DNA from: a virus
Taxonomy: Duplodnaviria > Caudoviricetes
Strand: one strand, 5' to 3'
Length of the DNA stretch: 64,000 nucleotides
Virus record (IMG/VR): IMGVR_UViG_3300017902_000306
Span: 1 to 64,000 of that record
In this document: in pieces, positions 1-64,000 of the stretch
Layout: each line of letters starts with the position of its first letter
Position numbering within the stretch: position 1 is the stretch's first letter
Notes under the pieces: model-generated
What the model was told of the DNA's origin: nothing
Database searches by the model: none
Seen by the model: the letters and a program-made list of their open reading frames with translations, nothing else
Made by a program: the position numbers and the translations under genes

Positions 1-2
1 AC

Positions 3-326
3 AATATCCAAGGATTTGATACTGGTATTTTCTCTTTGATGCCTGGGATTCAAAATTTTGTTACTGCTGGTGGACTTACCAATAATGTCATTGCTGGTGG
101 TATGTTTAACACTGTTCAGGCGGGTGGTATGTTTGACACAATTGTTGCTGGTGGTAGAGGAACTATCGTTGGAGCGGGCGGCCTGTTCCAAGTAGTATTG
201 GCTGGGAAGATTGAAATTAGAGCAAGGGTTGGTGCTGCAACTTTCCGTGCCGATAAAGGAGTAACCACGATTGGTAATATCGCATCTAAAACCATTGTAA
301 CTGGCGTCACCGTTTCACTGGTGTAA
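3..326 (+). CDS. gp5: 3' end of baseplate hub/tail spike protein (gp5-like C-terminal beta-helix), truncated at left edge
   Basis: Frame is open from base 3 (NIQGFDTGIFSLMPG...). About 10-aa V/T-x-AGG repeats fit a spike beta-helix. Lies just upstream of gp25 and PAAR. The identity rests on synteny and repeat character. Confidence 0.55.
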   Translation, partial: NIQGFDTGIFSLMPGIQNFVTAGGLTNNVIAGGMFNTVQAGGMFDTIVAGGRGTIVGAGGLFQVVLAGKIEIRARVGAATFRADKGVTTIGNIASKTIVTGVTVSLV

Positions 327-338
327 TAGGAGAGAGTT

Positions 339-1145
339 TTGGCTACTATCGCTGATCCAAAAAAAGAAACAAATGCCGCAGTTGATGATCTTGTAAAAGA
401 CATCACCAACGGTTCTGGCATTGATGATGTTAAAAATGAGGTTGCCGGTCAGGTAGAAAACGTCAAAGGTCTTTTTGATGGTCTGGGTGATCTTACAAAT
501 TCAATTGGTGAATGTAGTGGTCTTGGAGAACAGTTCGCAGAGATAGCAGGACAAATTGATGATCTCAGTGATAAATTCGATTCTCTGGTCGATAAACTTG
601 TTGATAAGATCACCAATGCTCTAGGTCTTCCTGCTGTTGAGGCCAAATTTAGAGCAGAGTATGCTCTGTTACAAGCCGCCATGAAAAAGGATTTTCAATC
701 CATATCAGGTGTTTTGGATGGGTTGGATGGTGGATTCACTGATGACTTAAAAACTCTTGCTAAGGTTGGTCTTCAGACTGCTGCGTTTATTAACAAAGTA
801 GACGAGATGAAGGATAAGTATGGAGGATCATCTGGTTCTATTGATGAGATACTAGATGACCCAGGCGCCTTTCTTACAGAACTTGGGCGTGATATAGAAT
901 CACTCTGTGCTGCTTTTCCTAACTATGAAAAGGCAAAGAATGGAAGTGTCAAACTTAGAATGCCGCCTGGCGCTTTAGATTTTGAGATTAGTTTTAGAGA
1001 AATTATTTCAGAGGGTATCAGTCCTACTTTGAAAAGAATTGAGGAATCTTTGAAAGAAGCCGCTTATGGTGTTACTTTGGCGTGGGAAGATTATCAGTTC
1101 ACTGATGAAAGAGCTAGAACTGATTATGCAAACGCTCCGATTTAG
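339..1145 (+). CDS. hypothetical protein, acidic and probably helical
   Basis: 268-aa ORF with TTG start after GGAGAGAG; fills the gap between gp5 and gp25; no motif recognised. Confidence 0.7.
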   Translation: MATIADPKKETNAAVDDLVKDITNGSGIDDVKNEVAGQVENVKGLFDGLGDLTNSIGECSGLGEQFAEIAGQIDDLSDKFDSLVDKLVDKITNALGLPAVEAKFRAEYALLQAAMKKDFQSISGVLDGLDGGFTDDLKTLAKVGLQTAAFINKVDEMKDKYGGSSGSIDEILDDPGAFLTELGRDIESLCAAFPNYEKAKNGSVKLRMPPGALDFEISFREIISEGISPTLKRIEESLKEAAYGVTLAWEDYQFTDERARTDYANAPI

Positions 1146-1155
1146 ATCAAAGGAT

Positions 1156-1163
1156 TATAAATA
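1156..1163 (+). promoter_or_regulatory. T4-type late promoter
   Basis: Exact TATAAATA immediately upstream of gp25. Confidence 0.8.
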
Positions 1164-1168
1164 GTCTC

Positions 1169-1567
1169 ATGGCCATTTTAAAACCGACAAGATTGTATAA
1201 GGATATTGACTTATCCTTTACTAAAAACCCGAACACAAGAGATGTCAATAAAAAACTTGATGTTCAGGCGGTCAAGCAAGCCATAAAGATATTAGTAAAC
1301 ACTCAGTTTTACGAGAGACCATTCAACCCAAAGTTTGGTTCTCAAGTAAGAGGTTTGTTGTTTGAATTGATAGATGAACAGACTGCAAGAATTCTTGCGA
1401 CAACATTACAACTAGCAATAGAAAATTTTGAACCAAGGGCAAAAGTAGAGGAAGTAATTTGTAGACCTAATTTTGATCTGAACTCTTACGATGTAGAGAT
1501 TAGATTTTATGTTACTGGTATAAGAGAACTACAAGGTCTTGAATTGGTTTTGGAGAGGTTGAGATAA
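1169..1567 (+). CDS. gp25: baseplate wedge subunit gp25
   Basis: YKDIDLSF..NP, AVKQAIKILVNT..YERPFNPKFGS, IENFEPRAKV: GPW/gp25 family. Confidence 0.95.
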   Translation: MAILKPTRLYKDIDLSFTKNPNTRDVNKKLDVQAVKQAIKILVNTQFYERPFNPKFGSQVRGLLFELIDEQTARILATTLQLAIENFEPRAKVEEVICRPNFDLNSYDVEIRFYVTGIRELQGLELVLERLR

Positions 1568-1842
1568 TGCCAGCAATTTTAGTATCGCCTGGGACAGTAG
1601 TTGATTCACAAGGTATAGGTGCGATTGCACCTACGGGAGCTAAATATACTGCCGGCGGAGTAATTCATTGTATTGGTGATCCAGTTGCACCTCACGGGAC
1701 TCACTCACCAAACGCCATCGTTTCGGGATCGACAAAGGTGACTGCTGGGGGCAGACCAGTTGCAGTTTTGGGACTTTCTTTTGCTGCTTGTGGTGGTAAA
1801 GCGGTATCTACCCCGAACCCAAAGGTTCTCGTTGCACTTTAA
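1567..1842 (+). CDS. PAAR-like spike tip protein (gp5.4-like)
   Basis: 91 aa; HCIGDPVAPHGTH, VSGSTKVTAGGRPVA, ACG metal-binding pattern of PAAR proteins. Confidence 0.85.
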   Translation: MPAILVSPGTVVDSQGIGAIAPTGAKYTAGGVIHCIGDPVAPHGTHSPNAIVSGSTKVTAGGRPVAVLGLSFAACGGKAVSTPNPKVLVAL

Positions 1843-1854
1843 AAGGATAAAAAA

Positions 1855-3768
1855 ATGGCAGTTAAAAATGTAACAGAATTAGATTTTTCAAACATAAGAC
1901 AGAATCTAAGAACTTTTTTACAGAACCAAGATGAATTTTCAGACTACAACTTTGAAGCATCTGGTATGTCTGTATTGCTTGACTTGCTAGCTTACAACAC
2001 ACACTACAATGCCATTCTTGCACACATGGTTTCTAATGAGGCTTTTCTTGACTCTGCCGTTAGAAGGAACTCAGTAGTATCCATTGCAAAAACTATGGGA
2101 TATACACCCAGATCAGCTAGGTCTGCGAAAGCATCTATTAATCTTACTGTAGTGCCATCATCATCTTATGTAAGCACAAGTCTTACTCTGGCAAAAGATA
2201 AACAGTTTCAAAGTTCTGTCAATGGAGTTGTTAGAAACTTTGTTCCCGACAAAGACTATGTGATCTCAAAAACTATTGAGAATGGTGTAGCAGCTTTTAG
2301 ATTTACTGATGTAAGATTGATTGAAGGGACTAGGACTACTACATCTGAAATCATCACCACGCAGAACAGGTCTGGGCCTATCGTTTTGCAGAATGACAAT
2401 GTTGATACCACTTCAATAACTGTCAAAGTTCAAACATCAACGTCAAACTTTAGTTCAGAAACTTTTACTGTAGCGAATGATACACTAGATGTCACTTCCA
2501 CATCAAAGATTTTTTATCTTGAAGAAAGAACAGATGGATACTATCAAATTGTTTTTGGTGACGGCATTCTCGGTAAACAACTAGATGTAGGCAATGTTGT
2601 CATAGTTGAATATATTGTCTCCAATGCTACTTTAGGAAATGGTGCTAGAAACTTCAAACCACCAGCTAGTCTTACTGGTAGTGGTGAGAACATTTCGGGA
2701 ACAACCGTAACAATCGGAGCGGGTGGATTTGAAAAAGAAACTGCTGATAGTATTCGATTCAATGCGCCACGATTCAATGCCGCCAAAGGTAGAGTTGTTA
2801 CCAAGACGGACTATGAGACAGTAATCAAACAGTCTAATCCAAACATCAAGTCTGTCGCTGCTTGGGGTGGCGAAGATAATCTGCCGCCTATCTATGGAAA
2901 GATATTCTTATCGTTGCAACCAAACTCAGGGTTTACAATCACTGATGCAGACAAGTTAGCAATTACAAATACTGTATTAGAACCTAAGATGCCGGTGGGT
3001 CTTGTTCCAGAGTTTGTTGATCCAGAATTTATTCACATTGGACTTAACATAACGGTCACATATGACACCAAGTTGACTACGTTATCATCTGAGGCAATTC
3101 AGGCTCTTGCAATTACAAAGGTTGAGTCTCACTTTGAAACTAATTTGAATCAACTGAAAAAGAACTTCTTTACTTCTAAACTACAAAACGAAATCAACGG
3201 CGTATCAGATTCGATTGTTGGTGTTGGGTTAGAGATGAGGTTGATTAAAAAGATTGATCCCGTTCTGGGAACTGCTAGTAGGTATGAACCCAAGTTCAAT
3301 AACAAAATCATGCCAAATGCAGTTAGATCAAATTACTTCACAGTAGACTTGAACGGATCAAGGGACGAAGTTTATATCGTTGACAAACCAAACGATGATG
3401 TCGTTGCACCTGTATACAGTGGAACAGGGACACTGCAACTCAAAACAAAGAGTCTTGGTGTGGTCATTGCTAAAGACATAGGAACAATAGATTACGACAC
3501 GGGTGTGTTAGATATTCTTTCTCTGAATATCATATCCATAAGTGGAACAGCGAATACTCAACTGAGAGTTGTTGTTACTCCACACGAGTCTGCACGAAAT
3601 ATATCAACTGATATTTTGGTTAGGGCAACAGAAGAAGCAACTTACGCTGTTTTCGCACAACCTTCCAGAAACATTATCTTAAATTTAGATGATGCCGCTG
3701 AGGATGCGACCAACAATATCCGAAAGGGTCTAAACGTTACAATGGTGCCTAGGGTAACTGATGAATAG
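1855..3768 (+). CDS. gp6: baseplate wedge subunit gp6
   Basis: ELDFSNIRQNL..FLQNQDEFSDYNFEASGMSVLLDLLAYNTHYNA, SIRFNAPR..A.KGRVVTKTDY, SVAAWGGEDN. Confidence 0.95.
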   Translation: MAVKNVTELDFSNIRQNLRTFLQNQDEFSDYNFEASGMSVLLDLLAYNTHYNAILAHMVSNEAFLDSAVRRNSVVSIAKTMGYTPRSARSAKASINLTVVPSSSYVSTSLTLAKDKQFQSSVNGVVRNFVPDKDYVISKTIENGVAAFRFTDVRLIEGTRTTTSEIITTQNRSGPIVLQNDNVDTTSITVKVQTSTSNFSSETFTVANDTLDVTSTSKIFYLEERTDGYYQIVFGDGILGKQLDVGNVVIVEYIVSNATLGNGARNFKPPASLTGSGENISGTTVTIGAGGFEKETADSIRFNAPRFNAAKGRVVTKTDYETVIKQSNPNIKSVAAWGGEDNLPPIYGKIFLSLQPNSGFTITDADKLAITNTVLEPKMPVGLVPEFVDPEFIHIGLNITVTYDTKLTTLSSEAIQALAITKVESHFETNLNQLKKNFFTSKLQNEINGVSDSIVGVGLEMRLIKKIDPVLGTASRYEPKFNNKIMPNAVRSNYFTVDLNGSRDEVYIVDKPNDDVVAPVYSGTGTLQLKTKSLGVVIAKDIGTIDYDTGVLDILSLNIISISGTANTQLRVVVTPHESARNISTDILVRATEEATYAVFAQPSRNIILNLDDAAEDATNNIRKGLNVTMVPRVTDE

Positions 3769-6700
3769 AATTACAAAATTCAAGGAGTATATAGACTCTA
3801 TAACAATACTGACTAGCGGCACTGCATACTCTGAACCGCCACAGTTATTCATAGATGCTCCCACTAGAACCCACGATACTAGTGACAATACTCAAGCAGT
3901 AGCAACACTTAGTATTGATGGTGCTGGTGCGATCAGTGCTGTAACTATCACCAATGATGGTGATGGATATATTGTTGCACCCACACCGTATGTGGTTGGT
4001 TTCCCGACTGAACTTACGGTAACCTCTGATCCCAGCACAGAACACGATGAGGGATCATACCCAAATATCCCAACCACTACTAATTCTGCTAATGGAACGG
4101 GTCTTACTGTTAATGTGGCAGTGAGTTCAACTGGTGTTGTCACTCTTACTGTCTCAGATGACGGAAACGCCACATACAGAGAAGCTGATACTATCAGTGT
4201 TGATCCAGTTGATATTGGTGGTCAACCAACCGATCCAACAATTACTGCCTCCATCACAAAGATTAACAACGGATCGGGTGCTACTTTTTCTTCCACACTT
4301 GATAAGGTGGCAAAGGGTGATCAGTATGTGCAACCCAAGATATCTACTTTGGTTCCAAACCAGTTGCCGGAATCAATACAGGAAGATTTTCCCCTATTTA
4401 AAACTCTAATAGAAAAATATTATCAGTTCATGGAACAAACCAACACGACTGATAATACTAAACACGGCCCCCTAAAAGTTCTTCAAGATTTCTTAGCGAA
4501 ACTTGACGTTGACTTTAATGATGACGGCAGTATTGTCACTGATGATAATTTTCTCATAGAGTTTTTTAGAGACTATGCGAAAGACTTTCCACAGACCCAG
4601 ACTGCAAAACTTTCCAGAGTCATCAAGGATATTAATAATTTCTATACTGCAAAGGGTAGTCCAAAAGCAATAGAGTATCTTTTCCAAGTTCTATACAACG
4701 AGAATGTGACAGTGACAAACTCGGAACAGTTTGTTCTGAGACCTTCTTCAAATACATGGAATCAAGACCTTGTTGTAAAATGTTTCAGTGGACTTGACTC
4801 ATCCGTAGAACCAAGTTCTCTGGGCGGACAGAGAATAGATTTGCACTACGCTGTATCAGAAGGTGCGGTAACTAATTACTTCAAGAAGACTGCAACCGTA
4901 GAACGTGCAACAAAAATTTCTTACACCAACCCACAGGCTTATGAGTTAGTATTAGATTTACCAGCAACCTTTGTCCTGCCTGGGCCGGGTAATGGTAACG
5001 CTGGTAGAGATGAACAATTACATGCCTATGTTCGTGGCACAATCGCAACCATAACGGGAACGGGATCATCGGGTGCTTTTGAGAATCCTACTTCAACTGT
5101 TGTTGATGGAACATATGTAGTATCCTCATCTGATTATACTTCTTACTTGGATGTTCCTTATACAAACAACACGGTTCTTCCAGTTGGAACATATGTAAAG
5201 GCAAACAATAAAATATATGTCACTATAAACGAAGGGACAACCAACTCCAGTGGCACTGGGCCTACGCATGAACACGGTGAACAACTTGATGGCACATCAA
5301 AGATGCGTTACATATCAAGTGCATCACACAAAACCACTGGTAGTTCCAACGCCGCATTTAGTGTTGTTATCTCAGGAAATGCTATCAGTAGTGTTACTGT
5401 AACCAATGCGGGCACTGGTGTTTTTCTAAACGAAATCTTTGAGGTTCCTGCCACGCACTTTGGTGGGTCGGGAACTCCGCCTGTAAAATTCAAGGTGGGA
5501 TCAATTGCGAATGGAGAAATTGGTGACATACTCATACTTGACGGTGGTGCTGGATTTAGTGCGAACCCAAGCATTGACGTAAATCCAGATGCAACTGACA
5601 CTGTAACAACCACCGCTGTAGTAGATACTCGACTGACAGATGGTGCTATTAGTGACACGGTGTTTGTTGCGAATCAAAGAGGAGTGGGATATAATAAACC
5701 GCCCTCTCTTGTAGTAGACGTTGCTAGTGTTCTAACTTTTATCACAACAGAGGGTGGCACCGCTAATATTATAAACTCTGTTGCCATTCCAACCAGAGGC
5801 CTTACCTCTGCTGCCTTTACTAGTATTAAAACTGGTTCATCTACAACAGCGGGTGGATTTAAAGTAGGAGATACTTTCAAGGTTGCTGAGAGTGGGGATG
5901 TTCTCGGTGTTTATGCGATAGATTATTTTGCAGAAGACTATACTCTTACTGGAATTTCAAACAATGGATTCATTAAAGTTTCTGCTGTTGGAACAGACGG
6001 ATACCCAACTAAATTTGATATTCTTGCCGTTGGTGTTGGATATCTTAGAGGAGAATTTACCTTTGAGATAACATCATCCACTGGAGAAATATGCACGATT
6101 ACTTTAAAAACTGGTTACAGTTCTCTACTCGCTGGTGTCTTCAAGGATGCCGGAAGTTTCCTATCGGATGCAAATAGGGTCTTTGATAATAGAATCTATC
6201 AAAATTTCTCATACCAGATCGAAACAGAAAGACCTCAATCAGAATGGAACGATTATGTTAGACGGGCTGCACACCCCGTTGGATTTGGTGTATTCGGTAA
6301 TCTACAGGTCAAACAGTCTGTTGACATGTCAAGCAACTTCACGGTTGAAACAGATGTCTACATGTTCTTCAAGTATCCAGACATTGAAGAAATTCTTATT
6401 CAAGATGCTGTTGCTAAAGAAGTAGGGAAACCTGTTTCCGATTCGATATTCCCAGGCGAAGGTCTTGCTAACCGTGCTGGTGGATTGAGTTTCTTAAACA
6501 TTGAACAGGTCAAGACGGATGGCGCAGGCATTGCCGACTCCTTTGGCCCATATACCGCACAGGGAACAGAAGTTCTAAACATCTATGCTACTTCTGATGG
6601 TTTGCCAAGTGGTGACCCATACTTCTTTGTTCATGCGGATGAGAATGATGATTACGTTGAAAGAAATGTAGTCGGTGACTACTTCTTAGAAGACTATGTT

Positions 6701-7501
6701 CTGTTTGGTAATCCACGCAAAGACGTTACACTTGACTTCACGATTACTGAGTCTGGTGAATACGCAACTGACTACTTTGCACACGATGCTGGTCGATACA
6801 CATTCTTGTTTGCAGAAACAACCGCAGAGATTTATCGTATTGATGATCAGATAACTTCACTTGCAGTTGAGATTACAACAACAACTGATACAGTTGATTG
6901 GGCGGAAACCGTGCTCATATCATTTGTATTCTTCAGAACTCCAACAGACACGTTTGATATGGCAGACGCCGCAGTATTGGAGCCTGGCTTGAGACCCACC
7001 GATACTCCAACTCTCGCAGATGCAATATCAAAGTTCGATGTGGAAACTAATCCCACCGATACGGGTGCGATGCAAGATACCACTGCGTTTGATTTGACAA
7101 CTACTGCTGCTGATACATTTAATGTTGCTGATGTTCCTGCCTTAGATGGACATAAACCATCTATTGCTGATACTATGAACATGGCAGATGCCCCGTCCGT
7201 AGAACCTCAGATACCTCGCACCGACACAATGAGTATGGCGGATGCGGTAAGTAAATTAGACATTGGTGTTTTACCTAGTGATACTCCCACTTTGGCAGAT
7301 TCGGTAAATAAATTTGATATAACTACTGTTGCAACTGATACAATGAATATGGCAGACGCAGTATCTAGGTTAGATGTTGAGTCTGCAGCGTCAGATACTT
7401 TTGATGTCGCTGACACTGGTAACCTAATATCACAATCTTATACGGTTGATTTGACATACTTTGCTGAAGATTATGTTGCTGATTCCGTAGTTAATTTCTA
7501 A
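3761..7501 (+). CDS. gp7: baseplate wedge initiator gp7-like protein with accessory domains and C-terminal repeats
   Basis: Between gp6 and gp8; core ISTLVPNQLPESIQEDFPLF, FYTAKGSPKAIEYLFQVLY, YQNFSYQIETE...HPVGFGVFG as in marine T4-like gp7. Confidence 0.75.
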   Translation: MNRITKFKEYIDSITILTSGTAYSEPPQLFIDAPTRTHDTSDNTQAVATLSIDGAGAISAVTITNDGDGYIVAPTPYVVGFPTELTVTSDPSTEHDEGSYPNIPTTTNSANGTGLTVNVAVSSTGVVTLTVSDDGNATYREADTISVDPVDIGGQPTDPTITASITKINNGSGATFSSTLDKVAKGDQYVQPKISTLVPNQLPESIQEDFPLFKTLIEKYYQFMEQTNTTDNTKHGPLKVLQDFLAKLDVDFNDDGSIVTDDNFLIEFFRDYAKDFPQTQTAKLSRVIKDINNFYTAKGSPKAIEYLFQVLYNENVTVTNSEQFVLRPSSNTWNQDLVVKCFSGLDSSVEPSSLGGQRIDLHYAVSEGAVTNYFKKTATVERATKISYTNPQAYELVLDLPATFVLPGPGNGNAGRDEQLHAYVRGTIATITGTGSSGAFENPTSTVVDGTYVVSSSDYTSYLDVPYTNNTVLPVGTYVKANNKIYVTINEGTTNSSGTGPTHEHGEQLDGTSKMRYISSASHKTTGSSNAAFSVVISGNAISSVTVTNAGTGVFLNEIFEVPATHFGGSGTPPVKFKVGSIANGEIGDILILDGGAGFSANPSIDVNPDATDTVTTTAVVDTRLTDGAISDTVFVANQRGVGYNKPPSLVVDVASVLTFITTEGGTANIINSVAIPTRGLTSAAFTSIKTGSSTTAGGFKVGDTFKVAESGDVLGVYAIDYFAEDYTLTGISNNGFIKVSAVGTDGYPTKFDILAVGVGYLRGEFTFEITSSTGEICTITLKTGYSSLLAGVFKDAGSFLSDANRVFDNRIYQNFSYQIETERPQSEWNDYVRRAAHPVGFGVFGNLQVKQSVDMSSNFTVETDVYMFFKYPDIEEILIQDAVAKEVGKPVSDSIFPGEGLANRAGGLSFLNIEQVKTDGAGIADSFGPYTAQGTEVLNIYATSDGLPSGDPYFFVHADENDDYVERNVVGDYFLEDYVLFGNPRKDVTLDFTITESGEYATDYFAHDAGRYTFLFAETTAEIYRIDDQITSLAVEITTTTDTVDWAETVLISFVFFRTPTDTFDMADAAVLEPGLRPTDTPTLADAISKFDVETNPTDTGAMQDTTAFDLTTTAADTFNVADVPALDGHKPSIADTMNMADAPSVEPQIPRTDTMSMADAVSKLDIGVLPSDTPTLADSVNKFDITTVATDTMNMADAVSRLDVESAASDTFDVADTGNLISQSYTVDLTYFAEDYVADSVVNF
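6941..7423 (+). repeat. nine tandem 18-19-aa [TAS]DT-x3-AD repeats in gp7 C-terminus
   Basis: TDTFDMADA, TDTPTLADA, TDTGAMQDT, ADTFNVADV, ADTMNMADA, TDTMSMADA, SDTPTLADS, TDTMNMADA, SDTFDVADT. Confidence 0.85.
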
Positions 7502-7507
7502 AAACAT

Positions 7508-7515
7508 TATAAATA
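7508..7515 (+). promoter_or_regulatory. T4-type late promoter
   Basis: Exact TATAAATA in the intergenic gap after gp7. Confidence 0.8.
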
Positions 7516-7556
7516 AGAAGAACAAACAAGGCAAACCTATTCTAAAGGAGAAAAAC

Positions 7557-8006
7557 ATGTTACAATCTAATGCCTTAACTGCTAAGGGTCGTTTGACTCT
7601 TGAGCAATTTGATAAGGAAGGCAACCTTATCCACACGCAAGACACGACCAACGTTGTCGTAGATACTGGTCTTGCATATATCGCTTCCCGAATGAAGGAC
7701 GCATCCGCAACTGCTATGTCACACATGGCTATCGGATCAAACTCAACTGCAGCTGCTTCTGGTGACTCCGCTCTCGGAACAGAACTTGGTCGAGTTGCAC
7801 TGACATCTACAACTGTTTCTACTAACTCAGTTACTTATGTTGGTGACTTCCCCGCTGGCACGGGAACGGGTGCTGTTGTTGAAGCTGGTATCTTAAACGC
7901 TTCTTCCAGTGGCACATTGTTGTGTAGAACGGTATTTTCGGTGGTGAATAAGGCTGCGGCGGACACTCTAAAGATTACTTGGACGCTGACGGTTTCAGAC
8001 TCCTAA
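7557..8006 (+). CDS. putative virion structural protein (baseplate/tail-associated)
   Basis: 149 aa, AGGAG RBS; NVVVDTGL..IASRM, MAIG...TAAASGDSALGTELGR, VVEAGILNASSSGTLLCRTVF pattern common in phage tail-region proteins. Confidence 0.7.
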   Translation: MLQSNALTAKGRLTLEQFDKEGNLIHTQDTTNVVVDTGLAYIASRMKDASATAMSHMAIGSNSTAAASGDSALGTELGRVALTSTTVSTNSVTYVGDFPAGTGTGAVVEAGILNASSSGTLLCRTVFSVVNKAAADTLKITWTLTVSDS

Positions 8007-8030
8007 TTTTAATTTTTAGGAGTTTGCCTG

Positions 8031-9638
8031 ATGGCTATATTAATCCGAGACCAGGCTAGAGTTCAACAAGCGAGGTCATTCTACAGAGATATCTACAACG
8101 ACAACGATAGATATTTTCTGGTGGCCTCCAGAACTCAAACGTGGACAACAGATACGTCACCCGATACGTCATTCGACAATCGGGTTGACATGTCACAATT
8201 TCGGCGAGACATTCTTTTTGCGAAGAAAGTCCAAAACGCCGATGTGGCCATGCTTGCTCGGCGGATTGATTGGACTACAGCGACTGTATATGATCAGTAT
8301 GACGATGCACTTACTACATCCCATACTGCTTCGTCTGGTGCAACCACATTATCTGCTGCGAACTTTTATGTTCTAACTGACGAGTTCAATGTCTATAAAT
8401 GTTTGAGTAATAACTTTGGTGGACAAAGCACAGTAAAACCAACTGGAACTGGCACAGAGGTCTTTGAAACTGCTGACAAATACAAGTGGAAATTTCTGTT
8501 TCAAATAGGTTCTTCCGATAGAACTAAATTTTTGTCTACCGAATACCTTCCTGTTAGAAAAGTTTCTGGCGCTGGTGAACCAGACTTTGATATCAATGGT
8601 GAAATAGATTCCGTAACTATATCAGCTGGTGGTGCTGGATATACTTCCGCACCCACCGTCACCATACAAGGTGATGGAGAAGGTGCGGTTGCAACTGCAA
8701 CTGTTGCTGCTGGTCAAGTTACCGCCATAACAATTGTAAATGGTGGATTCGGATACAGTTTTGCTGATGTCAAACTTACTGGTGGTGGATTTACAACTAT
8801 CGCTCGTGCGGATGCTGTGTTGGGGTCTACAGAAACCCCCACTCTACAAACGAATGTTGAAAGCACCGCAGTCAGTGGAACCATAGATAATATCTTAATC
8901 ACAAATGTTGGTCAAGATTATGTGAATGGCGATGCTACTATTGCAATCGAAGGGGATGGTATCGGTGCAGCCGCATCATTGGTTATCAACTCAAATGGTA
9001 ACGTTGAGAGTGTTGCAATAACAAATCCAGGCTCTGGTTACACAAAAGCAAATGTTGTCATCTCTCAAGTTTCTGGGGCGGGAATAAATGCCGCATTTAG
9101 ACTCATCATTTCTCCTTTTGGTGGTCACGGATCAAACCCACAACAGGAACTATTTGCAAGAAGGGTTGGGATAACAGTATCGTTTGATAATGACACGCAA
9201 GATTTGGTTACTGGAAATGATTATCGTCAGGTGGGATTATTGAAAAATATACGTCCATATGGGTTGACTACTTTGTTCAATGAAGCAACTGGTAGCGCAC
9301 AATATACAATTGGAACAAGTTCACCGACCAGTTACGCTCCCGATGATAATATAACCACATCAAGTAACGGTCAGTTTACCGTAACACAAATTAGAGATGC
9401 AAACACTGATGGAACTGATGACACCGTATATCTATTACCCATCACGGAGGCAATTGGTGCAACGGACACCTTAACAAATACTACAAAAGATATCACTGGA
9501 TTGACTATAAATACTAGCACTCTTACTAACCCAGAGATTGATGTTCACTCAGGAGAACTTCTATACTATGATAACAGAAAACCCATAGTAAGAGATGAAG
9601 ATCAAGTTGAAACAGTGAAAATAATCTTTTCATTTTAG
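8031..9638 (+). CDS. gp8: baseplate wedge subunit gp8
   Basis: RRIDWTT.TVYDQY, NFYVLTDEFNVYKCLSNN, KPTGT, DKYKWKFLF, DYRQVGLLKN, GELLYYDNRKPIVR. Confidence 0.9.
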   Translation: MAILIRDQARVQQARSFYRDIYNDNDRYFLVASRTQTWTTDTSPDTSFDNRVDMSQFRRDILFAKKVQNADVAMLARRIDWTTATVYDQYDDALTTSHTASSGATTLSAANFYVLTDEFNVYKCLSNNFGGQSTVKPTGTGTEVFETADKYKWKFLFQIGSSDRTKFLSTEYLPVRKVSGAGEPDFDINGEIDSVTISAGGAGYTSAPTVTIQGDGEGAVATATVAAGQVTAITIVNGGFGYSFADVKLTGGGFTTIARADAVLGSTETPTLQTNVESTAVSGTIDNILITNVGQDYVNGDATIAIEGDGIGAAASLVINSNGNVESVAITNPGSGYTKANVVISQVSGAGINAAFRLIISPFGGHGSNPQQELFARRVGITVSFDNDTQDLVTGNDYRQVGLLKNIRPYGLTTLFNEATGSAQYTIGTSSPTSYAPDDNITTSSNGQFTVTQIRDANTDGTDDTVYLLPITEAIGATDTLTNTTKDITGLTINTSTLTNPEIDVHSGELLYYDNRKPIVRDEDQVETVKIIFSF

Positions 9639-9647
9639 GGAACGAAA

Positions 9648-12600
9648 ATGGCAATTAACTTAAATGTATCACCATACTATGATGATTTCGATGCGAACAA
9701 GAAGTTCAATCGGGTTGTGTTCAAGCCCGGCGTTGCCGTTCAAGCCCGTGAACTCACCCAGATGCAGGATTACTTTTATGAGACCATAAAAGATTTTGCA
9801 GACTACATGTTCGTAGATGGTGCTGCTGTTCGTGGTGCATCAGCAGAACCGAACACAATCGACTTCATTAAAGTCAACGACACCGATGCTGGTGCTTTGA
9901 CCGTATCAAATGACACTCTTGCTAACTTTATCGGGGATTCCGTTACTGGTGGAACCACTGGTATTGTTGCAGATATTATCGGTGTAAAAACAGGAACCCA
10001 ATCAGATGCAGTTGCTAAGAAAGTTCTGTATCTTCAATATAAAAAGGGTAACGCTCCCGATGCGTCTGGTAATCTCTCAGGAGATGGCCTCAACAAAAGA
10101 TTTGATGCGGGCGAAACACTTACAGTATCTTCAACGAACGCTGATAGAAACGGTGATACTTTCATAGTAAACAGTGATACAAGTCTAACTCTTGCTGCAA
10201 ACAATTTCTATGGTCAGATTATTGACTTTACTATTCCAGAGGGTGTGATCTACGCACAGGGTAGGTTTGTAAAACACGAAACACAAACCATTCGTCTGGA
10301 TGACTACACTGCTCGAGTAAATTACTTCATTGGTGTCATTCTCAAAGAGGAAATTATTACTTCAGATGATGATGCCACTCTCCTTGACCCAGCGACAGGT
10401 GCTTTCAACTATAATGCCCCAGGCGCAGATAGGACAAAAATAACAACTGAAATTGCAAAAGTTCCTTTTGCTAAAGAATACGCACAGAGCACAGCTTATC
10501 AATTGGGTGACTCTGTTTCATTTGACAATAATGTATACACCGTAACCACTGCTGGAACATCCCCCTCATCTGGTGGAGAACCAGTTCATACCAGTGGTTC
10601 TGTGACAAGTGGTTCCGTAGAATTTACTTTTTTCCAATTTCCAGATAACTTTACTGCCGTTTACAAAGTCGTAAATGGTCACCTACAGAAGAAGATAAAC
10701 GAAGACGTTTCTAAACTTGCAGAGTTGGGTAAAGTTCTTGCAAAGAGAACAATGGAAGAATCTGGTAACTATGTTATCGAACCTTTCACCCTTGAAATTA
10801 TTGAACACCTCAAGACTGTTAAGGGAACAACTTTCAATACCTCTACCAATACTGCTTACAGTTTGCGAGAACTTGTAAACCACAGTGGTAATCTCTACGA
10901 GGTAACAAAAGCAGGAACAGCTACTGCTGCATCCCCACCCGTTCATACTGGTGGAACGACTGTTATAAGTGGAACGGTTTCGTTTACCCACAGAGGTGCT
11001 TCTTATCGAATTGATAACGAAGGATACAAGTATTCTAATGATCCTAGTGATCCAGGCTCTGCTGATCACGTTGTTGCAAAAGTTGCCCCAGGCATCGCAT
11101 ATGTAGAAGGATATCGCAGAGAGTTTATAGAAAATACTTTCGTAAAAATCCGAAAGGGAACCAGCACAAAGATTGAAGAAGGTCTGGATGTAAACCTTGG
11201 ATATGGTAACTACGTTGATGTTGATGAAGTTGTTGGTGAGTGGGATTTAGAAAACGGTTCTCTTGTTGAAATTGCATACAATGGTTCGCTTGGAAGTCAA
11301 ACTGGTTCTGCGGCCGCAACGGGTGCTGGTAGTGGAACATCCGCACCAGCAAATGTTATCGGAACTGCTAGAGTAAGACAGGTGCAGTGGTTGAGTGGAA
11401 CCCCAGGCGCTGCAGCATGTCAATATAGAGTTTTCCTTTACGATATAAAAATTAATACTGGTGATTTTGAAGACGCAACTGTTATTCATCACTCTGCTGG
11501 TGCAACAAATTCTGCTTTTGCTGATATAAAACTTGAAGGTGGAGCGACTCACGCTGCTGGTGGTAAAGCAAAACTTAGAGCAGTTGCACAGAATAGAATG
11601 GTCTTCCCATGTCCATGGCGTGCGACAAAAACCTTATACGCTGCTGGGGGTGGAACACTAGATACTGCTTATCTGTATAGAGAGGAATTCAACGTATCGT
11701 CACTATCAGATGGAACGTTTTCTTTGAATCTTGCTGGTCTTGGATCAGAGTTTACTTTCCCCGTTGGAAGTGGTGCTCTTCAAAGTCAGTGTGACGCAGC
11801 CTTCTATGTAGTAAACAATGGTAGTGCGGTGACAATAAACAGTGTTTCCGTTGCTGCTGGTAAAGTGATTAGAATTACTCCTTCAATGATTCTGGGAACT
11901 TCTACTACAACTCAATTGAACTTTGATTTGGGAACCGTGAGTGGTGCGGTTGACCTTTACATTCAAGCAAAAGTAAAAGTCACCGATGCTCCTCCTGTAA
12001 CGAAGAATCTAAATCAAGGTAGGTATGTAAAAATCCGCACCGTAGATGCTGCGAATGGTGCTAACGGCCCTTGGAGTTTGGGTATACCAGATGTCAAAGA
12101 AATTGAATCTGTTTTCATTGCTCCAGGCGATAGACAAGATGGATATTTTGATGATTCTGATGATCCACAGGATTACAAGGATCAATTTATTCTTGACAAT
12201 GGACAGAGAGATAATCTATACGGACACGCACAACTTATCAAGAAAGGTAGTAGTAGTCAAGACCTCACTGACAAACTATTGACTATCAAATTAAAACACT
12301 ACGTCCCAGACTACAGTAGTTCAAACGGAACTTACTTTGCCAAGAACTCTTATCCTGTTGATGATACTGGATCAACTGGTATCTATACTTTTGAGATTCC
12401 AATTTACAGATCACAACTTTTGGGAAGTATTGATTTACGAGATGCAATTGACTTCAGACCATATGCAAAATCTGTTGCTGCATCCTCATCTACTCTTGCT
12501 GGTGCTACAGAGAACCCTTACAGAACTGATAAACTAGATACACCTTCTGGTGGTGTTCACTTCCCGATTCCTTCTGCGTCTTTCACAACTGACGTAGAAT

Positions 12601-15600
12601 ACTACCTACCCAGAACAGATAGACTTTACATTGGTCGAAACGGAAACTTGAGAATCGTTGAAGGTGTGTCCGACATACCATCAAAACCACCTGTATTGAA
12701 ACAGGGTATGCAAGTTGCAGAAATCCGTATACCACCTTTCCCGTCTGTTGCTAAAAAGGTAGGACAAAAATTTGGTCGTATCGAAAGTGCTGTTACTTTC
12801 TTCTTGAAAGGACAGGACAAACGATACACTATGAAAGATATCGGTTCAATCGAAAAACGAATTGACCGACTAGAATACTATCTTGCACTGTCTCTTATGG
12901 AGATGCAAGCGAAAGATAAAGTTATCTTGGATGCAAATGGCAACGACAGATTTAAGAACGGTATCTATGTGAATCCGTTTGATAGTGATCTGTTGAGTGA
13001 TATTGCTGATCCAAGTTACAACGCTGCCTATCACTCTACGCACAAACTGTGTGAACCGAACTATGTTGAATCTGAAATCTCAATGCAGATTAATCCAGAC
13101 CACGATAGTAGTGGATGGGCTAGAATGGGACAACATATCACCAGACCATATGAGAAGATTGGTGTTTTTGAAAATCGTTTTGCTACGAAGACAAGAAATC
13201 TAGTTGGTGAGTTGTTGTTTAACTTCACTGGTAAGATGGACTTGTTTCCACGATCAGATAATTTCCCAGATGATGTTACACCACTACAACCAATGAATCT
13301 AACCGCTAGTAATCAAGCGGATATTCAGGCTGTTGCTGCTAGTGTAAACTCCTCCAAGAATGTGGTTGGTTCAACTACAACGTTTGAAATGGGTGCAGTA
13401 AATAGTGCTGGTCAATTTGTTGCTGGTGGTGTAAACACAAACACTCAGAAAGTAGAATTTACTCCCGCTGAAGGTTCTGATGGATCGTTCAGTGACACTG
13501 GACATGGAGCGGTTATTGGTGGTCTACCAGAAACAATGACAACACCTAGACCTGGCGGCGGTTGGTTTCAAGAAATTTCAGAAGGTAAAACAGCGGTTAA
13601 TGCTAGTGGTGAAGTTGTAGTAAGTGGTTCTTATGACCAGACAGTGAGCTCGCAAGATATCATGTCTAGCACCACGGAATACTTATTGACTGCTAGTGCT
13701 CAATCTGCTGGTTCCTTGAACTTCAACATAGGAAATGTTGTCAGGGATGTATCTTTGTTACCATTCATGCGTTCTAAGATGATTGGTGTAAGATGTAGTA
13801 TGTTGAAACCCAACACAAGAATGTATGTATACTTTGATGATCAGGAAGTAACAGATCGTTGCACACCGTGTAATACGGATACTGGAACTACGTTTGATTC
13901 TTTGATTCCAACGTTTGTTGATAATCAACAGAGTGCAGGATGGTGTTTCGCTGGGTCAACTAAAGGCAATTCCATGACCCAACACATTGGTAATCTTGTT
14001 ACCGATGCAAACGGTGATCTGGCATTTATGTATTTCCTAGAGGGTGGTAGACATCCAGTTGGAACACGAAGAATGTTTGTTGTTGACGATCCTACAAATC
14101 GTGACAACTTTATCACCACTTCTGCTGAGACACAATACTCCGCATTTGGTTTACACACCACTACACAAGAAGTCAGTCTGACTGCTGAACTTTACACTGT
14201 TCAGTATGGAACTACCACGGGTTCAACCTCTACAGGTAAGGTTGGAAGTGTTGTCACTGATGTTGTAAACAGTAATGCGGAAATCAGTGTTGATGTCAAA
14301 GATTTTGAAGTTGGTATTGATATTACACAACCAGAATATATTTTCCACCCACCGATACGATTCGGTGACCCCGTTGCACAAAGTTTCACTGTGGCACAAT
14401 CGCCTACTGAAGTATTCTTGTCAGAGATTAAAGTTTGGTTTAGGTCTAGGCCTGGTCAGAGAGACAATATTACTAACTCAGCTACTGATCCTGCTACTAC
14501 TGGAACTGGTCGAAGTGTAGAAATGCAGATCAGATTGTGTAACGAAGCTGGTATGCCTACTAGAACGGTTATTGGTAGTTGCACACTGCCTCACGATCAA
14601 ATTAAAACCACTCCAGATTTGTCGGGTGGACAGGCAACAAACTTTGATTACAGGGATCAATTCTCAACAAACTTCCAGTTTGGAGTAGCACCTTCAAATG
14701 CTGTGGGCGGTGCAGAATCGGGAACACCTGTTGTTCTTGACCCCGCTAAGGAATATGCCTTTGTTCTTATCCCTGCCAACAATGACCCAAGTTATGAAGT
14801 TTGGTGTTCTAAGTTGGGTGAGGTCAAAATCGGAACACAGGCAGACAGAGTTACTGCTGAAGACGCATATCACGGTATGTTGTTCACTTCATCGAATAAC
14901 AGAACTTGGACTCCGCATCAACAAGAGGACATGAAGTTTGTTCTATCTGCTTGGTCATTTGCTACAGGAACGGGAACAGTAGAAGTAGTGAACGAACACC
15001 AAGAGTTTATTACTGGTAAAGATTACGTTGGTGGTAAGGGTGATGTTACGAAACCAGGCGAGTGGTTCAGTTTCAAACCGACAATCACAACTGCTGGTTC
15101 TGGATACGTTGTTGGTGAAAGGATTACTCTAAACACCACTCGGGCAAATTGTCCGAAAGGAATTATTCTTGAAGTCACATCTGTAAACGGTTCTGGTGGT
15201 GTTACTGGTATCAAACCAATACAGTGGCATGATGGAACACAGGCATCGTTTGAAGCGAAACCTTATACTCTGGGTGCCACCACAGTTGGTGGAACTACCA
15301 CTGACTTTACTCAGGCCAGCACGACTGCGGTGGGTGCTAGTTTCACATGTAATCTAAAACCAAAACACATGATCTTGAAGAAGTTTGATCCTCAGAAAGA
15401 TGAGTATGACTTCTTGTTGCCTCCTACTTCAAACGTTCTCAACATTGCGAATGTTCTTGCTGGTGACACTGATCTATTGTTACCGAAAGTTGATGATCTG
15501 TGGTTCAATGATATTGTTGGACGCAGAAGTTTCTATGTCGCAACCGCTGGAAACAAAAAGAAAATAAACTTGTCCAAGACGAATATGACGGTCAAGGAAT

Positions 15601-16733
15601 TTGATGGTGCTGATATTAATATCACAAGGGCATCTACCAAGTCAACTGGTGTTTCTGCTCGTGGAACCACTTTCGTAAACTTGACACCGACACAGTTTAG
15701 AGGCATGCCAGAAGAGCACGCAATCTATTCATTGAGTGAAGAACTTGGATTTACTGGTTCTGATATCATGTCGAAGAAGTCTTACAGACACAGAGTTGCT
15801 TTGACAAACACAGACGCAAACGTGTCGCCTATTTTGAATCCATCTCGACTCTCCGCAAACGTGAGAAGTTATGTGATCAACAACGACAGCACCAACGAAA
15901 CCAACCCTCTTGGTGGTAGTGCTAAGTCTAGGTTTATCAGTAAGATTGTCAAACTTGCAGATGGTCAAGAGGCAGAAGATTTAAGATTGTCTCTCGCTAA
16001 GTTTACTCCAATAAGTAGTGCTATCAAAGTATACTTCAAGGGTCTGCACGAATCTGATGATTCTGACATCCGCAGAGAGAAAGATTGGGTTCAAATGGAG
16101 TTTGCCGATGTAAACCCACAAGGCGCTTCCGAATCCACTAATCAGTTTATTGATTTGGACTTCAAGTTGCCGAGCAGCGCACTCAACGCTAGTGGACAGT
16201 TCGCATACACCACACGAAGAATTGATGCGGTTACAATTACAAGTGCTGGAACAGGATATCCTCTACTTTCAGACGCACCAATTTTTGTCTCCACTGCTGA
16301 CGGAAATGGCGCAGAGATAGAAGCGACTGCCTTGAATGGCACTGGTGGAATCACTGCTGTAGAGATTGTCAATCCTGGCCGTGGATTTAGTTCAACGCCT
16401 CCGACAATCACCGTTGGTGTAACACATGGTGTAAGTCGAGAGTATGGAATAAACCAAGTTGTTGCTAACGCTGGTAAGATTTATAGAACTACTACTAGTG
16501 GAACAACTGGTGCAGCTTCTGCTTCAAGCGCACCCACACATACTTCTGGAACTGTTGCAGATGGAACTTGTAATTGGACACACCTTGGAAATCAGGCAAC
16601 CATGACATGCACCGTTGCTTCTGTGGAATATACTGGATTCAAATACTTCCAGTGTAAAGTTGTCTTCTTGTCTTCTAACACTTCAGTCATTCCGAGAATC
16701 AAACAACTCAGAATGATTGCTTTACAGGCGTAA
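9648..16733 (+). CDS. very large virion structural protein (VrlC/DUF4815-like)
   Basis: N-terminus NLNVSPYYDDFD..K.FNRVVFKPG.AVQARELTQMQ; KRTMEESGNYVI; IEKRIDRLEYY.ALSLME; NDRFKNGIYV.PF; C-terminal F..FQ.K.V..SSN...IPRIKQLRMIAL. Confidence 0.85.
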   Translation: MAINLNVSPYYDDFDANKKFNRVVFKPGVAVQARELTQMQDYFYETIKDFADYMFVDGAAVRGASAEPNTIDFIKVNDTDAGALTVSNDTLANFIGDSVTGGTTGIVADIIGVKTGTQSDAVAKKVLYLQYKKGNAPDASGNLSGDGLNKRFDAGETLTVSSTNADRNGDTFIVNSDTSLTLAANNFYGQIIDFTIPEGVIYAQGRFVKHETQTIRLDDYTARVNYFIGVILKEEIITSDDDATLLDPATGAFNYNAPGADRTKITTEIAKVPFAKEYAQSTAYQLGDSVSFDNNVYTVTTAGTSPSSGGEPVHTSGSVTSGSVEFTFFQFPDNFTAVYKVVNGHLQKKINEDVSKLAELGKVLAKRTMEESGNYVIEPFTLEIIEHLKTVKGTTFNTSTNTAYSLRELVNHSGNLYEVTKAGTATAASPPVHTGGTTVISGTVSFTHRGASYRIDNEGYKYSNDPSDPGSADHVVAKVAPGIAYVEGYRREFIENTFVKIRKGTSTKIEEGLDVNLGYGNYVDVDEVVGEWDLENGSLVEIAYNGSLGSQTGSAAATGAGSGTSAPANVIGTARVRQVQWLSGTPGAAACQYRVFLYDIKINTGDFEDATVIHHSAGATNSAFADIKLEGGATHAAGGKAKLRAVAQNRMVFPCPWRATKTLYAAGGGTLDTAYLYREEFNVSSLSDGTFSLNLAGLGSEFTFPVGSGALQSQCDAAFYVVNNGSAVTINSVSVAAGKVIRITPSMILGTSTTTQLNFDLGTVSGAVDLYIQAKVKVTDAPPVTKNLNQGRYVKIRTVDAANGANGPWSLGIPDVKEIESVFIAPGDRQDGYFDDSDDPQDYKDQFILDNGQRDNLYGHAQLIKKGSSSQDLTDKLLTIKLKHYVPDYSSSNGTYFAKNSYPVDDTGSTGIYTFEIPIYRSQLLGSIDLRDAIDFRPYAKSVAASSSTLAGATENPYRTDKLDTPSGGVHFPIPSASFTTDVEYYLPRTDRLYIGRNGNLRIVEGVSDIPSKPPVLKQGMQVAEIRIPPFPSVAKKVGQKFGRIESAVTFFLKGQDKRYTMKDIGSIEKRIDRLEYYLALSLMEMQAKDKVILDANGNDRFKNGIYVNPFDSDLLSDIADPSYNAAYHSTHKLCEPNYVESEISMQINPDHDSSGWARMGQHITRPYEKIGVFENRFATKTRNLVGELLFNFTGKMDLFPRSDNFPDDVTPLQPMNLTASNQADIQAVAASVNSSKNVVGSTTTFEMGAVNSAGQFVAGGVNTNTQKVEFTPAEGSDGSFSDTGHGAVIGGLPETMTTPRPGGGWFQEISEGKTAVNASGEVVVSGSYDQTVSSQDIMSSTTEYLLTASAQSAGSLNFNIGNVVRDVSLLPFMRSKMIGVRCSMLKPNTRMYVYFDDQEVTDRCTPCNTDTGTTFDSLIPTFVDNQQSAGWCFAGSTKGNSMTQHIGNLVTDANGDLAFMYFLEGGRHPVGTRRMFVVDDPTNRDNFITTSAETQYSAFGLHTTTQEVSLTAELYTVQYGTTTGSTSTGKVGSVVTDVVNSNAEISVDVKDFEVGIDITQPEYIFHPPIRFGDPVAQSFTVAQSPTEVFLSEIKVWFRSRPGQRDNITNSATDPATTGTGRSVEMQIRLCNEAGMPTRTVIGSCTLPHDQIKTTPDLSGGQATNFDYRDQFSTNFQFGVAPSNAVGGAESGTPVVLDPAKEYAFVLIPANNDPSYEVWCSKLGEVKIGTQADRVTAEDAYHGMLFTSSNNRTWTPHQQEDMKFVLSAWSFATGTGTVEVVNEHQEFITGKDYVGGKGDVTKPGEWFSFKPTITTAGSGYVVGERITLNTTRANCPKGIILEVTSVNGSGGVTGIKPIQWHDGTQASFEAKPYTLGATTVGGTTTDFTQASTTAVGASFTCNLKPKHMILKKFDPQKDEYDFLLPPTSNVLNIANVLAGDTDLLLPKVDDLWFNDIVGRRSFYVATAGNKKKINLSKTNMTVKEFDGADINITRASTKSTGVSARGTTFVNLTPTQFRGMPEEHAIYSLSEELGFTGSDIMSKKSYRHRVALTNTDANVSPILNPSRLSANVRSYVINNDSTNETNPLGGSAKSRFISKIVKLADGQEAEDLRLSLAKFTPISSAIKVYFKGLHESDDSDIRREKDWVQMEFADVNPQGASESTNQFIDLDFKLPSSALNASGQFAYTTRRIDAVTITSAGTGYPLLSDAPIFVSTADGNGAEIEATALNGTGGITAVEIVNPGRGFSSTPPTITVGVTHGVSREYGINQVVANAGKIYRTTTSGTTGAASASSAPTHTSGTVADGTCNWTHLGNQATMTCTVASVEYTGFKYFQCKVVFLSSNTSVIPRIKQLRMIALQA

Positions 16734-16738
16734 TAAAT

Positions 16739-16975
16739 ATGAGTAACAATAGAGTATCAACAGAAAATTGGGGCAGAGACCCAGATTCAGGCGCTCTAGT
16801 ATCTGTGGACAACAATGGTCTCGCAGCCTATAAAGCAAGGCGTGCTAAAATGAGGCAGAAAGATTCACAGATTACGGAAATGTCAAATGATATAAATAGT
16901 CTGAAAGAAGATTTTCAAGAACTCAAGAATATCTTGTTACAGGTAATGAATTCTTATAACAAAAATGACGGATAG
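16739..16975 (+). CDS. small hypothetical protein with coiled-coil C-terminus
   Basis: 78 aa; RDPDSGALV..D, then heptad-like EMSNDINSLKEDFQELKNIL; typical follower of VrlC-like genes. Confidence 0.75.
   Translation: MSNNRVSTENWGRDPDSGALVSVDNNGLAAYKARRAKMRQKDSQITEMSNDINSLKEDFQELKNILLQVMNSYNKNDG
16891..16898 (+). promoter_or_regulatory. possible T4-type late promoter inside the upstream CDS
   Basis: Exact TATAAATA about 90 nt upstream of the 16984 ORF. Confidence 0.5.
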
Positions 16976-16983
16976 GGACTAAA

Positions 16984-17829
16984 ATGGCTACGATTACTTT
17001 AAGGTCTGCTAAAGGTTCTCCACTTACAAACACCGAGGTGGATACAAACTTTACCAACCTAAACAATGACAAGTATGAGTCTGGTGATAACGTATCAGTC
17101 GGAACCTTGACGGCCTCAGGGAATGTAACATTTGGTATCGCTGCCACTGTTTCCGCCGCTGGATCGACCCAAGGAACTGCTACGGCACTCACCAAAACTT
17201 ATAACATTGTCTCAACAGCTTCGGCTGCACAAGGTGTTGTTCTTCCTGCTGCTACGGCAGGATTAATTATTAACATTTTCAACATTAGTGGTAACACCAT
17301 CAAGGTTTACCCTACATCCACACAGACCATTGACGGTGGTAGTGCAAACGCTCCAGTAGAACTTGTTACTTCTAACGGTTCTGAGTTTGTTGGAACAGGA
17401 ACAGGAACTTGGAGACAGGTTGGTTCTGGTGGTAACAACGTTGAGGACTTCACAATCAATGGAACTGCAAAGTTACTTGGCGCTCTTGAATTGGGTGTCA
17501 CTGCTGCGGTATCTAGTGCTGGTTCTACGCAAGGTGATGCTACTGCTCTTACTGAGACTTTCAATAACATCACAACTGTTGGTGCATCAACTCAGGGTGT
17601 GGTTCTACCAACCGCTGCTGCTGGTCTGACAGTTATTGTTGCGAATACTACTACGTCTAACTGCAAATTGTATCCTGCTACATCTGATACGATTGAGGGT
17701 GGATCGGCGAATGCTGCTGTGACCTTACCCGCTAAGACTACATTTACTTTGACATGTAAAGATGCTACTGATTGGACTAAACATAGAGGTCTCGCAGTCT
17801 ATAATTCCAGTGGCACTTTGATTAACTAA
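16984..17829 (+). CDS. tail fibre-like structural protein with internal duplication
   Basis: N-terminal MATITLRSAKGSPLTNTEVDTNFTNLNNDK fibre-attachment-type motif; two ~80-aa copies of SAAGSTQG.ATALT...QGVVLP.A.AGL...YP.....I.GGSANA. Confidence 0.7.
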   Translation: MATITLRSAKGSPLTNTEVDTNFTNLNNDKYESGDNVSVGTLTASGNVTFGIAATVSAAGSTQGTATALTKTYNIVSTASAAQGVVLPAATAGLIINIFNISGNTIKVYPTSTQTIDGGSANAPVELVTSNGSEFVGTGTGTWRQVGSGGNNVEDFTINGTAKLLGALELGVTAAVSSAGSTQGDATALTETFNNITTVGASTQGVVLPTAAAGLTVIVANTTTSNCKLYPATSDTIEGGSANAAVTLPAKTTFTLTCKDATDWTKHRGLAVYNSSGTLIN

Positions 17830-17840
17830 GGAGAACTTTA

Positions 17841-18815
17841 ATGGCAGGCCCAATAACACTTAAAGCAGGCGCCTATCCCGCCGTAGCTGACGGACTTGAG
17901 GGTTTCCAAGAGCTCACGGTTGCAGAAATTAAAAATCAGGTTGCCGGTGAGATTACTCTAAAGTTTGCTACTGACACTGACGGGTCTGGCACAGCTGAGC
18001 TCAATGTTGTAACTGGCGGTTCTGCTGGTAGTGACGAAATTGGAACTTTCACAAACAGAGAAAGACAAGAAGCAGTAGGTGTTCACCCCGCTGGTGGCGC
18101 TACTACTGACACCGTATATCGTTTTAATCAGATCAGTGCCACAGCTACTGAAAACCACGACAGACCTTTGAGATGGACTGATACTTCTATTGAAGAATCT
18201 ACTGACTCAGAAATTGATACAGAAATCTTAGATCATTGTATTAAGGCAATGGTTGACGAAGATGCCAATACTGTAGGTCAATATAAAATTGACACTTCTA
18301 CTCCTTCTGGTGGAACATGGACTGCTAGATATACCATCGCTGAAACTCAAGTTGATGGCACGGACGTAAACTACTACCTCTGGCAAAAAACTGCTCCTAC
18401 CACTGACGCTGGCACAAACGAAAACATTCTTCTGAAAGCAAATAACACTACTGGTGCAGTAATTGAAATGGCAGAATCTAGTCTACACAAACTGGTTCCT
18501 GCCTTCCAAAACAGAATCATTGCATCTGGTATCGGAACATATCTTTTAGAATCAACGACTCCATCTGTAACTGGAACTTGGGCGCAGATGGGAGGAACCA
18601 TGACCGACCAGTTGAAGGATATCACTTCCGCTAACTATGCTGGTGACTACACTGGTTCTTATGTTGGATACTACCAACGATTCTTTGGTGGATTCTTGAA
18701 CGGTGCTTTCGCTGGAACCTACTCAGGAACCTTCACTGGATTTTTTGCTGGTAACACGGTTCAATCTAGTTCTTCCACCCAAGAAACAAAACAGTTGTTC
18801 GTAAGGACTGCTTAA
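17841..18815 (+). CDS. putative virion structural protein
   Basis: 324 aa, T/G-rich, AAGGAG RBS; C-terminal Y.G.Y.G repeats (YAGDYTGSYVGYY..FFGGF..G.F.G.Y.G.F.G). Confidence 0.6.
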   Translation: MAGPITLKAGAYPAVADGLEGFQELTVAEIKNQVAGEITLKFATDTDGSGTAELNVVTGGSAGSDEIGTFTNRERQEAVGVHPAGGATTDTVYRFNQISATATENHDRPLRWTDTSIEESTDSEIDTEILDHCIKAMVDEDANTVGQYKIDTSTPSGGTWTARYTIAETQVDGTDVNYYLWQKTAPTTDAGTNENILLKANNTTGAVIEMAESSLHKLVPAFQNRIIASGIGTYLLESTTPSVTGTWAQMGGTMTDQLKDITSANYAGDYTGSYVGYYQRFFGGFLNGAFAGTYSGTFTGFFAGNTVQSSSSTQETKQLFVRTA

Positions 18816-18818
18816 TAC

Positions 18819-18847
18819 TTGACATATATATTTGAAGGGAGTATAAT
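18819..18847 (+). promoter_or_regulatory. sigma70-type promoter
   Basis: TTGACA(18819-24)-17 nt-TATAAT(18842-47); the -10 lies within a 9-bp inverted repeat GGGAGTATA-ATA-TATACTCCC (18837-18857). Confidence 0.8.
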
Positions 18848-18879
18848 ATATACTCCCACTATTTACAATGAGGAACATT

Positions 18880-19329
18880 ATGGATCAGCCAAAATATAGA
18901 AATCCACGTTGGATTGATAAAAATGAGCGCCGTGTCTGGTGCGAAATCCTAGTCGGACAAAAATACCACCCCTGTGTCATCAATGTTGGAAACGAATCTG
19001 AAGGTCTTGTCAATAAAGACTTTGATGCGATCATGGAAGAATTCGGCCCAGAAGTATTGGACGAAAATCTAAAACTCTATGAAGAACATGTCGATGAACA
19101 AAGACAGAAAGAAGACGAAGCACGAGAAGTTCATATAAACAGAGTCAAACAAGAAACTCTGTTTGAGATGAAACTTGAAGCATTTGAATCTGACCTGATA
19201 AAAAACTCCAAAGATAAAGAACTCAAAAAGATGATAAGAAAAGCAAAAACTCTCATTGAGGTTCAGGCCTTTTCAACCATCTTGATACAGAAAGAGTTGG
19301 AGTTACAAAGTGTCGGCAGCGATACATAG
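18880..19329 (+). CDS. hypothetical protein
   Basis: Start moved from 18868 to ATG 18880 after GAGGA; charged helical C-terminus (LFEMKLEAFESDLIKNS...IRKAK). Confidence 0.7.
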   Translation: MDQPKYRNPRWIDKNERRVWCEILVGQKYHPCVINVGNESEGLVNKDFDAIMEEFGPEVLDENLKLYEEHVDEQRQKEDEAREVHINRVKQETLFEMKLEAFESDLIKNSKDKELKKMIRKAKTLIEVQAFSTILIQKELELQSVGSDT

Positions 19330-20023
19330 TATACCGCACTGTGGTTATCTGTATGTTGCAACGGTAAGACATGAATACTATATTGCAGCAAAGAGATCGG
19401 CAAAGTCTCTCCTAGATTTTTACCCAGAAGCAAAGATTGCTCTTTTTACTTTGCCAGAATGGGTAGAGGAAGAAGATCACGAAATCTTTGAACACATTAG
19501 GACTGACGGCCCAAACCATGTAAGGACTAAACTATGGGCGTTGGCGCATACTCCCTACTACAAGACAATGTATGTGGACTGCGACACGTTCATTCAACAC
19601 GAGGACATATCAACCGTCTTTGATTATCTTGGTGACAATGATATCATCTTCACTCGGAATCGTCCTTACAATGCGAAGATAACAAAACTAAACGACACGG
19701 AAGAAATGATATACCATTGTGGTATATTCGTTTACAAGAAAACAAAGAATACGCTGTCCTTGATGTTGGATTGGTATGAAAGATATCTTGAACAGGTAGC
19801 GCCTGGGTTTGATCCCTCTCCGTATTCGGAACGGGTGAGACCTTGGGACACATTCACTATGTGGTATCTACTGAACAAAACGGAATATAAAGACACTATC
19901 AAGGTTGGTGACTTTCCAAGTCCAGATGCACGATGGAACTTTTGCATGGGACAAAAACCAGAGGAGTTGATGGGAGAGGATGTGATCATTAGTCACTACA
20001 CCATCAGCAGAGTAAATATATGA
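19310..20023 (+). CDS. GT-A fold glycosyltransferase (GT8-like nucleotide-diphospho-sugar transferase)
   Basis: GYLYVAT, RTKLWALAHTPYYKTMYVDCDT (DxD), HCGIFVY, DARWNF. Confidence 0.8.
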   Translation: MSAAIHSIPHCGYLYVATVRHEYYIAAKRSAKSLLDFYPEAKIALFTLPEWVEEEDHEIFEHIRTDGPNHVRTKLWALAHTPYYKTMYVDCDTFIQHEDISTVFDYLGDNDIIFTRNRPYNAKITKLNDTEEMIYHCGIFVYKKTKNTLSLMLDWYERYLEQVAPGFDPSPYSERVRPWDTFTMWYLLNKTEYKDTIKVGDFPSPDARWNFCMGQKPEELMGEDVIISHYTISRVNI

Positions 20024-20628
20024 GACCCATTTCAATCAACAGTGATTTGACTAGAATGTTGGACGATTACATAAATTGGTTCAACAAAAAAGATTTTGAT
20101 TTGCCGATGGATGAAAAGAGGTTCGGCGACAGGGACATGGAGTATTACTGTTCCAAAGAATATCTTGACCATGTAATGTCTGAATCGAAGAAACACAGAG
20201 GCCCTCCAGAGTATGCGAAGGTATGTGACTTTCATTTGACACACAAGACACCACAACAGGCAAGAGAAAAGTCATTAGAATTTTGTAAGGACTTGGCTGC
20301 ATATCTTGGCGCCAAGTTTACCGCAGTTCACGTTTACTATCCCGAAGGTGGATATATGTCGTGGCATAACAATTGGGACTGTCCAGGCTACAATATACTA
20401 CTATCTCATAGTGATGGTGGTGGATTCTTCAAGTATCTCACTGAAGATGGTTCTATTGAAACAATGAACGATCCTGCCGGATGGAACGCAAAGGTTGGAT
20501 ATTACGGTGGCAAAGATGATCCATACTGGCACTGTGCTGGTTCTACTAGTCCTAGACAGACAATCGGATTTGTTATCCCCGACAAGGACATGTGGGAAAT
20601 GATGATAGAGGATATCAGTTATGCTTAG
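20020..20628 (+). CDS. putative 2OG-Fe(II) oxygenase (DSBH fold)
   Basis: YYPEGGYMSWHNN...GGGFF...YWHCAGS..PRQTIGF (H-x-N...H...R arrangement). Confidence 0.65.
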   Translation: MRPISINSDLTRMLDDYINWFNKKDFDLPMDEKRFGDRDMEYYCSKEYLDHVMSESKKHRGPPEYAKVCDFHLTHKTPQQAREKSLEFCKDLAAYLGAKFTAVHVYYPEGGYMSWHNNWDCPGYNILLSHSDGGGFFKYLTEDGSIETMNDPAGWNAKVGYYGGKDDPYWHCAGSTSPRQTIGFVIPDKDMWEMMIEDISYA

Positions 20629-21202
20629 TGACAAGGTAGCGATGTCTATGACAAAGTTCTTTCGGTTTTTTGCCGATACGTTCTTTGCTAAAAGGTATGG
20701 ACATAGAGCAGTTGTTTTAGAAACCATTGCAGGGGTGCCTGGTATGGTAGCAGGGATGTGGTTACATCTAAAAAGTCTGCGTAAAGCAAAAACTGGATAC
20801 GGGCCTACGATTCGTGAACTACTTGCAGAAGCAGAGAATGAACGTATGCACTTGATGTTCTTTATAGAAATTGCAAAACCAAACTGGTTTGAGAGACTAC
20901 TGATTCTCTTGGCGCAGTTTATATTCTGGCATTTTTATTTCATTATGTATCTCATTTCGCCACGGACTGCACATAGAATGATTGCATACTTTGAAGAAGA
21001 GGCGGTCAGGAGTTATACGGAATATATGACACTGATTCAAGCTGGTGTGATACCAAACGTCAAGGCACCTCAACTAGCAATAGACTACTACGATATGCCA
21101 CAGGATGCAAAGTTATGGGACATGGTTTATAATGTTCGCAATGACGAACTCAACCACTCCAAAGTAAATCATAGGATGGCGGACAACTTATGTTCTCAAT
21201 AA
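20621..21202 (+). CDS. aox: alternative oxidase (ubiquinol oxidase, di-iron), proteobacterial AOX type
   Basis: All four iron-binding segments present: LETIAGVPGMV, EAENERMHL, FEEEAVRSY, RNDELNH. LETxAGVPGM matches AOX rather than PTOX (LETIARVPYF). Confidence 0.92.
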   Translation: MLSDKVAMSMTKFFRFFADTFFAKRYGHRAVVLETIAGVPGMVAGMWLHLKSLRKAKTGYGPTIRELLAEAENERMHLMFFIEIAKPNWFERLLILLAQFIFWHFYFIMYLISPRTAHRMIAYFEEEAVRSYTEYMTLIQAGVIPNVKAPQLAIDYYDMPQDAKLWDMVYNVRNDELNHSKVNHRMADNLCSQ

Positions 21203-21807
21203 ACTGGTTCATGGCCGATGAACAGTTGCAGAAGTATGATGGCATCTGGACAGGAGAAGTTACTTGGGATACTGTAAACTTCTATAAAGATTATGCTGGA
21301 ACTCTATCCAACAATGAGAATCTAGCTGGACATCTTCAGAAACAAATAAAAATAGAAGATTTGCCTGTCACTATCCGTGATGATATTATGAGAAACTTCC
21401 GAAGACCAGAAGTTACTGAATATGTGAGTAAATACAAGGATACGATGAATCCTATCCCACCGATCAAACTGGAGACAACGTGGGTAAACTATATGGAGAA
21501 AACTGAATTCAATCCTCTCCATAGACATGGTGGGTTGTTTTCTTTTGTGATATTCATTCAGATACCATACGACTTGTCAGAAGAAGACAAGGTATTTCCA
21601 GACACACCCGACAAGAAGACATCAAGGTTGGGGTTCGTATTCAATGAACCTCTTGCTGGCCCAGAAGAAATTACTCTGGATGTTGATGAAAGTTTTGTTG
21701 GTAAGATAATTTTGTTTGATGCCAAGTTGCCACATCTTGTGTATCCGTTCTACACATCTGATGAACATAGAATCACTGCGTCAGGCAATGTGGTGTTTGC
21801 ACACTAG
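21190..21807 (+). CDS. putative 2OG-Fe(II) oxygenase
   Basis: WVNYMEKTEFNPLHRHGGLFSFVIFIQIP...ILFDAKLPHLVYPF...RITASGN. Confidence 0.8.
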   Translation: MFSINWFMADEQLQKYDGIWTGEVTWDTVNFYKDYAGTLSNNENLAGHLQKQIKIEDLPVTIRDDIMRNFRRPEVTEYVSKYKDTMNPIPPIKLETTWVNYMEKTEFNPLHRHGGLFSFVIFIQIPYDLSEEDKVFPDTPDKKTSRLGFVFNEPLAGPEEITLDVDESFVGKIILFDAKLPHLVYPFYTSDEHRITASGNVVFAH

Positions 21808-22487
21808 AAGAACCCTTCTCTCTGACCGATAATCATATAACGATCATACTCTTTCTTACCATCCCACGAGAAGTAAGTTTGAGTTTTTGTTCCTTCATAT
21901 CCAGTATCCTCAATACCAATTTGTTCTTTCAGTTCTTCAACTGATCCCACGCAATTGATACCATACATTTCCTCTACCACGTTTGAGTTTTGCACTGCGT
22001 AAACTGCCTGTGCATTTTTGCCGTTGAGTTCTTGCAGTGGATACATTTGTTCAGTGTGAATACAGATGACCACATCTGCTTCGATTTTGTTTAGGTTTTC
22101 AAACTCAAAGGGGATGTCCAGATTCCAGTGCCGGATGTTGACAAACTTATCTTGTGCGTAGTGTTTATGAAAAATCTTGGACAGTTCTATTGATTCTTCA
22201 TCCAAGTCTACAAGATGGATTTGAGATACATCCAAGTTCTCACATAAGAGAGGAACCATTGGTATTCCCAACCACGAGTTGAGAATCAACACACGCAAGT
22301 TACCGTTCTTTGCGTAGTATTCTTCCAAGTATTTTTTCAGTTCTTCTACCAACCAAACACTTGCCTCCATATTATTTTCTGACAAAGACTGTCGAAAGTC
22401 TGCCAGTTTATTAGGCATTTTGTTTTCTATGATGTGCAGGGCCTCGCCCCAGTGTTTGAAATTATTTAAGAAATTAAAATTTAACAT
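21804..22487 (-). CDS. class I SAM-dependent methyltransferase-like protein
   Basis: Start set at ATG 22487. RVLILNSWLG, IHLVDLDEE (acidic end of beta2), ADVVICIHTEQM resemble a Rossmann MTase with a degenerate glycine motif. Confidence 0.5.
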   Translation of the reverse strand: MLNFNFLNNFKHWGEALHIIENKMPNKLADFRQSLSENNMEASVWLVEELKKYLEEYYAKNGNLRVLILNSWLGIPMVPLLCENLDVSQIHLVDLDEESIELSKIFHKHYAQDKFVNIRHWNLDIPFEFENLNKIEADVVICIHTEQMYPLQELNGKNAQAVYAVQNSNVVEEMYGINCVGSVEELKEQIGIEDTGYEGTKTQTYFSWDGKKEYDRYMIIGQREGFF

Positions 22488-23148
22488 CTTCACTTTTTCC
22501 CATTGAGTCAAAAATACAAATGTATGGAAGTTCTCGGTAGGTGTGTCTTTCTATGTCATGCGGAAAGACGTATCCCTGATTGAAACTATATACCCATCCA
22601 AGGGGGAATAGTTTTGTTTTGATCACCCTTCTATTGTAGAAGAAATTATCAAGTCCTCTGTAATACCACAGTATTTGTTTTTGATATTGATTAAAATACT
22701 CTGTAAGTTCTCTAGTATTTAGGTTGTCATTCCAACGCAACACAGATGAGTTGAGGTCTGTGAACTTATGTGGAATGTGTCTGGTTTCTTTGTATTGTTT
22801 TTCTAAGTCATGCCACCATGTCTTTACGAGACACAAACAGTCTTCTGGATCGTAGTTTGCGATGACATCAATGTTCTTTTGTATGATTGCATCAATGTCA
22901 AAGAACATCTTCTCACCTTTTTGTGTGACGATGTTATCATCAAACAGATACATCTTGTTCCACCACTTTTCTAGTTTGTTGCCGCCTGGCAATGCTAGTG
23001 GTTTGATGTCTGGGTCTAAATCTTTTGGATTTTCTGTAAGACAATAGAAATCAAAATCACACGTTAGAAACTGCAAACAAGATTGGTATATATTGTTTAC
23101 ATGTTGGTGATTATATTTGTCGCCCCACTTAACTGTGTAGATATTCAT
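22474..23148 (-). CDS. glycosyltransferase-like protein (KWGxKY family, paralog 4)
   Basis: TVKWGDKYNHQHVNN, WWNKMYLF, MFFDIDAII (DxD), NSSVLRW, VYSFN.G. Confidence 0.75.
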   Translation of the reverse strand: MNIYTVKWGDKYNHQHVNNIYQSCLQFLTCDFDFYCLTENPKDLDPDIKPLALPGGNKLEKWWNKMYLFDDNIVTQKGEKMFFDIDAIIQKNIDVIANYDPEDCLCLVKTWWHDLEKQYKETRHIPHKFTDLNSSVLRWNDNLNTRELTEYFNQYQKQILWYYRGLDNFFYNRRVIKTKLFPLGWVYSFNQGYVFPHDIERHTYRELPYICIFDSMGKSEDVKF

Positions 23149-23812
23149 TGATTACTTCTTTCACAAATCTTTCGTGTTGTTCTACAGAGGGGTGATCTCC
23201 AGTGCCTTCACACCCATCACACCACTCATACATTCCTCGTATGGGTAAGAATTTTTCCCAATCTACCAATGCGTATAGATGGGTCAACTCTTTTGTTCTT
23301 GGCATGTCTTTGAATATATCCATGAAAGATGTCATAAAATAGTTTATATTGTATTTTTGTAAAAGCCACTGTGTTCTCAATATGTGTTCCATCGTATTGA
23401 TATATCCAAAAGTGGCGTGGTGAAGTTTGTGATAATATATGTCACTCTTTTCTGTCATCCAATGTGGATTAAGTATCTGCCAGTTTTTATTTCTTGAATT
23501 GACAAATCCAGTTGGGTTTTCGGCCCACATATCAATGTTCTCAAATAATGGTTCTGAAGTATAAATCTCATGTCTATCTGTTCCAGACCACATTATTGCA
23601 ACCAGCATTTCATCAGCTTCGTGCAGTCTTTGTGAAACTTCATAGATGACGCCTCTGCTTATGAGTCCATTTCCCTGAGACCCCATTGCTTTTGATGTCA
23701 GATCAGCATCAAGTTCTTGTGCTAAAAAGTCAGGCCAAGTAGGATGATGGTCTTTTATGTTTTGACTAGTTAAACTAAAACTACAACCACCAGTAATTAA
23801 TTTTGTTTTCAT
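23129..23812 (-). CDS. SGNH/GDSL hydrolase-like protein
   Basis: Start set at 23812 (ATGA overlap with the upstream stop); ITGGCSFS, AMGSQGN, WSGTDR, terminal GDHPS. Confidence 0.6.
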   Translation of the reverse strand: MKTKLITGGCSFSLTSQNIKDHHPTWPDFLAQELDADLTSKAMGSQGNGLISRGVIYEVSQRLHEADEMLVAIMWSGTDRHEIYTSEPLFENIDMWAENPTGFVNSRNKNWQILNPHWMTEKSDIYYHKLHHATFGYINTMEHILRTQWLLQKYNINYFMTSFMDIFKDMPRTKELTHLYALVDWEKFLPIRGMYEWCDGCEGTGDHPSVEQHERFVKEVINEYLHS

Positions 23813-24624
23813 CCTGTCCAATGCTCCAATAATTTCGGGTCAGCAAGTTCATCTTGTTTTGTGTGTCCTCTACTCTTGTCCTCAAAAGGTAAGAGATCAA
23901 CATTGAACACACAGAGAATACAGTTGGGTCTGTAGATACCCACGTTCAAGTCATCTTCTTCCCACGATCTACCTCTGTTGTAGGAGTATGCCATCCATGA
24001 GGGAAAGTAGTCCCACAAGTCTTCACCATACCTACCCCACTTCCACGAGTGATAATTGTCTGTTCCGTCTGTGTATGTAAACCAAATCTTTTCTTGGTTC
24101 TCTAGGACATCATTCCAGATACACTCACACTGATCATCTGACCATACTTGACACGATCCATTTGTGTATGCACCATGTGCCAACTTGAACTGTCTTGTTG
24201 TCATGGGTCTTGGGTCTTGCCACCACGACTTCATCTTTGTAGGTCTTTCTAAATTATAGGTGATGATGGGGGTAAGGTCACGTTGGATAATAACATCAAG
24301 ATCAAAGAAAATAAAACGACCACTAGGCTTATCAGGAGCAAAGTTGTGAGTATTAAAAACAAAAGTTTTAGGCCTGTCCCAACAACGTGCCATACCATAC
24401 TTAAAATCTTCATTCCCAAACCAATACTTAGGATGGATATTAGGAATATCAGGAAAAGGGATAACATTGATATCGTCATCTAAACCCTCATCATTATCAG
24501 TGTAACAGTAAAAGTGAAAGTCAAATTGATCGGGGATGTTCCTCTTTGACATTTCTTTCAATCGGTTCACAAAGTGTGGGCCGTATTTTGTTCCCCACTT
24601 ACTACAAACTACATTAACTCGCAT
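23809..24624 (-). CDS. glycosyltransferase-like protein (KWGxKY family, paralog 3)
   Basis: VVCSKWGTKYGPHFVN, FYCYTD, FIFFDLDVII (DxD), NGSCQVW, YSYNRG. Confidence 0.75.
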   Translation of the reverse strand: MRVNVVCSKWGTKYGPHFVNRLKEMSKRNIPDQFDFHFYCYTDNDEGLDDDINVIPFPDIPNIHPKYWFGNEDFKYGMARCWDRPKTFVFNTHNFAPDKPSGRFIFFDLDVIIQRDLTPIITYNLERPTKMKSWWQDPRPMTTRQFKLAHGAYTNGSCQVWSDDQCECIWNDVLENQEKIWFTYTDGTDNYHSWKWGRYGEDLWDYFPSWMAYSYNRGRSWEEDDLNVGIYRPNCILCVFNVDLLPFEDKSRGHTKQDELADPKLLEHWTG

Positions 24625-27352
24625 TGCAACTACCACACTTTTTATTACAAATAGTCAGAGGGTTGCGTTTCAAACTCTGACTGATGTTTTCAAAATCATT
24701 ACTGTAAATTATTTCACCTACAGTAAAGTTCTTTAGACTATTATACTGCTTATTGTAGGTATAGTCAAGGGGATGATAGGGTAAAAGTTTACTTTCTAAA
24801 AAGTCTCTTGCTATATATGCACACGGATATGCGCTACTATCTGCACTGACATAGAAGTATCCACTCTTTCTCGCATCACACCAAACTGGTTCTGACTTCT
24901 TTGATCTTGGTTTTGGTCTACGCACTTCATCTTCTTTCTTAAACATCTTGAGAGTTTCTAAGTTCACTGGTATGTCACTCGCAATCGTTTCTTGCACCAC
25001 TGGTATGTGTTCTGTTTGCTGTGGTTGATCAACATATTCTACCTCATCAATCCAAGTTGGTTTCATAAAAGTTTGATCATATGTTTGAACGGTGAGAGTG
25101 ATTCCGTTGTCACGGAAGTATTTACATATCTCCTCAAAGTGTTCCGACTTTGTGGGGTCAGATAGTTCGCACATCAAGGTCACCCAATTGACTCTATACC
25201 TGTCAAAAATTTTACGAATAGATGTCAAATTATGGTCATGGCCTGTCAAAAATATGTCATTGTATGGATCATTTGTGTCATTTCTTGAGGCACTAAGTTG
25301 AACAAGAGCCCCGTCAGGTGACCCTTCTTCATACAGGCCACGATACATGTCCGAGTATTGTTCGCCGTGCATCTGAAAGTATTTTACTAACGTATCATCA
25401 TCTGACATGTTATCTTGTTTCAGTATTGACAACAGTTCGTCTTTGGGCATGATGTTGTATAATCTCTCAAACACTGCCTCATAATCTTGTTTGTAAAACA
25501 GTTCTTTAAGATTGTCTAGGTAGTATCTCTTGTATAGTTTCTGTGTGTCTAAATCATCCGCATCCCAAAACAATCTCTGAATACCATAGAGTTCTACGTT
25601 CTTCATAAACTCTTGTTTTATTTTAGGCAGTTCATTTTTATACCACAGTCTTCTATACAATGCGAAACATTGCATCCAACTGACATTCCAGAAGTATCTT
25701 ACTGACCCCCACTCTTTTGCTTCATCATATACAATCTTGTGTTGTCGAGATATGTATCTTTCCTTGTAGAAATTATAAATGTCATCTGCATCTTTATTCC
25801 AATACAAAGACTGATCTCCTCGTTGCAACATCTTATCGTCTGGGAAATCTGCAAGGAATTTTTTGTGCATAGAAATCATGTCACCAGTATCATATATTTC
25901 TCTGATGATTTGTCTATGTTGTGGCTCTATGCGCCTAATAAATGTTAGGTCAGATATTTCTTTTTCTAATTCTGGAATAGATTCTTTTATCTCAGGTATG
26001 GTTCCCTTGAGTTGTTCTTCTAACTCAGGGAAGTATTCTATCATTTGTTTTGACAGTGATGTTAGGTCTGGTTCGTTTACCATCTTTCTAAGTTTGTTGA
26101 TCACGTTTTGATCCATGTAGTTTCTTTCCAGAGTTTCATCTGTCATAGAATCAAACTGTGACCAGTTCTTGATACTATCAAACTTGTCTTTATACCTTTC
26201 CCAATCAATTTTTAGTTTTGGTAAATCTTTGTAGAACTTCTCCACAAGAACATCAAATACAACTTTGTGCATTTTGTAGACGTATCTCTCTTTGTAGAAA
26301 TCGTAGATGCCATCTACGTCCTTGTTCCAGTATAAAGATTCGTCACCCTCTAACAATAGGGGATCGGTAGGAAAGTCTGCCAGAAACTTTTTGTGCATGG
26401 AGATCAGATCACCATCAAGTTTCTTGATTGTTTTCAAGTGGCGAGATTCTATTTGTCTTATGAACGGATCATAAGAGTTTGCATCTTTGATCAGTGTGTC
26501 AATTCTGTCTGTGTGTTTGTTCTTTGTGAAAAAACTTTCTGGGAACTTTGGCATCCACAGTCTTTCAAATTCTGTTTTGCCGTGCCAGTGTATTAGAATG
26601 TTGTAGTCTTTTACACCATCTGGTTTGAAATACTTTTGCACACTTTTGTTTGGAACCACAGGAACATCAAAGATACAGAACTTTGCCTGATCCCTGTATA
26701 GATGTTCTGTCAAATTGTCTGGGTATGACTGACCCCTGTTATAAGAGTATACCCAATCAGTAGGCAAGAATGACCAATAGTTATCACCAACTACTTGATG
26801 TTCTCTCCAAGGGTAATAGTTGTCAGTCCCTTTCCAGAATGTTTTGAATACGGTGTTCTTGTGTTTGAGGACATCATTGTAAATCTTCTCACCCTCATCA
26901 TTACACCATAACATTACACTGGAATTGTATAGACTGCCACGCATATCTTTGAATCGTCTGTCATTTAAGACATCTGGATTCTCCCAACTAGAATATAACA
27001 TGTGTGGTGTCTTGGACAACTCAAAGATTTCGTCAATGTTGTTTTGAATTACAACATCTAAGTCCAGATAACAGAAGGGGCCTTTTGTTCTTAACCAGTG
27101 ATGAGAGTTTAGGACAAGAAACTTTGCCCGATCCCAGCAATAATTTTCCCGACCAAACCAATAGTCTGGGTGTAGGGGGTCAACTCTGGGTATCGCTCGG
27201 ATGGTAATCCCTTTGTCAATACCATCGGCATCATCGGTGTAACAGATAAACTTGTGTCGCTTGGTATAGTTCTGTTGAACCATCTTGCGTAAATTGTTTA
27301 CATATTCTGCTGGGTATTTGTTACCCCATTTTATGCAGAGAAAGTGCATCAT
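24614..27352 (-). CDS. 912-aa fusion: KWGxKY glycosyltransferase-like domain, duplicated helical region, degenerate radical-SAM-like core and SPASM/twitch-like Cys cluster
   Basis: FLCIKWGNKYP, CYLDLDVVI, YSYNRG; two copies of GD.ISMHKKFLADFP...GD.SLYWNKD.D.IY.FYKERY; C-terminal WCDARKSGYFYVSADSSAYPC...ICNKKCGSC; no CxxxCxxC. Confidence 0.65.
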   Translation of the reverse strand: MMHFLCIKWGNKYPAEYVNNLRKMVQQNYTKRHKFICYTDDADGIDKGITIRAIPRVDPLHPDYWFGRENYCWDRAKFLVLNSHHWLRTKGPFCYLDLDVVIQNNIDEIFELSKTPHMLYSSWENPDVLNDRRFKDMRGSLYNSSVMLWCNDEGEKIYNDVLKHKNTVFKTFWKGTDNYYPWREHQVVGDNYWSFLPTDWVYSYNRGQSYPDNLTEHLYRDQAKFCIFDVPVVPNKSVQKYFKPDGVKDYNILIHWHGKTEFERLWMPKFPESFFTKNKHTDRIDTLIKDANSYDPFIRQIESRHLKTIKKLDGDLISMHKKFLADFPTDPLLLEGDESLYWNKDVDGIYDFYKERYVYKMHKVVFDVLVEKFYKDLPKLKIDWERYKDKFDSIKNWSQFDSMTDETLERNYMDQNVINKLRKMVNEPDLTSLSKQMIEYFPELEEQLKGTIPEIKESIPELEKEISDLTFIRRIEPQHRQIIREIYDTGDMISMHKKFLADFPDDKMLQRGDQSLYWNKDADDIYNFYKERYISRQHKIVYDEAKEWGSVRYFWNVSWMQCFALYRRLWYKNELPKIKQEFMKNVELYGIQRLFWDADDLDTQKLYKRYYLDNLKELFYKQDYEAVFERLYNIMPKDELLSILKQDNMSDDDTLVKYFQMHGEQYSDMYRGLYEEGSPDGALVQLSASRNDTNDPYNDIFLTGHDHNLTSIRKIFDRYRVNWVTLMCELSDPTKSEHFEEICKYFRDNGITLTVQTYDQTFMKPTWIDEVEYVDQPQQTEHIPVVQETIASDIPVNLETLKMFKKEDEVRRPKPRSKKSEPVWCDARKSGYFYVSADSSAYPCAYIARDFLESKLLPYHPLDYTYNKQYNSLKNFTVGEIIYSNDFENISQSLKRNPLTICNKKCGSCNAS

Positions 27353-28052
27353 TATATTTTTGTCTCAAATTGTGATTGACTTCATCTTGTCCATTCAATA
27401 AAACGATTGGATACTCTGGCAGTATTTGATGTGATCGTGGTGCAGAATCAGTCTCAATATCTACTCCACCAAGGAAAGAGTATATCAATCCCCTTGGAAA
27501 AACACTCCCAAGTATATTTTCGTGATATAAAAATCTATCATCTCCACAGTATTTAGTCATGTAATACTGATCTTGTTTTGCAAAGGTGTTGTAGATATAT
27601 CTTGCTTCGTTGTCTCTCCATGCCATGACACTAGAGTTATACATACCTTTCCACTTCTGCATCCACGGATCGTTCTCTGATCCCTCGCCCCTGTAACGAG
27701 AGTCGGGATTGTGTCTGCGATTGGTAGTTGTCATACTATTGTCTTTCCAATAGGTAAAACAAATTGTCGGTTGCAAACAATGAACAAATAATCTATCTAG
27801 GCTGCCCTGTATTATAACATCTAAGTCTAGGTAAAGGCAATCCCCAACCCAATCATTTTTGAACATTTTTATCTTTTCCCAATGACCTTCTGGGTCTTCT
27901 ATTAGGATTTGTTTTATCTCAGGTCTGAGGTGTTTTGCATTTTGTTCGTCAACTATGCAAGTGTGATGGTATTGTTTTGTAGCATCATAAATACGATGGA
28001 CATCATCAGCGTTATATTTGTCTCCATAAAGGAGAGTGACTATGGTTTTCAC
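27321..28052 (-). CDS. glycosyltransferase-like protein (KWGxKY family, paralog 1)
   Basis: VTLLYGDKY, HWEKIKMF, CLYLDLDVII (DxD), YNSSVMAW, GDDRFL, IYSF. Confidence 0.72.
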   Translation of the reverse strand: MKTIVTLLYGDKYNADDVHRIYDATKQYHHTCIVDEQNAKHLRPEIKQILIEDPEGHWEKIKMFKNDWVGDCLYLDLDVIIQGSLDRLFVHCLQPTICFTYWKDNSMTTTNRRHNPDSRYRGEGSENDPWMQKWKGMYNSSVMAWRDNEARYIYNTFAKQDQYYMTKYCGDDRFLYHENILGSVFPRGLIYSFLGGVDIETDSAPRSHQILPEYPIVLLNGQDEVNHNLRQKYNDALSLHKMG

Positions 28053-28068
28053 GTTTAAACTCCCATCT

Positions 28069-28076
28069 TATAAATA
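28069..28076 (+). promoter_or_regulatory. T4-type late promoter
   Basis: Exact TATAAATA upstream of 28102. Confidence 0.8.
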
Positions 28077-28101
28077 GTATTTAGACACAGAGGAAAGCAT
28101 C

Positions 28102-28434
28102 ATGGCTGTAAAAACTATCAAGAATTTAGTCATCGACCAAGGTTCAACTTTTAGTGCTACTATATCTGTAACCACGGACGGATCGACTGCAAAAACATTA
28201 ACTGGATATACCACGACTGGCCAGATCAGAAAGTCTTACGGTAGTAGCACTGCTACAGATTTTACTACTTCTCAGGTAGATGGGACGGGTGTGATAACGA
28301 TATCACTGACCGCAACACAGACTGGCGCATTGAAAGCTGGTAGATATGTCTACGATGTAGAGATTGCAAATGCACCAGAGGTTATTCGTGTAAGAGAGGG
28401 TATCATAACCGTCACTCCACAAGTTACACGTTAA
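28102..28434 (+). CDS. small virion structural protein (beta-sandwich, BppU-like)
   Basis: NLVIDQGSTF, GQIRKSY, ISLTATQT..LKAGRYVYDVEI, RVREGIITVTPQVT; pattern common in marine T4-like phages. Confidence 0.7.
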   Translation: MAVKTIKNLVIDQGSTFSATISVTTDGSTAKTLTGYTTTGQIRKSYGSSTATDFTTSQVDGTGVITISLTATQTGALKAGRYVYDVEIANAPEVIRVREGIITVTPQVTR

Positions 28435-28443
28435 GTATTTATT

Positions 28444-29706
28444 ATGTCAGAAGAACTCTCTAAATTCTTTGCGGCGATTGCTGAGGAAAAGAAAAAATCC
28501 AAAGCAAAAACAAAGCAGCGCTCAAAGAAATCTGAGGATTTTATAAAACAGTTCTCTGAGGAATTTGAAAAACTAAAAGAACAAGAAGAACAACACAAAA
28601 GAGATGTCGCTGCTATGGAGGCATTTCTTACTCAACCTTCTCCGCCCAAACCAGAACCAGAATACATTGAGGAAGACACTGCCGAGGATGAAGGCAAGAT
28701 GATCTACGGTGGGATGTGGGAAGAACCAGAACCCGATCCAGAACCAGAGTTGATACCTGAGACTCCCCTACAAGAACAAGCTCTGGAATACTTGAAGACC
28801 AAGAAGAAAGAGATCGCTGAGGAATCTGCTGAAGTAGAGTCAATCAAGAAACAGATTCAAGACCTCAAGAAAAATATCACTAGTCTAAGTCTCGCCCAAC
28901 AGGGTATGGGTGGCGGTGGTGCCGTAAACATCCGAGACATGGATGATGTCGATAGGTCTACCGCACTTGTAAATGGTAAGTTTCTAAAATACAATTCTAC
29001 CACTGGTAAGTTTGTCGGTGCGGATGCAACTGCTGGAGACAGTGATGAGGCTGCGATACTAGACAACTCTGGGACACCAGAACTTGCAACAGGGATAACT
29101 GCGGCAGAAGTCAGGACTTTGATCGGAGCAGGAACTTCTACTTTCGATGGTGCATACGGTTCACTGTCGGGTAGACCAACAATTCCTGCTGCACCAGCTC
29201 TTGAAGATAACTCTGGAACTCCTGCTCTTGCCACTGGTATTACAGCTGCTGAGGTGAGAACTGCGATAGGGGCAGGGACTTCTAGTTTTGATGGCGCTTA
29301 CAGTTCTTTGAGTGGGAAACCTACTATTCCTGCCGCCCCAGCGCTTGAGGATAATTCTGGCACTCCTGCCCTCGCAACTGGTATCACTGCCGCAGAGGTG
29401 AGGACTGCTATTGGTGCGATTGATGACTACACGGTAACTGAATCAGATGTCACCGCACATCAAGCCGCACTTTCTATTACTGAGTCTCAGATAAGTGACT
29501 TGCAGACCTATGCTCTTGCTAGTTCTGTGAGTAATGTAACAAATGAAAGTAAGGCCACTATGTTTACTAGTGCTGCTCTGACAGGAACACCTACCGCTCC
29601 AACCGCCTCAACAGGCACAAATACTACTCAAATAGCCACTACTGCCTTTGTAAAAAACGAGATAGACGCACTCAAGGCCTTGTTATACGCTTACGACCAA
29701 TCCTAA
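28444..29706 (+). CDS. fibre/whisker-like structural protein (charged coiled-coil N-terminus, 48-aa repeats, tail-fibre repeat)
   Basis: IRDMDDVD, FLKYNSTTGKF; YSSLSGKPTIP repeats; ALTGTPTAPTASTGTNTTQIATTAFV phage fibre motif; sits at the T4 wac position before gp13. Confidence 0.65.
   Translation: MSEELSKFFAAIAEEKKKSKAKTKQRSKKSEDFIKQFSEEFEKLKEQEEQHKRDVAAMEAFLTQPSPPKPEPEYIEEDTAEDEGKMIYGGMWEEPEPDPEPELIPETPLQEQALEYLKTKKKEIAEESAEVESIKKQIQDLKKNITSLSLAQQGMGGGGAVNIRDMDDVDRSTALVNGKFLKYNSTTGKFVGADATAGDSDEAAILDNSGTPELATGITAAEVRTLIGAGTSTFDGAYGSLSGRPTIPAAPALEDNSGTPALATGITAAEVRTAIGAGTSSFDGAYSSLSGKPTIPAAPALEDNSGTPALATGITAAEVRTAIGAIDDYTVTESDVTAHQAALSITESQISDLQTYALASSVSNVTNESKATMFTSAALTGTPTAPTASTGTNTTQIATTAFVKNEIDALKALLYAYDQS
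29053..29418 (+). repeat. 2.5 tandem copies of a 144-bp (48-aa) unit
   Basis: The D codons of DNSGTP start at 29062, 29206 and 29350 (exact 144-nt period); amino acids nearly identical, third codon positions diverged. Confidence 0.9.
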
Positions 29707-29710
29707 ACAT

Positions 29711-29718
29711 TATAAATA
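29711..29718 (+). promoter_or_regulatory. T4-type late promoter
   Basis: Exact TATAAATA upstream of gp13. Confidence 0.8.
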
Positions 29719-29751
29719 ATGGCACTATAAACCTTTTTTGGGAGTTCTAAC

Positions 29752-30708
29752 ATGGCTTTGTCAACAAGACAGGAACTCATTGATTATTGTCTACGAAGAT
29801 TGGGGGCACCTGTCATCGAAGTCAATGTTGATGATGACCAAGTTTCAGATCGTATTGACGATGCCCTCCAACATTGGAATGAATATCATTTCGATGGCAC
29901 AGAAAGAACATACGTTAAACATAAATTAACTGGTTCTACTCTGACTCTTACCGGCAGTGCAACATTCACAGCAGGAGAGACCATTACTGGTGGGACATCT
30001 GGAGCGAAAGCAACAGTTCATAAAAGTAGTTCTGGAACCTCTGTGGTCTACGAAAAGACCTCAACCGCCGCACCGTTTGAGGCAAACGAAACAATCACTG
30101 GCGCAGACTCAGGAACAACTGCTACTATTCAGAGTATATCAAAGGGCGATATAGAGAACGGATTCATTACTGTCAGCAACAACATTCTCACCATTGTGAG
30201 GGTGTTTAAGTTTGGTGCGATTGTCGGTTCTAAGTCGGATGGTCTATTCGATGTAGACTATCAGTTTGCACTGAACGATCTATACAATCTACTCTCTGCT
30301 GACATCACATACTATGCGATGACAAAAACGCATATGACTACATTGGAACAACTGTTCCGAAATGAAAGACAGATTCGCTGGAATAGAAAGACAAACAAAT
30401 TACACATAGATGCAGACCTTGGAGAGACATACGACATAGATGATTATGTTGTCGCAGAAGCTTACGCTATACTAGACCCCTCCACATACACTGAGGTGTA
30501 TGATGACATGTTCTTGAAAAGGTATGCTACTGCTTTGATCAAGAGACAGTGGGGAGAGAACTTGAAAAAGTTTGCCGGCATCCAGATGCCAGGCGGAGTA
30601 ACACTGAACGGAGATCAGATTTATCAGGAGGCAATAGCAGAGATTCAGCAGATCGAAGAAGAAATGCAATTGAAATATGAACTGCCCCCAACTTTGATGG
30701 TAGGATAA
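29752..30708 (+). CDS. gp13: neck protein gp13
   Basis: RQELIDYCLRRLGAPVIEVNVDDDQV.DRIDDALQ, KRYATALIKRQWGENL.KF.GIQMPGGVTLNG. Confidence 0.95.
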   Translation: MALSTRQELIDYCLRRLGAPVIEVNVDDDQVSDRIDDALQHWNEYHFDGTERTYVKHKLTGSTLTLTGSATFTAGETITGGTSGAKATVHKSSSGTSVVYEKTSTAAPFEANETITGADSGTTATIQSISKGDIENGFITVSNNILTIVRVFKFGAIVGSKSDGLFDVDYQFALNDLYNLLSADITYYAMTKTHMTTLEQLFRNERQIRWNRKTNKLHIDADLGETYDIDDYVVAEAYAILDPSTYTEVYDDMFLKRYATALIKRQWGENLKKFAGIQMPGGVTLNGDQIYQEAIAEIQQIEEEMQLKYELPPTLMVG

Positions 30709-30709
30709 A

Positions 30710-31456
30710 ATGGCAACCAATGTCTACTTCCAATCAGGCCTAACCTCTGGCACAACCAATGAACAACGACTAGTTGAAGATTTGGTTATAGAAAGTCTGA
30801 AGATATATGGACACGATGTGTTCTATCTTCCAAGAACTATTGTGAACAGAGATACTATCTTTGACGAAGATGCTTTGTCAAGTTTTACGCAAGCCTATCC
30901 AGTAGAGATGTATCTGGAAAATGTAGACGGTTATGAAGGTGAAGGAGATTTATTCACCAAGTTTGGCATAGAGATTAGAGATCAAGCAACTTTTGTTCTG
31001 TCTAAAAGAAGATGGGAAGAAGTTGTCGATACGTCTGGCGGAACATTCCAATTGGATGCTAGGCCTGCTGAGGGTGATCTGATATACTTCAGCAAAACTA
31101 AATCTGTTTTTGAAATAAAAATGGTAGAGTTTCAGAATCCATTCTACCAGTTAGGAAAAATTTATGTATTCAGATTGCGTTGTGAGTTGTTTGACTACGG
31201 TTCAGAAGTTCTTGATACTGGTGTCACAGACCTTGACGCAATCGAAGATTCAAATAGTTTGGACATGTTGCAATTCCAGTTTACTTTGGAGAACGGAGAC
31301 AAGTTGCAGTTGGAAGATCGTTCATCCCTTATCTTGGAGAGTTACTCAACACAGAAATCAAATGCGAATACAGACAACGCAGACTTTGATGTGTTCCAAG
31401 CTCAAGATGATATCGTGGACTTCACGGAAATCAATCCATTTGGTGAGTTAAGATAA
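30710..31456 (+). CDS. gp14: neck protein gp14
   Basis: EQRLVEDLVIESLKIYGHDVFYLPR, DLFTKFGIEIRDQ, RPAEGDLIYF, FYQLGK.YVFRLRCELF. Confidence 0.95.
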   Translation: MATNVYFQSGLTSGTTNEQRLVEDLVIESLKIYGHDVFYLPRTIVNRDTIFDEDALSSFTQAYPVEMYLENVDGYEGEGDLFTKFGIEIRDQATFVLSKRRWEEVVDTSGGTFQLDARPAEGDLIYFSKTKSVFEIKMVEFQNPFYQLGKIYVFRLRCELFDYGSEVLDTGVTDLDAIEDSNSLDMLQFQFTLENGDKLQLEDRSSLILESYSTQKSNANTDNADFDVFQAQDDIVDFTEINPFGELR

Positions 31457-32460
31457 TGTTTAATAATCAACAATTTTATCACAAACATACAAAGAAAGCA
31501 ATCATTGCTTTCGGGACTATCTTCAACCAGATCAATATCAGGCGTTTGGACTCGTCTGGTAATTTGTCACAGTCGATTAGAGTTCCCCTCGCATACTCGC
31601 CAAAACAGAAGTTTCTCTCTAGGATTGCACAGATACCAGACGCCACTACCAGAGGAGAAGTGGCAATCACTCTGCCCAGAATGGGATTTGAGATACTTGG
31701 ATTTAATTTTGATCCCACTAGAAAGATATCACCCGTTCAAAAAAATCTTGCAGTTGGTTCTGGTCAAGACGCAAATACATTCAAAAGAGGATTTGTATCT
31801 ACCCCGTATGATATGCAAATGGGTTTGTATATCTTTGCAAAGAACCAAGAGGATGCGCTACAAATTGTAGAACAAATTCTACCATACTTCAATCCAGACT
31901 TCAGTGTGACAGTAAACGACTTGCCTGAGTTGGGAATCAAACGAGACATCAAGATTGTCATGGATAGTGTTGCGTTTGAAGATGATTATGAAGGTGACTT
32001 TGCATCTCGTAGAAGTATCATATGGACTATGACGTTTACCATGAAACTAAACTACTACGGGTTTGTAGCAGATCAAGGGTTTATCAAAAAGTCTATTGCA
32101 CAGACTTACGAAAACATAGACATGGATGGCCCGCATATCAGACAGACGTTTGAGATTCAACCCACGGTTGCAACAGGAACCGCCACTGTGGCAGGGGGAT
32201 CGTTGACGGGTATCACCATAACCTATGGTGGCAAAGGTTACACTGATACAAGTCCACCCAATATAACTATAGATGGAAACGCAAGAGCTCACGCAGAGAC
32301 AACAAATGGTGTTGTGACTAAAATTGTCATTGATGATGCCGGATCGGGGTATGTGACTGCTCCTACAGTTACATTTGAAAACCCACCAGACTTCAAAGCG
32401 AATCCATTCAAGGATGATCCACATAGGTTCGTAGAAGAATTTTTACAGGTTTATGAATAA
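31456..32460 (+). CDS. gp15: tail sheath stabiliser/completion protein gp15 with C-terminal extension
   Basis: IIAFGTIFNQINIRR, IRVPLAYSPKQKFLSR, LPRMGFE, QIVEQILPYFNPDF. Confidence 0.93.
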   Translation: MFNNQQFYHKHTKKAIIAFGTIFNQINIRRLDSSGNLSQSIRVPLAYSPKQKFLSRIAQIPDATTRGEVAITLPRMGFEILGFNFDPTRKISPVQKNLAVGSGQDANTFKRGFVSTPYDMQMGLYIFAKNQEDALQIVEQILPYFNPDFSVTVNDLPELGIKRDIKIVMDSVAFEDDYEGDFASRRSIIWTMTFTMKLNYYGFVADQGFIKKSIAQTYENIDMDGPHIRQTFEIQPTVATGTATVAGGSLTGITITYGGKGYTDTSPPNITIDGNARAHAETTNGVVTKIVIDDAGSGYVTAPTVTFENPPDFKANPFKDDPHRFVEEFLQVYE

Positions 32461-32891
32461 TGAGTAGAAATAAAGTATTTGATGCACTGGACAAAACGTT
32501 CAAAACAATGCCAACGGAGTCAAACCCCGTGAAGGCGCCAGCGCTTAGTGATAAGAATGATGTCAATACAGACTTTCGTAAGGCAAGAGAGACCCTAGAA
32601 AAGGCCATGTCATACAGTGAACAGGCCGCAGAGGGTATTTTGAATGTTGCTATGAGTAGCGACAACCCTCGTGCCTATGAGGTTGCCGGTCAGATCATCA
32701 AGACGATGGGTGAACAGGCAAAAGATATGATGGAGGTTCAAGAGAAAAAACATCGTATAGATGATAAGACGGGTGAGACTCAACCCAGAATCCAAACGCA
32801 AAACAATGTTGTGTTTGCTGGAACCACAAGTGATATCTTGAAAGCAATTCGTGATGAGGAATCAAAGACAATAGAACATGAACCAGATTGA
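32460..32891 (+). CDS. gp16: terminase small subunit
   Basis: DF..ARETL, ILNVA.SSDNPRAYEVAGQIIK, NNVVFAGTTSDILK. Confidence 0.92.
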   Translation: MSRNKVFDALDKTFKTMPTESNPVKAPALSDKNDVNTDFRKARETLEKAMSYSEQAAEGILNVAMSSDNPRAYEVAGQIIKTMGEQAKDMMEVQEKKHRIDDKTGETQPRIQTQNNVVFAGTTSDILKAIRDEESKTIEHEPD

Positions 32892-34506
32892 TACTTCTTA
32901 CCATGGCAATCCCAATCTAAAACCAGTTGGATATCAACACGATTTTACAAAGAAACAGTTAGAAGAATTTGTAAAGTGTGCAAAAGACCCAATCTATTTT
33001 ATTGAGAACTATTGCCAAATAGTAACACTTGACGCTGGACTACAACCATTCAAGTTGTATGAGTGTCAGAAAAGAAAAGTAGACTTCATTATGAATAATC
33101 GAAAGACTATTCTGATGGAGGGCAGACAGCAGGGTAAAACTGTCACTGCGGCTGCGTGTATTCTACACTACACTATCTTCCAAGACAATAAGATGGTTGC
33201 CATCATGGCAAACAAGACCGCAGCTGCTCGTGAAGTTCTGAACAGATATCAGATCATGTATGAGAATCTACCTATCTGGATGCAACAGGGTGTCAAGACA
33301 TGGAACAAAGGTGACGTTGATCTGGAGAATGGATCACGAGTATTCACCTCTGCAACCACAACATCTGGTATTCGTGGTAAGTCAGTCAACTGGTTGTATA
33401 TTGATGAGGCGGCGATCATCCCAAACAACATTGCGGATGAGTTCTTTGCATCTGTATATCCTACAATTTCTGCTGGTGAAACCACAAAGATTCTTTTGAC
33501 ATCTACGCCACTAGGATACAATCATTTCTGGAAGTTCTGGAATGAGGCAGAGAAGGGAACCAATGGATTTGAAAATATGTTCGTCCACTACACGGAGATT
33601 CCAGGCCGTGATGATGCGTGGGCAGAGGAACAGTTCAAACTTCTGGGTGAGATCAAGTATAATCAGGAAGTCTTGTGTGAGTTCTTGGGGTCAACGAATA
33701 CGCTGATCAGTGGTAAAGCACTGTCAATGATGTCATCCAAAGAGATCGTTTACAAGAAGGATGGACTAGACATTTATGAAGAACCTCAACAAGATAAATA
33801 TTATGTAATCACATCCGATACCTCACGGGGTATTGGTGGTGATTTTTCTGCTTTTATTGTAGTAGATATAACAGAGATGCCATTTAGGGTAGTTGGAAAG
33901 TTCAGAGATAATAAAGTCTCTCCACTTCTATACCCAGATTTTATTGCTCGTGTTGCGAAGGACTACAATAATGCTTATGTATTGATAGAGAATAACGATA
34001 TAGGTCAACAGGTAGTTGACATATTGCATCAAGAACTGGAGTATGAAAACATCTTCAGCACGGTGCAAGAAAAAAATAAACAGTATGTATCGCCGGGCTT
34101 TGGCAAACAAACTACATTGGGGGTTCGGACATCAAAAGCAGTAAAGAGACAGGGTTGTTTAGCACTTAAAAGTCTTGTAGAAGAAACAAAGTTTTTAATT
34201 TGGGATGCTGATTGTATTAATGAGTTATCTACATTCGTAGAAAAGGGAGGTTCTTTCTCTGCGGATGAAGGTTATCACGATGATCTCGCAATGTGTATGG
34301 TTTTATTTGCGTGGTTGTCTACAAATACATTCTTCAAAGATTTAACAAATGTTAATATCAGAGAAGGATTATATAATGCTGAGATGAGGTCGATACAAAC
34401 TGACCTCACTCCATTCGGGTTCGTAGATGATGGACTTGAGCCGGAGGCAGAAGTGATTGATGGTGACTACTGGATGTGGGCAGATGAGAGAAAAGATTTT
34501 TTATAA
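32878..34506 (+). CDS. gp17: terminase large subunit
   Basis: YHGNPNLK, GRQQGKT (Walker A), YIDEAAII (Walker B), TSTPLG, DTSRG, HDDLAM. Confidence 0.98.
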   Translation: MNQIDTSYHGNPNLKPVGYQHDFTKKQLEEFVKCAKDPIYFIENYCQIVTLDAGLQPFKLYECQKRKVDFIMNNRKTILMEGRQQGKTVTAAACILHYTIFQDNKMVAIMANKTAAAREVLNRYQIMYENLPIWMQQGVKTWNKGDVDLENGSRVFTSATTTSGIRGKSVNWLYIDEAAIIPNNIADEFFASVYPTISAGETTKILLTSTPLGYNHFWKFWNEAEKGTNGFENMFVHYTEIPGRDDAWAEEQFKLLGEIKYNQEVLCEFLGSTNTLISGKALSMMSSKEIVYKKDGLDIYEEPQQDKYYVITSDTSRGIGGDFSAFIVVDITEMPFRVVGKFRDNKVSPLLYPDFIARVAKDYNNAYVLIENNDIGQQVVDILHQELEYENIFSTVQEKNKQYVSPGFGKQTTLGVRTSKAVKRQGCLALKSLVEETKFLIWDADCINELSTFVEKGGSFSADEGYHDDLAMCMVLFAWLSTNTFFKDLTNVNIREGLYNAEMRSIQTDLTPFGFVDDGLEPEAEVIDGDYWMWADERKDFL

Positions 34507-34509
34507 ATA
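34502..34509 (+). promoter_or_regulatory. T4-type late promoter
   Basis: Exact TATAAATA upstream of gp18. Confidence 0.8.
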
Positions 34510-34564
34510 ATTCTCAGGAACAACTATTTATTAGTAATAAAACCGAAATACGAAGGAGAACAAC

Positions 34565-36517
34565 ATGGCTTTCCAGATTTCACCTGGCGTCTTAGTCCAA
34601 GAAAAAGACATTTCCAACGTAGTCCCAGCAGTAGCGACCACTATTGGCGGCATCGTTGGAAACTTTCAGTGGGGGCCGGTTCAAGAGATTGTATCAATTG
34701 ACTCGGAAAATGAATTAGTAGACACGTTTGGCAAACCAACCACTTCTGTGTTCTATGATCACATGGTTGCATCAAGCTTTCTTGCTTATGGTTCTGAACT
34801 TTTAGTTGTCAGGGCCGCAGCGGAAGCTACCGCAAAAAATGCTGGTTCAAAAGGAACCGCTATCTTAGTTAAGGGCGAAGATGACTACGAAAGTAAATCT
34901 TCTAGTGCTCTTGCTGCTGTCGGGCCTTGGGTTGCAAGATTCCCAGGCACCCTTGGTAACAACTTAAAAGTTGAAATGGCAGATAAGTTTTCATCAACAA
35001 ATACTAGTATCGCCTCAATCGCACTTGACTCTGCTGATTCTGCTGGCGACAGAACTACTGCAACGGTTGCTATTTCTGCACCCGATCTTGCAACTGCTTC
35101 TGGTGGTGTTCAGGCAACTGCAACTGCTACTATTGCTGGTGGTAACATCACTGCTATCGTTGTTACACATCCAGGCTTTGGTTACACTGGAACACCTACC
35201 GTAACTATCTCAGCTGACGGAACGGGAACTCCTGCTGCTACTGCAACAAAGAGCACCAAGTGGACATATGCTGATGACTTTGATGACACACCAGGCACTA
35301 GTGATTGGGCAACCGATAACGGTGCATCTGACGATGAACTTAACGTCATCGTAATTGACGAAGATGGTGGTATCACTGGTTTCGCTGGAACTATCATTGA
35401 GAAGTATGCAAATGTATCAAAGGCTTCTGATGCTAGGGATGATGTCAACCAGAGTAACTACTACCCAACTGTAATTAACAATGGGTCTAAGTGGATTCGA
35501 TGGGCAGGACACATTGATACTGGAGCAAATTGGGGCACCGCCACTACTGGTGGAACCACATATGATCCAATGGACGCTCAAGATGCTGAACAGGCACGTT
35601 CACTATCTGGTGGTGTAGATAGCACACCAGTTTCAGGAGATATTACTAACGGATACGACTTGTTCGCAAATGACGAGCTCGTTGACATCTCTTTGGTTCT
35701 AAACTCTAACCACGGTAAGGCTGTCGCAAACCATATCATCGACAACATTTGCGAAGTTCGTAAAGATTGTCTTGCGTTTCTCTCGCCGGAAGCCGGAAGT
35801 GTTGTCCCAGGCCAAGTTTCTGTTGGAGCTGAAGCAACATCAATCGTAGCGGAACTTGCCGCAAACTCAATGACCCGATCTTCTTTCTCTGTCTTTGACA
35901 GTGGATGGAAGTATATGTATTGTAAGTATACTGACAGATATGTATACGTTCCGTTGAATGGTGATATTGCTGGAACGTGTGTTATCACTGACCGCACCGA
36001 TGATCCTTGGTTCTCACCCGCTGGTTTCAGCCGTGGTGTGATTAAAAACGCAGTCAAACTTGCTTACTCACCGAGGAAAGCAGATAGGGATACTCTCTAC
36101 AAGAATGGTATCAACCCTGTTATTAACTCGCCTGGGGCTGGTATAGTTCTGTTTGGTGACAAGACTATGCTCGCCAAACCTTCTGCATTTAATCGAATCA
36201 ATGTTCGCCGTCTGTTCATTGTGCTTGAGAAAGCAATTGCAACTGCTGCTAAATTCCAGTTGTTTGAGTTCAACGATGCGTTCACAAGGGCACAATTTGT
36301 TGCGTTGGTCGAACCGTTCTTGCGTGATGTTCAAGGACGTAGGGGTGTTTATGACTTCCGTGTAGTCTGTGACGAAACGAATAACACTCCACAGGTTATT
36401 GACTCTAACGAGTTTAGGGCTGACATATTCATTAAACCTGCTAAGTCTATCAACTTCATCACTCTTACATTCGTTGCTACCAGAACTGGTATCTCGTTTG
36501 AAGAACTTGGCGCTTAA
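34565..36517 (+). CDS. gp18: tail sheath protein
   Basis: FQISPGVLVQEKD, WFSPAGFSRG, LFGDKT, RINVRRLF, FEFNDAFTR, IKPAKSINFITLTF. Confidence 0.98.
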   Translation: MAFQISPGVLVQEKDISNVVPAVATTIGGIVGNFQWGPVQEIVSIDSENELVDTFGKPTTSVFYDHMVASSFLAYGSELLVVRAAAEATAKNAGSKGTAILVKGEDDYESKSSSALAAVGPWVARFPGTLGNNLKVEMADKFSSTNTSIASIALDSADSAGDRTTATVAISAPDLATASGGVQATATATIAGGNITAIVVTHPGFGYTGTPTVTISADGTGTPAATATKSTKWTYADDFDDTPGTSDWATDNGASDDELNVIVIDEDGGITGFAGTIIEKYANVSKASDARDDVNQSNYYPTVINNGSKWIRWAGHIDTGANWGTATTGGTTYDPMDAQDAEQARSLSGGVDSTPVSGDITNGYDLFANDELVDISLVLNSNHGKAVANHIIDNICEVRKDCLAFLSPEAGSVVPGQVSVGAEATSIVAELAANSMTRSSFSVFDSGWKYMYCKYTDRYVYVPLNGDIAGTCVITDRTDDPWFSPAGFSRGVIKNAVKLAYSPRKADRDTLYKNGINPVINSPGAGIVLFGDKTMLAKPSAFNRINVRRLFIVLEKAIATAAKFQLFEFNDAFTRAQFVALVEPFLRDVQGRRGVYDFRVVCDETNNTPQVIDSNEFRADIFIKPAKSINFITLTFVATRTGISFEELGA

Positions 36518-36556
36518 TAGAGTAGATAAATAACATACAGACAGGAGAAAAGATAG

Positions 36557-37072
36557 ATGAACATTGAGGAATTTAAGGCTAGACTGGGCGCCGGTGGTGC
36601 TCGCCCTAATCAGTTCCGTGTGAAACTTGCGTTTCCCGGCTACGTTAGTGGTGCAGACCCATCTTACAGTCTACTCGTAACAGGCGCCGCACTTCCGGCA
36701 TCTAACGTAAACCCAGCGATTATCCAGTATAGGGGTCGTGAGGTGAAGTTGGCCGGTGAAAGGATTTTTGATCCTTGGACAATCACGATAGTCAATGACT
36801 CGGAATTCAGTTTGCGAGGCCCGTTTGAGGATTGGATGAACGGACTGAATGATCGGGAAACGAATGAGGGTATTCTTGCTCCTCGTGACTATCAAACTGA
36901 CATCATTGTGGAACATCTTGATCGTAATGATCAGGTATTGCCTGGCGGTGTTTACACCCTACGCAATGCGTTCCCCATCCAGATGTCTGAAATTGCATTG
37001 AACTATGCACAGAATGATATTTTTGAAGAATTCACGGTGACTTGGCAATACTCACATTACGATGTAGCCTAA
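36557..37072 (+). CDS. gp19: tail tube protein
   Basis: GGARPNQFRV, YRGREVKLAGERIFDPWTITIVND, EEFTVTWQY. Confidence 0.97.
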   Translation: MNIEEFKARLGAGGARPNQFRVKLAFPGYVSGADPSYSLLVTGAALPASNVNPAIIQYRGREVKLAGERIFDPWTITIVNDSEFSLRGPFEDWMNGLNDRETNEGILAPRDYQTDIIVEHLDRNDQVLPGGVYTLRNAFPIQMSEIALNYAQNDIFEEFTVTWQYSHYDVA

Positions 37073-37093
37073 ATCACAGTGGTGGGATAAATT

Positions 37094-38602
37094 ATGGAAT
37101 TATTTGGATACGAAATTAAGCGATCCAAAACATCCAAAGGAGAGAAGTCTTTTGTCGCTCCTACGGATGATGGATCGCTCGAGTCGATTAAGGCTGGTGG
37201 TTACTACGGAACCTACTTTGATATAGAAGGAACCGCTAATAACGAGAGCCAGTTGATTAAAAGATACAGAGACATCTCTATGATGGGAGATGTTGACGCT
37301 GCTATTGAGGACGTTGTAAATGACTCAATCAGTAATCTGGAAGATGAGAAACCTGTTGTCCTTGACCTTGATAATGTAAAGTTATCTGCATCGGTCAAAA
37401 AGACAATGGTAGAGGAGTTCAATAACGTATTGTCGATATTGGATTTCAATACGAAGGCTCAAGATTACTTTAGGCGGTGGTATATTGATGGAAGGATTTA
37501 CTTCCACAAAGTTATTGATATGGATAGTCCGAAGGATGGACTAAAAGATATTCGATACGTTGACCCAAGGAAAATCCGAAAGGTCAGAGAAGTAAAGAAA
37601 GAGAAAGACAAACAGACTCAGGTTACTCTGGTCAAAGATGTAAATGAGTATTTTGTTTTTGATGAAAAGGGAATTGCTTTAACAAGTAGTCAACAATATA
37701 AAACAGATGTTGTCAACGATAAAGCAATCAAGGTTAGTAAGGACGCAGTATGTTACTGCACTTCTGGTCTGGTAGATCAGGACAGAAACATACCACTATC
37801 TTTCCTTCACAAGGCGATACGCCCCGCTAACCAACTTAGAATGATGGAAAATGCGGTGGTGATTTATCGTATCACCCGTTCTCCAGAAAGAAGAATTTTT
37901 TATATAGATGTTGGTAATCTGCCTACAGGTAAGGCGGAACAATATCTAAAAGATGTTATGAATCGGTATCGTAACAAGTTAGTTTACGATTCTGAAACTG
38001 GAGAAATCCGTGATGACAAGAAGTTTATGTCAATGCTTGAAGACTTCTGGTTACCACGGAAAGAAGGTGGCAGAGGAACAGAGATTCAAACATTGCCTGG
38101 GGGCCAGAACTTAGGTGAGATTGAAGATGTAGTTTATTTTCAGAAGAAACTATATCAATCACTCAACGTTCCTGTCTCTAGGTTAGAACAACAGACGGGT
38201 CTGAACTTTGGTCGGTCTGCTGAGATTACAAGAGATGAACTCAAGTTTACTAAGTTCATTTCTAAACTGAGAAAAAGGTTCTCTGGTGTCTTTGATGATT
38301 TACTCAAGACACAGTTGATACTTAAAGGAGTAATCAACGAAACAGAGTGGCCTGAGATCAGAGAAGACATCATGTATAAGTTTGCTTCTGATGCTTACTA
38401 TACAGAGTCAAAGGAACAGGAAGTTCTGAGGAGTAGAGTTGAAATACTGAATAGTGTTGCACCATTTGTAGGTCAGTTGTTCAGTAAGGAATACGTTCAG
38501 AAAAATGTGTTGCGATTGACAGATGATGAAATTGCTTTGATGGATCAACAGATCGGAGCAAGTCAACCAGAAGATAATGTAGTAGGAGATAATAATGAGT
38601 GA
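37094..38602 (+). CDS. gp20: portal protein
   Basis: FRRWYIDGRIYFHK, LHKAIRPANQLRMMENAVVIYRITRSPERRIFYIDVGNLP, EDFWLPRKEGGRGTEI. Confidence 0.98.
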   Translation: MELFGYEIKRSKTSKGEKSFVAPTDDGSLESIKAGGYYGTYFDIEGTANNESQLIKRYRDISMMGDVDAAIEDVVNDSISNLEDEKPVVLDLDNVKLSASVKKTMVEEFNNVLSILDFNTKAQDYFRRWYIDGRIYFHKVIDMDSPKDGLKDIRYVDPRKIRKVREVKKEKDKQTQVTLVKDVNEYFVFDEKGIALTSSQQYKTDVVNDKAIKVSKDAVCYCTSGLVDQDRNIPLSFLHKAIRPANQLRMMENAVVIYRITRSPERRIFYIDVGNLPTGKAEQYLKDVMNRYRNKLVYDSETGEIRDDKKFMSMLEDFWLPRKEGGRGTEIQTLPGGQNLGEIEDVVYFQKKLYQSLNVPVSRLEQQTGLNFGRSAEITRDELKFTKFISKLRKRFSGVFDDLLKTQLILKGVINETEWPEIREDIMYKFASDAYYTESKEQEVLRSRVEILNSVAPFVGQLFSKEYVQKNVLRLTDDEIALMDQQIGASQPEDNVVGDNNE

Positions 38603-38873
38603 TGGAGAAACAGTCGAAGTAGAAGTATCAGATGAGGTTACGCCCCAAGATGCTATCAGAAATATGATGGATAAGTGGGCCGATGGTGATCTTACTGGTG
38701 CTAACGATGAGTTCTTTGCAATGATGAATAAAAGGGCGGATGACATGCTTGCCGTAAGAAAAGCAGAAGTTGTTCCTCAGATTTTCAATGATCCAGAAAT
38801 GCAAGCTATGGGGTTAGAAGATGCTCCAGAAGCAGAAGAACCAGAAGAAGAGGCCACAAATGAAGACGTTTAA
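38595..38873 (+). CDS. small acidic protein (prohead core gp67-like position)
   Basis: 92 aa, very acidic, directly after the portal gene. Confidence 0.55.
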   Translation: MSDGETVEVEVSDEVTPQDAIRNMMDKWADGDLTGANDEFFAMMNKRADDMLAVRKAEVVPQIFNDPEMQAMGLEDAPEAEEPEEEATNEDV

Positions 38874-39210
38874 AGATTTTAGGGAAGAAGCAAAACCAGT
38901 AGAGAAACCTTCTAAGGATAAGGCTACTGCAAATCATCCCGCTGAAGATGGTATAGAGGGTGACGTAACTCCCCCTAAGCAGGGAAGTTCTGAAGACCCC
39001 AAACTCACTCATATGTGTGCGTTAAAAGTTTTGCACCCTAAGTTTGGTGAAGGCAAACCCATCATGGGTGAACATGCCGAACCAGATTCAAACGGTGATA
39101 TCTGGTGGTATAAAATCATGTTTGAACATGGTATTGAAACGTGTGACACACCTGAGTTGGATATCTTAGAAGAAGGTTCACACGGTAACCACAAGAAAAA
39201 AGGATACTAG
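38860..39210 (+). CDS. hypothetical prohead-region protein
   Basis: Start set at ATG 38860 (MKTFKDFREE, an N-terminus typical of T4-like head/core proteins); HMCA.KV.HPKFGEG...WYKIMFEHGIE. Confidence 0.65.
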   Translation: MKTFKDFREEAKPVEKPSKDKATANHPAEDGIEGDVTPPKQGSSEDPKLTHMCALKVLHPKFGEGKPIMGEHAEPDSNGDIWWYKIMFEHGIETCDTPELDILEEGSHGNHKKKGY

Positions 39211-39220
39211 GAGAAAATAA

Positions 39221-39610
39221 ATGGCAGTCGTAGTAGACGTTTTAAAATTGACACAAGTGGAGGGTGTAGTTTGTGTGCGTGGCACTGCGGCTACTGGCAC
39301 CATTGCTCTTGCCACAACTCTTAAAAAATCCACAGAAACTCAAAGTTCTCCTACAGTAGATATCAAAGGACTTCAATGGGCATTGTCCTCTGGGGCAAGT
39401 GCCAAGGTGCAACGAAATAGTGTAGTCCTCTGGGAACTCATGGAGAGTGGAACACTAGACTTCAACGGATTCAGTGACAACGATGAGAACACAAACGACA
39501 TCGAAGTGGTCATTGCCGGTGGTGCTGGTGGTTCAGTCGTAGTTAAGTGCGCTAAGATCAGTGGATACGGATCACAACAACACCAAGGCGCAGACGGGAG
39601 CTTAGGATAA
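39221..39610 (+). CDS. hypothetical protein upstream of prohead protease
   Basis: 129-aa ORF with GGAG RBS, abuts gp21. Confidence 0.65.
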   Translation: MAVVVDVLKLTQVEGVVCVRGTAATGTIALATTLKKSTETQSSPTVDIKGLQWALSSGASAKVQRNSVVLWELMESGTLDFNGFSDNDENTNDIEVVIAGGAGGSVVVKCAKISGYGSQQHQGADGSLG

Positions 39611-39611
39611 A

Positions 39612-40265
39612 ATGAAACTAATAACCGAAGTCACTGAGGACATTCAATACATCTCAGAAGAAAAGAATGGCAAGAGAAACCTCTACATTGAGGGTGTTTT
39701 CTTACAATCAAATCTCACCAATCGTAATAATCGCACATATCCTAAAGAGATTATGCGTAAAGAGGTAGATAGATATCGCACAGAACAGATAGATAAGAAA
39801 AGAGCAATGGGAGAACTCGGTCACCCCGATGGCCCTACTCTGAATCTGGATCGTGTATCGCATATGATCACCTCTCTAAAAGAAAGTGGTGATAACTGGA
39901 TTGGTAAAGCAAAAATTCTTGATACACCTATGGGTAATATCGTAAAGAATCTTATGGACGAAGGCGCACAACTCGGAGTTAGTTCACGAGGTCTTGGTTC
40001 AATCAAAGAAAAGAATGGTATCAATGAAGTTCAAGATGACTTTATCTTATCTACTGCTGCTGACATTGTGGCAGACCCATCCGCTCCAGATGCCTTTGTT
40101 AGAGGTATCATGGAGAACAAAGAATGGATGATGGTAAACGGAATTTGGACTGAGAAGGAAATGGACATTGCACAGGCGACTATTCGTAAGTCTAGTTCCC
40201 GTGAACTGGAGGAACAGAAACTTCAAGTGTTTAGTTCATTCCTTGATAAGTTATCAAAAATCTAG
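39612..40265 (+). CDS. gp21: prohead protease
   Basis: YIEGVFLQ, NRNNRTYP, AMGELGHP, LGVSSRGLGS, DIVADPSAPDAFV. Confidence 0.97.
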   Translation: MKLITEVTEDIQYISEEKNGKRNLYIEGVFLQSNLTNRNNRTYPKEIMRKEVDRYRTEQIDKKRAMGELGHPDGPTLNLDRVSHMITSLKESGDNWIGKAKILDTPMGNIVKNLMDEGAQLGVSSRGLGSIKEKNGINEVQDDFILSTAADIVADPSAPDAFVRGIMENKEWMMVNGIWTEKEMDIAQATIRKSSSRELEEQKLQVFSSFLDKLSKI

Positions 40266-40270
40266 TTTTG

Positions 40271-40278
40271 TATAAATA
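40271..40278 (+). promoter_or_regulatory. T4-type late promoter
   Basis: Exact TATAAATA upstream of gp22. Confidence 0.8.
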
Positions 40279-40314
40279 ATTATCAGTAACGCAAAATCTC
40301 AAAGGAGAATAACA

Positions 40315-41568
40315 ATGAGCGTAGAAAGCAAAATCAGAGACTTTCTCAAGAAGGGTAAGGAGATCGAAGAATCTCTGCAACTCGCTGAAGAAGTCAATGA
40401 ACTAGAAGAAAAGGCCGCAGCGGAGAACTTAAAGCCCAATGCAACGCCTGGAGATTCTACTAATCCTACACAGGGTAGCTCCAATCCTAACCCCGAAATG
40501 CAAGACCTCTCTGGAACTGGCGACAAGCATGGTGGATTAACTTCCCCCATCGGTAAAGCCGCTTCTGCAAAGTTGAGCAAGATGGGTGAACTGGAGAACC
40601 AAGGTGCCGGTCAGGCTCCTAACTACGAAGGTGGCGAAGACACTGCCAGTGTTGTTGCACAACCTTCTTCAAAAGGTAACGTTCATCAAGAAGAAGTTGA
40701 CGAGATCGACCCCTTCACTGGTGATGTGATTTCTGAAGACGAAGAAGTTGTTGCAGAAGAAGAAACCGAAGAAGAAGTTGAAGTTGTCGCAGAGGAAGAA
40801 GAAGTTGAGTCTGAGGAAGAATCAGATGAGTCAACAGAAGAAACTCTGTTTGAAACCGACATTCAAACTCTTTTTGCTGATGAAGAACATCTCTCAGAAG
40901 GTTTCAAGGTTAAGGCTGCGGAGTTGTTTGAGACAGTTGTAACTGCTCGCCTCGCAAACGAAATCGAAACAATCCAGACCGAACTCGCAGAAGAAGCTGC
41001 TGCTGAAACTGAGAAGTTCAAGACCGACATGGTAGAGAAGATTGATTCTTACCTCAACTATGTTGCAGAGAACTGGATGAAGGAAAATGAACTCGCTATT
41101 GAACGTGGGTTACGCACAGAAATCACGGAAGACTTCATTAAGTCTCTCAAGACAGTTTTCCAAGAACATTATATTGAAGTGCCTGAAGAAAAGTATGATG
41201 TATTAGATGAAATGCAAAACGAAATTGAGGCTCTCAAGGGTAAACTCAACGAACAGATTGAGGCTACCGTTGATCTCAAAGGTCAAAACGAAGCAATGTT
41301 GCGACAGAAAGCTATCGCAGAGGCGTCTGAAGATTTGACCATGACCGAATCCGAGAAGTTGGCATCTCTTTTAGAAGATGTTGAGTTTGGTGATTCTGAA
41401 ATTTTCGCTGAGAAGGTTGCAGTTGTTAAGGAAACTTACTTCCCGAAGCAAGGTGCATCTGATATCTCAGAGGATAAGTTGACCGATACTGTTGACTCTA
41501 ACTTCCTTGATGAAGGCAATTACATCAACAAGTATGCTCAGGCTATTTCAAAACAGATTAAAAAGTAA
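40315..41568 (+). CDS. gp22: prohead core scaffold protein
   Basis: LSEGFKVKAAELFE, VEKIDSYLNYVAENWMKENELAIERGLRTEITEDF, F.EKV.VVKETYF; long acidic N-terminal part. Confidence 0.95.
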   Translation: MSVESKIRDFLKKGKEIEESLQLAEEVNELEEKAAAENLKPNATPGDSTNPTQGSSNPNPEMQDLSGTGDKHGGLTSPIGKAASAKLSKMGELENQGAGQAPNYEGGEDTASVVAQPSSKGNVHQEEVDEIDPFTGDVISEDEEVVAEEETEEEVEVVAEEEEVESEEESDESTEETLFETDIQTLFADEEHLSEGFKVKAAELFETVVTARLANEIETIQTELAEEAAAETEKFKTDMVEKIDSYLNYVAENWMKENELAIERGLRTEITEDFIKSLKTVFQEHYIEVPEEKYDVLDEMQNEIEALKGKLNEQIEATVDLKGQNEAMLRQKAIAEASEDLTMTESEKLASLLEDVEFGDSEIFAEKVAVVKETYFPKQGASDISEDKLTDTVDSNFLDEGNYINKYAQAISKQIKK

Positions 41569-41574
41569 ACTTTT

Positions 41575-41582
41575 TATAAATA
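41575..41582 (+). promoter_or_regulatory. T4-type late promoter
   Basis: Exact TATAAATA upstream of gp23. Confidence 0.8.
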
Positions 41583-41621
41583 AACTTAGGTAAAACAAAA
41601 ACCGAAATCAAGGAGACTACA

Positions 41622-42887
41622 ATGTATCTTTCTGAAGAAATCCAAAAGAAGTGGAGTCCAGTTCTGGATCATCCCGATTTGCAGGAAATTTCCGACCCGT
41701 ATCGTAAGTCGGTAACTGCTGTAATTCTGGAGAACCAAGAAAAGGCTCTACAAGAAGAAAAGCAAGTCTTTTCTGAAGCAGTGCATGCCAACAACATGTC
41801 AGCTGCGATTGACACTTATGACCCCATCCTCATCAGTTTGGTTCGCCGTGCGTTGCCTAACCTGATGGCGTATGATGTCTGCGGTGTTCAACCGATGACT
41901 GGCCCCACTGGTCTTATCTTTGCGATGAAGTCGCATTATACTTCACAAACCGGCACAGAAGCTCTGTATAACGAAGCAGACACCGACTTTGCTGGTGCTG
42001 GAACCCACGCTGGTTCCAACCCTGTTGATGGAACATACACAACAGGAACAGGTATCACTCGTGACAACGCTGAGTTGTTGGGTGACACCGTTACTCTTAA
42101 CCAGATGGCATTCTCAATTGAGAAGACCACGGTTACTGCTAAGTCTCGTGCGTTGAAGGCAGAATACACTGTCGAACTCGCTCAAGACCTCAAGGCAGTT
42201 CACGGTCTGGATGCTGAGTCAGAGTTGTCAAACATTCTGTCTCAAGAAATCCTCGCTGAGATCAACCGTGAAGTCATCCGAACCATCTACAAAGTTGCTA
42301 AGACGGGTGCTGCTTCAACTGCAACCGCTGGAACTTTTGACCTAGACGTTGATTCAAATGGTCGTTGGTCTGTAGAACGGTTCAAGGGTCTTCTCTTTAA
42401 CATCGAAAGAGATGCTAACGTAATCGCTCAAGATACTCGTAGGGGCAAAGGTAACTTCATCATCTGTTCTTCAGATGTTGCAAGTGCTCTGTCAATGGCT
42501 GGTGTTCTTGACTACGCTCCCGCCCTCAACACTTCTCTGAATGTTGATGACACTGGTAACACTTTTGCAGGTGTTCTCAATGGTCGGTATCGTGTATACG
42601 TTGATCCTTATTCTGCAAACACTGGTGCTGCAAGTCAGTTCTACGTTGCTGGATACAAGGGCACATCACCTTACGATGCTGGTCTGTTCTATTGCCCATA
42701 CGTTCCTCTGCAAATGGTTCGTGCGATTGACCCGTCTACTTTCCAACCTAAGATTGGATTCAAGACTCGTTACGGTATGATCGCTAACCCATATGTAACT
42801 CAGTCAGATGGAACTACTGATGCTGATACGTTCACTGCTGATCGTAACCAGTATTACCGTTCAGTCAAGGTAACAAACTTGATGTAA
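41622..42887 (+). CDS. gp23: major capsid protein
   Basis: LVRRALPNLMAYDVCGVQPMTGPTGLIFAM, KSRALKAEYTVELAQDLKAVHGLDAE, YCPYVPLQMVRA, FQPKIGFKTRYG. Confidence 0.99.
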   Translation: MYLSEEIQKKWSPVLDHPDLQEISDPYRKSVTAVILENQEKALQEEKQVFSEAVHANNMSAAIDTYDPILISLVRRALPNLMAYDVCGVQPMTGPTGLIFAMKSHYTSQTGTEALYNEADTDFAGAGTHAGSNPVDGTYTTGTGITRDNAELLGDTVTLNQMAFSIEKTTVTAKSRALKAEYTVELAQDLKAVHGLDAESELSNILSQEILAEINREVIRTIYKVAKTGAASTATAGTFDLDVDSNGRWSVERFKGLLFNIERDANVIAQDTRRGKGNFIICSSDVASALSMAGVLDYAPALNTSLNVDDTGNTFAGVLNGRYRVYVDPYSANTGAASQFYVAGYKGTSPYDAGLFYCPYVPLQMVRAIDPSTFQPKIGFKTRYGMIANPYVTQSDGTTDADTFTADRNQYYRSVKVTNLM

Positions 42888-42918
42888 TAAAAAGAATCCC
42901 CACAAGGGACATTTTTAA

Positions 42919-42943
42919 GGGACTCTACGGAGTCCCTTTTTTT
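42919..42943 (+). terminator. intrinsic terminator after gp23
   Basis: GGGACTC-TACG-GAGTCCC (cUACGg tetraloop) followed by seven T. Confidence 0.9.
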
Positions 42944-42948
42944 ATGTG

Positions 42949-42956
42949 TATAAATA
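42949..42956 (+). promoter_or_regulatory. T4-type late promoter of the riboswitch unit
   Basis: Exact TATAAATA just after the gp23 terminator. Confidence 0.8.
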
Positions 42957-43003
42957 ATTATTGCCCACTCGGGCTCCATAAGTCATGGGTGAAAAGACTA
43001 CAT

Positions 43004-43063
43004 TCGTTCATCCACCCTAAATGTAGCGGTGGACGGAAGTAGGCAATTCCGCCGAAGGAACGC
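43004..43063 (+). promoter_or_regulatory. glutamine riboswitch, glnA-motif (class I) type
   Basis: P1 CGTTC(43005-09)/GAACG(43058-62); P2 TCCACC(43011-16)/GGTGGA(43028-33); CGGAAGTA; P3 GGC/GCC; GAAGGAACGC. Matches the glnA consensus CGUUCAUC...GACGGAAGUAGG...CCGAAGGAACGC as recalled. Confidence 0.85.
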
Positions 43064-43085
43064 ATCTTCTAAAGGGAGGTGTTAT

Positions 43086-43259
43086 ATGACTACACAACTA
43101 AACTACAGAGGCGTTAAGTATAACGAACTTATAACTCAAAAGGCAGAGATGCCTTTAGAGATGTTATATCGTGGCGCTAAATACGATCCTACTCAGAGAC
43201 AACAGAATGTTCCTGCTAAATCTGGAATATACCGTGGTTCTAAGTGGAGTTTAGTCTAA
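43086..43259 (+). CDS. 57-aa DUF4278-like peptide with three YRG motifs
   Basis: ATG 43086 after AAAGGGAGGT; MTTQLNYRGVKYN...MLYRGAKYD...GIYRGSKW. Confidence 0.8.
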   Translation: MTTQLNYRGVKYNELITQKAEMPLEMLYRGAKYDPTQRQQNVPAKSGIYRGSKWSLV

Positions 43260-43268
43260 GCTAAAAAG

Positions 43269-43295
43269 AAGGGCAACCTTGCGTTGCCCTTTTCT
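43269..43295 (+). terminator. intrinsic terminator after the DUF4278-like gene
   Basis: AAGGGCAAC-CTTGC-GTTGCCCTT followed by TTCT. Confidence 0.75.
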
Positions 43296-43302
43296 CATCT
43301 CT

Positions 43303-43310
43303 TATAAATA
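43303..43310 (+). promoter_or_regulatory. T4-type late promoter
   Basis: Exact TATAAATA immediately upstream of gp3. Confidence 0.8.
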
Positions 43311-43315
43311 GAAGT

Positions 43316-43903
43316 ATGGCATATACACCGACAATCGCAATAAACCAAGGAACCCACACTGCTCAATCAAGTAGTGAGTTGGATTACTTACGGCCTAATG
43401 GTTTTAAGTTCCAAGTGCATAACATACCGCATGTCGCATTTTTCTGTCAGGGTGCAAACATTCCAGATATTAGTATGGGATTTCCTGTTCAGACTACACC
43501 ACTTTCTGACATACCATACCCAGGCGATAAGATTGCTTTCGGTGATCTAAACATTCGATTCCTCATTCAAGAAGACATGACAAACTACAAAGAGTTATAT
43601 GATTGGATGATCGGATTGGGTTCGCCAGAAAAACACTCACAGTATACAGACTACATCAAGACACAAACATGGAGAACTGCGAGTGCAAGAAAAGACAAAC
43701 AGGAAGCTCTCGCACAAGTAAGTGACGCAAGTTTGTTTGTCTTGGATTCAAACGACAATCCAAAGATAGAAATTATTTTCAAAGATTGTTTTCCAGTTGC
43801 TCTTGCCGGACTTGACTTTGATCTTTCTGGTGGAGACCAACCCTATTTTGTAGGAATCGCATCATTTAAATATCGTATATATACTATTAGACCTATGAGT
43901 TAA
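43316..43903 (+). CDS. gp3: tail tube terminator/completion protein
   Basis: YLRPNGFKF, FFCQGANIPDI, IPYPGDKIAFGDLNIRFLIQEDM.NYKELYDWM; position after gp23 as in marine T4-likes. Confidence 0.85.
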   Translation: MAYTPTIAINQGTHTAQSSSELDYLRPNGFKFQVHNIPHVAFFCQGANIPDISMGFPVQTTPLSDIPYPGDKIAFGDLNIRFLIQEDMTNYKELYDWMIGLGSPEKHSQYTDYIKTQTWRTASARKDKQEALAQVSDASLFVLDSNDNPKIEIIFKDCFPVALAGLDFDLSGGDQPYFVGIASFKYRIYTIRPMS

Positions 43904-43917
43904 AATTTGGATTTATT

Positions 43918-44361
43918 ATGGCAACATTGATTGAACTTCAGTCTCAATGGGCTGAGGATTGTAAACTTGATGAATTAGACTTAGGTAGTGAATCTACCAG
44001 AACCCCCGTGTTACACTCAAAGTATGTAACCCTTCTTTCAAATTCCAAACTCCAACTCCGCAAAGCAGTCGCAGATTTGAAACGACTTGAGAATATCAAG
44101 TCCGACTACTATCGGGGTGAGTTATCAAAGGAGGAACTTGATCAACTAGGATGGGAACCTTGGAGAAAGAACGCCGTGTTACGATCTGACATGAGAGATC
44201 AGTTAGACAGTGACCCAGATGTTATCAAACAACAGGATAAAGTCTATTACCTAGAAACAACCGTTGATTTTTTGGATCGTGTTCTACGCAGTTTAAATAG
44301 TAGAGGATGGGACATCAAAAACGCAGTGGAGTGGAATAAGTTACAATCTGGCCTCATATGA
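43918..44361 (+). CDS. uvsY: recombination mediator UvsY
   Basis: W.EDCKLD, P.LHSKY, YYRGEL, I..RGWDIKNAVEW. Confidence 0.9.
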   Translation: MATLIELQSQWAEDCKLDELDLGSESTRTPVLHSKYVTLLSNSKLQLRKAVADLKRLENIKSDYYRGELSKEELDQLGWEPWRKNAVLRSDMRDQLDSDPDVIKQQDKVYYLETTVDFLDRVLRSLNSRGWDIKNAVEWNKLQSGLI

Positions 44362-45851
44362 TTTGGGTAAAACAAAAAGATAACGTCCACGTTTATGTGG
44401 AAGCAGACGATGGCATAAGGAGAGAGATATCAGATTTCTTTACCTTTGAAGTCCCTGGCGCCAAGTTTATGCCATCATACCGTAATAGATATTGGGATGG
44501 TAAGATACGACTCTACAATGTAAACAAGTGTGAGTTGTATATCGGCTTGGTTCCCTACCTACTGGAGTTTGCAAAACAATTAGAATACAAAGTCCAAGTT
44601 GATCTTGAACCTTTTGGTGAGAAGATTACGAAGGAAGAAGTATCAGAATTTTGTGGTGCATTGAAACTGCACAGTCAAAAGAAACCAATTGAAGCGAGAG
44701 ACTATCAACAGTCTGCGATTCACGAGGGTATCAACTCAGGTAGAACTTTACTACTGTCACCCACTGCAAGTGGTAAATCACTAATCATTTATTCACTGGT
44801 TAGATATCATCAAGCATTGGGTAGAAAACAATTGATCGTAGTTCCTACCACCTCACTGGTAGAACAAATGTATGGTGACTTTAGAGACTACTCCACTCAC
44901 AACGGATTCAAAGTAGCAAAACATTGTCACAGAATTTACGGTGGGAAAGAAAAATCAAACGCCGCTGATGTAGTGATATCTACATGGCAATCTATCTACA
45001 AGTTCCCACAGAAGTGGTTTGAACAGTTTGATGTGGTGTATGGTGACGAGGCTCACTTGTTCAAGGCAAAGTCATTGATGACTCTCATGGATAAGTGTAA
45101 GAACGCACGTTTTAGAATCGGAACCACAGGAACCCTTGACGGAACAAAGACACACAAGTTGGTGTTAGAAGGTGTGTTTGGCCCAGTGTTCAAGGTAACA
45201 ACCACTAAGAAATTGATGGACAGGAAGGAACTGGCAGACCTAAAAATTATTTGTATGATTATTGGATACAGTGATGAACAAAGAAAACTGGTATCCAAAA
45301 TGACTTATCAAGAAGAAATGGACTTCCTAGTATCCAACCCAGAAAGGAACGACATTCTGGCGAAGCTGGCGGCGTCACAGAAGGGTAATACGCTGGTTTT
45401 ATACCAGTATGTAGAAAAACACGGAGACCATCTACACAAGTTAATCAGTGGATACGCACATGGTAAGAAAGATGTTCACTTTGTATGGGGTGGAACAGAT
45501 ACAGAACAAAGAGAAGAAATTAGATACTTGACAGAACAATCAGATAATAGTATCATTGTTGCCTCATACGGAACCTTTTCTACTGGTATAAATATAAGAA
45601 ACCTACACAATGTGGTGTTTGCTTCACCAAGTAAGAGTAGGATCAGAAATCTACAGAGTATCGGTAGAGGTCTGAGAAAAGGTAACAACAAATCGTCATG
45701 TAATTTGTTTGATGTTGGTGATGACCTCTCTTGGAAGTCTAAGAAGAATTACACTTTGAACCATGTCTTAGACCGAATCAAATTATACAATGAAGAAAAC
45801 TTTGATTATAAAGTAATAAGGATATCGTCAGATGGGAACATGCAAACCTAG
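44358..45851 (+). CDS. uvsW: DNA helicase UvsW
   Basis: FFTFEVPGAKFMP.YR...WDGKIRL, SPTASGKS, GDEAH, GTTGT, STGINI, QSIGRGLR. Confidence 0.97.
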   Translation: MIWVKQKDNVHVYVEADDGIRREISDFFTFEVPGAKFMPSYRNRYWDGKIRLYNVNKCELYIGLVPYLLEFAKQLEYKVQVDLEPFGEKITKEEVSEFCGALKLHSQKKPIEARDYQQSAIHEGINSGRTLLLSPTASGKSLIIYSLVRYHQALGRKQLIVVPTTSLVEQMYGDFRDYSTHNGFKVAKHCHRIYGGKEKSNAADVVISTWQSIYKFPQKWFEQFDVVYGDEAHLFKAKSLMTLMDKCKNARFRIGTTGTLDGTKTHKLVLEGVFGPVFKVTTTKKLMDRKELADLKIICMIIGYSDEQRKLVSKMTYQEEMDFLVSNPERNDILAKLAASQKGNTLVLYQYVEKHGDHLHKLISGYAHGKKDVHFVWGGTDTEQREEIRYLTEQSDNSIIVASYGTFSTGINIRNLHNVVFASPSKSRIRNLQSIGRGLRKGNNKSSCNLFDVGDDLSWKSKKNYTLNHVLDRIKLYNEENFDYKVIRISSDGNMQT

Positions 45852-46296
45852 TATTATTTGTCTCGACAACGGATTACAACTGTGTGCCGGTATACTTGAC
45901 GGAACAGAAGATGATGAAATTGTATCCACTACTTTCCCGCTAGAAATTCGTAGGATTGAAGTGGGCCCAACAACCGAGGCAATATCATTACGGCCGTGGT
46001 TATCATTCACTGTAAGAAATAGTTTCAAACTTAAACAGTCAAAAATTTTGGCGATAACGCCCCTGCATGAACAATACCACGAAGATTTTTTTAAGATGAC
46101 AACTTCCTACATGGAAGATAGAAACGTGCCACTAGAATTTAGTCAAGAAGATGACACCAAGGACTACTATGACTTGGCGAGACAGATTATGGCTGAAGAA
46201 CCACCAGATGAGTGGTTAGAACAACACGACAATTTGACATTGGAAGAATTGATGGAGTCACTAAAAAATATGGGGCCAAAAAGAAATTTACATTAA
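45832..46296 (+). CDS. hypothetical protein
   Basis: 154-aa ORF overlapping the uvsW end; ISLRPWL motif; fills the gap before gp55. Confidence 0.65.
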   Translation: MGTCKPSIICLDNGLQLCAGILDGTEDDEIVSTTFPLEIRRIEVGPTTEAISLRPWLSFTVRNSFKLKQSKILAITPLHEQYHEDFFKMTTSYMEDRNVPLEFSQEDDTKDYYDLARQIMAEEPPDEWLEQHDNLTLEELMESLKNMGPKRNLH

Positions 46297-46324
46297 GCTG
46301 TATATCCCTTAGAGGCACAGCTCG

Positions 46325-46353
46325 ATTATAATGATTTTGACAACAGATGTCAA
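46325..46353 (-). promoter_or_regulatory. consensus sigma70 promoter on minus strand (antisense to the upstream operon)
   Basis: Minus strand reads TTGACA(46353-48)-17 nt-TATAAT(46330-25). Confidence 0.6.
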
Positions 46354-46369
46354 GGGTATTTTTTTATCA

Positions 46370-46398
46370 TTGACATCTGACTAAGAATACCGTATAAT
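46370..46398 (+). promoter_or_regulatory. sigma70 promoter of gp55
   Basis: TTGACA(46370-75)-17 nt-TATAAT(46393-98). Confidence 0.88.
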
Positions 46399-46423
46399 GT
46401 TTTGAATTAGTAAGGATTTAATT

Positions 46424-47020
46424 ATGGCAAAGAAGAAAACAGAGAACAGGCATTACGTCAACAACAAAGAATTTCTGGCGGCGATGACTGAGTATCGCAC
46501 TGCTAGGGTTGCTGCTGAGGAAGCAGGAGAAACACCACCCCGTGTATCAAACTACATTGGTGAGTGTTTTGTCAAGATTGCAAACCACCTCGCATACAAA
46601 TCTAACTTTGTAAACTACACCTTCAGAGAAGAAATGATTCTGGATGGTATTGAAAATTGTATCACATACATCAATAACTTTGATCCTGCCAAATCATCCA
46701 ATCCTTTTGCATACTTCACACAGATAACCTACTACGCCTTCTTGCGTAGGATTCAGAAAGAAAAGAAACAACTGGATGCTAAATACAGATACATTCAGAG
46801 TTTAGACTTACAAAACATGATGGATGAACTTGCCGCTGATGGGGGGTCTAACGAGTATCTTGAGTATATGAAGCGACAGATTGAGGAAGCAGACAAACAG
46901 AACGAGAAGTTTGCCAACGAAGGTAAGAACATTCCAAAACGAAGACCTAAATACTTCAATGACAAAGAGGCTCTTGCAGTTGCTAAGGAGAAAATTGACG
47001 CACTCAAAGATGCCCCGTAA
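46424..47020 (+). CDS. gp55: late transcription sigma factor
   Basis: HYVNNKEFL, YIGECFVKIANHLAYKSNFVNYTFREEMILDGIENC, NFDP.KS.NPFAYFTQI.YYAFLRRIQKEK. Confidence 0.98.
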   Translation: MAKKKTENRHYVNNKEFLAAMTEYRTARVAAEEAGETPPRVSNYIGECFVKIANHLAYKSNFVNYTFREEMILDGIENCITYINNFDPAKSSNPFAYFTQITYYAFLRRIQKEKKQLDAKYRYIQSLDLQNMMDELAADGGSNEYLEYMKRQIEEADKQNEKFANEGKNIPKRRPKYFNDKEALAVAKEKIDALKDAP

Positions 47021-47034
47021 CGAAAGTTGAGAAG

Positions 47035-47265
47035 ATGGAAAATAAAGTAAAAACCCAAAAAACAAAAACTTCTTGGTTAGGTAGTTTCGGAAAATTTTTT
47101 GTAGACGGGGCCAAGTTAAGTGTTGACCCTGACCCCGATGAAGTAAACAGTGAAAATGCCTACAAAACGAGATGGGTTTGGTATCATACAATGTTGGGTA
47201 TTCTCATTTTGACTACCAACATATTGCTAGTCGCTATACTGATAGTCCTAGCAGTGAAACTTTGA
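47035..47265 (+). CDS. small membrane protein
   Basis: 76 aa; C-terminal hydrophobic segment after RWVWYHT. Confidence 0.65.
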   Translation: MENKVKTQKTKTSWLGSFGKFFVDGAKLSVDPDPDEVNSENAYKTRWVWYHTMLGILILTTNILLVAILIVLAVKL

Positions 47266-47268
47266 CCC

Positions 47269-47297
47269 TTGACACCCGCTTGGTTTGTGTGTATAAT
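47269..47297 (+). promoter_or_regulatory. sigma70 promoter
   Basis: TTGACA(47269-74)-17 nt-TATAAT(47292-97), preceded by TG. Confidence 0.85.
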
Positions 47298-47323
47298 GTA
47301 ATGAATACTAGGGGGTATATATT

Positions 47324-47863
47324 ATGAACGCATTTGGACTTGACCGCAACTACACCGTAGCTGCAATGTTACACAACGACAAACACGTTGTGAAAATGAA
47401 CATCGAATACTGTCAACTTATGTCTACTGCTCATCGTGTTCTTGATGGTGAAGAATACTATGACAAGACTAAGAACAATCGCCGTATCAAACGATGGCGG
47501 TTGGATGATGTTCATATGGAGAACACACTCTACAAAGCATCTCATATCAATCACCCGACAAACATCTGGGTGCGATCCACTGTGGGTAATTACCTATGGA
47601 TGTATGGTCTGTGGGAATCTCTCGCTGAGGAATACACACACCGATACGGCAAGGTTCATGCCTCGTGGGAAAAATTGCACAATGAATTGGCGATGCCACC
47701 AAAAAACATTCCTGATGGCCCTTTTCAAGAAATACCACAGGCAATGCCAGATGATGTCAAACGTGATGACTTTGTTGAGGCGTATCAAGAATACTATCGC
47801 AAATACAAAGCACACTTCTCTAAGTGGACTAACAGACCCACACCAGAATTTATGTTCGTATGA
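47324..47863 (+). CDS. pyrimidine-dimer DNA glycosylase family protein (DenV-like)
   Basis: AMLHNDKHVVKM.IEYCQLMSTAH, YKASHINHP, PQAMPD, AYQEYY..YKAHF.KW. Confidence 0.8.
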   Translation: MNAFGLDRNYTVAAMLHNDKHVVKMNIEYCQLMSTAHRVLDGEEYYDKTKNNRRIKRWRLDDVHMENTLYKASHINHPTNIWVRSTVGNYLWMYGLWESLAEEYTHRYGKVHASWEKLHNELAMPPKNIPDGPFQEIPQAMPDDVKRDDFVEAYQEYYRKYKAHFSKWTNRPTPEFMFV

Positions 47864-48972
47864 TTTTAACAAAAGAAGATTCATACTACGCTAGCAAAAT
47901 GGTTGTCGAATACTTCTCAAAGTTTGAGAGGATTGATGATTATTTTCGTGCGAGAAAGATTGAGAGGGTAAAACAATTACCACCCCCTCTACTTGGCATG
48001 AGCGTAGAAGATGATATGTTTCAAGATTGGGAAACGCCACCAGAAGACTTAGACTTTGAAGTTGTTCAGATGAACAATGAAATCTTTGATCAGATGTTGG
48101 AAATGACAGCTTCGTTTTCCCCCGATGAGGCGCCAGGAAAATCTCTCAAACTTATTGTGAAAGAGACCAACTCTAACAAAGCAGTTGGGTTTATCAAGAT
48201 GGGTTCCCCCCTCATCAACTCTAAACCCAGAAATGAGTATCTTGGTGGCGTTCCCGATCTTGGCATTTTTAATCAACGTGCAATCATGGGATTCAACATT
48301 GTTCCCGTCCAACCATTCGGTTTCAATTATCTTGGGGGTAAACTGATGGCTGCGATTTGTTGTTCGCATGATGTTCGCAGAATGTTGAACAAGAAGTATG
48401 ACACGGAGTTTTGTTTGTTTGAAACAACATCTCTCTATGGCAACATTAAGGGCGCATCTATGTATGATGGTATGCGCCCGTTTCTTAGATACAAGGGTGA
48501 TACCATGTCATCCTTTTTATTGACTATGGGTGAGGATATATACTTTCATTTGAGAGATTGGTTTGAAGAAAGAAACAATGACGAACCTCTCATTCACAAA
48601 GGCGCATCAAGTAGAAAACTAAAGTATCAGACAAAGATGATACAAATAATCAAGGCGTCACTCAAGGAGCACGATGAGAAGGGATATAATATGTTTTGTG
48701 ATGTCATTAGTAAGTCTACTGATGTCACCACAAATAAAAGATTTTATATGTCTGAGTATGGATACACAAATACCAAGGATGTTTTACTTGGCAAAACGGA
48801 CAAACTGGAGAAGGCAGAGAATTTTGATAGATTTGAACTACCTGAGATTATCAAGTGGTGGAAAAAACTAGCAACCAAACGCCACAACAACCTCATGTCG
48901 GATGGTAGAATCCGCAAAGAGTTAGAAGTGTGGAATCACGATACAATTGATAAGATAGATATTATAAGATGA
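47860..48972 (+). CDS. DUF4338/DruA-like (Mom/GNAT-related) protein
   Basis: VGFIKMGSP, IVPVQPFGFNYLGGKLMAAIC, FETTSLYG, YDG. Confidence 0.6.
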   Translation: MILTKEDSYYASKMVVEYFSKFERIDDYFRARKIERVKQLPPPLLGMSVEDDMFQDWETPPEDLDFEVVQMNNEIFDQMLEMTASFSPDEAPGKSLKLIVKETNSNKAVGFIKMGSPLINSKPRNEYLGGVPDLGIFNQRAIMGFNIVPVQPFGFNYLGGKLMAAICCSHDVRRMLNKKYDTEFCLFETTSLYGNIKGASMYDGMRPFLRYKGDTMSSFLLTMGEDIYFHLRDWFEERNNDEPLIHKGASSRKLKYQTKMIQIIKASLKEHDEKGYNMFCDVISKSTDVTTNKRFYMSEYGYTNTKDVLLGKTDKLEKAENFDRFELPEIIKWWKKLATKRHNNLMSDGRIRKELEVWNHDTIDKIDIIR

Positions 48973-49388
48973 AGATTGGATTTACTTGCGGTTCATTTGA
49001 TTTGTTACACGCTGGCCATGTGGTCATGTTTGAAGAAGCAAAAGAAAATTGTGACTTCTTGATAGTGGGACTACAGACAGACCCCACCTTAGACAGATCA
49101 GATAAAAACAAACCCATACAAAGTATCTACGAAAGATACATTCAGTTGTATGGATTGAAGTGGATTGATGAAGTCATACCATATGATAGAGAAACTTGTC
49201 TCATGGATATCTTGAACACCAAAAAAATTGATGTCAGATTTGTTGGTGAAGAATACAAAGACAAACAGTTTACGGGGTCACACTTGCCCATAGAAATTTA
49301 CTACACCAGCAGACAACACACCTTTTCCTCTACCGAACTGAGAGATAGAGTAACTAGGGGTGAGATAAAAGAAAAGATTAAAAGATGA
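48969..49388 (+). CDS. cytidylyltransferase (TagD-like, HxGH)
   Basis: GFTCGSFDLLHAGH, LIVGLQTD, R.H.FSSTELR. Confidence 0.9.
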   Translation: MKIGFTCGSFDLLHAGHVVMFEEAKENCDFLIVGLQTDPTLDRSDKNKPIQSIYERYIQLYGLKWIDEVIPYDRETCLMDILNTKKIDVRFVGEEYKDKQFTGSHLPIEIYYTSRQHTFSSTELRDRVTRGEIKEKIKR

Positions 49389-50380
49389 AGATTACATGTG
49401 CTAGATTGCGATCAAACGTAAGATATAATGGCCCACTGGAAACCGTATTGGATAGTTTCTTAGAAAACTATAGATTGTGGATGCGTAACAATCCACAACA
49501 CCAGTATGAGACATACAACATATCCTTCAATCAGTATCGTCCACAGAGAACACCAGAGACAATAGAGTGGGCAGATGCGATTGTGATACCAAGTGACAGT
49601 GAGTTTCGGTATCATGGTGAGTTGCAGATGAACCCAAAAGATTTGGCAAAGTCTCAATCACACATGGAAAAAATTATTCCCTTCTTCAAGGACAAACATG
49701 TAATTGTCCTGAGATCAGACAGGGGTGACAGTGAAGAACTCTACAGGGAACACACTCTACAGAACATACCAATCAAGTCCTACACCGAGATTGATGAGAT
49801 TGATTTCTCTGGTAACATCCACGGTATGAAGTATCATTTCATTCGTGACAAGTTTGACAATGCCATATCTGAGATGTTTGGTAGGTCATACAATCACGAC
49901 TTTGGATATTGGGGTAGGATGAAAGATGGGTGTGATCGTGGTAAAGTGTTGAGAAAGATTTACAGAGACCCAGACATCTCTACCATTCTGATTGGCGGGT
50001 TTCCCTCTGGTATGCAAAGACAATCTGCGTGGATCAAAGATTGGAATCAGTTGTATCCAAAATTGTCTCCGTGTCGATCCACACTTTGTTTCAACTGGAA
50101 AGACCCCAAGGCCACTACTTCAAGATATGTAGAGGCACTTGCGATTGGTATGATTCCGTTTGTTTATCAGAACTATGATGAGAACAATACATATAACATT
50201 GATGATTGGCAAAGAGTGCAGGACTTTGATGAATTCAGAGAGAAGGTTGGAGTGCTGAAAACCCCGTCAGTCATGGCAGATAAACTTTCTGAATACAGGA
50301 AGAATTACGAAAAGGTTTTATTATCCAAAGAAGGATACTATGAAATCTTTGCTCACAAAATGAATAAGGTTTTTGCATGA
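49385..50380 (+). CDS. GT-B fold glycosyltransferase (beta-glucosyltransferase-like)
   Basis: WADAIVIPSDSE, FGYWGR, TLCFNW, TTSRYVEALAIGMIPFV (GT-B C-terminal signature); located just upstream of gp47, like T4 a-gt. Confidence 0.6.
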   Translation: MKITCARLRSNVRYNGPLETVLDSFLENYRLWMRNNPQHQYETYNISFNQYRPQRTPETIEWADAIVIPSDSEFRYHGELQMNPKDLAKSQSHMEKIIPFFKDKHVIVLRSDRGDSEELYREHTLQNIPIKSYTEIDEIDFSGNIHGMKYHFIRDKFDNAISEMFGRSYNHDFGYWGRMKDGCDRGKVLRKIYRDPDISTILIGGFPSGMQRQSAWIKDWNQLYPKLSPCRSTLCFNWKDPKATTSRYVEALAIGMIPFVYQNYDENNTYNIDDWQRVQDFDEFREKVGVLKTPSVMADKLSEYRKNYEKVLLSKEGYYEIFAHKMNKVFA

Positions 50381-51426
50381 AGGTTGCTTTAGTTACTGAC
50401 ACTCACTTTGGTGCGAGGTCAGACAGTCTTGCTTTTGACGCTTACTTCAAGAGGTTCTATGATGACTTCTTTTTCCCATCTCTACAAGCGCAAGGGATAA
50501 ATACTATTGTTCATTTGGGTGATGTATTCGATAGAAGAAAGTTCATCAACTACAACACACTGAAGTCTTGTAAAGAATACTTTTTCGGACAAGCACATCG
50601 TCTGGGTATGACCATGCACATGATCCCAGGCAATCACGATACTTATTTTAAAAATACTAACGATGTAAACTCTCTGGAATTGTTGTTGCAAGAATACGAC
50701 AACATAAAAATTTACCCAGAAGTTTCGGAGCTGGAATTAGATGGAAGAAAAATACTATTTGTTCCGTGGATATGTAGCGATAATTATCATGGCACTATGG
50801 AGAAAGTTAAGGTCACTGATGCCAAAGTTTGTTTTGGACATTTTGAGTTTACTGGTTTCCAAATGTATAAAGGTGTGCCGAATGATCATGGAATGGATCA
50901 CGATCCCTTTAGGCATTTTGATTTGGTTTGTAGTGGGCATTTCCATCACCGCAGTTCTAGGGACAACGTTACTTATCTTGGTAACCCTTATGAAATTACT
51001 TGGTCTGATTTCCAAGATGATAGAGGATTCAATATCTATGATACGGAAACGAATCAGTTAGACTTCCACAAAAATCCATTCCGCATGTTCCACAAGTTGT
51101 TTTACAACGATGTTGATGGTCAGAGTAAGTTTGATTTGGCTGAGGTTGTTGGTGCTTGTGTCAAACTGATTGTTGTCAAGAAAGAAAACTTTATGAAGTT
51201 TGACAAACTGGTGGATTCCCTGTATACTTGTAACTGTGTAGAACTAAAAATAATTGAAGACTTCTCGGAGTTTGAAGATGAGGCAGTCGGTGAAGTAGAG
51301 TTGCAAGTGGATGACACTATGACTCTGTTGCGAGAATATATAAACAACACGGTTACTGACTTAGATAAAGATAGATTGACATCTGTTATGCAGACGTTGT
51401 ATGTTGAGGCACAACACGAATTATGA
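50377..51426 (+). CDS. gp47: recombination endonuclease subunit (Mre11/SbcD-like)
   Basis: TDTHFG, HLGDVFDRRK, PGNHD, FGHFE, SGHFH, YLGNPYE. Confidence 0.97.
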   Translation: MKVALVTDTHFGARSDSLAFDAYFKRFYDDFFFPSLQAQGINTIVHLGDVFDRRKFINYNTLKSCKEYFFGQAHRLGMTMHMIPGNHDTYFKNTNDVNSLELLLQEYDNIKIYPEVSELELDGRKILFVPWICSDNYHGTMEKVKVTDAKVCFGHFEFTGFQMYKGVPNDHGMDHDPFRHFDLVCSGHFHHRSSRDNVTYLGNPYEITWSDFQDDRGFNIYDTETNQLDFHKNPFRMFHKLFYNDVDGQSKFDLAEVVGACVKLIVVKKENFMKFDKLVDSLYTCNCVELKIIEDFSEFEDEAVGEVELQVDDTMTLLREYINNTVTDLDKDRLTSVMQTLYVEAQHEL

Positions 51427-53093
51427 TAATGTTTCAAAAACTGCGGTGGAAGAATTTTCTATCCACCGGCAACTCTTTTACAGAGATAGATTTTATGAGA
51501 AACCCCACGACATTGATCGTGGGGGAAAACGGCAGTGGTAAGTCTACTTGTCTTGATGCGCTGTGTTTCGGATTGTTCAATAAACCATTTCGTAGTATCA
51601 ATAAACCACAACTAGTAAACTCAATCAACGGCAAACGACTGATGGTTGAGATTGAATTTTCTGTGGGTAAAAAACACTACAAGGTTGTGCGTGGTATGAA
51701 ACCACATGTGTTTGAAATCTACTGCAATGATCAGTTCATTGATCAGGATGCTGCTGCTCGTGACACACAGAAGTATCTGGAAGACAGTATCTTGAAACTA
51801 AACTACAAGTCATTCACTCAGATCGTGATATTGGGTTCTGCTTCTTTTACTCCCTTCATGCAGTTGCCTACTACGCACAGACGAGAGATCATTGAGGACT
51901 TATTGGATATCCAAATCTTCACGAACATGAATCTTCTTTTGAAGGAGAAGATCGGTGTGTTGAAGGATGAGATAAGTTCTATTGAAGGTGCCATTGAAGT
52001 GGCAAAACAAAAGACAAAAGTTCAAAAAGAATATATAGATACGTTGGAAAGTGATAAAGCCACCCGACTCAACAACTTGGAGGAACAAATCAATGCGCTC
52101 GAGCAGGAAATTGCAACAAACCAAGAGGAGACAAATACAAGGGAGGCGGAGAAACTGGCTCTTGGCAACCCAAAAGAGGAACAAAGAAACCTTGAGGGAC
52201 ACCGAAAACAATTCCAATCAGATATTGCTCAAGCCCAAAGAGAGTTAGATTTTTATGAAAATAACGAGGACTGTCCAACCTGTAAGCAGGGCATACCACA
52301 CGAACACAAAAGACAGGCGCAAGAATCCAAATCCAGAGAGATTCAAGACCTTACTAAAGCAACGAAAGGCCTTGACAAAAGATACGAAGAAGTAGTAGGG
52401 ACACTAGAAAAGTTTGTTGATCTGTCTAATCAGATATCAGAGTTGCAAACTGAGATGTTGTCTCAAGAAAGATATAAGAATACTTTACAGAATGATCTCA
52501 ACTCTCTAAAAGATAACAGGGCAAACATAGATGAGGAGTCAAAGAAACTCAAGTCTATGGCAAAAGATGTTCTTGATCAGAATGCCAACAAGTCTGCAAA
52601 GAATGAAGAACAACACTACAACATTGCTGCATCGCATTTGTTGAAAGACACTGGTATCAAGACAAGAATCATCAAACAGTATTTGCCTGCCATCAATACG
52701 TTGGTCAATAAATACTTGCAGTCAATGGACTTCTTTGTTCACTTTGAGTTGGATGAGAAGTTCAATGAAACAATCAAGTCTCGACACAGAGACAGATTTA
52801 GTTACGCCTCATTCAGTGAGGGTGAGAAACAACGCATCGACTTGGCATTGTTGTTCACATGGAGAACGATTGCCAAGATGAAGAACAGTGCAAGCACAAA
52901 CCTCTTGATACTTGATGAGGTGTTTGATAGTTCACTTGATAACAATGGAACTGACTATGTGATGCAGTTGTTGAATACTATCGGAGATCAAACAAATGTC
53001 TTTGTGATTAGTCACAAGGGTGATCAGTTGTTTGATAAGTTTAGAAGTCAGATTAAGTTTGAAAAGAAACAGAATTATTCGGTGATGACATGA
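51423..53093 (+). CDS. gp46: recombination endonuclease subunit (Rad50/SbcC-like)
   Basis: WKNFLSTGN, GENGSGKST, CPTC zinc hook, FSEGEKQRID, LILDEVFD, ISH. Confidence 0.98.
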   Translation: MIMFQKLRWKNFLSTGNSFTEIDFMRNPTTLIVGENGSGKSTCLDALCFGLFNKPFRSINKPQLVNSINGKRLMVEIEFSVGKKHYKVVRGMKPHVFEIYCNDQFIDQDAAARDTQKYLEDSILKLNYKSFTQIVILGSASFTPFMQLPTTHRREIIEDLLDIQIFTNMNLLLKEKIGVLKDEISSIEGAIEVAKQKTKVQKEYIDTLESDKATRLNNLEEQINALEQEIATNQEETNTREAEKLALGNPKEEQRNLEGHRKQFQSDIAQAQRELDFYENNEDCPTCKQGIPHEHKRQAQESKSREIQDLTKATKGLDKRYEEVVGTLEKFVDLSNQISELQTEMLSQERYKNTLQNDLNSLKDNRANIDEESKKLKSMAKDVLDQNANKSAKNEEQHYNIAASHLLKDTGIKTRIIKQYLPAINTLVNKYLQSMDFFVHFELDEKFNETIKSRHRDRFSYASFSEGEKQRIDLALLFTWRTIAKMKNSASTNLLILDEVFDSSLDNNGTDYVMQLLNTIGDQTNVFVISHKGDQLFDKFRSQIKFEKKQNYSVMT

Positions 53094-53602
53094 TGGAATT
53101 ACTACCACTGAACCACCCTATGTTGAAGGTTCCACCTACTGAGTTTACTGCGTGGGACGAGGCAGAGGATATTGGTGAGATGATATTTACAAGACAACAG
53201 GCAATTGGTGGAGTAGGACTCTCTGCCAATCAAGTCGGATTGAACTATAGAATGTTCACGATGGGTATAAAGAAAGACAAGTGGATCATGTTCAATCCAG
53301 AACTGGTGTCTGTTAGTGAAGAACAAGTGAAGATGGAAGAAGGATGTCTCAGCGCCCCAGGCATTATGTTGAAAGTGTGGCGTCCTGAGAAATGCACCAT
53401 CTCATATCAGAACGCAGATCAAGAAATTGTCATGGAAGAATTTGATGGTCTGTGGGCTAGAGTTGCCTTGCATGAGTATGATCATATGTTGGGGCAAAAC
53501 TTCTTGATGCGAGTCAGCAAACTACAGTTGGACAGGGCAATCAAGAAGGTGAAAAAACAACAAAGAAAAATTAAAAAAATAAAAGAGGAGCAAGTTGTAT
53601 AA
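53090..53602 (+). CDS. def: peptide deformylase
   Basis: GGVGLSANQ, EGCLS, HEYDH. Confidence 0.95.
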   Translation: MMELLPLNHPMLKVPPTEFTAWDEAEDIGEMIFTRQQAIGGVGLSANQVGLNYRMFTMGIKKDKWIMFNPELVSVSEEQVKMEEGCLSAPGIMLKVWRPEKCTISYQNADQEIVMEEFDGLWARVALHEYDHMLGQNFLMRVSKLQLDRAIKKVKKQQRKIKKIKEEQVV

Positions 53603-53768
53603 ATATATAGCGAAGGCTTGGCTGGTGTGGAAATTTGCAGTTGGGTCTTTCTCGGACGAAAAAACAAAAGACTACGATGATATTGTAGCTATCGTTAGAA
53701 CAATGATTGTATTGGTCAATTTTGTCACATGCTTTTTTATAATGGCCAATGCAATAAGGCACTGGTAA
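53595..53768 (+). CDS. 57-aa small membrane protein (not in ORF track)
   Basis: TTG start after GAGGAG; MYKYIAKAWLVWKFAVGSFSDEKTKDYDDIVAIVRTMIVLVNFVTCFFIMANAIRHW. The W..A.GSFSD.KT..YD...IRHW pattern recurs in marine myophages. A TATAAATA overlaps its start (53598-53605). Confidence 0.7.
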   Translation: MYKYIAKAWLVWKFAVGSFSDEKTKDYDDIVAIVRTMIVLVNFVTCFFIMANAIRHW

Positions 53769-53772
53769 AAAA

Positions 53773-54159
53773 ATGGCATACTCAGATAAAGTTATAGATC
53801 ACTACGAGAACCCCAGAAATGTCGGCAAATGGGAGCCTGGCACTGAGGGGGTTGGAACTGGAATGGTTGGCGCACCCGCTTGTGGTGATGTCATGCGATT
53901 GCAGATCAAGGTAGAAGACGATAGAATTATTGATGCAAAATTTAAAACCTATGGTTGCGGTTCTGCAATTGCATCATCCTCACTTCTTACCGAATGGGTA
54001 AAAGACAAAACTCTGGATCAAGCTTCAGAGATAAAGAATACAGAACTTGCCGAAGAACTGGCACTCCCGCCCGTGAAAATTCACTGTAGTGTTTTGGCGG
54101 AAGACGCCATAAAAGCCGCAATCAAAGATTACAAGGAAAGATATGCTGGAGATAACTGA
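53773..54159 (+). CDS. iscU: Fe-S cluster scaffold IscU
   Basis: MAYSDKVIDHYENPRNVG, GAPACGDVMRLQIKV, FKTYGCGSAIASSS, LPPVKIHCSVLAEDAIKAA. Confidence 0.97.
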   Translation: MAYSDKVIDHYENPRNVGKWEPGTEGVGTGMVGAPACGDVMRLQIKVEDDRIIDAKFKTYGCGSAIASSSLLTEWVKDKTLDQASEIKNTELAEELALPPVKIHCSVLAEDAIKAAIKDYKERYAGDN

Positions 54160-54469
54160 TACAGCTAAGTCATATTGGAGTAATCTACTTGCCCAAAAGC
54201 CTGGCGCTAAGTATGTTCGACTGTCCATCAAGGGTGGTGGATGTGCTGGATTCTCATATGAATGGCAATACACCGACAACGATGACAGAGGCACACTAGT
54301 TGATGATATCGTAGTGGTGGATGATGTTGCCAGCACCGCAGTTATCGGTAGCACAGTTGATTTTGTAGAGAACTTGGGTGGTTCTCACATAGAACTTACC
54401 AACCCAAATGAAGCAAGTGCTTGTGGGTGCGGAGAGAGTATACAATTCGTAGATGCTGTTATTGGATAA
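54143..54469 (+). CDS. A-type Fe-S carrier (IscA/HesB/ErpA family)
   Basis: GGGCAGFSY, GS.VDF, NPN...ACGCGES. Confidence 0.93.
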   Translation: MLEITDTAKSYWSNLLAQKPGAKYVRLSIKGGGCAGFSYEWQYTDNDDRGTLVDDIVVVDDVASTAVIGSTVDFVENLGGSHIELTNPNEASACGCGESIQFVDAVIG

Positions 54470-54477
54470 GGAGAGAA

Positions 54478-54627
54478 ATGACAGAAAAAGAGCTAGAGAG
54501 TTGGGTAATAAATAATCCTATCTTGGCCAATGCAGTGTTCCCAACATGCGTAGTTTTGGGGGCATTGACCTTAATGACGGGGATGATATTTTTTATTGAT
54601 TGGATGTTGTATATACATTCATTCTAG
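54478..54627 (+). CDS. small membrane protein
   Basis: ATG 54478 after GGAGAG; 49 aa with one hydrophobic segment. Confidence 0.6.
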   Translation: MTEKELESWVINNPILANAVFPTCVVLGALTLMTGMIFFIDWMLYIHSF

Positions 54628-54636
54628 GAGAAAGAC

Positions 54637-55005
54637 ATGTCAGATGATTTCGATTTTGGTTTTACTGCGGTAGATGATATACCTACCACTGCCAGTGAAC
54701 CATCTCAGCCCGTAAGGGCAGAATTACCAGATGATGCGCTAGATGCCATCATGGATAAATTGGAACAATTAGAATCAAGAATTCTGTCTGCTGATAACAG
54801 TGACATGATCAATGAACATCGCTCTCTGTTGGAGTCAGATATCGCACAGAAACTTCAGGCGGTTGAAGGATTGATTCTACCACTATTACACAATCTGAAA
54901 AAGAATCCAGAGAAGGACTATATTCACTGGCCAAATAGGAACGTGATTATAGATAAACAAATAGAGAAAATACAGGCGGTGACAAGATACTATGAAAGAA
55001 TCTAA
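54637..55005 (+). CDS. hypothetical protein
   Basis: MSDDFDFGFTAVD, ILPLLHNLKKNPEKDYIHWPNR; AGGAG RBS. Confidence 0.75.
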   Translation: MSDDFDFGFTAVDDIPTTASEPSQPVRAELPDDALDAIMDKLEQLESRILSADNSDMINEHRSLLESDIAQKLQAVEGLILPLLHNLKKNPEKDYIHWPNRNVIIDKQIEKIQAVTRYYERI

Positions 55006-55162
55006 CAAAACAGAACAAGATTTACTCATTGAGGTTCAAGGGGATCAACTGAGATTTGAAGAAAAAAGACTCCAGCAACAGCAGGAAAAAATCAAAAAAC
55101 AGGCCGAATTGATCGCTGAACAGACCAAAATGAGTCAAATTTTGTCAAAAGAAACCATATAA
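54992..55162 (+). CDS. 56-aa coiled-coil peptide (not in ORF track)
   Basis: MKESNKTEQDLLIEVQGDQLRFEEKRLQQQQEKIKKQAELIAEQTKMSQILSKETI; overlaps the upstream stop. Confidence 0.55.
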   Translation: MKESNKTEQDLLIEVQGDQLRFEEKRLQQQQEKIKKQAELIAEQTKMSQILSKETI

Positions 55163-55167
55163 ATTTA

Positions 55168-55248
55168 TAAGCCCTTGATTTAAAAGGGAAACTATTTTCA
55201 CTTTTTTCGCTCGAGCCCCTTGACATCTGCTTCGATAGCTGTCATAAT
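55168..55248 (+). promoter_or_regulatory. early sigma70 promoter with upstream IHF-consensus site (copy 1)
   Basis: TAAGCCCTTGATT (55168-80; reverse strand AATCAAGGGCTTA fits WATCAANNNNTTR); TTGACA(55220-25)-17 nt-CATAAT(55243-48). Confidence 0.75.
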
Positions 55249-55276
55249 ATGTATATATTGAGATGAGAGATAGTTA

Positions 55277-57589
55277 ATGAATATAGGTTCCAAATCCCAA
55301 CTCGCCAAGTTGCTCGCCACCGAGGATATCTCTGTGGAACATGCAAATGTCGAGACTGCGTATTTCGATCTGAAAGAACGCAAGGTGGTTCTTCCCAACT
55401 GGAAGGACATGCCCCCCGAATTGTATGATCTACTGCTTGGCCACGAGATCGGTCACGCTCTTGTTACCCCGCTAGAGGGTTGGCATGATGCGACTTGTTC
55501 CGAGGGCCCTGCCTTCAAATCATTTCTTAATGTTGTCGAGGATGCTCGTAACGAGCGACTGACCAAACTACGATACCCTGGCTTAGTCAAGTCATTCTAC
55601 AAGGGTTACAGTATACTTCACAAAAGAGATTTCTTTGGTATTGGTGATCGTGATGTCAATACCTTGCCTCTTATTGATCGAATCAACCTACACTACAAAG
55701 TGGGTTCATTCGCCAATGTTTCTTTCACTGCTGAAGAACAAATCTGGCTCAATGCGATTGATGCCGCTGAGGAATGGGATGAAGTTGAACAGATTGCTCG
55801 TGACTTGTTTGCTCTCGCCAAACAAGAGATGCAAGATCAACCACAAGCACCATCCATGCCAGAACAATCTGATGATGTTGAAGAATCCGATGATGCTGGT
55901 TCTGCTCCTTCACCTAGTCCACTTGATGATGCTGAAGATGGCGAAGAACAAGATGGCGACACTGGTTCCGATGGTGAGTCTGATGACGGTGAAGAATCTG
56001 ATGAAGATGTTGACGGTGAGACTGGCGACATTTCTTCTGATGATGCCGAAGAAGAAAAAGATTCTGACTCCGAGGCCGAATCAAAAGAGGAGTCTGGTGA
56101 TATTGATCTAGGTAGTGAAATCAATGATCCAGTTGCTGCCACTGACATGGCATTCCGTGAGAATGAGGAACGTCTAGTTGAGAATTCTCAAAATGAGTGT
56201 GTTGTCACTGCTAGAGTTCCTAAGTTGAATCGTGCTCGAAACGTGATGACTACTGATCAAACATGGTCAGAACCCTTTGTGGTCTCAAAAGATCGTTGGT
56301 CACATGACCATCTTTCTCCTGCCGAACAAAAGAAGTTCGTTAAAAAGTTGAATGAGGAATTTCAAAACAAAAACAAATCTTCCATCAATCAATTGGTGAT
56401 GCAGTTTGAGATGAAGCGCAAGGCGTCAGAGTTACGCAAGGCTCAGGTCAACAATACTGGTAAGTTGAATGAAGACAAGTTGTGGGCTTACAAGTTGACT
56501 GATGATTTGTTTCTGTCAAACACTGTTGTGCCTAAGGGTCAGAATCATGGTATGTTCATGGTTCTGGATATGTCTGGTTCAATGGGTAACCATATGGAAG
56601 GAACTATCGAACAGTTATTGATCCAAGTTTCTTTCTGTCAAAAAGTTGGCATCCCATTTGATGTTTACGGGTTCACTTCCTGTATGGGAACCCCAGACTC
56701 ACTTGGGCCAAAACAGTCAATGAACAGTGGTGAACTGGTTGTGGAAAACGGCGTTGGCCTTGTTCAGTTGATTACTTCTGACAAAGGTTCTGCTGAGTTT
56801 ACTAGGTGTTTTGAAAACTTGCTCATGTATGCAAGTTGTTTCGGAACTTTTTGCTCTCGCAATAGTAGGGAGTCTTATCAGGACTGCTACGTTGAATACT
56901 ACAATCTTCCTAATTGGTTACAACTTGGTGGCACTCCGCTTGCTCAGTCAATGGTGGTTGCTATTGATGTTGCTAAGGAGTTCAAATCACGCAACAAAGT
57001 TGAAGTGTTGAACACAATCGTGTTGTCTGATGGTGAGAATACTGACAATTTCAGTGTTGTTGATACCAATGTCGATGGCCATGTTACCTTCAACCGATTC
57101 CAAACAATTCCTAACAAACTTGTTCTGAAAGATGGTTACACTTCTGTCGTTGTCACTGAACCTGAGAGTAGTTTCTATCGTGGTTGGGGTTCAATCTCCA
57201 GAGGCATTTCACTGAAGGGTGTCATGGAATTGTTCAAGTCTGTCACTGAGTCTCGAATGATTCACTTGTTCCTTTGCGGCAAAAGCAAACGTGAAGTCAA
57301 AAACAATTGGCACGACATGACTGGCATCCGTGATCACTGGACACCAAACCCAGAGTTTGAAAAGACTTACAAAGAATTCTGGAACAAAAAAGATTTCTTG
57401 CCTGTCGATAGTGTATGGGGATTTGATGCTGCGTTTCTGATCAAGGGTGATTCGCTCAAAGTTGAGGAAGCGGAATTGGAAATCAAGTCTGAGAAAAAGG
57501 CCGATGTGCTGCGTGGATTCCGCCAGTTTCAGTCTAAAAAGACTAATTCCCGCCACTTCATTAACCGATTCATTGATCAGGTTGCGTAA
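55277..57589 (+). CDS. HExxH metallopeptidase-like plus vWA (CobT-like) protein
   Basis: HEIGH, FLNVVEDARNE, long acidic linker, MIDAS VLDMSGS, GGTPL, IVLSDGE. Confidence 0.85.
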   Translation: MNIGSKSQLAKLLATEDISVEHANVETAYFDLKERKVVLPNWKDMPPELYDLLLGHEIGHALVTPLEGWHDATCSEGPAFKSFLNVVEDARNERLTKLRYPGLVKSFYKGYSILHKRDFFGIGDRDVNTLPLIDRINLHYKVGSFANVSFTAEEQIWLNAIDAAEEWDEVEQIARDLFALAKQEMQDQPQAPSMPEQSDDVEESDDAGSAPSPSPLDDAEDGEEQDGDTGSDGESDDGEESDEDVDGETGDISSDDAEEEKDSDSEAESKEESGDIDLGSEINDPVAATDMAFRENEERLVENSQNECVVTARVPKLNRARNVMTTDQTWSEPFVVSKDRWSHDHLSPAEQKKFVKKLNEEFQNKNKSSINQLVMQFEMKRKASELRKAQVNNTGKLNEDKLWAYKLTDDLFLSNTVVPKGQNHGMFMVLDMSGSMGNHMEGTIEQLLIQVSFCQKVGIPFDVYGFTSCMGTPDSLGPKQSMNSGELVVENGVGLVQLITSDKGSAEFTRCFENLLMYASCFGTFCSRNSRESYQDCYVEYYNLPNWLQLGGTPLAQSMVVAIDVAKEFKSRNKVEVLNTIVLSDGENTDNFSVVDTNVDGHVTFNRFQTIPNKLVLKDGYTSVVVTEPESSFYRGWGSISRGISLKGVMELFKSVTESRMIHLFLCGKSKREVKNNWHDMTGIRDHWTPNPEFEKTYKEFWNKKDFLPVDSVWGFDAAFLIKGDSLKVEEAELEIKSEKKADVLRGFRQFQSKKTNSRHFINRFIDQVA

Positions 57590-57667
57590 GTTGTTGATTT
57601 CAAAGGGAAAGAAAATTAAATTATTTTCGCCAAGCCCCTTGACATTTGCTATAAAGGCTGGTAAGCT
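57587..57667 (+). promoter_or_regulatory. early sigma70 promoter with upstream IHF-consensus site (copy 2)
   Basis: TAAGTTGTTGATT (57587-99; reverse strand AATCAACAACTTA); TTGACA(57639-44)-17 nt-TAAGCT(57662-67). Confidence 0.7.
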
Positions 57668-57704
57668 AGGTATATAAAGTTGAGAAATTGAGAGTGAGTT
57701 TATT

Positions 57705-58874
57705 ATGAGTGTAAAACAGAAAGATCAGTTGATGTCCGCCCTTGCTGAGGCAAACAATTCCACGGGAATCTTCACTAAGTCTGAAGTTCTCAAAATCGCT
57801 GCTGAGGCTGGTCTCAGTAAACCGATGTGGTTTTTCAAAGAGGCCAAAGTTGGTCGCAATCAGTTCAATCCTTCAATGGTTGGTCAAGTTGTGCAAATGC
57901 CAAAACCAGTTGAAGTGATTCAAACACAACCAGAACCAGTTGCCGCTGCTGCGTCTAAGGTTCTAACCATGGCGAAACTTGCAGTGGAAATTGAAAACCT
58001 AGTTCCTGCCAAAGATTCGACATACGTTCCTTTCGGTTTCTATCGTGACCTAGTGAACATTGTCAAGTCTGGTATGTTCTACCCTACTTTTATTTGTGGT
58101 CTCTCTGGTAACGGTAAGACCATGATGGTTGAACAAGTCTGCGCTAAGTTGCAGCGTGAGGCAATCCGTGTCAACATTTCGATTGAGACCGATGAAGATG
58201 ATTTGATCGGTGGCAATACGCTGGTTGATGGTAACGTTGTCTATCGTGAAGGCCCTGTGTTGACTGCCATGAAACGTGGCGCAATTCTGATCCTTGATGA
58301 GATTGACCGTGGATCAAACAAGTTGATGTGTCTACAGGCAATCCTTGAAGGCAAACCCTACTTCAACAAAAAGAATGGCGAAGTTGTCACTCCCGCCGCT
58401 GGTTTCAACGTGATCGCTACTGCGAACACAAAGGGCCGTGGTTCCGATGACGGTAAGTTCATGGGTGCTCAGATTCTTGATGAGGCGTTCCTTGAGCGAT
58501 TCGCAATCACGGTTGAACAGGAATACCCTTCCGCTGTTCAAGAGAAAAAAATCATTGTCAACAAAATGACTGTCGCCAATTGTGTCGATGAAGATTACGC
58601 TGACAAGTTGGTTACTTGGGCTGATGTGATCCGAAAGACTTTCTATGAGGGTGGCATTGATGAGTTGGTTTCGACTCGCCGACTTGAACACATTGTCAAG
58701 GCGTTCGCCATGTTTGGTGACCGACTCAAGGCGATTCAGTTGTGTGTCAACCGATTCGATACTGACACCAAGGCTGCGTTCATTGATCTCTACACCAAAG
58801 TAGATGCTGGTGTTGATCTTGATGCCGAAGTGACAGAAACTTCTGAGGAAAAGGAAGATGATCTTGACTTCTAA
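57705..58874 (+). CDS. cobS: MoxR/CobS-like AAA+ ATPase
   Basis: GLSGNGKT, ETDEDDLIG, ILILDEID, ATANTKGRG, LDEAFLERF, STRRL. Confidence 0.93.
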   Translation: MSVKQKDQLMSALAEANNSTGIFTKSEVLKIAAEAGLSKPMWFFKEAKVGRNQFNPSMVGQVVQMPKPVEVIQTQPEPVAAAASKVLTMAKLAVEIENLVPAKDSTYVPFGFYRDLVNIVKSGMFYPTFICGLSGNGKTMMVEQVCAKLQREAIRVNISIETDEDDLIGGNTLVDGNVVYREGPVLTAMKRGAILILDEIDRGSNKLMCLQAILEGKPYFNKKNGEVVTPAAGFNVIATANTKGRGSDDGKFMGAQILDEAFLERFAITVEQEYPSAVQEKKIIVNKMTVANCVDEDYADKLVTWADVIRKTFYEGGIDELVSTRRLEHIVKAFAMFGDRLKAIQLCVNRFDTDTKAAFIDLYTKVDAGVDLDAEVTETSEEKEDDLDF

Positions 58875-59142
58875 TATAAATTACAAATACAATGAAGGAG
58901 CTCTTATCAAAGAGCTCCAAAAATATATTGATGCTACCTATGGTGAACACTACTCAATCAATAAGTATCAGGCGACTGAGTTTATTATTGACGGTGGCCA
59001 CGGTGAGGGGTTTTGCATTGGAAACATCCTAAAGTATGCACAACGCTACGGTAAAAAGGATGGATACAACCGAAAAGATTTGATGAAGGTGTTACACTAC
59101 GCCTTGATCGCACTCCATGTTCACGACTTAGAACAGGAGTAA
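58858..59142 (+). CDS. DUF3310-like protein
   Basis: TY.EHYS, GEGFCIGNILKYAQRYGKKDG...DLMKVLHY. Confidence 0.75.
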   Translation: MILTSNINYKYNEGALIKELQKYIDATYGEHYSINKYQATEFIIDGGHGEGFCIGNILKYAQRYGKKDGYNRKDLMKVLHYALIALHVHDLEQE

Positions 59143-59147
59143 CAGTT

Positions 59148-59218
59148 CCGCTACGGCGGGCCGGACATCGTGCAGACCTCTCTCACTCTCTCTCAATATG
59201 CCGATGTCCGGCATTTTT
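59148..59218 (+). ncRNA. candidate small RNA/structured 3' element: UACG hairpin plus long hairpin with CU-rich loop
   Basis: CCGC-TACG-GCGG (59148-59); 11-bp stem GCCGGACATCG(59160-70)/CGATGTCCGGC(59202-12); loop GACCTCTCTCACTCTCTCTCAATA; T tract after the stem. Confidence 0.55.
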
Positions 59219-59220
59219 AT

Positions 59221-59228
59221 TATAAATA
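59221..59228 (+). promoter_or_regulatory. T4-type late promoter
   Basis: Exact TATAAATA upstream of 59268. Confidence 0.7.
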
Positions 59229-59267
59229 AGAGAGATAAATAAACAACTGTCGAGAGGAGAAATTCAA

Positions 59268-59603
59268 ATGGCATTTAGATATCGAATGACTTTTACAAGG
59301 GCCAATGCAGACACAGAGTGGCCTTTTTGGGAATCAAGTTTGACCAGCACTTCTTTTCAAACTAAAGCAAACGCATGGCAAGATTGGTATGCAGAGAGAT
59401 CAGATTCTTCTCTGTCAACTTCCACTAGTGCTGATGGTAATACCATTCACATTGACTTGATGTTTGCAAATGAGGAGGCATGGAACACCTTTAGGTCAGA
59501 AGCAGAATCAGCTGGTCTTGATAATCAGTGGGCGGATAGTAATGTTACTTCTTGGATGACCACCAATAATGTCTCTTTGTCGGAGTCAAGTGGAGCAGTT
59601 TAA
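59268..59603 (+). CDS. hypothetical protein
   Basis: 111 aa, GAGGAG RBS, own late promoter. Confidence 0.7.
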   Translation: MAFRYRMTFTRANADTEWPFWESSLTSTSFQTKANAWQDWYAERSDSSLSTSTSADGNTIHIDLMFANEEAWNTFRSEAESAGLDNQWADSNVTSWMTTNNVSLSESSGAV

Positions 59604-59606
59604 CCC

Positions 59607-59635
59607 TTGACACCTTCTTTATTTTTTGTTATGAT
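59607..59635 (+). promoter_or_regulatory. sigma70 promoter of the gp45 operon
   Basis: TTGACA(59607-12)-17 nt-TATGAT(59630-35). Confidence 0.8.
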
Positions 59636-59659
59636 GTATTTTGTTGATTGGAGAAATTT

Positions 59660-60316
59660 ATGATGAAAGTTAGTAAACCCACACTTGATACCTTTAAGAA
59701 CTTTGCCTCTATCAACACGAACCTTCTAGTTCGTGAGGGGCAAACTCTTTCTACGGTATCAAATTCTATGAACATTCTGTGCCGTGCTGCGGTGACAGAA
59801 ACTTTTCCACGAGAATTTGCCATCTATGACTTGAACCAGTTCCTATCCCTATTGACTATGGATGAGGATGCTGATCTTGAGTTTGGTGATGAGTCTGTTA
59901 CCGTGAAAACTGGCGTTGGTAAGTTTGAGTTCTTCTATGCAGAACCATCCGTTATCAAGGCTGCACCAGACAAAGAGATTCCTGTCGAGGAATTGTATTC
60001 CTTCTCTGTCACCAGAGATACTATCCAGACAATCTATCGTGCTGCGTCTGCTATCTCTGCTCCCTTCCTGAGAGTAGTTGGTGATGGTAGTCAGGTATCG
60101 CTCTCTGTTGGTGATCCCAATACGCCCAAGAGCAATTCGTTCACGATGTCTCTGGGTTCAACCGATCTTGAGTTTGATGCTAGACTTGGCATTGACTCAC
60201 TCAAGATCATTCCCGATGATTATGATGTGACCATTGGCACCAAACCAGTGATGAAGTTCAGTAATTCTGGCCGAGTATATTGGTTGGCGCTTGATCCATC
60301 CTCAAAAGTAGGATAA
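59660..60316 (+). CDS. gp45: sliding clamp
   Basis: MKVSKPTLDTFKNFASINTNLLV, FAIYDLNQFLS, FFYAEPSVI, LKIIPDDYDV; start set at ATG 59660. Confidence 0.95.
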   Translation: MMKVSKPTLDTFKNFASINTNLLVREGQTLSTVSNSMNILCRAAVTETFPREFAIYDLNQFLSLLTMDEDADLEFGDESVTVKTGVGKFEFFYAEPSVIKAAPDKEIPVEELYSFSVTRDTIQTIYRAASAISAPFLRVVGDGSQVSLSVGDPNTPKSNSFTMSLGSTDLEFDARLGIDSLKIIPDDYDVTIGTKPVMKFSNSGRVYWLALDPSSKVG

Positions 60317-60320
60317 AAAA

Positions 60321-60944
60321 ATGAATGGTGTGATTGAAGTGGGGCAAAAAGTCCCAATGGATGTCGTGTGGAATACACGAGTCAAATGCCCTGAGATGGT
60401 AAGTGCTGGAGTAGAAAACCCATACAAGTGGGAATCAGTAACTTCATCTGATATCTTTGCAGGCAAAAGGGTAATTGTTTTTGCTCTGCCTGGAGCCTTT
60501 ACTCCGACTTGTTCCTCTAAACAACTACCCGAATTTGAAAACAACTATCAGATGTTCAAGCGAGCGGGTGTCGATGAGGTTTATTGTCTATCAGTGAACG
60601 ACAGTTTCGTAATGAACATGTGGTTCCGATACCAACAGATAAATGGAGTCAAACCCATCCCCGATGGTTCTGGTTTGTTTACTGCTGAAATGGGTATGAT
60701 GGTAGACAAAGATAACTTATCATTTGGTTCTCGCTCTTGGCGATACTCTATGCTAGTCAATGATGGTGTAGTAGAGAAGGCATTTGTCGAAGATGGTTTC
60801 GGTGATAACATTGGTGATGATCCTTTTGAGGTATCTGATGCGTTGACAATGTTCAACTATGTTACCACTGATAGTCCTGTTGGCCGTCAACTGACCTTGA
60901 ACCTTGAAGAACGTTTGAATTCCAAGGAACAGATTGGATCATAA
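60321..60944 (+). CDS. peroxiredoxin (type II/Prx5 family)
   Basis: FALPGAFTPTCS, VYCLSVNDSFVMNMW, IPDGSG.FT, RSWRYSMLVNDGVV. Confidence 0.95.
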   Translation: MNGVIEVGQKVPMDVVWNTRVKCPEMVSAGVENPYKWESVTSSDIFAGKRVIVFALPGAFTPTCSSKQLPEFENNYQMFKRAGVDEVYCLSVNDSFVMNMWFRYQQINGVKPIPDGSGLFTAEMGMMVDKDNLSFGSRSWRYSMLVNDGVVEKAFVEDGFGDNIGDDPFEVSDALTMFNYVTTDSPVGRQLTLNLEERLNSKEQIGS

Positions 60945-61695
60945 ATTGGCAAAAAGAATTGTTATGGTGTCGGGGGGTTTCGATCCCCTACACGGTGGTC
61001 ACATCAACCTACTAGAAAGTGCTAAAAAACTTGGTGATGTCCTAGTAGTCGGTCTCAACAGTGATGATTGGTTGTTCCGCAAAAAGGGAAAACCTTTCAT
61101 GGACTTCTGGCAAAGACTCGACATCATGGCAAATCTAAAAATGGTTGATCACGTTGTCCCATTCGATGACGATGATGATACCGCAACACAATTCATTCTT
61201 GATTGCAAAAAAAATTACGGCAAAGATTGCATTTACATTTTTGCCAATGGGGGAGATCGGAGGTGTTCTAATATTCCAGAACGTGTTGATGGTGTGATAC
61301 AACAAACTGGAGTTGGGGGAGACAATAAAGCAAACTCCAGTTCTCACATCTGCCGAACAAAAAGAGATTGGGGATACTTTGACGAACTCCTCAAGTATCC
61401 TGATGCGAAAGTAAAACTTCTTAACGTAGAACCAAATGACGGAATATCATATCAGAGACATTTTGAAAGAGGTGAGTTCTGGTTTGTCCTTGAGGGCAAG
61501 GCACTAGTCAAACATGCAATAGGTCACGAGTCGAACTATGAAAATCACATCTTGACAAAACATGATTACTTTAGTATAATGCCTTATCACTGGCATCAAG
61601 TTACAAACATTGGTGATGAACCTTTGAAAATTTTAGAGATACAATATGGTAGTTATCTTGAAGAAGATGACATTGAACGTGAGGAGATTCTATGA
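60934..61695 (+). CDS. cytidylyltransferase (RfaE-like) fused to a mannose-6-phosphate-isomerase-type cupin
   Basis: SGGFDPLHGGH, VVGLNSDDWL.RKKG, FANGGDR; then RDWGYF, SYQRHFERGEFW, WHQVTN, LEIQYG.YLEEDDIER. Confidence 0.88.
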   Translation: MDHKLAKRIVMVSGGFDPLHGGHINLLESAKKLGDVLVVGLNSDDWLFRKKGKPFMDFWQRLDIMANLKMVDHVVPFDDDDDTATQFILDCKKNYGKDCIYIFANGGDRRCSNIPERVDGVIQQTGVGGDNKANSSSHICRTKRDWGYFDELLKYPDAKVKLLNVEPNDGISYQRHFERGEFWFVLEGKALVKHAIGHESNYENHILTKHDYFSIMPYHWHQVTNIGDEPLKILEIQYGSYLEEDDIEREEIL

Positions 61696-61865
61696 GAAAG
61701 AAGGGTGTGAATGATCGGCGCAAGGTTGCGCTGGCAAACTTGGAAAAGGCTAAGTTCTTCCCAAAGAAGATCAAGTCTGGTAAGAAGATGGTGGAACGTT
61801 CCGAAGAAACTTGGAACGAGAAACGCCTGCAACAAATCGAAACTCTTGAAAAAAGAATTCGATGA
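61692..61865 (+). CDS. 57-aa basic peptide (not in ORF track)
   Basis: MRKKGVNDRRKVALANLEKAKFFPKKIKSGKKMVERSEETWNEKRLQQIETLEKRIR; ATGA overlaps at both ends. Confidence 0.65.
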   Translation: MRKKGVNDRRKVALANLEKAKFFPKKIKSGKKMVERSEETWNEKRLQQIETLEKRIR

Positions 61866-62323
61866 AAGAATTTGATTACAGTTTTGATTACAAGTCTCTT
61901 GACTTTACAGATCAGGAGACTCGCAAACTGTATCGTATCGGCAGGGGTGAACAAGGTGTTCTTCTGGTTCGCCCCTACACCGATTTGATTTGTGCTCACT
62001 GGAGATTCAAAACACCAGAAGAAGCAAAAGAATCCAGTGACCGAATCTATTCTATGTTCAAACAATACAAGCAAAGTGATGATTTTATTGGCATGGACAT
62101 GGCACGCAAGTTCCTAGAGATGGGATTCACTCGTGCGAGAAGGTATGCAAACCACAACGATGGCAAAAAGTATGACAGTGAAGGGAATGTGAAACCGCAA
62201 GAACCCGATTGGAATACCAGTAAGTATGCTATCGCTGCAAGAATCTTCAAGAAGGTTCGTGACTTGGCTGCATACGATGAAGATTATTTGGTTATGAGAA
62301 AAGAGTGGAGATCGAATGAATGA
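61862..62323 (+). CDS. DUF4385-like protein
   Basis: YRIGRGEQGVL.V.PY...WRFKT, MDMARKFLEMGFTRARRYANH. Confidence 0.85.
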   Translation: MKEFDYSFDYKSLDFTDQETRKLYRIGRGEQGVLLVRPYTDLICAHWRFKTPEEAKESSDRIYSMFKQYKQSDDFIGMDMARKFLEMGFTRARRYANHNDGKKYDSEGNVKPQEPDWNTSKYAIAARIFKKVRDLAAYDEDYLVMRKEWRSNE

Positions 62324-63245
62324 ATTTTTATGGGTAGAAAAATACAGACCAGCGAACATTGCTGACTGTGTTCTTCCAGATCGAATCAAACAGAACTTTG
62401 AGGAGATCGTCAAGCAGGGTGAGATTCCCAACATGTTACTTTGTGGCACTGCCGGAACGGGTAAGACTACCGTTGCGAAGGCACTGTGCAATGAACTTGG
62501 TGTTGACTACATCCTTATCAATGGTTCTGATGAATCAGGTATTGATGTTCTCAGGACAAAGATCAGAGACTTTGCATCCACAGTAAGTTTCGGTGGACAA
62601 ACTAAAGTTGTGATCTTGGACGAGGCAGACTATCTGAATCCAAACTCCACGCAGCCTGCACTCAGGGCATTCATTGAGGAGTTCTCTGCCAATTGTCGAT
62701 TCATCTTCACTTGTAATTTCAAGAACAGAATCATCGAACCTCTGCACTCTCGTTGTGCGGTGATTGATTTCAAACTCAACAAAGATGAAAAACAGTTGAT
62801 CGCCAGTAAGTTCATGGGTAGACTCAAGTATGTTCTTGATGAGGAAAACATCAACTACTCTGAGAAGGTGGTCGCCGAACTTTTGATGAAGTATTTCCCA
62901 GACTATCGTAGGACTCTGAACGAGTTGCAACGATACTCCAAGTCTGGTATCATTGATGAAGGTATTCTCAGTAACATTGCTGAGGTAAACATCAAGGGTT
63001 TGGTTGACAGTCTCAAGGATAAGGACTTCAAGAAGATGCGACAGTGGGTGGCAAACAATGCTGACACTGATCCACAAGGATTGTATCGTAAAATCTATGA
63101 CAGTCTTATGGACAAGGTTAGTAATCCAGCACACTTGGTTCTGCTAGTTGCAGACTACCAATACAAGTCTGCCTTTGTTGCTGATCAAGAAATTAATCTG
63201 ACTGCCTGTTTGGTAGATGTGATGGCAAACCTTGATATTAAGTAA
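62316..63245 (+). CDS. gp44: clamp loader large subunit
   Basis: LWVEKYRP, GTAGTGKTT, INGSDE, ILDEAD, SRC, FPDYRR, FVADQEINL. Confidence 0.97.
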   Translation: MNEFLWVEKYRPANIADCVLPDRIKQNFEEIVKQGEIPNMLLCGTAGTGKTTVAKALCNELGVDYILINGSDESGIDVLRTKIRDFASTVSFGGQTKVVILDEADYLNPNSTQPALRAFIEEFSANCRFIFTCNFKNRIIEPLHSRCAVIDFKLNKDEKQLIASKFMGRLKYVLDEENINYSEKVVAELLMKYFPDYRRTLNELQRYSKSGIIDEGILSNIAEVNIKGLVDSLKDKDFKKMRQWVANNADTDPQGLYRKIYDSLMDKVSNPAHLVLLVADYQYKSAFVADQEINLTACLVDVMANLDIK

Positions 63246-64000
63246 TTTTAATTTATCTCAAGCAGATCACAACATTGCTCGTGCCGTCACAGATATGGTT
63301 CTGGATGACGGTGTTGTTGTTTTCCGCAATCAGAATTTGTCACCCGATGAAGAAGTTGCCTTCTGCAAAATGATTGGTGAGTGCCAAAGATTGCAGAACA
63401 AGCCCGGCGAAAGGGGAGAACACATTGCTGTCAACGATCACATCATTCGGGTAACTGGTGAGAAGAACAATCATGGTGAGCCTGGATTATTTGGACACAC
63501 TTCTGCACTGGACTGGCATGCCAATCAAGCAAGCAGTTATGAACGTGCGCCCTTGATATGGTTGCATGGTGTGAAAGGAACCGCTGGAAGTTGCACTAGT
63601 TGGATTGACATGCAAGCGGCATACAGGGATTTGCCGCAAAGTATTAAAAGAGAATTGGCAGACGTAGAGATTACTTTGGGATACAAGTCTGGTTCCTATT
63701 CTGAGAGTGAGTTCTTTGTTGAACATCATGCTGAGGATAGACCTTTCAAGTTGGTGCATACAAATGATGCGGGCAAGACGGGTCTCTACTTTCCATTCCT
63801 ACAGATATTTGGAATGGTAGGATACGAAGAACATGACTTCAAACAGACGATGGATTGGCTGATAGAACATGTGTTGCAAGATAAGTATAGGTATGATCAC
63901 CATTGGGAAGATGGTGACGTTGTGATTAGTGAACAGTGGTTGACTATCCATAAGAGACATGAGTTCATGGATATGTCTCACAGAGTATTGCACCGTATCG
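63232..64000 (+). CDS. TauD/TfdA-family dioxygenase, truncated at right edge (not in ORF track)
   Basis: Frame open from TTG 63232: GVVVFRNQNLSP, LDWHANQ, SCTSWIDMQAAY.DLP, YDHHWEDGDVVI...TIHKR, RVLHRI. Confidence 0.85.
   Translation, partial: MILSNFNLSQADHNIARAVTDMVLDDGVVVFRNQNLSPDEEVAFCKMIGECQRLQNKPGERGEHIAVNDHIIRVTGEKNNHGEPGLFGHTSALDWHANQASSYERAPLIWLHGVKGTAGSCTSWIDMQAAYRDLPQSIKRELADVEITLGYKSGSYSESEFFVEHHAEDRPFKLVHTNDAGKTGLYFPFLQIFGMVGYEEHDFKQTMDWLIEHVLQDKYRYDHHWEDGDVVISEQWLTIHKRHEFMDMSHRVLHRI

Follow-up and report, generated by a model that had tools for sequence, protein, structure and literature searches.

Between the major capsid gene gp23 and the tail-tube-like gene at the gp3 position, the window, a 64,000-nt stretch of viral DNA, carries a separate transcription unit of ~335 nt which is probably a monocistronic moron with a glutamine riboswitch that acts as a translational ON switch for a 57-aa YRG peptide. 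The window derives from a 74-kb uncultured viral contig with an estimated completeness of 45% and no close isolate, and the phage that carries the unit is an uncultured marine T4-like phage. Both the riboswitch and the family of the peptide have been described before, and the unit is a modest variant of them; new are the exact boundaries and the mobility of the cassette, its rewiring to a late promoter and the evidence against an IF17-like label for the peptide.

In the proposed course of events, a gp55-type sigma factor would start the RNA late in infection ~6 nt past a TATAAATA box, near position 42962, and the transcript would consist of a small protective hairpin, a 28-nt leader and one type-1 aptamer before the coding region and would end at terminator T2. 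At low glutamine GCAUCUUCU, the stretch just 3' of the aptamer with the linchpin C43063 in it, would pair with the Shine-Dalgarno (SD) strand GGGAGGUGU and thereby mask the SD. Upon glutamine binding, long-range contacts of the aptamer would take up this 3' tail, the SD and the AUG would open and the triple-YRG peptide would be translated, as in the Synechocystis gifB leader. The cassette would move among related phages, apparently via recombination at common terminator/late-promoter joints.

The left neighbour of the cassette is gp23 (41622..42887, plus strand; Pfam Gp23, 469 bits), the right neighbour is the tail-tube-like gene (43316..43903, plus strand; phrog_45 tail tube, 120 bits) and a gp55-type late sigma factor is encoded further downstream at 46424..47020 (plus strand; phrog_234, 198.7 bits). 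The T4-type late-promoter box TATAAATA is duplicated around the insertion. Homology to the cassettes at two other loci, L003 and L004, starts at the left copy (42949..42956, plus strand), which would drive the cassette, while the right copy (43303..43310, plus strand) serves the gp3-position gene as its resident late promoter, and the sequence from there onward is identical to the junction with an empty site. In total the window holds 14 TATAAATA boxes, every one on the plus strand, compared to a chance expectation of 2.3, and 14 boxes were reached in 0 of 100 shuffles. The hallmarks of a T4-type late unit, a TATAAATA box at about -10 and a phage-encoded gp55 homologue, are thus both present. 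An exact TATAAATA box at most 160 nt upstream is also found in 32 of the 103 viral aptamer loci among the matches listed, versus 1.5% of random windows.

A terminator hairpin stands on each side. T1, which follows gp23 (42917..42945, plus strand), combines a 9-bp GC-rich stem (42917-42938) with seven U (-15.9 kcal/mol) and is part of the resident junction rather than of the cassette, being kept in relatives with an empty site. T2 (43267..43297, plus strand; hairpin at ~43267-43293, -15.7 kcal/mol) constitutes the end of the cassette, as the homology to L003 and L004 stops just past it, and a compensatory A:U to G:C change in L004 maintains its stem. The U-run of T2 on the plus strand is interrupted (UUUUCUCAU) and the terminator scan called T2 on the minus strand only. 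The preliminary description had portrayed the region as a stand-alone late unit with its own TATAAATA box, a terminator on either side and a gp55-type sigma factor in control, an architecture that is recovered here with the sigma factor gene nearby.

At the 5' end of the predicted transcript, one base past the predicted +1 (42962, placed according to T4 rules), the hairpin GCCC-ACUC-GGGC (42963..42974, plus strand) folds in every model. The corresponding position in L003 and L004 reads GUACC-AAUC-GGUAC, with the stem maintained by compensatory changes, and the hairpin is probably a stabiliser of the mRNA 5' end; its conservation right beside the predicted +1 lends that start indirect support. 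The subsequent 28-nt leader (42975..43002, plus strand) is identical at 28/28 positions in L003 and L004. Its hexamer AGUCAU (42981-42986) is the complement of the start-codon sequence AUGACU, and folding predicts this pairing of the AUG. The same complementarity occurs in 9 of 103 loci among the matches listed versus 4.4 expected (p ~0.016, with the loci being non-independent), such that the leader-AUG pairing is a lead with weak cross-locus support.

The aptamer itself (43003..43066, plus strand) belongs to the type-1 glutamine riboswitches (glnA RNA, RF01739), with a covariance-model score of 60.0 bits compared to a gathering cut-off of 35 bits (E 1e-10) and a match over the whole model (positions 1-53 of 53). 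An Rfam scan of the whole window gave no match other than this one. P1 (43005-43009 with 43058-43062), P2 (43011-43033) and P3 (43042-43053) are formed, the junction cores CGGAAGUA and GAAGGAACGC are intact and all consensus bases are matched. Across 173 distinct aptamers, P2 and P3 covary: in pairs 2-4 of P2 and pairs 1-3 of P3, 88-100% of the combinations are canonical and 2-4 Watson-Crick pair types occur, whereas sliding the partner strand as a control gives 53-61% canonical pairs; the 3' strand of P1 and two P3 pairs were preset by the search pattern and are uninformative on covariation. In L003 and L004 the aptamer is conserved at 64/64 positions. By family the element is a genuine glutamine riboswitch, which would be expected to bind glutamine. 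The glnA-type aptamer, the SD and the 57-aa YRG gene had been noted in the preliminary description from inspection of the letters, and all three lie where it had placed them. A competing anti-aptamer pairing of CUACAUU (42999-43005) with AAUGUAG (43021-43027) was considered and rejected, since the fold puts AAUGUAG in an extended P2, a form that recurs in many phage aptamers.

Immediately behind the aptamer lies the predicted expression platform (43062..43082, plus strand), in which both the minimum free energy (MFE) and the centroid fold pair the anti-SD GCAUCUUCU with the SD strand GGGAGGUGU. The anti-SD (43062-43070) takes in the final base of P1 as well as the linchpin C43063, and the SD strand (43074-43082) includes the SD GGGAGG (43074-43079, plus strand) that precedes the ATG at 43086. 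In the unconstrained fold the SD is fully paired. The anti-SD/SD hairpin alone amounts to -8.1 kcal/mol, which drops to -3.5 kcal/mol minus the first two pairs and to 0 minus GCAUC, and with the Rfam-conserved tail GCAUC removed the SD and AUG become 25-70% unpaired. When the aptamer is forced and C43063 alone is withheld, the SD core stays paired in nearest-neighbour modelling; for the SD to open in the model, the conserved CAUC tail has to be engaged in its entirety. The arrangement is widespread, as the SD core pairs with the first 14 nt past the aptamer in 53 of 81 distinct viral platforms among the matches listed (mean z -2.4), and the platform strands covary between peptide families (GCACCU/AGGGUG, CACUCUGU/AUGGAGUG, CUUUAC/GUAAAG).

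The predicted SD hairpin fits the published translational ON model. For the gifB leader, ON switching has been demonstrated and a pairing of the linchpin C and the following bases with the ribosome-binding site has been proposed (Klahn et al. 2018; PMC6212724). Release of the SD would hinge on tertiary contacts made by the CAUC tail, and the direction of switching is proposed by analogy to this leader. Indeed, secondary-structure modelling alone leaves the SD paired when the aptamer forms, which would be compatible with an aptamer that works in reverse as an OFF switch, or at the level of transcription attenuation instead of SD access. Such a mode of action is nevertheless very unlikely, because the 19-nt gap between aptamer and ATG contains no terminator, with the SD hairpin as its only hairpin and no U-run behind it, because both glutamine riboswitch types that have been tested raise expression under nitrogen excess (PMC6212724) and because the linchpin C is part of the anti-SD strand, precisely the overlap that the published ON model has. 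Hardly credible is the view that the unit serves to make an RNA, for instance one that binds glutamine or has a regulatory role, with the short ORF being incidental. While full conservation of leader and aptamer next to a diverged ORF would agree with it, the ORF has a Pfam match and conserved YRG motifs and differs from its L003 counterpart, beside 15 amino-acid changes, by 9 synonymous-only codon differences and an in-frame 3-nt indel. Moreover, among the matches listed an SD and a short ORF, the latter of at least six families, follow within ~18-32 nt of nearly every viral aptamer. The translational ON switch is the reading that we retain for the RNA.

The peptide gene (43086..43259, plus strand) is a member of the DUF4278 family (Pfam PF14105, 34.8 bits against a cut-off of 25.3 bits), although the alignment covers residues 26-55 only, corresponding to profile positions 3-34. 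YRG motifs are located at residues 7-9, 28-30 and 49-51, and multiple alignments make a three-repeat register visible over the full peptide. An AlphaFold model built from 73 sequences (pLDDT 77.6, pTM 0.27) predicts three beta-hairpins with YRG at every turn, and a Foldseek comparison of this model with the PDB retrieved nothing better than E ~4. The homologue search returned four clusters, all of them L003/L004-type or window-type, and blastn/tblastn of unit and peptide against 50,697 phage records gave no match, a search that is insensitive to short motifs and does not demonstrate absence. The ORFs found behind this aptamer core in cellular genomes encode IF17-like proteins (110-170 aa), stand-alone triple-YRG peptides (56-58 aa), IF7-like peptides or small membrane proteins. 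The nearest cellular relative of the peptide (38% identity) is encoded in a Porticoccaceae MAG, behind tandem aptamers and beside an integrase gene, and scores 22.8 bits against DUF4278, just below the Pfam cut-off. At that cut-off, DUF4278 was found in 0 of 401 sampled Pseudomonadota genomes with a profile that under-detects the Porticoccaceae subtype. A restriction of DUF4278 to cyanobacteria was consequently rejected as a conclusion from this result, since the Porticoccaceae peptide falls just below the threshold.

What the peptide does is less straightforward than its family name implies. The preliminary description had interpreted it as a regulator of glutamine synthetase (GS), a role in which it would be an IF17/IF7-type factor with which the phage would shut the host enzyme at high glutamine. 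The same aptamer precedes and switches on gifB, the gene for IF17, in cyanobacteria (PMC6212724), DUF4278, the family matched by the peptide, forms part of IF17, and the N-terminal region of IF17 'seems to improve GS inactivation' (PMC6316151). However, Pfam puts DUF4278 at residues 1-57 of IF17-like proteins, and the window peptide aligns to this N-terminal YRG module alone and ends directly past the third YRG. In the alignment, the IF17-like and IF7-like ORFs that follow this aptamer elsewhere carry the IF7-like C-terminal segment (ARxLM..NRQQ..R..AEVG, with conserved arginines), which is missing in its entirety from the window peptide. The residues of IF17 that interact with GS sit in the C-terminal part (PMC6212724), and the N-terminal part is described as a stabiliser that is dispensable for function (PMC6316151). 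With the IF7-like tail missing and the N-terminal part dispensable according to the literature, the GS-inactivator interpretation is unsupported. IF-type control of GS has furthermore been described as restricted to cyanobacteria (PMC7760959), whereas psbA and hli were not found in ~147 kb of the lineage and the closest cellular peptide comes from the Porticoccaceae MAG mentioned above, all of which makes GS inactivation by this peptide quite unlikely.

A different function has been considered on the basis of the YRG motif, namely that the triple-YRG peptide mimics the T-loop tip (Y46-R47-G48-x-x-Y51) of PII, a nitrogen-signalling protein, and acts at high glutamine as a decoy or plug on partners of PII, for instance AmtB, GlnD or ATase. 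The PII genes of five marine proteobacterial genomes read GHTE(L/M)YRGAEYxVD at positions 42-54, most repeats of the family have the form YRG-x-x-aromatic (Y 122, W 27, F 8), the predicted structure sets every YRG at a beta-hairpin turn and the second repeat of the Porticoccaceae peptide, LYRGAEYQVDQL, scores 26 against the T-loop of its own PII, a value reached by 0 of 191 null sites. On the other hand, the flanks of the window repeats lie within the null distribution (best score -3, equalled by 32 of 191 random YRG sites), the family as a whole is not above null, with the Porticoccaceae homologue alone exceeding chance, and a profile-profile comparison by hhalign gave 6.5% probability over 9 columns. 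PII mimicry is accordingly conceivable, if unlikely. If it were true, three T-loop-like hairpins would compete with PII at its partners (among them the ammonium channel, GlnD and adenylyltransferase) in cells that are nitrogen-replete late in infection and rewire host nitrogen signalling, and the role of DUF4278 peptides in cyanobacteria and marine Gammaproteobacteria would likewise be explained. Irrespective of this, the question of what DUF4278/YRG peptides do is sharpened, as the label of an IF17-like GS inhibitor does not fit the window peptide.

The boundaries and the mobility of the cassette emerge from a comparison of viral contigs with 66 related gp23-gp3 junctions, whose intervals are 73 nt to 2.4 kb long and contain diverse cargo. 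An aptamer is present in 3 of the 66 junctions, those of the window and of one distant lineage (L007, L008); a further contig, L002, is a truncated twin of the window in which the unit is also present. The empty site in L140 and L150 reads T1-ATGTGT-TATAAATA-GAAGT-ATG with a single box, and the window junction differs from it by exactly one promoter-to-terminator unit between two TATAAATA copies. The site is empty in L140 and L198, although gp23 is 97% identical to that of the window, and L138, with gp23 98% and gp3 97% identical, carries a different insert of 787 nt. The site therefore exists as alleles (empty, cassette, other cargo) in otherwise near-identical genomes, and in ocean metagenomes these alleles could be set against the nitrogen regime.

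The same cassette recurs at a second place. On the contigs G001 and G002, which harbour the loci L003 and L004 and have a replication module in common with the window phage (55-83% amino acid identity), it occupies a non-homologous locus in opposite orientation, with both flanks unrelated to those of the cassette in the window. The cassette is 85% identical at the DNA level, compared to ~76% for the polymerase region, and no other DNA-level match was found between these genomes. Within the cassette, leader and aptamer are identical at 92/92 positions, while the ORF has diverged to ~80% identity in DNA and ~70% in protein. Lacking gp23, L003 and L004 had been taken to represent unrelated non-T4-like phages, but whole-contig comparison rejected this view, since their contigs cover another part of the genome. 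As judged from these genome comparisons, movement of the cassette is a movement within a lineage. An own promoter and terminator, presence and absence in close relatives and the same unit at non-homologous sites are the features of a moron or mobile cassette, and all of them were observed. Metabolite sensor and micro-gene travel together as a plug-in unit.

With respect to transcripts, one contig from an RNA library covers the aptamer. Its flanks are of the L003 type and the promoter box lies within it, and it may represent DNA carry-over or read-through. The other metatranscriptome contigs cover the conserved gp23 and gp3 parts only, and a usable 5' end was found in none of the RNA-library contigs.

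At least 14 runs of marine metagenomes, from ~8 studies, contain the stretch with the cassette, and the order gp23-peptide-gp3 is also found on an independent 158-kb long-read contig; the stretch is therefore not an assembly artefact. The core genes of the phage point in different directions as to the host. The gp23 protein is 69% identical to that of Melnitz, a phage of OM43, and 66-67% identical to those of the SAR11 phages HTVC008M and Mosig, compared to at most 63% for full-length cyanophage gp23 proteins, whereas the top matches of the portal protein are cyanophages (53%), and for UvsW cyanophages and Melnitz are level at ~55%. Affinities of the core genes are thus divided between cyanophages and OM43/SAR11 phages, and a host assignment deduced from them would be contradictory. 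The preliminary description had stated that cyanobacterial genes are missing, which holds in so far as psbA and hli were not found in the ~147 kb of the lineage that were searched (the window contig and two relatives), with P-SSM2 positive and Melnitz negative as expected controls; the host is not fixed thereby, given the split affinities.

Earlier publications describe glutamine riboswitches in cyanophages, in Melnitz (OM43 host), in Mosig (SAR11 host) and in SAR11-phage genomes assembled from metagenomes (PMC9004378, PMC9964418), as well as the link between aptamer and DUF4278 in cyanobacteria (PMC6212724). In view of these publications, the novelty of the phage-adapted nutrient-sensing circuit put forward in the preliminary description had been overstated. 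The aptamer core was matched in at least 120 viral contigs, and among the matches listed, tandem aptamers occur at 28 of 103 viral loci and YRG motifs at ~47 of 129.

The closest described counterpart is the gifB leader of Synechocystis sp. PCC 6803 (PMC6212724), with which the window unit shares the Rfam family, the position in the 5' UTR of a DUF4278-bearing ORF and the logic of the platform. While gifB is transcribed from an NtcA-repressed host promoter and encodes IF17, the window unit has a T4-type late box and its ORF comprises just the YRG module and no IF7-like part for GS binding; unlike the gifB leader, it is also phage-borne and mobile. In effect, a phage late promoter has taken the place of a nitrogen-regulated host promoter in the cassette, which appears to hop between sites in related ocean phages. 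Stand-alone DUF4278 peptides of cyanobacteria, such as Prochlorococcus PMM1846/yfr6 and the 56-58-aa triple-YRG ORFs at loci L225, L254, L272 and L313, have the build of the window peptide: a length of ~57 aa with three YRG motifs, a glutamine aptamer upstream and no tail of the IF7 type. These are just 28-38% identical to the window peptide, however, and are chromosomal and under NtcA control, and those of picocyanobacteria are preceded by a type-2 (Downstream-peptide) aptamer (PMC6212724).

On the phage side, morons and the promoter/stem-loop shuffling joints in the hyperplastic regions of T4-type phages provide the general concept. Like these, the window cassette brings along a promoter and a terminator, is flanked by essential late genes on both sides and has its boundaries at regulatory motifs, and like a moron it is present or absent among near-identical phages. 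It differs in that the repeated joint is a late-promoter box instead of the early promoter and stem-loop of T4-type hyperplastic joints, and in that its cargo, unlike that of other phage morons, is a putatively metabolite-gated micro-gene.

Among marine T4-like phages, Melnitz and Mosig possess the same aptamer family with an SD and a micro-ORF directly behind it, as checked here, but these ORFs belong to other peptide families (a 32-aa WxxYC type and a 51-aa type) and are located at other loci than in the window. The aptamer of Melnitz has been assigned to the control of ssrA by Buchholz et al. (2022; PMC9004378), where a DUF4278 ORF, the cassette structure and its mobility are not described. 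The analysis suggests that the 'riboswitch-controlled tmRNA' of Melnitz is more likely a riboswitch-controlled unannotated micro-ORF.

The same glutamine aptamer core precedes at least six micro-ORF families in viral contigs (loci L009-L128), two of which, MTxYxxA..AVKK...NPFYP and WTxYCR, are also located 3' of the aptamer in MAGs of SAR86 or other proteobacteria (loci L240, L255 and L265). The sharing of these two families hints at a circulation of these phage cassettes with marine heterotrophs.

In the case of the OM43 phage Melnitz, the glutamine aptamer and micro-ORF region is located on the plus strand (L136, about 999-1175, corresponding to MZ577097.1 46398-46575). In the MZ577097.1 annotation, the aptamer forms the ssrA 3' end, and control of the tmRNA has been assigned to it (PMC9004378). 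Directly 3' of the aptamer, a Shine-Dalgarno sequence GGGGAGAG is followed by a 32-aa ORF (MTLYQQWCYLKAQKEY...) that lacks annotation and belongs to the WxxYC family, found 3' of many viral aptamers as well as in a proteobacterial MAG (L265). The more likely target of the Melnitz riboswitch is this micro-ORF rather than the tmRNA.

The isolated cyanophages P-SSM2 (245155-245206), P-RSM1 (74072-74117) and S-SKS1 (197434-197481), loci L342-L344, show only weak RF01739 matches of 25-35 bits to a CGCAAGUA variant of the aptamer, which is preceded by sigma70-like boxes and followed after 9 nt by the start codon of a non-YRG ORF of approximately 50 aa with the C-terminal end C(P/Y/L)WDAxD.

YRG peptides themselves are encoded in other genomes. 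A Porticoccaceae MAG (PALW01000045.1; L286, 7395-7745, plus strand) possesses tandem glutamine aptamers upstream of a 60-aa triple-YRG ORF, the middle repeat of which, LYRGAEYQVDQL, is a near copy of the PII T-loop TELYRGAEYVVDFL of the same genome, and a phage-type integrase gene is located approximately 2 kb away. In the viral contig L116, a YRG motif is fused in an 87-aa ORF to a SGFQIRADLLSQAQGLLE... remainder. In L006-L008 (about 3194-3450), a homologue of this remainder is encoded by a separate 71-aa gene that directly follows the one for the YRG peptide. Fusion in one locus and adjacency in the others may reflect a functional link.

Within the window, the leader segment AGUCAU (42981-42986) is complementary to AUGACU (43086-43091), the start codon and its subsequent codon, and the two pair in every unconstrained fold. 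This pairing, for which support across loci is weak, could represent a second translation lock and might account for the perfect conservation of the leader.

The gp23-gp3 junction is a cargo hotspot (loci L138-L206), with a length ranging from 73 nt to 2.4 kb and a cargo that includes genes for IscU-like, 2OG-Fe(II)-oxygenase-like and small membrane proteins, whereby each insert is closed by its own terminator ahead of the resident TATAAATA box. The ATG of the gp3-position gene coincides exactly with the predicted +1 of this late-promoter box (43303-43318), as does that of ORF 1169 with the predicted +1 of its own TATAAATA box (1156-1171). As the box-to-ATG gap is 5 nt without a Shine-Dalgarno sequence in both cases, and this spacing is kept in the relatives L138, L140 and L150, the late mRNAs of both genes are suggested to be leaderless.

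Elsewhere in the window, a phage-encoded alternative oxidase of either AOX or PTOX type (20621-21202; Pfam AOX, 244 bits) has oxygenase-like genes as neighbours.

Follow-up and report, generated by a model that had tools for sequence, protein, structure and literature searches.

The 64,000-nucleotide stretch analysed here (the window) comes from a 74-kb IMG/VR virus record with an estimated completeness of 45%, and the phage behind this record is an uncultured marine T4-like myophage. Its CobS protein is ~52% identical to cyanomyovirus and pelagiphage HTVC008M proteins, and the only nucleotide-level matches among isolates are to OM43 phage Melnitz records, inside the DUF3310 gene. The locus examined runs in the order vWA/peptidase, cobS, DUF3310, a hairpin element, the late-promoter motif TATAAATA, a 111-aa gene, an early promoter and the gp45 clamp gene. 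All 14 copies of TATAAATA in the window lie on the + strand, which fits T4-type late promoters. The phage encodes the translational repressor RegA at record position 64569–64928; a RegB family search of three near-complete genomes, run without a positive control, returned no match. The genes and promoters of the locus are as follows.

55220–55248, + strand: sigma70-like early promoter of the vWA-peptidase gene (TTGACA-17-CATAAT, class TTGACatCTGC...), conserved in relatives
55277–57589, + strand: vWA/peptidase gene (phrog_459)
57639–57667, + strand: early promoter of cobS (TTGACA ... TAAGCT), sigma70-like
57705–58874, + strand: cobS-like AAA+ gene (AAA_5, CbbQ_C)
58858–59142, + strand: DUF3310 gene (PF11753), last gene of the early unit, with its TAA stop at 59140–59142
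59221–59228, + strand: TATAAATA, T4-type late promoter of the 111-aa gene
59268–59603, + strand: 111-aa late gene (MAFRYR...)
59607: early promoter, followed by the gp45 clamp gene at 59648–60316

Directly behind the DUF3310 gene, the initial annotation had described a cUACGg mini-hairpin followed by an 11-bp perfect stem around a pyrimidine loop, and all of these parts are present. The element comprises two hairpins and a U-tract.

59144–59147, + strand: AGUU directly 5′ of the first hairpin, a putative RNase E-type processing site
59148–59159, + strand: mini-hairpin CCGC-UACG-GCGG, 4 bp, abutting the next helix; compensatory changes in 4 of 4 pairs
59160–59212, + strand: long hairpin with an 11-bp + 3-bp stem and a 24-nt loop; compensatory changes in 14 of 14 pairs
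59175–59198, + strand: apical loop GACCUCUCUCACUCUCUCUCAAUA, a conserved CU repeat
59213–59220, + strand: U-tract AUUUUUAU, terminator tail

The perfect 11-bp portion of the long stem joins 59160–59170 to 59202–59212, the inner 3 bp join 59172–59174 to 59199–59201, and the CU repeat of the loop is flanked by GACC and CAAU. The minimum free energy of positions 59140–59225 is −33 kcal/mol, compared with −16.3 ± 2.5 kcal/mol for 200 dinucleotide shuffles (z = −6.7), none of which reached the energy of the real fold (0/200). The short sequence A/G-G-U-U stands 5′ of the first hairpin in 23 of the 24 distinct sequences compared. The G+C-rich 11 + 3-bp stem, followed by AUUUUUAU right after the last gene of the unit, has the form of an intrinsic terminator; the loop does not, because it spans 24 nt here and 19–26 nt in relatives rather than the ~3–8 nt of a short terminator loop, and a terminator consensus scan of the element reports just a 6-bp sub-hairpin. 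Ordinary terminators before late promoters in the window (contexts 42949 and 43303) carry tetraloops, which marks the 24-nt loop as something added to a terminator.

A comparison of the window with Rfam 15 returned no family at gathering score except a glutamine riboswitch elsewhere, and the sole local match at the hairpin site (E = 6.8) is on the opposite strand. The riboswitch aptamer (RF01739, 60 bits) occupies window positions 43003–43066, right behind the late promoter at 42949. Three other accounts of the site were set aside. No sigma70-like site was found between 58900 and 59147, and a promoter belonging to the hairpin RNA itself was dropped for that reason. A minus-strand 48-aa open reading frame (59128–59274) was discarded, since the covariation of the stems is that of RNA pairs, and a put-type antitermination RNA, which would also present two adjacent hairpins, was dropped in view of the U-tract that follows the second hairpin at the operon end. 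Among public RNA runs, four metatranscriptome contig sets contain read-length pieces in cobS, the late gene and gp45; none of the pieces in these sets covers 59148–59220, which is no evidence either way. The phage is present in DNA runs X1–X16.

We compared 80 loci encoding CobS relatives, drawn from more than 590 cobS-linked loci. The same architecture recurs in ~50 related IMG/VR loci with one copy per genome: every lineage down to ~69% CobS identity (L002–L049, except truncated loci) carries exactly one copy, as does a complete 165-kb genome. An unanchored MAFFT alignment analysed with RNAalifold misaligned the stems and recovered no structure; a covariance model seeded with the window sequence was used in its place. 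In the resulting model-guided alignment the stems take at least 8 unrelated sequences between lineages and compensatory changes occur in 18 of 18 pairs. Paired cells amount to 97.3%, compared with 62% when partners are shuffled and 32–48% when the register is slid; this alignment is fitted to the model, and independent single-sequence folds give the same structure. G-U pairs are present on the + strand, indicating that the folded molecule is the + strand RNA. A U-run follows the hairpin in all relatives carrying the element, and the operon-end position of the hairpin is conserved. The proposal in the initial annotation of an sRNA derived from a 3′ end is thus borne out as far as a conserved, covarying and strand-specific structure at the 3′ end of the vWA–cobS–DUF3310 unit is concerned.

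The loop behaves differently from the stems that present it: columns of its CU core are 86–100% conserved, whereas stem columns average 65%. Judged from these alignments, selection maintains the loop sequence, and the stems drift. Six loop variants occur. Variant I reads CCUCUCUC-AC-UCUCUCUC and variant II is variant I with one extra UC; variants III, IV and V read CCUCUCUCUUACUCUCUC, CUCUCUCACUCUCUC and CCUCUCUCUCCUCUC, respectively, and variant VI is a single run, GACCUCUCUCUCAAUUG. When IMG/VR was scanned for the CU-core pattern, most matches were unrelated low-complexity sequence, and only 3 of 79 new loci (80 listed, one already known) fitted the structure model strongly. The locus is plastic around the hairpin. 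In L044–46 (L044:5514–5700) the hairpin is kept, the late gene is missing and a degenerate TTATAAAAAATA is present; in L030–39 (L030:5418–6587) ~1.1 kb of extra sequence separates DUF3310 from the hairpin.

The conserved loop is the antisense of a AAUUGAGAGAG(G/U) box found at the Shine–Dalgarno (SD) position of a few early leaders. The initial annotation had quoted the reverse complement of 59177–59200 and aligned it with the leaders of the vWA and cobS genes; the quoted sequence is correct, and both leader matches were confirmed.

55255–55270, + strand: vWA leader GA box ATATTGAGA (55255–55263, 9 nt) and TGAGAGA, at the ribosome-binding site (RBS) position; duplex with the loop −17.2 kcal/mol
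57680–57698, + strand: cobS leader GA boxes TTGAGA (57680–57685) and ATTGAGAGTGAG (57687–57698); duplex with the loop −22.1 kcal/mol

The longest perfect match of the cobS leader to the loop is 9 nt. When 93 translation starts were ranked by duplex energy, cobS came first (−22.1 kcal/mol), the gene at 73311 second (−22.0 kcal/mol) and vWA fourth (−17.2 kcal/mol), and these three leaders belong to the TTGACatCTGC promoter class; the vWA and cobS energies fall within the best 1% and the best 0.03%, respectively, of random sense 38-mers of the record. The third-ranked translation initiation region (62281–62318, start 62316, leader GAGAAAAGAGUGGAGA, −19.1 kcal/mol) may be a further target or a chance match.

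In all loop-bearing lineages, vWA and cobS are preceded by one promoter class, cccTTGACatCTGC...CATAAT or TAAGCT, and the SD position of their short leaders is filled by AAUUGAGAGUGAGAG, AAUUGAGAGAGAGU or UUGAGAGAGGUC. The vWA and cobS boxes are 8–13-nt perfect loop complements in every one of these lineages, and the matches take in non-repeat flanks, GGUC with GACC and AAUUG with CAAUU; the type VI loop is in essence the reverse complement of the box consensus. The annotation had also suspected that other GAGAG/GGAG leaders might be involved. In the complete genome G001 the boxes are concentrated in early leaders genome-wide. A 9-nt loop match occurs in 5 of 23 early leaders, in 0 of 19 late leaders and in 0.05% of random 38-mers. 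Six of the 19 sense matches of at least 9 nt, and three of the four of at least 11 nt, are found immediately 5′ of a start codon, downstream of an early promoter.

The promoter class cccTTGACatCTGC also occurs at record 73246–73274, beyond the window. The short leader that follows it always has an AAUUGAG...GAGAG box, and such units number ~6–7 in complete relatives (G001rc 576, 4975, 108470, 110873, 125370 and 158810). Contigs with identical hairpins can carry cobS boxes one GA unit apart, ATTGAGAGAGAGAGTT as opposed to ATTGAGAGAGAGTT (L008:869 versus L009:134 and L010:1143). One-unit differences, of GA in the box and of UC between loops I and II, make both partners look slippage-prone.

How finely the loop is matched to these leaders is a separate matter. 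The initial annotation had named interaction energies no better than those of dinucleotide-shuffled controls as grounds for abandoning its proposal, and such shuffles of the loop did as well as the real loop in 32 of 300 cases by summed match length and in 65 of 300 by summed energy. Because loop shuffles pair equally well, the signal is that of a CU repeat facing a GA repeat and nothing finer; the non-random part is the GA-repeat boxes in early leaders, not a fine match to this particular loop. As for chance, which the annotation had asked to be excluded, the hairpin is clearly more than that by its covariation; the vWA and cobS leader matches rank fourth and first of the 93 starts but do no better than loop shuffles. 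A duplex-energy scan of a whole genome that tolerated G-U pairs was uninformative, since it returned 262 site clusters of −13 kcal/mol or lower within purine-rich coding sequence. Judged as an sRNA or 3′-UTR riboregulator, the element offers a conserved single-stranded seed within covarying stems, and candidate targets whose RBS complementarity is kept in relatives and enriched over background; dinucleotide shuffles did not reveal specificity beyond base composition.

The expected co-conservation of loop and leaders is likewise only partly seen. The two occur together, and both the hairpin and the GA-box leaders are missing from more remote relatives (L050–L081, HTVC008M and Melnitz); this co-occurrence is confined to one clade and so represents one evolutionary event. 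Within the clade, the loop centre (CAC versus UUAC) and the vWA and cobS leaders vary independently, and no compensatory covariation between the loop and these two leaders was seen across lineages. Type III (UUAC) lineages, for example, keep GAGAGUGAGAG in the vWA leader, which matches CAC (type I) loops over 12 nt and their own loop over 8 nt.

From sequence comparison, then, the structure is well supported and its function is a candidate one. We consider the element to be probably a phage-made regulatory RNA, with candidate expression and candidate targets. The reading that we favour, with confidence falling somewhat short of even, is that of an extended anti-SD seed embedded in a terminator or 3′ UTR that represses early mRNAs bearing GA boxes. 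The hairpin would be the intrinsic terminator of the early vWA–cobS–DUF3310 unit, elaborated into a small structured RNA in which the UACG mini-hairpin stacks on the long hairpin and the oversized loop displays the CU repeat. Transcripts from the vWA and cobS promoters would end at the hairpin, and the loop could then engage the 5′-terminal GA box of its own mRNA, a 5′–3′ UTR contact comparable to that of icaR (PMC3868564). A stable ~70-nt 3′ fragment ending in the U-tail, left by mRNA decay or released by putative cleavage at AGUU, may also act in trans on other GA-box leaders, comparable to RepG (PMC8295292).

Pairing of the loop with the boxes in vivo would occlude the RBS, and early genes would be turned down as the RNA accumulates. 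Box occupancy should block initiation, because the loop can form 9–13 bp with the boxes as against ~5 bp for the canonical 16S anti-SD. The predicted outcome is delayed negative feedback on a small early regulon, whose candidate members in the record are vWA, cobS and the gene at 73311, with one sigma70-like promoter class. The only long CU repeat in the 165-kb genome is the exact antisense, flanks included, of boxes concentrated at early RBSs. The retention of the hairpin in L044–46, which have no late gene downstream, counts for the favoured reading. A bolder form of it, which we put forward tentatively as possible and rather doubtful, is that the terminator-embedded extended anti-SD mimic shuts off a dedicated early regulon defined by GA boxes and one promoter class, as an RNA counterpart of T4 RegB and RegA, and that the slippage-prone repeats on both partners could tune its strength.

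The initial annotation had overlooked the late promoter that follows the hairpin and a complementary GA box behind it, and together these features raise a cis-acting alternative.

59229–59235, + strand: AGAGAGA, a GA box immediately after the late promoter and complementary to the loop's 3′ half
59252–59259, + strand: late-gene SD region GAGAGGAG, complementary to the CCUCUC of the loop's 5′ half

Under this alternative, which we regard as unlikely, the loop masks the adjacent 111-aa late gene in read-through early transcripts by pairing with the GA box and the SD in a bipartite, pseudoknot-like manner, and transcripts started at TATAAATA, which lack the loop, are translated. TATAAATA is found within 5–13 nt 3′ of the hairpin and is followed by a GA run, a feature of just 1 of the 14 late promoters in the window; the promoter thereby sits between the loop and the RBS/SD. 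Bipartite pairing of AGAGAGA and the SD sequence GAGAGG (59252–59257) with the two loop halves is predicted at −15.9 kcal/mol. In T4, late transcripts begin a few nucleotides behind TATAAATA. A late start of this kind would leave most of the GA box present only in read-through early transcripts, which suggests early masking of the late gene, for which T4 gene e is a precedent (PMC3014915). In gene e, which encodes lysozyme, an inhibitory strand upstream and the RBS flank the late promoter, which confines translation to late transcripts (PMC3014915). The position of the late promoter matches the phage locus, but gene e sequesters its RBS in a simple local hairpin (PMC3014915), whereas the complementary strand here is a terminator loop with a short match that some lineages lack, and the hairpin outlives loss of the gene.

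Comparison across lineages bears on this masking model in both directions. The type III (UUAC) box AGAGAGUAAGA is an 11-nt perfect complement of its own loop, as against 6–7 nt for other loop types, and is the only lineage-specific match seen; however, AGAGAGUAA also occurs in L004, which has a CAC loop, and the 11-nt match adds 4 nt to an ancestral 7-nt one. In L018 and L030–39 the hairpin stays beside the late gene even though DUF3310 lies 0.13–1.1 kb away, whereas in L044–46 it lies between DUF3310 and an early promoter plus gp45, with neither a late gene nor TATAAATA. Type V lineages and L040 lack the box and retain 4–5 nt of complementarity, so that complementarity of mask and RBS, which gene e-type masking would require in every case, is absent from some of the mask-bearing lineages. 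A strong hairpin with a U-tract should in addition allow little read-through.

The GA boxes themselves admit an explanation that does not involve the loop. They occupy the SD site and often contain GAGG, and the cobS start contexts UAAAUUAUG and UUUAUUAUG (window 57696–57707 and the equivalents in relatives) are similar to T4 RegA operators such as AAAUUAUGAUU (PMC3014915). Given their SD position, the GAGG and these RegA-operator-like AAAUUAUG contexts (PMC3014915), something other than the loop could be what keeps the boxes conserved. The terminator loop might accordingly be a platform or decoy for a protein (S1, Hfq or a phage protein), with no RNA–RNA pairing, and the early boxes merely an unusual SD or a RegA operator. 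The phage encodes RegA, its leaders end in AAAUUAUG-type contexts like those of T4 RegA operators (PMC3014915), and conservation of the loop sequence is not matched by any demonstrable specificity of pairing. This account names its candidate partners by type and points to no specific protein. It also treats as coincidence that the CU repeat is the antisense of the early RBS boxes, flanks included, and the hairpin and the GA-box leaders share their phyletic range; we think it improbable. Finally, although the loop is a near mirror-repeat CT tract of a kind that the pattern scan finds in many unrelated viral contigs, chance low complexity or a DNA-level element (a polypyrimidine tract, cruciform or origin) is very improbable, given that only contigs of the hairpin clade fit the structure model, that all 18 pairs show compensatory changes with G-U pairs that make sense on the + strand only, and that the operon-end position and U-tract are conserved.

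A pyrimidine-rich loop or 3′ UTR that masks an SD is a known bacterial design. The C-rich loop sRNAs of Firmicutes (RNAIII, RsaE/RoxS) use apical pyrimidine loops to mask the SD of several mRNAs; unlike the phage element, they are host-encoded, carry UCCC or CCCC motifs and belong to another phylogenetic setting. Among phage RNAs, the c4 antisense RNA of P1 and P7 is processed from an operon transcript, and its loops pair with RBS-proximal sequences of the same phage's genes. It differs from the element described here in lying upstream of its target, in a temperate-phage immunity operon, and in having neither a terminator-loop seed nor a repeat.

The seed geometry resembles that of RepG, an sRNA of Helicobacter pylori whose seed is the C/U-rich loop of its terminator hairpin and whose pairing partner is a purine simple-sequence repeat, variable in length, in an mRNA leader (PMC8295292). 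RepG is a free-standing chromosomal sRNA gene with a G-repeat target (PMC8295292), whereas the phage element lies at the 3′ end of an early operon, sets (CU)n against (GA)n and has several candidate leaders. The arrangement proposed for the phage is known from the icaR mRNA of Staphylococcus aureus, where the 3′ UTR contains a pyrimidine motif resembling an anti-SD that base-pairs with the SD region at the transcript's own 5′ end and represses translation (PMC3868564). The icaR mRNA is monocistronic and its motif is UCCCCUG (PMC3868564); the phage unit has two promoters, three genes and a seed of 18–24 nt, and the further boxes elsewhere in its genome would need action in trans. The proposed function is that of the T4 repressor RegA and nuclease RegB, proteins that shut off early mRNAs post-transcriptionally through their translation initiation regions (PMC3014915), with an RNA in their place. 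If the favoured reading of an anti-SD seed is correct, a phage example would join the small set of terminator-loop and 3′-UTR anti-SD regulators.

Literature searches found no description of the hairpin motif. To our knowledge, lytic phages have yielded very few regulatory RNAs, and the abundant, uncultured T4-like marine phages none. In lytic marine T4-like phages, an element of this kind, conserved, present once per genome and built into a terminator, appears not to have been described before, and the same holds for a seed made of a repeat that matches a group of early leaders of the phage itself. The motif is new as a structured RNA, it covaries clearly and it comes with a candidate seed and a short list of candidate targets; it raises the question of whether the early-to-late switch of marine myophages is timed by RNA, instead of or beside RegA-type proteins.

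Two further observations concern the genes around the hairpin. In HTVC008M (L215, 7321–7524) a ribosomal protein S21 gene follows cobS, and its position is taken in the hairpin clade by DUF3310 and the anti-SD-like hairpin; the two might conceivably be different means to bias the initiation of translation. The product of the 111-aa late gene (MAYR/K in relatives) has neither a Pfam nor a PHROG match; its fold is predicted (pLDDT 94.7) to be a beta-alpha-beta-beta-alpha-alpha-beta domain, and the nearest solved structures are dimeric alpha+beta-barrel/ABM-type proteins, with weak TM-scores of 0.4–0.55.
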